Shown here piece after piece: positions 1 to 7,946 of a stretch of DNA of 7,946 bases. The DNA is taken from contig NZ_JAVRBM010000030.1 of the NCBI RefSeq assembly GCF_034531255.1, positions 1 through 7,946 on the forward strand. Direction: 5' to 3'. A program made the position numbers and the translations under genes. Source of the DNA: Nostoc sp. ChiQUE01b (GTDB taxonomy: Bacteria > Cyanobacteriota > Cyanobacteriia > Cyanobacteriales > Nostocaceae). The notes under the pieces are model-generated. The model was not told the DNA's origin and did not search any database. It worked only from the letters and a program-made list of their open reading frames with translations. Each line of letters begins with the position of its first letter. Positions within the stretch are counted from its first letter, which is position 1.

Positions 1-311
1 CCTTGGCAGAGAAGGCTCTGCTTCCTAAACGACCTTTTCAGGTCGCGCCGGACTGGTTACCGTGATTCACTCACAACGAATCGCACCTGCCCTCTGCCTC
101 CTGCCTTCTTGAAAGTCACTCTCACCCAAACTGGGACTGATGCCCAAATTCAAGTTACAGATACTGGAAAAGGCATTAAACTAGACTTTTTACCCTATGT
201 GTTTGAACATTTTCGCCAAGAAGGTTTCAACGGCATCTAGCCAAACCAGTTGAGCCAAACGAAATTGTGACAATTGCTGCCCGTCTGTGTGGGCGAAAGG
301 AAAACGCATGA
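1..311 (+). pseudogene. Decayed 3' remnant of a paralogous hybrid histidine kinase: a HATPase_c G1-box segment joined out of frame to a receiver-domain C-terminal tail
   Basis: Frame 1, nt 112-222, reads KVTLTQTGTDAQIQVTDTGKGIKLDFLPYVFEHFRQE. Nt 142-223 match nt 3917-3998 of the large kinase at 68/82 positions by hand count, with differences mostly at third codon positions. From nt 225 a different frame (frame 3) reads FQRHLAKPVEPNEIVTIAARLCGRKENA, stopping at 309-311. This matches the receiver tail GFQRHLAKPIEPEMLVQTIV at 4493-4552; nt 223-241 are identical to 4494-4512. The roughly 495 nt that separate these segments in the intact paralog (G2 box and most of REC) are absent. The junction is 1 nt out of frame, so frame 1 terminates at TAG 238-240. 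The upstream N-box is degenerate (LTTNRTCPLPP versus LLANAVKFTPP). Confidence 0.55.
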
Positions 312-3300
312 CTGTGGATCGTTCAACGGCTGAACAGCTTTTTGCAGGCAAGGGCGAAATGGCAATGCGAATGCGATCGCACGATTGGTCGCAAACCCCG
401 CTTGGTGCTGTGGAAACTTGGACTCAAAGCCTGCGATCAACGCTGAGTATTTGCCTCAATTCCCGTTTTCCCATCGCCATTTACTGGGGGCAAGACTGCT
501 TGCTGCTCTACAACGATGCTTGGCGACCGATCGTTGGTGACAAGCACCCGTGGGCACTGGGTCGCCCCGCACGCGAAGTCTGGTCTGAGATTTGGGACGA
601 CATTGGGCCGGAATTAGCAGGCGTTTTAGCGACGGGTGAAGGCACATTCCATAACGATGAACTTTTGTCAATGCATCGGTTTGGCTATACCGAGGAATGT
701 TTCTTCGAGTACACCTTCAATCCCATCCAGGGGCAGGGCGGTGTGATTGACGGCGTATTTAACGTTGTCAGTGAAACTACCTATCGGGTGTTGAACGATC
801 GCCGCGCTCGCCTGCTCCGGGAAGTAGCAGCTAAAACTGGAACTACGAAAACTGCGGAAGAATTATGTGCCTTGATGGTAGAGGCTTTCAAGTCCGATCC
901 GTTTGACATTCCTTTTGCTTTCCTCTACTTGATTGACCAGGACGGGAAACAGGCTCGGCTATGTGGCAGTACTGATGCCCCAGACAGTTCCATCATTCCG
1001 GCGGTCGTAGACCTGACTGCGGCGAATGATATTGATGGCTGGGTGATCGCCCTGGCCGCTCGTACTGGCAAATCACAAGCGATCAATGATCTAGAATCTC
1101 GCTTTGGAAGACTCCCGGGCAGCCCTTGGTCAGAGCCACCACAGTCAGCAATGGTGTTGCCGATCGCTGCCACTGGGCAAGGTAAAGTTACCGGAGTGCT
1201 GGTGGTTGTTGCTAGCCCGCGTCGCAGACTCGATGATAATTACCGAGATTTCTTCGATCAAGTTGCTGGGCAGATGGCAACGGCACTCGCCAATGTCCGT
1301 GCTTATGAAGAAGAGCGTCAACGGGCGGAAGCGTTAGCAGAACTCGATCGCGCTAAAACCGTATTTTTCAGTAACATTAGCCATGAATTTCGGACTCCCT
1401 TGACGCTAATGTTGAGTCCCTTGGAGGCACTGGCGAACACATTAGATGAACGGTTACAATTCAATGAGCGGGAACAATTACAACTGGTGCAGCGCAACGG
1501 ACTGCGCTTACAAAAATTAGTCAATACGCTGCTCGATTTTTCGCGGATTGAAGCGGGACGAGTGCAAGCGATGTATGAGCCAACCGATTTAGCCGCATTC
1601 ACTAGCGACTTAGCCAGTGTATTTCGCTCCCTCATTGAACAGGCGGGATTGCAACTAAGGGTAGAGTGTCCGGCACTGCCAGAACCAGTGTATGTCGATC
1701 GCGATATGTGGGAAAAAATTGTTCTCAATTTGATGTCGAATGCGTTCAAGTTCACATTCACTGGCAGCATCACGGTTACATTACAGGCGATCGCGGATCG
1801 GGTAGAATTACAAGTTGCAGATACGGGTGTTGGCATTCCCCCAGAGGAATTACCGCGATTATTTGAACGATTTCATCGTGTCAATGGAGCAAAGTCACGC
1901 ACCTATGAAGGATCGGGGATTGGACTCGCCCTTGTGCAAGAGCTGGTGAAACTGCACGGAGGTTCGATTCGGGTCACGAGTGTTTTAGATCGAGGAACTA
2001 CGTTTACTGTGGCGATTCCGTTTGGTTCGACGCATCTACCAAGCGATCAAATTCAAACGCCCCGGACTCTGCAATCGACCGCGCTAGGAACGGCTCCGTT
2101 TGTGGAGGAAGCATCGCGTTGGCTATCTACAGAGAGTTCTGAGTTCTCAGTTTTGAGTTCTGAGTTAAATACTGAATCTTCAATTCAAAACTCAAAATTC
2201 AAAACTCAAAACTCTCTCTGCGCTCGGATTCTCTTAGCCGATGACAATGCCGATATGCGCGAATATGTCACACGCTTGTTAAGCCCATACTACGAAGTTG
2301 AAGCGGTGAGTGATGGCATGGCGGCATGGAAGGCGATCACTGAACGCGCTGTTGATTTAGTGCTGACAGACGTGATGATGCCGCGCTTGGATGGATTTGG
2401 CTTGTTGCGCCAACTGCGAGAACATCCGCAAACTCAAGAAATTTCGATTATTCTGTTATCGGCGCGGGCGGGAGAAGAAGCCCGTATTGAAGGTTTGGCA
2501 GCAGGAGCCGATGATTATCTGATTAAACCGTTCTCAGCGCGGGAACTGCTGGCAAAGGTCGAAGCAACCTTGAAGCTAACACAATTGCGGCGGGAAGCAA
2601 TGCAACGAGAGCAAGTGCTGAGGCTAGAAGCCGAAACTGCTCAACAGAAGGTGGAAACAATTCTATCGAGTATTAGTGATGCATTTGTGGTGCTGGATCG
2701 AGACTGGAATTTTACCTACGTCAACGATCGCTATTGTGAAATCGTTGATATGGAGCGGGAAGCTCTTTTAGGTCAAAACGTCTGGGAACTGTTTGCCGAT
2801 GCGGCTGGTAGCGAAGCTCACATTCAATTTCAACAGGTACTGAGGGAGCAAATCTCAGTGCAGTTTGAGTGGCTGTTTCCCACCTGGAATCGCTGGTTTG
2901 AGTATCGGGTTTACCCATCGCCGGATGGACTGACGATTTTTCTCTCTGAAATCACCGATGCAAAGCACCGCGAAGCAGAACGCAAACAAGCCGAAGAACA
3001 ACTGCGGCAGCGTGAAGCTGAACTGACAGAAGCGCAGCGCATCGGTAAGATTGGCAGTTGGTATTGGGACGCGAAGACCGACATCACCACTGGCTCAGAT
3101 CAACTGCTGCGGATTTACGGGTTTGATCCAAAGCGCGACACGATGCCCAACTTTGCTGCTCAGGACGGCTGGCTTTACCCGCACGCAAGTTGGCAGCGCA
3201 TCAATACGGCTGTCCAACAGGCATTGAAAACGGGAGTCGGCTACGAACTCGACGTGCAGGCATTTTGCAACGGTACGCCGATTTGGATCACTACCCGCTG

Positions 3301-4579
3301 TGAAGTTGTACGCGACTCAGACAGCACGATTGTGGGGTTACGCGGCACGGTTCAAGATATCACGGCAAGAAAACAGACAGAAGAAAAACTGTCCGAATCG
3401 GAAGAACGTTTACAAATGCTTTTAGCACGAGAACAAGCAGCACGGGAGTCTGCCGAAACCGCTAACCGCGTCAAAGACGAGTTTTTAGCCGTGCTGTCTC
3501 ATGAGTTGCGATCGCCCCTCAATCCCATTTTGGGTTGGTCAAAGCTGCTACAACAAGGCAACCTCGACGCGGCAAAAACGGCAAACGCGCTGGCCGTGAT
3601 CGCCCGCAATGCCCAACTGCAAGCGCAACTGATTGACGATCTGCTCGATATCTCGCGGATTCTGCGTGGCAAATTGAGTTTGAATCAGATGCCTGTTGAC
3701 TTGAATCTGGTGATTGCATCTGCCCTGGAAACGGTTCGCCTAGCTGCCGAAGCCAAGTCGTTGTACATTGAGACAACAGTTCTACCGAATATCAGAACCG
3801 TTACAGGTGATGCTGGACGATTGCAACAAGTGGTTTGGAATCTTCTTGCTAACGCAGTGAAGTTTACGCCACCAGGCGGACAAATCACCATCGCCTTGAC
3901 TCAAGGAGCAACTTATGCACAAATTCAAGTCATTGATACAGGTAAAGGTATTAATCCTGACTTTTTGCCCTACGTATTTGAGCATTTTCGCCAAGAAGAT
4001 GGAGCCACCACGCGGAAGTTTGGCGGACTGGGGTTAGGATTGGCGATCGCCCGGCAAATCGTCGAACTACATGGTGGAACTGTTGCAGTTGCTAGTCCAG
4101 GTGAAGGGCAGGGTGCCACCTTCACAGTCCAACTCCCACTTGCGCCTGTATCAAGTCCAACTTTGTCAAGAGCAGTTGACTCAGACTCAACGGATGACGA
4201 TTTGAGTGACATCCACATCTTAGTGGTGGATGATGAACCAGATTCCCGTGAGTTTGTGGCTTTTGTTCTAGAGCAAGCAGGCGCGATCGTCACCAATGTT
4301 GCATCGGGAATTGAGGCATTGCAAACCATCGATCAGTCCTTCGATCTCATCGTCAGCGATATTGGAATGCCAGAGATGGATGGCTATATGTTAATGCAAC
4401 AAATTCGGGCGCGATTGCCCGATCGCCAGATTCCAGCCATTGCTCTGACTGCCTACGCCGGAGAATTTGATCGCCAGCAGGCATTAGCCGCAGGGTTTCA
4501 ACGGCATCTAGCGAAACCGATTGAGCCAGAGATGCTTGTACAAACGATTGTGAGTTTAATTAACCTGAGTTCTATGTAA
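308..4579 (+). CDS. Multidomain hybrid sensor histidine kinase with two complete transmitter-receiver modules: N-terminal PAS-like sensor, GAF, HisKA, HATPase_c, REC, PAS, PAS, HisKA, HATPase_c, REC
   Basis: A single uninterrupted ORF; the track gives 287-4579 starting at GTG. I prefer ATG 308, which is preceded by AAGGAA at 297-302 and overlaps the remnant stop as ATGA. N-terminal motifs WSQTPLG...WTQSLRSTLSICLNSRFPIAIYWG...YNDAWRPIVGDKHPWALG are typical of the PAS-like sensor that precedes GAF in bacterial kinases. Module 1: H-box SHEFRTPL (His codon 1382-1384), N-box NLMSNAFKFT, G1 DTGVGI (about 1820), G2 GSGIGL, and REC with DDN, TDVMMP (Asp 2369-2371) and IKPF. Module 2: two PAS-like segments (about 2640-2950 and 3030-3370), H-box SHELRSPL (His 3500-3502), N-box NLLANAVKFT, G1 DTGKGI (3935-3952), G2 GGLGLGL, and REC with VDDEPD, SDIGMP (Asp 4358-4360) and AKPI. 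Stop TAA at 4577-4579. Confidence 0.93.
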   Translation: MTVDRSTAEQLFAGKGEMAMRMRSHDWSQTPLGAVETWTQSLRSTLSICLNSRFPIAIYWGQDCLLLYNDAWRPIVGDKHPWALGRPAREVWSEIWDDIGPELAGVLATGEGTFHNDELLSMHRFGYTEECFFEYTFNPIQGQGGVIDGVFNVVSETTYRVLNDRRARLLREVAAKTGTTKTAEELCALMVEAFKSDPFDIPFAFLYLIDQDGKQARLCGSTDAPDSSIIPAVVDLTAANDIDGWVIALAARTGKSQAINDLESRFGRLPGSPWSEPPQSAMVLPIAATGQGKVTGVLVVVASPRRRLDDNYRDFFDQVAGQMATALANVRAYEEERQRAEALAELDRAKTVFFSNISHEFRTPLTLMLSPLEALANTLDERLQFNEREQLQLVQRNGLRLQKLVNTLLDFSRIEAGRVQAMYEPTDLAAFTSDLASVFRSLIEQAGLQLRVECPALPEPVYVDRDMWEKIVLNLMSNAFKFTFTGSITVTLQAIADRVELQVADTGVGIPPEELPRLFERFHRVNGAKSRTYEGSGIGLALVQELVKLHGGSIRVTSVLDRGTTFTVAIPFGSTHLPSDQIQTPRTLQSTALGTAPFVEEASRWLSTESSEFSVLSSELNTESSIQNSKFKTQNSLCARILLADDNADMREYVTRLLSPYYEVEAVSDGMAAWKAITERAVDLVLTDVMMPRLDGFGLLRQLREHPQTQEISIILLSARAGEEARIEGLAAGADDYLIKPFSARELLAKVEATLKLTQLRREAMQREQVLRLEAETAQQKVETILSSISDAFVVLDRDWNFTYVNDRYCEIVDMEREALLGQNVWELFADAAGSEAHIQFQQVLREQISVQFEWLFPTWNRWFEYRVYPSPDGLTIFLSEITDAKHREAERKQAEEQLRQREAELTEAQRIGKIGSWYWDAKTDITTGSDQLLRIYGFDPKRDTMPNFAAQDGWLYPHASWQRINTAVQQALKTGVGYELDVQAFCNGTPIWITTRCEVVRDSDSTIVGLRGTVQDITARKQTEEKLSESEERLQMLLAREQAARESAETANRVKDEFLAVLSHELRSPLNPILGWSKLLQQGNLDAAKTANALAVIARNAQLQAQLIDDLLDISRILRGKLSLNQMPVDLNLVIASALETVRLAAEAKSLYIETTVLPNIRTVTGDAGRLQQVVWNLLANAVKFTPPGGQITIALTQGATYAQIQVIDTGKGINPDFLPYVFEHFRQEDGATTRKFGGLGLGLAIARQIVELHGGTVAVASPGEGQGATFTVQLPLAPVSSPTLSRAVDSDSTDDDLSDIHILVVDDEPDSREFVAFVLEQAGAIVTNVASGIEALQTIDQSFDLIVSDIGMPEMDGYMLMQQIRARLPDRQIPAIALTAYAGEFDRQQALAAGFQRHLAKPIEPEMLVQTIVSLINLSSM
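2131..2217. repeat. Intragenic palindromic heptamer-repeat element (STRR-like hairpin repeat), 87 nt, in frame within the kinase linker
   Basis: The left arm 2131-2166 is AGAGAGTTCTGAGTTCTCAGTTTTGAGTTCTGAGTT, tandem heptamers of form GAGTTCT/CAGTTTT. The right arm 2182-2217 is AATTCAAAACTCAAAATTCAAAACTCAAAACTCTCT. The reverse complement of the right arm matches the left arm at 30/36 positions by hand alignment, and 2 of the mismatches would be G-U pairs in RNA. The loop is 15 nt. The element translates to the low-complexity segment SEFSVLSSELNTESSIQNSKFKTQNS between HATPase_c and REC1. Confidence 0.75.
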
Positions 4580-4710
4580 TGAATATGCTAAATTAATAGC
4601 TAAAATGCCAGTTTAGCACTGATTTTGATGTCAGTAAATAAGACTTTGCTGGGGGCGTTTTGGTGTTAACTGAACAGTTGATGAATTAACTGTCTCAAAT
4701 ACAATTCCTT

Positions 4711-5094
4711 TCACCTGATGAGATTCACTGCAATACTCAAATCCAGTTTTTTCCAAACCTTATCTGCTGTAAACACTGGAGCTTGCAGAATAATTCCCAG
4801 GGCTAAACAGGCGCGGTCGCCCAATGATAAGCCATGCTGCTGAGTTTGACCGTTCAAGTTAGCCGCGATATCTGCTTGCTCTTTATTAAAGGGGATTGCG
4901 TCAATATCCAACCAGCGCAAAATCTTTTGAGACGTGAATTGGTCATACTTTCTTTGTAGAACCGTTGATGTTTCGCAAAGGTTGACCATAGATATAACCG
5001 CATCAGCCAAAACACTTTTGACAACATCTTTGCCCGGTTCTTCGTGAATAAGCGTCAATAGCGCCGAGGCATCAAGAACCGCTTTGTTCTTCAC
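4711..5094 (-). CDS. vapC: PIN-domain ribonuclease toxin, VapC family
   Basis: The minus-strand ORF shows PIN hallmarks: N-terminal VLDASALL (first acidic residue), HEEPG, LSLGDRACLALG and FTADKVW. The track starts it at 5121, which is a TTG codon. GTG at 5094-5092 is preceded by AGGAG with a 7-nt spacer (reverse complement of 5095-5106) and gives MKNKAVLDASALL, 127 aa. This start overlaps the antitoxin 3' end by 23 nt. Stop at 4711-4713. Confidence 0.85.
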   Translation of the reverse strand: MKNKAVLDASALLTLIHEEPGKDVVKSVLADAVISMVNLCETSTVLQRKYDQFTSQKILRWLDIDAIPFNKEQADIAANLNGQTQQHGLSLGDRACLALGIILQAPVFTADKVWKKLDLSIAVNLIR

Positions 5095-5335
5095 GGGAAA
5101 ACTCCTCTCGTCTAGATGCAATTAATTCTTCGCTCCAACTAGAGCGATCGCCAGCACTAAGGGAGCGAACCAGATTATGTACCATCTCCAGCTTCTGAAA
5201 TTGAGACAAAATTTTCACTTCACCATTTTCTTCAGAAATGGTTATTGTATCGCCTTCGGCTATATGCAAATTCTTACGCAAAGATGCAGGCAGTGTTATT
5301 CTTCCCCCACTCAGTACATCTACCTTATATTCCAT
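5072..5335 (-). CDS. vapB: AbrB/SpoVT (MazE-like swapped-hairpin) antitoxin, VapB-type
   Basis: An 87-aa ORF lying immediately upstream of the PIN gene and overlapping it. The N-terminus, GGRITLPASLRKNLHIAEGDTITI, is the typical SpoVT/AbrB DNA-binding motif. The C-terminal half is acidic and Ser-rich, consistent with a toxin-binding tail. ATG at 5335-5333. Confidence 0.8.
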   Translation of the reverse strand: MEYKVDVLSGGRITLPASLRKNLHIAEGDTITISEENGEVKILSQFQKLEMVHNLVRSLSAGDRSSWSEELIASRREEFSREEQSGS

Positions 5336-5352
5336 ATATATACTTTCATCAC

Positions 5353-5379
5353 CATATTGATTAAAAGTACATCAATATG
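5353..5379 (-). promoter_or_regulatory. Candidate VapB/VapBC operator: perfect 9-bp inverted repeat upstream of vapB
   Basis: CATATTGAT (5353-5361), a 9-nt spacer TAAAAGTAC, then ATCAATATG (5371-5379). It lies 18-44 nt upstream of the vapB ATG in AT-rich DNA. TA operons are usually autoregulated through palindromes that overlap their promoter. Confidence 0.35.
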
Positions 5380-5708
5380 CTTTAACACTCAATTAAAAAA
5401 TAGGCATATTTAAATAGATGTGCATTTTTTATTTAGAGTGCGTACAAATAATGTTTCTATTCCCTATCCCTATCAAAAAAAGGTCGTTTTTTAATAGGGG
5501 ATTTTACGTCTTTTTAACAATGGCTGGGGCGACTTCTGGATTGGCTTTTACCATACCCGTTTTTTGACAGGGTAAACTTGCCCCAAAGCGGGGTTTCTAC
5601 CATATTTCGGTTATAAGTTGGGTAAAAGCGCAGTCAGGCTAACGGCTCAAATCAGCGACGGCAGATCACCTCGGACTCTGCCCTAACAGCTAGAGTCCGT
5701 CCGCTGCA

Positions 5709-5737
5709 TTTAAATTGCTAGCCCTTTGCTGTATACT
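5709..5737 (+). promoter_or_regulatory. Possible sigma70-type promoter for the caspase-like/NB-ARC locus
   Basis: TTTAAA (5709-5714), a 17-nt spacer, then TATACT (5732-5737), about 28 nt upstream of ATG 5765. This is a motif match only. No clear Shine-Dalgarno sequence precedes the ATG. Confidence 0.25.
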
Positions 5738-5764
5738 TGAAAGCAGCTACTCCCAACGTCAGCA

Positions 5765-6358
5765 ATGACCATCAAACCCCAAAAAATTTTGATTTTGGCA
5801 GCAAATCCTAAGCAGACAGTACGTTTGCGTCTCGATGAAGAATTGCGTGACATTAAGGAAGGTTTGCAAAGGGCGCAAAATCGGGAGAATTTTGATCTGC
5901 GGTATGATTTGGCAGTACGTCCGAGGGATATTCGCCGCGCTATTTTGGATTATCGACCAAACATTATCCACTTTTCTGGGCATGGTGCAGGAGTACAAGG
6001 ATTAGCTTTTGAAGATGAAATTGGAAACGAACAGCTAGTTACGGGAGAAGCATTAGCTGGACTTTTTGGACAGTTTTCTAATCAAGTAGAATGTGTGCTG
6101 TTGAATGCTTGCTACTCCCAAGTCCAAGCAAAAGCGATCGCCCAACACATCAATTATGTGATTGGCATGAACGATCAAATCCAAGATGAAGCGGCAATTG
6201 AATTTGTTGTGGGATTTTACGATGCACTTCTGGCTTACAATCCCCAATATGATCAAAGTTCGCCTGTAGAGTTTGCTTTTAATATTGCCAAGAATGCGAT
6301 TATGTTAGCTGGCGTGTCTGGCGAGTCGATTCCTGAAATTAAAAAAAAACTAATCTAA
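5765..6358 (+). CDS. Minimal caspase-fold (CHAT-type) cysteine-protease-like domain protein; probably the N-terminal effector module of the downstream STAND NTPase
   Basis: A 197-aa ORF. The pattern is KILILAANP..LRLDEELRDI (first strand and helix), then IIHFSGHG (His73, codon 5981-5983), GLAFEDE, and ECVLLNACYS (Cys116, codon 6110-6112). This spacing and context match the His-Cys dyad of CHAT/caspase-hemoglobinase-fold peptidases (HxxGHG ... hhLxACxS). The ORF ends IPEIKKKLI-stop, with KKK encoded by the A9 run. Confidence 0.7.
   Translation: MTIKPQKILILAANPKQTVRLRLDEELRDIKEGLQRAQNRENFDLRYDLAVRPRDIRRAILDYRPNIIHFSGHGAGVQGLAFEDEIGNEQLVTGEALAGLFGQFSNQVECVLLNACYSQVQAKAIAQHINYVIGMNDQIQDEAAIEFVVGFYDALLAYNPQYDQSSPVEFAFNIAKNAIMLAGVSGESIPEIKKKLI
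6341..6349 (+). other. A9 homopolymer at the frame junction between the caspase-like ORF and the NB-ARC ORF: candidate slippery or phase-variable site
   Basis: The sequence is gaaatt AAAAAAAAA ctaatctaa. In frame 2 it reads E I K K K L I stop (6356-6358). Frame 1 is open from 6343 onward, reading KKTNLTPHHLPLGNLTNVPELPPHFLLRPQQL. Moving back 1 nt after the AAA codon at 6347-6349, or adding one A, joins the two ORFs. Confidence 0.9.
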
Positions 6359-7946
6359 CTCCCCATCATCTACCTTTAGGAAATCTTACCAATGTCCCAG
6401 AATTACCACCGCACTTTTTACTCCGTCCCCAACAACTTACGCCCTTAAAACACAAGGTATTGTTGCTAACAAAACAACCTGTGGGGATTACAGGGAAAAG
6501 CCGCCGTGTTGGTGTGCAAGGAATGGGCGGAATTGGTAAAACAGTCTTAGCTACAGCACTGGCGCGGGATGAAGAGGTCAGAAAGGCGTTTCCTGATGGG
6601 GTGTTTTGGGTAACATTTGGACAAACACCCCAGATTTTGACTTGGCAATCCTATCTTGCTCAGGCGTTAGGCGACTTGCAAGCGGCCTTTACCGAGATTG
6701 GATTGGCGAAAGCACGGTTGCGAGAGCTGTTTGCAGATAAAGCTTGCTTGCTGATTTTGGATGATATTTGGCGTTTGGATGATGCGACGGCGTTTGATGT
6801 GTTAGGAGAACGGTGTCAAATGTTAGTTACCACCCGTAATGTAGCAATAGTTACAGGGATGGGAGGGGAAGAATATCAGCTTGAGGTCTTAGATGCACAA
6901 CAGGCGTTAGCACTTTTGGCAGATTGGGCAAATCAACCGCAGATCATTGACCCCACACAGCAAAATGATGTCATCTTGCAGGTAGCGCGGGAATGTGGAT
7001 ATTTGCCCTTAGCATTGGCGATGGTAGGGGCGATGATGCGCTTTAAACCGCCAAATCGCTGGCACAATATTTTAGAAAAACTACGTAGTGCTGATTTAGA
7101 GAAAATCAAACAACAGTTTCCCGATTATCCTTATCCAAATTTACTCAAGGCAATTCAGGTGAGTGTGGAGGATATGTCTGAGAATTATCAACAGCGATAT
7201 TTAGATTTTGCGGTCTTTCCTGAAGATACACCAATACCAGAAGCAGTATTGCAGACTTTTTGGCAACCGTTGGGGTTAGATGAGTTTGATAGCCAAGATG
7301 TGATTGATGAATTAGTGAGTAAATCTCTGGCTTTGCGGGATGAAGCGGGAAGTTTGCGCTTGCATGACTTGCAGTTTGATTATGTCAGAAAGCAGCACGC
7401 CACCTTAGTAACCGAAAGTGGAAGGATAGGTTTTTTGCACAATCGTCTATTAAATGCCTATAGTGAAAAATACTCTGAAGGTTGGCATAGTTTAGAAAAT
7501 GACGGTTATATCTATCAAAATTTAGCCTATCACTTGCAGACAGGGGGAAGGGAAACAGAATTACAACAACTGCTGTGTGATTTTCGCTGGTTGCAGGCGA
7601 AGTTGGAGAACACTAATGTTAATGGTTTGATAGCAGATTATGATTTTTTGCCTGAAGATGAGAATTTACAGTTAATTCAAGGTGCATTGCGACTGTCGGC
7701 ACATTTTTTAAATCAAGATAAACAGCAATTACCAGGGCAATTATTAGGGCGGTTGCTGGGTTTTGAAAGAGAAGAAATTCAAAGATTGTTAACGCAGGCG
7801 CAGCAATGCAAAACCCCTTCCTTGCTTCCCCAAACAGCCAGCTTGGCTCCCCCTGGCGGTTCCTTAGTACGTACCCTAGCAGGTCATAGCGACTCGGTAA
7901 ACGCAGTTGCCCTCACCCCAGATGGTCAGTACGTAATTTCAGGTTC
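6343..7946 (+). CDS. NB-ARC (Apaf-1/R-protein type) STAND NTPase with helical sensor-linker and the start of a WD40 repeat array; 3'-partial and lacking its own canonical start
   Basis: I translated frame 1 by hand. There is no stop from 6343 to the window end (more than 530 codons). The ORF is not in the supplied track because it has no ATG start and runs off the window. Motifs: Walker A GMGGIGKT (6520-6543), Walker B LLILDDIW (6748-6771), LVTTRN (6823-6840), GYLPLAL (6997-7017), an MHD-like LHD (7360-7368), then an Apaf-1-like helical region. The first WD40 repeat is SLVRTLAGHSDSVNAVALTPDGQYVISGS (7861-7946). The only in-frame start-like codons before the P-loop are TTG 6460/6463 and GTG 6481. 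These would remove the conserved pre-P-loop segment PHFLLRPQQLTPLKHKVL. Confidence 0.85.

What the first reader, a model, noticed from the sequence alone, without database searches (positions are those of the whole stretch)
5765..7946. Apoptosome-like module: minimal caspase-fold (CHAT-type) domain plus NB-ARC STAND NTPase plus WD40 sensor
The sequence directly shows a roughly 190-aa domain with a caspase/CHAT-style His73/Cys116 dyad (HFSGHG ... LLNACYS). It is followed by a complete NB-ARC motif set (GMGGIGKT, LLILDDIW, LVTTRN, GYLPLAL, LHD) and the first WD40 blade. This matches the domain logic of Apaf-1 plus caspase (protease effector, NB-ARC switch, WD40 ligand sensor) and of bacterial antiviral STAND (Avs-type) and NACHT conflict systems. 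In those systems an N-terminal effector is released by ligand-induced oligomerisation. The effector here is unusually small for a CHAT domain. The locus lies next to a vapBC addiction module in DNA that looks more AT-rich than the neighbouring kinase gene, which fits an accessory or defence context. I infer an abortive-infection or programmed-cell-death function; the sequence does not demonstrate it.
Basis: partly seen in the sequence, partly recalled or inferred. Interest (0 to 1): 0.85.

Follow-up and report, generated by a model that had tools for sequence, protein, structure and literature searches.

The report
Frameshift-joined bacterial caspase–Apaf-1 gene
This cyanobacterial gene is a relative of the human cell-death switch Apaf-1 with a caspase-like protease at its front, and the two halves sit in different reading frames joined only at a conserved run of nine A's, so one gene probably makes both a free protease and a protease–sensor fusion.

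Summary
ORF 5765-6358 is a 197-aa CHAT/caspase-fold protease with an invariant His73/Cys116 dyad. Its closest solved relative is the SAVED-CHAT protease. From 6343 to the window end, another frame encodes NB-ARC, a winged helix, the Apaf-1 helical domain and the first WD40 blade (Apaf-1 E=7e-42).

The link between the halves appears unreported in the literature I searched. They overlap at an A9 tract (6341-6349), and the NB-ARC frame is -1. That frame has no start codon until 66 nt after homology to Apaf-1 begins.

- About 38 related loci in three lineages keep the same -1 arrangement.
- Two lineages use an A9/A10 tract with no RNA structure, which fits transcriptional slippage.
- The third uses A_AAA_AAG or C_CCU plus a stop, followed by a 9-11 bp hairpin, which is classic -1 frameshifting.
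- The start-less linker evolves as coding sequence (syn:nonsyn 798:605 against about 200:1100 in the other frames).
- Some relatives are fused in frame with exactly the predicted junction (KKKTNL).

I conclude that recoding yields both a free CHAT and a CHAT-NB-ARC-WD40 fusion. A defence or cell-death role is inferred, not shown.

The parts
5730..5764 (+). Conserved 5' leader with a -10-like box (TGTATACTT). It is the only upstream sequence shared by orthologous loci.
   Evidence: In an alignment of nine loci, identity begins about 35 nt before the ATG. A promoter-like match TTTAAA-17-TATACT lies at 5709-5737, but the count of such matches in the region is no higher than in shuffled sequence.
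5765..6358 (+). Zero-frame ORF: a 197-aa stand-alone CHAT (caspase-fold) protease. The catalytic His73 codon is 5981-5983 and the Cys116 codon is 6110-6112. Stop TAA is at 6356-6358.
   Evidence: Pfam CHAT E=3.3e-10. PADLOC 'chat' 4e-18. His and Cys invariant in 56 homologues. AlphaFold pLDDT 88.6. Foldseek 8tl0 E=6e-15, then caspases. phmmer 8tl0 1.5e-16 with the dyad aligned.
6341..6349 (+). A9 tract (AAA AAA AAA in the zero frame; contains the A_AAA_AAA heptamer). This is the proposed recoding site: a -1 ribosomal slip, or one extra A added by RNA polymerase, joins the CHAT frame to the NB-ARC frame.
   Evidence: Sequence. A9/A10 in the same phase in 17 class-A and 10 class-B sequences. 42 of the 46 A/T runs of 9 or more in 707 kb of fetched loci lie at this junction. 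The Lys codons in the tract are AAA in every one of those 27 class-A and class-B sequences, against 298 AAA to 121 AAG elsewhere in the class-A genes.
6349..6459 (+). Trans-frame linker in the -1 frame (TNLTPHHLPLGNLTNVPELPPHFLLRPQQLTPLKHKV). It contains no ATG, GTG or TTG. From 6394 it is homologous to the first segment of the Apaf-1 nucleotide-binding domain.
   Evidence: The first possible start is TTG at 6460. Synonymous to non-synonymous changes are 798:605 in this frame, against 215:1127 and 172:1062 in the other two frames. The Apaf-1 alignment starts at VPELPPHF. The motif is always internal in paralogues that carry other N-terminal domains.
6505..7173 (+). NB-ARC nucleotide-binding domain. 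Walker A GMGGIGKT is at 6520-6543. Walker B LLILDDIW, LVTTRN and GYLPLAL are also present.
   Evidence: Pfam NB-ARC E=2.6e-34. Apaf-1 1z6t E=7e-42.
7186..7383 (+). Apaf-1-like winged-helix domain, including the LHD (MHD-type) motif.
   Evidence: Pfam PF21296 E=3.6e-9. Alignment to Apaf-1.
7435..7713 (+). Apaf-1 helical domain (HD2).
   Evidence: Pfam APAF1_C E=9.1e-14.
7858..7946 (+). First WD40 blade. The gene runs off the end of the window.
   Evidence: Pfam WD40 E=2.7e-5. The complete orthologue in Anabaenopsis circularis NIES-21 (L002) gives a 1326-aa fused product with about 15 near-identical WD40 repeats.
4711..5335 (-). Neighbouring vapBC-type toxin-antitoxin pair: PIN toxin at 4711-5121 and AbrB/MazE-fold antitoxin at 5072-5335. 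This is context only and is not conserved with the gene in other genomes.
   Evidence: Pfam PIN 1.9e-11 and MazE_antitoxin 7e-7. Neighbourhoods differ in every orthologous locus.

Best explanation
The window holds the 5' part of a single functional gene for a bacterial Apaf-1-like STAND protein. Its effector is an N-terminal caspase-fold CHAT protease, and it is expressed through recoding.

Standard translation of 5765-6358 ends two codons after an A9 tract and gives a free 197-aa CHAT protease. In a fraction of events the reading frame changes by -1 at the tract. This happens most likely when RNA polymerase adds one A, and/or when the ribosome slips -1 on A_AAA_AAA. The result is a fusion, CHAT-linker-NB-ARC-WHD-HD2-WD40, which is about 1300 aa in complete orthologues.

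By analogy with Apaf-1 and other STAND NTPases, I infer the following. A ligand bound by the WD40 propellers releases autoinhibition. Nucleotide-dependent oligomerisation then clusters the N-terminal CHAT domains and activates proteolysis, which leads to growth arrest or death of the infected or stressed cell. The free CHAT product is identical to the fused effector. It either joins the activated oligomer and amplifies its output, or it is a by-product of a throttle that keeps the dangerous full-length protein scarce.

Shown here: the domain identities, the frame arrangement, its conservation and the coding constraint on the linker. Inferred: which recoding mechanism operates, the product ratio, the activation route and the biological role.
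For: Domains. CHAT, NB-ARC, the Apaf-1 winged helix, HD2 and WD40 are identified.

Frame arrangement in the window. The NB-ARC frame is open from 6343. It has no start codon before 6460, yet homology to Apaf-1 begins at 6394.

Conservation.
- tblastn on 88 loci from one-genome-per-species sampling shows that almost every CHAT-to-NB-ARC junction is either fused in frame (14 loci) or has the NB-ARC frame at -1 (about 38 loci). Only 2 loci are at +1, and only one distant locus (L061) has a real spacer and its own ATG.
- Several independent assemblies of the same loci give the same frame state.

Three kinds of shift site with the same outcome.
- Class A: AAA AAA AAA CYA ATY TAA.
- Class B: CHAT-bDLD3 followed by YTA AAA AAA AAC TAG.
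- Class C: CHAT-TIR followed by CTA AAA AAG TAG (the dnaX/IS911 heptamer) or C_CCT TAG/TAA.
- Every class-C locus has a 9-11 bp hairpin starting 4-6 nt after the site. The stem sequences differ between lineages, and z-scores reach -3.8.
- Classes A and B have no conserved downstream structure. This is the pattern expected for polymerase slippage on A9, which is documented in Nostoc PCC 7120 insertion elements (PMC1088944).

Coding constraint. The start-less linker evolves as coding sequence only in the NB-ARC frame.

Predicted junction found in relatives. In-frame relatives carry exactly the predicted trans-frame junction KKKTNL (P0134, L010, L037).

Contrast. Paralogous NB-ARC proteins with other N-terminal domains, and a CHAT-EAD1 effector with its partner gene, are ordinary in-frame or separate genes.
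Against: - No transcript or protein data were available, so neither the fusion product nor its abundance is demonstrated.
- Class A, the window's class, lacks a stimulatory RNA structure.
- The A tract varies in length among close relatives (A8-A11), and some are in frame. DNA-level phase variation could therefore contribute.
- The loci are related and the gene seems mobile, so locus counts overstate the number of independent events.
- Two loci (L021, L028) are in the +1 state, which a pure -1 ribosomal mechanism would not rescue.
- A defence or cell-death role is unsupported by any PADLOC model for the NTPase part, and neighbourhoods are variable rather than clear defence islands.
Confidence: 0.72

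Rival explanations
1. This is an ordinary two-gene operon. A small CHAT effector gene is followed by a separate NB-ARC-WD40 gene that initiates at an internal TTG/GTG (6460, 6463 or 6481), and the two proteins associate non-covalently. This is how gene callers and the literature currently treat these loci.
For: Gene callers annotate the two ORFs as separate genes. Kaur et al. 2021 describe caspase-bDLD3 genes 'linked in an operon' to an AP-ATPase gene. A GTG 12 codons before the P-loop is present in most class-A loci.
Against: - The candidate starts are not conserved: TTG in some loci, GTG at +125, +152 or +158 in others.
- They would remove a segment homologous to the start of the Apaf-1 nucleotide-binding domain.
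- That segment evolves under purifying selection in the NB-ARC frame.
- The frame relation is -1 in about 38 of 40 non-fused loci, with slippery motifs and, in class C, hairpins at frameshift-typical spacing.
- Relatives are fused at exactly this point.
Confidence: 0.1
2. This is DNA-level phase variation. The A tract expands and contracts during replication (A9 to A10 and back). Cells in a population then switch heritably between a split (off or free-protease) state and a fused (on) state, without recoding of RNA or protein.
For: Tract length differs among close relatives. In-frame alleles arose by several different small indels at or next to the tract (L009 A8, L010 A11, L037 A10, L016 +T). 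One Nostoc contig carries both an A9 and an A10 copy (L045 and L037).
Against: - The -1 state dominates strongly, in about 27 of 33 class A/B loci, rather than the mixture of states I would expect from a reversible switch (my expectation, not a tested model).
- Independent assemblies of the same strains agree.
- Class C keeps the same -1 arrangement with only A6 or C3-4 plus a hairpin, and such short runs are poor substrates for replication slippage.
- This explanation can coexist with recoding.
Confidence: 0.1
3. This is a decaying pseudogene or a homopolymer sequencing error. The gene was originally an in-frame CHAT-NB-ARC-WD40 fusion, and the frame break is a defect or an artefact.
For: In-frame orthologues exist at 91% identity (P0121). 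Homopolymers are error-prone. In one close relative (L040) the gene looks truncated at both ends.
Against: - The same break is present in 17 or more species and in independent assemblies, including finished NIES genomes.
- Both halves remain open and show synonymous-dominated divergence.
- The tract's synonymous sites are conserved.
- Non-homopolymer shift sites occur in class C.
Confidence: 0.05

Closest known systems
Apaf-1 / caspase-9 apoptosome (animals)
   Same: The NB-ARC, winged-helix, HD2 and WD40 order is the same, and sequence homology runs across all four (Apaf-1 E=7e-42). The effector has a caspase fold, and caspase-9 is among the Foldseek hits. The logic of a sensor-switch that clusters a protease is shared.
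   Different: There is no CARD. The protease is covalently attached to the switch through recoding instead of being recruited as a separate gene product. The protease belongs to the CHAT branch and is not a true caspase. The ligand is unknown.
[quoted passage not shown]
   Same: This is the same protein family and the same organisms (cyanobacteria). Class-B relatives here are the caspase-bDLD3/AP-ATPase pairs of that paper; its founding bDLD3 example comes from Nostoc sp. T09, which is also the source of class-B locus L034.
   Different: Those papers treat the proteins as single fusions or as two operon genes. In both papers, searches of the main text for 'frameshift' (plus 'slippage' in Kaur 2021) found no mention in connection with these genes. 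The window's version has no Death-like adaptor.
SAVED-CHAT protease of type III CRISPR systems (PDB 8tl0)
   Same: It is the closest solved structure and sequence for the 197-aa domain (27-28% identity, TM 0.82, dyad aligned). Its CHAT domain is equally compact and is activated by oligomerisation (filament).
   Different: It is activated through a SAVED sensor fused at the N-terminus of the CHAT domain; from my own knowledge of that system, the trigger is a cyclic oligoadenylate. It has no STAND NTPase, WD40 array or frameshift.
IS1/IS3 OrfA-OrfAB and dnaX tau/gamma recoding; A9 transcriptional slippage in Nostoc PCC 7120 insertion elements (PMC1088944; PMC5009743)
   Same: The signals are the same: A_AAA_AAG, A_AAA_AAC or A9, a nearby zero-frame stop, and a downstream hairpin in the short-motif versions. 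The outcome is also the same: a short upstream product plus a trans-frame fusion.
   Different: The gene is a cellular STAND/caspase-type conflict gene, not a transposase or a replication factor. I found no report of recoding in this family.
Avs (antiviral STAND) defence proteins
   Same: They share the tripartite plan of an N-terminal effector, a STAND NTPase and a C-terminal repeat sensor, and a presumed activation by oligomerisation.
   Different: The NTPase part matches no PADLOC model. It belongs to the AP-ATPase/NB-ARC clade and has a WD40 sensor rather than a TPR-like one. No phage trigger is known.

Membership tests
CHAT / caspase-haemoglobinase fold peptidases (Pfam PF12770, clan CD) | Significant match to the family profile | tested here: met
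   PF12770 E=3.3e-10, 40.3 bits against a cutoff of 24. PADLOC 'chat' 4e-18.
CHAT / caspase-haemoglobinase fold peptidases (Pfam PF12770, clan CD) | Catalytic His then Cys, each in a loop directly after a core beta strand, and conserved | tested here: met
   H73 and C116 are invariant in 56 homologues. They follow strands 67-71 and 110-114 in the model. They align with HFIGHG and VLNACC of 8tl0.
CHAT / caspase-haemoglobinase fold peptidases (Pfam PF12770, clan CD) | Caspase-like alpha/beta fold | tested here: met
   Foldseek: 8tl0 E=6e-15, TM 0.82; caspases-4/-9/-11 and MALT1 at E of about 1e-4 to 1e-5.
CHAT / caspase-haemoglobinase fold peptidases (Pfam PF12770, clan CD) | Proteolytic activity | not testable with these tools
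   Needs biochemistry.
AP-ATPase (NB-ARC) STAND NTPases of the Apaf-1 type | NB-ARC domain with Walker A, Walker B, the TTR (sensor), GxP and MHD-type motifs | tested here: met
   PF00931 E=2.6e-34. GMGGIGKT, LLILDDIW, LVTTRN, GYLPLAL and LHD are read directly and aligned to Apaf-1.
AP-ATPase (NB-ARC) STAND NTPases of the Apaf-1 type | Apaf-1-type winged helix and second helical domain after the NTPase | tested here: met
   PF21296 E=3.6e-9 and PF17908 E=9.1e-14.
AP-ATPase (NB-ARC) STAND NTPases of the Apaf-1 type | C-terminal WD40 propeller sensor | tested here: met
   The first blade is in the window (E=2.7e-5). The complete orthologue L002 has about 15 repeats.
AP-ATPase (NB-ARC) STAND NTPases of the Apaf-1 type | Ligand- and nucleotide-dependent oligomerisation | not testable with these tools
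   Needs biochemistry or cryo-EM.
Programmed -1 frameshift / transcriptional slippage genes | Slippery motif in the right phase at the frame junction, with a zero-frame stop close by | tested here: met
   A_AAA_AAA within the A9 tract at 6341-6349, with the stop 2 codons later. The same arrangement or an equivalent motif occurs in about 38 loci.
Programmed -1 frameshift / transcriptional slippage genes | Downstream frame lacks its own start yet is under coding constraint, and the arrangement is conserved across species | tested here: met
   A/T runs of 9 or more: 42 at the junction against 4 elsewhere in 707 kb.
Programmed -1 frameshift / transcriptional slippage genes | Stimulatory RNA structure 5-8 nt downstream (ribosomal type) | tested here: not met
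   None is conserved in the window's class A or in class B. One is present in every class-C relative. Its absence fits the slippage-type mechanism, which needs only the homopolymer.
Programmed -1 frameshift / transcriptional slippage genes | Trans-frame protein or edited mRNA observed | not testable with these tools
   No transcript or proteome data were available.
Avs antiviral STAND families / catalogued defence systems | Match of the NTPase-sensor protein to a defence-system model | tested here: not met
   PADLOC-DB v2 gave 0 families for the NB-ARC part at E<=1. NCBIfam gave only sub-threshold matches to other STAND families.
EAD / bacterial Death-like-domain coupled effectors (Kaur et al.) | Adaptor domain (EAD or bDLD) on the effector, and the same adaptor on the NTPase | tested here: not met
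   The window's 197-aa product has CHAT only. Class-B relatives carry bDLD3, but there too the NB-ARC part has no adaptor copy of its own unless the frames are joined.

The most novel reading that the evidence does not exclude
One gene encodes a complete minimal 'apoptosome plus caspase' system. It sets the ratio of two products by programmed frameshifting. The first is an abundant free effector: CHAT alone here, CHAT-Death-like domain or CHAT-TIR in sister lineages. The second is a rare sensor-switch that carries the identical effector or adaptor at its N-terminus. After the WD40 sensor is triggered, the oligomerised fusion nucleates homotypic recruitment and activation of the free copies, through CHAT-CHAT, death-fold or TIR-TIR contacts. 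That would be the bacterial counterpart of Apaf-1 recruiting procaspase-9, achieved by recoding instead of by two genes.
Probability: 0.35. Interest if true: 0.85.

Novelty: new variant of a known kind. Interest (0 to 1): 0.68.

Why it matters
If confirmed, this would add a large, conserved, non-mobile-element family to the short list of cellular genes that use programmed frameshifting or transcriptional slippage.

It would also change how these cyanobacterial caspase/Apaf-1 loci are annotated and modelled. They are currently called as a small 'CHAT domain protein' plus an N-terminally truncated 'NB-ARC protein'.

It gives a directly testable route to an open question: how bacterial relatives of the apoptosome couple sensor to protease. 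In-frame-locked, stop-locked and tract-disrupted alleles would separate the roles of the free and fused protease.

The parallel use of a Death-like domain or a TIR domain at the same position in sister lineages links recoding to the adaptor logic of eukaryotic cell-death signalling.

Tried and rejected
- Rfam scan of the whole window: no family.
- Promoter and terminator scan of 4500-6500: counts no higher than in shuffled sequence.
- NCBIfam: only far-sub-threshold matches to other STAND/TPR families.
- PADLOC for the NTPase part: nothing.
- Conserved RNA structure after the A9 tract in classes A and B: none.
- An ungapped codon-position count upstream of the tract was uninformative because of indels. 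I replaced it with the per-frame synonymous/non-synonymous count.
- The idea that all short-CHAT effectors are frameshift-linked to their partners was rejected. A CHAT-EAD1 gene has a separate EAD1-CHASE2 partner with a 146-nt spacer, and two further loci (CHAT-EAD9, L090, and a 307-aa CHAT protein, L091) were fetched but their junction sequences were not examined.
- The four other A/T runs of 9 or more in the fetched loci: the three I looked at (L027, L048, L082) showed no sign of recoding.
- Termination-reinitiation at the zero-frame stop was considered. I rejected it because there is no start codon near the stop and because the slippery motifs and hairpins are conserved.
- Literature searches for frameshifting in CHAT, NB-ARC or STAND genes found nothing. 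The library holds only open-access papers and preprints, so absence is not proof.
Full report
**1. What is in the window**

ORF 5765-6358 (+) encodes 197 aa. It matches Pfam CHAT above the curated threshold (E=3.3e-10, 40.3 bits against 24). It also matches PADLOC's 'chat' and SAVED_CHAT models. HFSGHG (69-74) and LLNACYS (112-118) hold His73 and Cys116, and both are invariant in an alignment of 56 homologues. An AlphaFold model built on that alignment is confident (pLDDT 88.6, pTM 0.87). It puts the two residues in loops right after core strands 67-71 and 110-114. Foldseek against the PDB gives the SAVED-CHAT protease filament 8tl0 first (E=6e-15, TM 0.82, 27-28% identity), then caspases-4, -9 and -11 and MALT1. 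phmmer aligns the dyad motifs with those of 8tl0. The domain is compact, but it is no smaller than the CHAT domain of SAVED-CHAT.

A second frame is open from 6343 to the window end. It carries NB-ARC (2.6e-34), the Apaf-1-like winged helix, the Apaf-1 helical domain and one truncated WD40 repeat. It aligns with human Apaf-1 over about 450 residues (E=7e-42). The complete orthologue in Anabaenopsis circularis NIES-21 continues with about 15 near-identical WD40 repeats, giving a fused length of 1326 aa. On the minus strand upstream lie a PIN toxin and an AbrB/MazE-type antitoxin. The locus has a lower GC content than the neighbouring kinase gene.

**2. The junction**

The two frames overlap at gaa att AAA AAA AAA cta atc TAA (A9 at 6341-6349). 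The NB-ARC frame is -1 relative to CHAT. It contains no ATG, GTG or TTG until TTG 6460, which is 19 codons before the Walker A motif (GMGGIGKT, 6520-6543). Homology to Apaf-1 starts earlier, at VPELPPHFLLRPQQL (nt 6394), which aligns with Apaf-1 VPQRPVVFVTRKKL. This pre-P-loop segment is therefore part of the NTPase domain but cannot be reached by normal initiation.

**3. Is the break real and conserved?**

The closest homologues of the CHAT ORF (81-97% identity) are all stand-alone proteins of about 197 aa, spread over many genera. Orthologous loci in Anabaenopsis, Mojavia and Tolypothrix have the same gene pair, each in a different neighbourhood, and independent assemblies agree.

I scanned one genome per species and ran tblastn with both halves. 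Almost every CHAT-to-NB-ARC junction is either fused in frame (14 loci) or has the NB-ARC frame at -1 (about 38 loci). Two loci are at +1, caused by 1-nt deletions beside the tract. One distant locus, L061, is a true two-gene arrangement.

The -1 loci fall into three classes.
- **Class A** (the window's class; 17 distinct sequences): AAA AAA AAA CYA ATY TAA.
- **Class B** (10 sequences): the zero-frame product is CHAT plus bacterial Death-like domain 3, and it ends YTA AAA AAA AAC TAG.
- **Class C** (10 loci from Leptothoe, Leptolyngbya-like and Phormidium-like genomes): the zero-frame product is CHAT-TIR. It ends CTA AAA AAG TAG, which is the dnaX/IS911 heptamer followed by a stop, or (A/C)C CCT TAG/TAA.

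In 707 kb of fetched DNA, 42 of the 46 A/T runs of 9 or more lie at this junction. The three Lys codons of the tract are AAA in all 27 class-A and class-B sequences. Elsewhere in the class-A genes the usage is 298 AAA to 121 AAG.

**4. Is the linker translated?**

I examined the stretch between the tract and the first possible start. Among single-difference codons in class A, synonymous to non-synonymous changes are 798:605 in the NB-ARC frame. They are 215:1127 and 172:1062 in the other two frames. Class B gives 167:194 against 68:343 and 71:304. The encoded peptide (…LGNLxNVPxLPPHFLPR…) is conserved. In paralogous NB-ARC proteins with other N-terminal domains, this peptide is always internal and in frame behind a normal ATG.

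Several relatives are fused in frame, and some carry exactly the junction that a -1 shift predicts: KKKTNL in Brasilonema P0134 and in L010 and L037. The fusion is therefore a functional protein in this family.

**5. Mechanism**

Every class-C locus has a 9-11 bp hairpin starting 4-6 nt after the shift site. The stems differ in sequence between lineages, for example GCCUCU…AGAGGC, GGUUCACUGUC…GACAGUGGACC and GGUUCUCUGC…GCGGAGAACC. Their z-scores range from about -2 to -3.8 for most. This is the classical signal for -1 ribosomal frameshifting.

Classes A and B have no conserved downstream structure but keep a tract of 9 or more A's. This matches the dichotomy described for insertion elements. 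Nostoc PCC 7120 elements with A8-A10 are proposed to use transcriptional slippage (PMC1088944). For the window I therefore favour polymerase slippage that adds one A, possibly together with a ribosomal slip on A_AAA_AAA. The two +1-state loci would be rescued by slippage that deletes one A, but not by a -1 ribosomal shift. That is a weak point in favour of slippage, or else those loci are simply defects.

Tract-length variation among relatives (A8-A11) leaves room for some DNA-level phase variation.

**6. What it probably does**

The default product is a free CHAT protease, and the recoded product is CHAT-NB-ARC-WD40. By analogy with Apaf-1 and other STAND NTPases (established knowledge), ligand binding to the WD40 propellers would permit nucleotide-dependent oligomerisation. 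Oligomerisation would cluster and activate the N-terminal proteases. SAVED-CHAT, the closest structure, was solved as an activated filament (PDB 8tl0).

The sister classes are telling. Their free products are CHAT-Death-like domain and CHAT-TIR. In each, the protease is joined to a domain type known for homotypic assembly, and the same module sits at the N-terminus of the recoded sensor. This suggests that the free copies are recruited to the activated fusion. Alternatively, the frameshift may just keep a dangerous protein scarce.

A role in defence or programmed cell death fits the variable, TA-rich or plasmid contexts but is not shown. The NTPase part matches no PADLOC model.

**7. Comparison with what is known**

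The architecture is known. Kaur et al. 2021 describe caspase-bDLD3 genes 'linked in an operon' to AP-ATPase genes. Their founding bDLD3 example comes from Nostoc sp. T09, the same organism as my class-B locus L034. [quoted passage not shown] A search of the main text of Kaur 2021 for 'frameshift' and 'slippage', and of the 2026 paper for 'frameshift', found no mention in connection with these genes. The recoding literature I could search (Atkins et al. 2016; Antonov et al. 2013) does not list this family. Further searches found nothing either. The library covers only open-access papers.

**8. Verdict**

The added finding is a family-wide, conserved -1 recoding junction between protease and switch, with two distinct signal types. 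It appears new, and it is well supported by comparative evidence but lacks experimental proof.

| Claim | Confidence |
|---|---|
| Domain assignment | about 0.97 |
| Recoding that yields the fusion | about 0.8 |
| Defence or cell-death function | about 0.6 |
| Co-assembly of free and fused products | about 0.35 |

Noticed in passing
window 1-260: This is a remnant of a second, paralogous histidine-kinase gene. Nucleotides 136-223 are 83% identical to 3911-3998 (the HATPase region of the large kinase). Nucleotides 223-257 are 91% identical to 4494-4528 (the end of the receiver domain). An internal stretch of about 500 nt is therefore missing, and the remnant is probably a decayed duplicate.
   Followed up: partly
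window 5600-5725; L002 about 7835-7960: An upstream block of about 130 nt is shared only with Anabaenopsis NIES-21 and not with the other orthologous loci. It contains an inverted repeat (CGGACTCTGCC…AGAGTCCG). It could be a small mobile or regulatory element. It has no Rfam match.
   Followed up: no
L006 and L026, about 150-220 nt upstream of the CHAT start (also L024, L035): Runs of short tandem heptamer-like repeats (GGGAGAT…, CCCCATG…, AATTCAA…) lie directly upstream of the conserved 35-nt leader in several orthologous loci. They resemble cyanobacterial short tandemly repeated sequences.
   Followed up: no
L040 (Tolypothrix sp. VBCCA 56010), 4001-6120: A 97%-identical copy of the window's gene lacks the first 76 codons of CHAT. 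Its NB-ARC-WD40 frame ends after about 1.5 WD40 repeats. It is either a truncated allele or an assembly break in the repeats.
   Followed up: partly
L037 and L045 (two ends of contig NZ_JBALEO010000035.1, Nostoc sp. P8219): One contig carries two copies of the junction at its ends. One has A10 and is in frame; the other has A9 and is at -1. Both states therefore occur within one assembled genome.
   Followed up: partly
L002 9500-11980 (orthologue of the part beyond the window end): The WD40 array consists of about 15 nearly identical 42-aa repeats. This probably explains why short-read contigs, including this window, break in the first blade. It is also reminiscent of rapidly diversifying WD40 sensors.
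   Followed up: no
L089 5001-7689: A short-CHAT-EAD1 effector gene lies next to a separate EAD1-CHASE2 gene, with a 146-nt spacer and its own start. It is an ordinary adaptor-paired two-gene arrangement and contrasts with the frameshift-joined NB-ARC loci.
   Followed up: partly

What the first reader, a model, noticed from the sequence alone, without database searches (positions are those of the whole stretch)
6335..6360. A9 tract splits effector and NTPase: candidate programmed -1 frameshift, transcriptional slippage or phase-variable switch
The caspase-like ORF (frame 2) terminates 7 nt after an A9 run. The NB-ARC frame (frame 1) is already open inside that run, beginning at nt 6343. It encodes a conserved-looking linker and pre-P-loop segment (NLTNVPELPPHFLLRPQQLTPLK) for about 55 codons with no ATG. 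Coding constraint without a start codon argues that translation enters from the upstream ORF. A -1 ribosomal slip on A_AAA_AAA_A, or RNA polymerase stuttering that adds one A, gives ...IPEIKKK-TNLTPHHLPLGN..., a single CHAT/NB-ARC/WD40 protein. Runs of about 9 A are known to support such stuttering. Without slippage the cell would make a free 197-aa protease domain, so the tract could set the ratio of free to tethered effector or act as an on/off contingency switch. I saw no strong downstream stimulatory hairpin. A homopolymer sequencing error or a recent inactivating mutation are realistic trivial explanations.
Basis: partly seen in the sequence, partly recalled or inferred. Interest (0 to 1): 0.75.

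Follow-up and report, generated by a model that had tools for sequence, protein, structure and literature searches.

The report
Conserved A9 slip site joins protease and sensor
A run of nine A's splits a cyanobacterial "caspase plus Apaf-1-like sensor" gene into two reading frames, and the same split is kept in about 25 related genes, so it looks like a deliberate slippage site that makes both a free protease and a protease-sensor fusion from one message.

Summary
A9 lies at 6341-6349. The 197-aa CHAT ORF (5765-6358) stops two codons after it. The NB-ARC/WD40 frame opens inside it, at 6343.

It is not an error or a young pseudogene. The same tract and the same -1 arrangement occur in 15 further loci from about 14 Nostocales genomes, and the downstream frames stay open for up to 1155 codons. 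A second architecture, CHAT-bDLD3 (a bacterial Death-like domain) followed by NB-ARC, has its own A9 -1 site in 10 loci. Rare in-frame relatives (A8, A10, A11) encode exactly the predicted junction, KKKTNL.

The stretch after the tract has no start codon. It evolves as protein in the NB-ARC frame (dN/dS 0.31, against 1.1-1.2 in the other frames). It aligns to the start of the Apaf-1 nucleotide-binding domain, 22 codons before the first possible start codon. There is no downstream RNA structure. Of 35 runs of at least nine A or T in 364 kb of related loci, 32 sit at this junction.

Best reading (0.68): programmed -1 recoding, by RNA-polymerase slippage and/or ribosomal slippage on A_AAA_AAA. 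It would yield free CHAT protease plus a CHAT-NB-ARC-WD40 fusion. Phase variation is less likely. I found no published description.

The parts
5709..5737 (+). Promoter-like site (TTTAAA-17 nt-TATACT) upstream of the CHAT ORF. The TGTATACTT...CTCCCAAC...GGCAATGAC leader is shared by many related loci.
   Evidence: 9 of 12 match; the count is not above shuffles, so weak on its own. The same motif appears just upstream of the ATG in L002, L003, L028, L033, L035 and L037 (contexts). No promoter-like site lies between the two ORFs.
5765..6358 (+). Zero-frame ORF: a 197-aa minimal CHAT (caspase-fold) protease domain. It is the predicted product of unslipped decoding. Candidate dyad His69 (5969-5971) and Cys116 (6110-6112).
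   Evidence: Pfam CHAT, E 3e-10; PADLOC chat, 4e-18; PDB 8tl0 CHAT domain, E 1.5e-16. H69 and C116 are invariant in alignment A3. The ORF has the same 197-aa length in 10 other loci (202-207 aa in L016, L021 and 198 aa in L038).
6341..6349 (+). A9 slip site: three zero-frame AAA codons that contain an in-phase A_AAA_AAA heptamer (6343-6349). One extra A in the mRNA, or a -1 ribosomal slip, joins the two frames as KKK-T.
   Evidence: The site is conserved as A9 (or A10 by substitution at the same total length, or A9G) in 15 further -1-state loci. 32 of 35 runs of at least nine A or T in 364 kb of related loci lie at this junction.
6340..6342 (+). TAA in the -1 (NB-ARC) frame, at the 5' edge of the tract. 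It confines the frame overlap to the tract itself.
   Evidence: The same TTAAA context recurs in 11 of the 15 related loci.
6356..6358 (+). Zero-frame stop (TAA) two codons after the tract. The same triplet position reads N-L-T (AAT YTA ACN) in the NB-ARC frame.
   Evidence: The TTTAAC / TCTAAC sequence is conserved in all type-I loci except L021.
6349..6393 (+). Flexible junction linker in the NB-ARC frame (TNLTPHHLPLGNLTN). It contains no ATG, GTG or TTG.
   Evidence: The AF2 model of the fused orthologue P0001 has pLDDT below 50 at residues 196-205 and 212-220, i.e. across most of this linker. Third-position bias is not significant on this short piece alone.
6394..6480 (+). N-terminal segment of the NB-ARC domain (VPELPPHFLLRPQQLTPLKHKV...). 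It lies upstream of every conserved start codon.
   Evidence: aligns to Apaf-1 residues 119-143 (VPQRPVVFVTRKKLVNAIQQKL); dN/dS 0.31 in frame 1, against 1.2 and 1.07 in the other frames; changes by codon position are 11, 9, 22 (p = 0.03). The motif GNLTNVPELPPHFLPR is nearly invariant across loci.
6343..7946 (+). The -1-frame ORF, which runs off the window end: NB-ARC (6505-7173, P-loop GMGGIGKT at 6520-6543), APAF-1-like winged helix (7186-7383), APAF1_C helical domain (7435-7713), first WD40 blade (7858-7944).
   Evidence: matches Apaf-1 residues 119-564, E 2e-41. Orthologous frames are 1011-1155 codons long in ten loci.

Best explanation
The A9 run is a conserved programmed -1 recoding site in a single effector-sensor gene. 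The promoter upstream of 5765 gives one mRNA.

Standard decoding yields the free 197-aa CHAT (caspase-fold) protease and stops at 6356. In a fraction of events the frames are joined. Either RNA polymerase stutters on the T9 template and adds one A (A10 mRNA), or the ribosome slips back one base on A_AAA_AAA. Both routes give the same product, ...IPEIKKK-TNLTPHH..., a CHAT-NB-ARC-WHD-HD2-WD40 protein of about 1,330 aa, an all-in-one apoptosome-like NLR.

The site therefore fixes the ratio of free effector to effector-tethered sensor and keeps the large, potentially lethal sensor scarce. RNA-polymerase slippage is the more likely main route, because the run is 9-10 A long and no RNA stimulator is present.

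Shown: the conservation, the coding constraint, the absence of a start codon and the domain homology. Inferred: the molecular step and the purpose of the ratio.
For: (1) The same -1 arrangement at the homologous tract occurs in 15 further loci from about 14 genomes. These include Nostoc minutum NIES-26, N. carneum NIES-2107 (two copies), N. linckia FACHB-104, Calothrix brevissima NIES-22, C. membranacea, Tolypothrix tenuis PCC 7101, Mojavia and Scytonematopsis. Synonymous divergence is about 0.3. In ten of them the NB-ARC frame stays open for 1011-1155 codons with no other lesion; four are shorter (589-871) and one runs off its contig.

(2) A second architecture, CHAT-bDLD3 followed by NB-ARC, has its own A9 with the zero-frame stop right after it (TTA AAA AAA AAG TAG or CTA AAA AAA AAC TAG) in 10 of 10 split loci. 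All need -1. The in-frame member L035 has A10.

(3) All 41 split loci found need -1 and none of those needs +1.

(4) In-frame relatives encode the predicted junction: P0002 and L009 read KKKTNL, and P0001 reads KKNNLTPHH. They nest as tips among -1-state loci, and each became in-frame by a different indel.

(5) Linker dN/dS is 0.31 for type I and 0.40 for type II in the NB-ARC frame, against 0.75-2.4 in the other frames. Third-position bias gives p = 0.025.

(6) No ATG, GTG or TTG lies earlier than 21 codons before the P-loop, except in L038. The GTG that annotators use is missing in L013, L014, L021 and L027, and it has no Shine-Dalgarno sequence. Homology to the Apaf-1 NBD starts 42 codons before the P-loop.

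(7) 32 of 35 runs of at least nine A or T in 364 kb of related loci sit at this junction.

(8) Published efficiencies: runs of 9 A or T give efficient RNA-polymerase slippage in vivo, and Thermus dnaX A9 gives about 50% (PMC5009743). E. coli reporters gave 40% with 9 A, 10% with 7 A and 63% with 11 A (PMC3711429).
Against: No transcript, read-level or protein data were available, so the recoding event itself is unobserved.

The AAA-versus-AAG synonymous test on the tract is not significant: 7 of 12 conserved Lys columns elsewhere are also all AAA.

The 14 codons immediately after the tract show no significant codon-position bias on their own.

A_AAA_AAA without a stimulator is a weak ribosomal shift site in E. 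coli (PMC5009743).

Two relatives, L017 and L019, sit in the +1-needing state. Four to five are in-frame. The out-of-frame state is therefore not obligatory. An adaptive value for the ratio is inferred, not demonstrated.
Confidence: 0.68

Rival explanations
1. Phase-variable contingency switch. DNA-replication slippage changes A9 to A10 heritably and reversibly. Cells are either OFF (CHAT only) or ON (fused NLR). Selection acts on the ON subpopulation, which keeps the downstream frame intact.
For: Tract length differs among close relatives, and both frame states exist: A8, A9+T, A10 and A11 in-frame, A9 out of frame. L009 is in-frame and L014 is out of frame on the same contig. L035 with A10 contrasts with ten A9 loci. 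Poly-A tracts are known replication-slippage sites (PMC3711429).
Against: One specific OFF state dominates: 25 loci in the -1 state, 5 in-frame and 2 in the +1 state, despite synonymous divergence of 0.3-0.4. That is not what a rapidly switching tract would show. Total length is conserved even where the run itself changed by substitution (L012, L013, L021). Two of the four in-frame conversions involve non-A indels (L002, L010). Three assemblies that are near-identical at the junction (100% for L001, 99.6% over 231 nt for L011) all carry A9. A9 is short for an efficient contingency tract. This rival also does not exclude slippage at the RNA level, which an A9 tract is expected to undergo regardless.
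Confidence: 0.14
2. Tolerated frameshift mutation. A single ancestral 1-nt loss at a mutable K-K-K linker was never repaired, because unselected polymerase infidelity at A9 leaks enough full-length protein. This is the situation described for endosymbiont poly(A) tracts. The mechanism is the same as in the best explanation, but nothing is 'programmed' and no function attaches to the free CHAT product.
For: The KK(K/N) linker with an A8 run is an in-frame ancestral feature of many CHAT-X fusions (for example ELKKNPN). In-frame revertants appear viable. The Lys-codon test shows no detectable selection on the run itself.
Against: The split arose or persisted independently at two different tracts (types I and II). 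It survived speciation, paralogue duplication and effector-module swapping. The zero-frame stop is held 0-2 codons after the tract, and the -1-frame stop sits at its 5' edge. A/T runs of at least nine are otherwise almost absent from these genomes, which argues that such runs are normally purged and are retained here.
Confidence: 0.12
3. Two ordinary genes. The NB-ARC protein is initiated independently at TTG (6460 or 6463) or GTG (6481), as public annotation has it (P0023, P0034, P0059, P0061). The tract is merely the Lys-rich C-terminus of the CHAT protein.
For: Gene callers and PGAP annotate it this way. GTG at -13 codons is present in most loci. Separate effector and NLR gene pairs that overlap slightly are common in bacteria (bioRxiv 10.1101/2020.01.06.895854).
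Against: Those starts lie 22-29 codons inside the region homologous to the Apaf-1 NBD. The GTG is absent in four loci, and the TTGs are absent in nearly all. No Shine-Dalgarno sequence precedes them. The start-less upstream stretch is under coding constraint. It is contiguous with CHAT in in-frame relatives.
Confidence: 0.04
4. Homopolymer sequencing or assembly error, or a recent inactivating mutation (pseudogene).
For: Homopolymers are classic error sites. The source is a draft assembly whose contig ends in the WD40 repeats.
Against: The same state appears in about 25 independently sequenced loci, mostly Illumina assemblies and NIES near-complete genomes, and in a Logan re-assembly. There are no secondary lesions in frames of 1000-1155 codons. 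NB-ARC core dN/dS is 0.15.
Confidence: 0.02

Closest known systems
dnaX tau/gamma recoding on A-runs (Thermus thermophilus A9 transcriptional slippage; two-ORF dnaX of Chlorobi with A7-A10, where recoding is needed for the long product)
   Same: A homopolymeric A9-A10 run inside a coding region. One gene gives a short and a long product that share an N-terminus. A stop codon lies close behind the run in the zero frame. Both arrangements exist among homologues: in-frame, where slippage gives the short form, and split, where slippage gives the long form. No RNA structure is needed (PMC5009743; PMC3711429).
   Different: The gene family and the biology differ: an NLR-like cell-death or immunity protein rather than a replication clamp-loader. 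The efficiency and stoichiometry here are unknown. The recoding is not experimentally shown.
IS element orfA-orfB transposase fusion (IS1/IS3/IS630 families) by -1 PRF on A_AAA_AAG/A or by transcriptional slippage
   Same: A -1 transition on an A-rich heptamer or run fuses an upstream small ORF to a large downstream ORF that has no start codon of its own. The fused product is the scarce, potentially harmful one.
   Different: IS3-type sites usually have a downstream hairpin or pseudoknot and often an upstream SD-like stimulator. None is present here. This is not a mobile-element gene.
Apaf-1 / caspase-9 apoptosome, and the bacterial EAD/Death-like-domain conflict systems of Kaur, Burroughs, Iyer and Aravind (eLife 2021, PMC8195603)
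   Same: An NB-ARC + WHD + HD2 + WD40 scaffold homologous to Apaf-1, coupled to a caspase-fold protease. In the type-II relatives the coupling module is a bacterial Death-like domain (bDLD3), as the CARD is in Apaf-1 and caspase-9.
   Different: Here the protease is (or becomes) covalently fused to the scaffold through a frame transition, rather than being recruited only by adaptor domains. The cited papers do not mention frameshifting.
Endosymbiont poly(A) tracts rescued by polymerase infidelity (Buchnera, Blochmannia; cited in PMC5009743)
   Same: Frameshifted genes that remain functional because transcription through a long A-run restores the frame in part of the mRNA pool.
   Different: Those tracts are scattered across AT-rich, decaying genomes with weak selection. 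Here a single position is conserved across free-living, large-genome Nostocales, where A/T runs of at least nine are otherwise rare.

Membership tests
Programmed transcriptional realignment / slippage site (PTR) | Homopolymer of at least 8-9 A or T exactly at the frame transition | tested here: met
   A9 at 6341-6349. Frame 1 opens at 6343 and frame 2 stops at 6356.
Programmed transcriptional realignment / slippage site (PTR) | The motif, and the position and direction of the frame transition, are conserved among homologues | tested here: met
   15 type-I and 10 type-II loci, all -1, with A9 (A10 or A9G in three).
Programmed transcriptional realignment / slippage site (PTR) | The downstream frame is under purifying selection and lacks its own initiation site | tested here: met
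   dN/dS 0.31 and 0.40 in the NB-ARC frame against 0.75 or more in the other frames. No conserved start. Apaf-1 homology begins upstream of the candidate starts.
Programmed transcriptional realignment / slippage site (PTR) | A heterogeneous mRNA population (A9, A10, A11...) and a trans-frame protein are detected | not testable with these tools
   No RNA-seq, read pile-ups or proteomics were accessible.
Canonical -1 programmed ribosomal frameshift cassette | An X_XXY_YYZ slippery heptamer in phase with the zero frame | tested here: met
   A_AAA_AAA at 6343-6349 with zero-frame codons AAA AAA AAA. Any A9 run necessarily contains an in-phase heptamer, so this test is weakly discriminating.
Canonical -1 programmed ribosomal frameshift cassette | A downstream stimulatory hairpin or pseudoknot 5-9 nt after the heptamer | tested here: not met
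   RNAalifold on 15 loci gives -0.08 kcal/mol, 2 pairs and no covariation. Window 6350-6450 has MFE -0.6 kcal/mol and z = +1.8.
Canonical -1 programmed ribosomal frameshift cassette | An upstream Shine-Dalgarno-like stimulator | tested here: inconclusive
   Only GGCGAG or GGTGAG is present, about 17 nt upstream. It varies at synonymous sites and is not a clear GGAGG (by inspection).
Phase-variable (contingency) locus | Tract-length polymorphism between very close strains or within a population, with ON and OFF states both frequent | tested here: not met
   The window, L001 (100% identical) and L011 (99.6% over the 231-nt junction stretch, 96.7% over 1,954 nt) all carry A9. Across species there are 25 loci in the -1 state, 5 in-frame and 2 in the +1 state. 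Within-population data were not available.
Apaf-1/CED-4-type STAND NTPase (NB-ARC NLR-like protein) | A P-loop NBD followed by WHD, helical domain 2 and a repeat sensor | tested here: met
   Pfam NB-ARC 3e-34, APAF-1-like WHD 4e-9, APAF1_C 9e-14 and WD40. Matches Apaf-1 residues 119-564 with E 2e-41. GMGGIGKT lies at 6520-6543.
CHAT (caspase-fold, clan CD) protease | A CHAT domain with conserved His and Cys catalytic residues | tested here: met
   Pfam CHAT 3e-10, above the gathering score. PDB 8tl0 CHAT, E 1.5e-16. H69 (IIHFSGHG) and C116 (LLNACYS) are invariant in A3. Protease activity was not tested.
Pseudogene | Relaxed constraint (dN/dS near 1) and an accumulation of further lesions | tested here: not met
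   NB-ARC core dN/dS is 0.15. The frames stay open for 1011-1155 codons in ten loci.

The most novel reading that the evidence does not exclude
Nostocales NLR-like cell-death genes use a conserved slippage site as a built-in stoichiometry device. One mRNA makes many copies of a free caspase-like effector (CHAT, or CHAT plus Death-like domain) and a few copies of the same effector welded to an Apaf-1-like sensor. On activation, the oligomerised fusion would nucleate and recruit the free effector through CHAT-CHAT or bDLD3-bDLD3 contacts. This would be a single-gene version of the Apaf-1/caspase-9 apoptosome. Switching between A9 and A10 alleles would let lineages retune the ratio. It would be the first recoding signal described in a prokaryotic NLR or apoptosis-like immune system.
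Probability: 0.35. Interest if true: 0.85.

Novelty: new member of a known kind. Interest (0 to 1): 0.68.

Why it matters
Bacterial NLR-like (STAND) proteins with caspase-like and Death-like modules are now seen as ancestors or analogues of animal and plant cell-death machinery. How their dosage and effector-to-sensor ratio are controlled is unknown.

A conserved recoding site at the effector/sensor joint would have four consequences:

- It adds a non-mobile, non-housekeeping gene family to the short list of chromosomal bacterial genes that use programmed slippage.
- It shows that public annotation mis-splits these genes into a "CHAT protein" and an N-terminally truncated "NB-ARC protein". That distorts domain-architecture censuses.
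- It gives a directly testable model for ratio-controlled assembly of a prokaryotic apoptosome.
- It offers a natural set of A8 to A11 alleles for measuring slippage in cyanobacteria.

Tried and rejected
- **RNA structure.** A search for a downstream stimulatory RNA structure found nothing.
- **Selection on the run.** The AAA-versus-AAG synonymous-site test was not significant, so I do not use it as evidence.
- **Metagenome scan.** A scan with a linker DNA pattern gave only three hits: two duplicates of known loci and one unrelated.
- **Plasmid search.** BLAST against annotated plasmids found only CHAT-module matches at 64-73% identity that do not span the junction.
- **AlphaFold2.** The model of the fused orthologue P0001 had low confidence (pLDDT 63.8). 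I used it only to note a disordered junction, and I ran no fold search on it.
- **NJ tree.** The tree of the NB-ARC region is distorted by insertions in some loci. I used it only qualitatively.
- **Literature.** Eight full-text searches and four papers read found no link between CHAT, NB-ARC or NLR proteins and frameshifting. The held supplements of the GeneTack paper contain no WD40, Nostoc or NB-ARC entries.
- **Rejected readings.** Sequencing error, pseudogene, independent initiation at TTG or GTG, and re-initiation at a non-AUG codon near the stop. No ATG, GTG, TTG, CTG or ATH codon lies in frame 1 between 6343 and 6459.
Full report
**1. The observation**

Window 6341-6349 is a run of nine A's. 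The frame-2 ORF 5765-6358 encodes 197 aa ending ...SIPEIKKKLI*. Its TAA begins 7 nt after the run. Frame 1 has TAA at 6340-6342, so it opens at 6343 inside the run. It reads KKTNLTPHHLPLGNLTNVPELPPHFLLRPQQLTPLKHKVLLLTKQPVGITGKSRRVGVQGMGGIGKT... and stays open to the end of the window.

Pfam assigns CHAT to the upstream ORF. It assigns NB-ARC, the APAF-1-like winged helix, APAF1_C and a first WD40 blade to the downstream frame. PADLOC's chat model also hits the upstream ORF.

- Frame 1 does contain alternative start codons: TTG at 6460 and 6463, and GTG at 6481.
- An A9 run alone is not rarer than chance in this AT-rich window. 66 of 200 shuffles contain one.

**2. It is not an error or a fresh mutation**

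A Logan assembly of run SRR25993453 is 100% identical over 4.4 kb, including the A9; it may derive from the same reads as the window, so I do not count it as independent. A second genome, L011 (Tolypothrix sp. VBCCA 56010), is 99.6% identical over the 231-nt junction stretch (96.7% over the shared 1,954 nt) and also has A9.

A scan of 185,579 species genomes with the conceptually fused protein returned 79 loci. I extracted the junction from each. Fifteen further loci share three features with the window:
- They carry the homologous tract with the same total length. It is A9 in twelve, A10 by a flanking substitution in L012 and L013, and A9G in L021.
- The CHAT ORF, 197 aa in ten of them, stops two codons after the tract at a conserved TAA in all but L021.
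- The NB-ARC frame opens inside the tract.

These loci come from Nostoc minutum NIES-26, Nostoc sp. 106C, N. linckia FACHB-104, N. carneum NIES-2107 (two copies), Calothrix brevissima NIES-22, C. membranacea FACHB-236, Tolypothrix tenuis PCC 7101, Tolypothrix FACHB-123, Mojavia pulchra, Scytonematopsis contorta and several MAGs. The NB-ARC frame then stays open for 1011-1155 codons in ten of them; four others are shorter (589-871 codons) and one runs off its contig. NB-ARC core dN/dS among them is 0.15, and synonymous divergence is about 0.3. Pseudogenes and homopolymer miscalls do not behave like this.

**3. The fused protein is the ancestral and intended product**

Fused single-ORF homologues exist:
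- Iningainema tapete P0001: 92% identical, junction ...ELKKNNLTPHH...
- Brasilonema P0002: junction ...VLKKKTNLATL...
- A 68%-identical Tolypothrix/Spirirestis group.
- Acaryochloris plasmid copies.

Among the close relatives, four are in-frame, each by a different route: L009 (A10), L003 (A11), L002 (A8, loss of AC) and L010 (an extra T). They sit as tips among -1-state loci in a rough NJ tree. L009 and P0002 encode exactly the KKKTNL junction that a -1 event on the window's tract would produce.

**4. The start-less stretch is translated**

I ran Nei-Gojobori comparisons on the 14 ungapped -1-state sequences (window included; L038 left out of the pairs). The 44 codons between the tract and the GTG (6349-6480) give dN/dS 0.31 in frame 1. 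The other two frames give 1.23 and 1.07. The end of CHAT gives 0.23. Minimum changes by codon position are 17, 16 and 32 (p = 0.025), the same pattern as the CHAT C-terminus. The first 14 codons alone are too short to be significant.

The segment VPELPPHFLLRPQQLTPLKHKV aligns to Apaf-1 residues 119-143 (VPQRPVVFVTRKKLVNAIQQKL), which I take to lie inside the NBD of the solved structure (from the Apaf-1 literature, not checked here). The NB-ARC domain therefore begins at nt 6394, 42 codons before the P-loop.

In no type-I or type-II locus except L038 is there an ATG, GTG or TTG earlier than 21 codons before the P-loop. The GTG that annotators pick is missing in four loci and has no Shine-Dalgarno sequence. 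Independent initiation would give a truncated NBD.

**5. A second, independent instance**

In loci where a roughly 95-aa domain follows CHAT, the first A-run is in-frame (ELKKNPN...). Pfam identifies that extra domain as bDLD3, Bacterial Death-like domain 3.

A second A9 sits at the end of bDLD3, and there the zero frame stops at once:
- TTA AAA AAA AAG TAG in L031 and L032.
- TTA or CTA AAA AAA AAC TAG in L034, L036 and L040-L045.

The NB-ARC frame continues in -1 as ...KKK(L/V)VDD...LGQLIGNVP(E/N)LPPHFLPR. All ten are A9 and all need -1. Their linker dN/dS is 0.40, against 0.75 and 2.35 in the other frames, at a synonymous difference of 0.40. The one in-frame member, L035 (Aetokthonos), has A10.

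Over all clades, 41 split loci need -1 and none of those needs +1. L017 and L019, described in section 10, are in the +1-needing state and fell outside that tally. In 364 kb of Nostocales loci there are only 35 runs of at least nine A or T, and 32 of them are at this junction.

**6. Mechanism**

Downstream of the tract there is no conserved or stable RNA structure. RNAalifold gives -0.08 kcal/mol. The window's 101 nt fold at -0.6 kcal/mol, weaker than 194 of 200 shuffles. No promoter-like site lies between the ORFs.

The published record is as follows:
- Runs of nine A or T give efficient RNA-polymerase slippage in bacteria.
- Thermus dnaX uses A9 to make two products at about 1:1.
- Chlorobi have a two-ORF dnaX with A7-A10 in which recoding is needed for the long product (PMC5009743; PMC3711429).
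- In E. coli reporters, 9 A gave 40% frameshifting, 7 A gave 10% and 11 A gave 63%.

I therefore favour RNA-polymerase slippage adding one A, with a possible contribution from ribosomal -1 slippage on the in-phase A_AAA_AAA. Both routes give the same protein. This step is inferred, not shown.

**7. What it does**

This section is inference.

Unslipped decoding gives a free minimal CHAT protease. His69 and Cys116 are invariant, and the closest solved relative is the CHAT domain of PDB 8tl0. Slipped decoding gives CHAT-NB-ARC-WHD-HD2-WD40, about 1,330 aa by comparison with orthologues, an all-in-one Apaf-1-like protein.

The site would set a fixed ratio of free to tethered effector and keep the dangerous sensor scarce. 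In the type-II genes, the free product is CHAT-bDLD3 and the long product carries the same Death-like domain. That suggests homotypic recruitment of the free effector to the oligomerised sensor, as caspase-9 is recruited to Apaf-1. The role of the free product is untested. It could amplify the response, act as a decoy, or be a by-product.

**8. Rivals**

- **Phase variation.** It is not excluded, because both states and several lengths occur. It is disfavoured by the dominance of one specific out-of-frame state across deep divergence, by conservation of total length where the run itself mutated, by non-A routes to the in-frame state, and by identical A9 in near-identical assemblies.
- **Tolerated frameshift rescued by unselected infidelity.** It shares the mechanism but denies function. 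The recurrence at two different tracts, the tight flanking stops and the rarity of such runs elsewhere argue against it.
- **Two ordinary genes, or error or pseudogene.** Sections 2-4 effectively exclude both.

**9. Known or new**

The mechanism is of a well-known kind, as in dnaX, IS transposases and endosymbiont poly(A) tracts. I found no paper that connects CHAT, NB-ARC or bacterial NLR genes with frameshifting. The two most relevant surveys do not mention it (PMC8195603; bioRxiv 10.1101/2020.01.06.895854). Nor do the text or the held supplements of the GeneTack survey, or six other searches.

Public annotation splits these genes into a CHAT protein and an N-terminally truncated NB-ARC protein (P0023, P0034, P0059, P0061). 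I rate the finding a new member of a known kind.

**10. Limits**

There are no transcript, read-level or protein data. The tract-specific synonymous test is not significant. The AF2 model is weak: pLDDT is 63.8, and residues 196-205 and 212-220 at the junction are below 50, which fits a flexible linker.

Two relatives, L017 and L019, are in the +1-needing state with intact frames. They are either rescued by transcripts with two extra A's or one fewer A, or they are young pseudogenes.

More distant Leptolyngbya-like loci show CTA AAA AAG TAG, or NCC CCT TAR, at the same joint, and all need -1. In some of them a start codon follows within 16-40 codons, so I treat them as leads only.

Noticed in passing
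L031, L032, L034, L036, L040-L045 (second A9, about 186-190 nt upstream of the P-loop); L035: A second subfamily, CHAT-bDLD3 (Bacterial Death-like domain 3) followed by NB-ARC, has its own conserved A9 -1 site at the end of the Death-like domain, with the zero-frame stop immediately after it. The in-frame member L035 has A10. In these loci the tract homologous to window 6341-6349 is an in-frame A8.
   Followed up: yes
L048, L055, L056, L066, L075 (type III); L047, L050, L054, L058, L061 (type IV): More distant (43-59% identical) Leptolyngbya- and Leptothoe-like CHAT/NB-ARC loci end the effector ORF with an in-phase A_AAA_AAG heptamer plus stop (CTA AAA AAG TAG), or with NCC CCT TAG/TAA. The NB-ARC frame is always at -1. 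These may be further frameshift sites, including a possible C_CCT P-site slip at a stop codon. In some loci a start codon follows within 16-40 codons, so an ordinary gene pair is not excluded.
   Followed up: partly
L017:4577-4585 (Stigonema MAG); L019:4576-4584 (Nostoc sp. T09): Two close relatives are in the other out-of-frame state, needing +1 or two extra A's. L017 lost a C after the run and L019 lost a T before it. Both still have intact NB-ARC frames of 1097-1179 codons.
   Followed up: partly
window 4711-5335 (- strand): A VapBC-type toxin-antitoxin pair lies directly upstream, on the opposite strand. It consists of a PIN-domain ORF at 4711-5121 (Pfam PIN, 2e-11) overlapping a MazE/AbrB-type antitoxin ORF at 5072-5335 (7e-7). 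The same pair is on the Logan contig L001.
   Followed up: partly
window 287-4579 (+ strand): A very large (1430 aa) ORF that, judged by inspection of its sequence motifs only, is a hybrid sensor histidine kinase with two kinase cores and two receiver domains. It fills the first half of the window.
   Followed up: no
window 5725-5767; the same motif at L002, L003, L028, L033, L035 and L037, just upstream of the ATG: A conserved leader, TGTATACTT(A/G)AAA..GC.AC.CCCAAC...GGCAATGAC, precedes the start codon of CHAT genes and also of stand-alone bDLD3-NB-ARC genes. This suggests a shared promoter or 5'-UTR element for this group of conflict-system genes.
   Followed up: no
P0003-P0005, P0007, P0059 (proteins): Several NB-ARC homologues carry in-frame insertions or tails of low-complexity peptide (for example TSPPAPPLRGEGS..., NPTPNPSPQAGRGKD...). 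These look like translated short dispersed repeat or MITE DNA inserted into the ORF. They also distort the NJ tree.
   Followed up: no
L011 versus window 5993-7946: Tolypothrix sp. VBCCA 56010 shares the locus at 96.7% identity only from the middle of the CHAT domain onward (window 5993). Upstream of that point it differs, and its CHAT frame is N-terminally cut. This indicates a recombination breakpoint inside the effector module, in line with effector-module swapping on a common NB-ARC backbone.
   Followed up: partly
L009 and L014 (both ends of contig NZ_JBALEO010000035.1, Nostoc sp. P8219): Two inverted paralogues lie on one 20.7-kb contig. One has A10 (in-frame, 1267 aa) and the other A9 (split, 1131-aa NB-ARC frame). 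Both states therefore coexist in one genome.
   Followed up: partly
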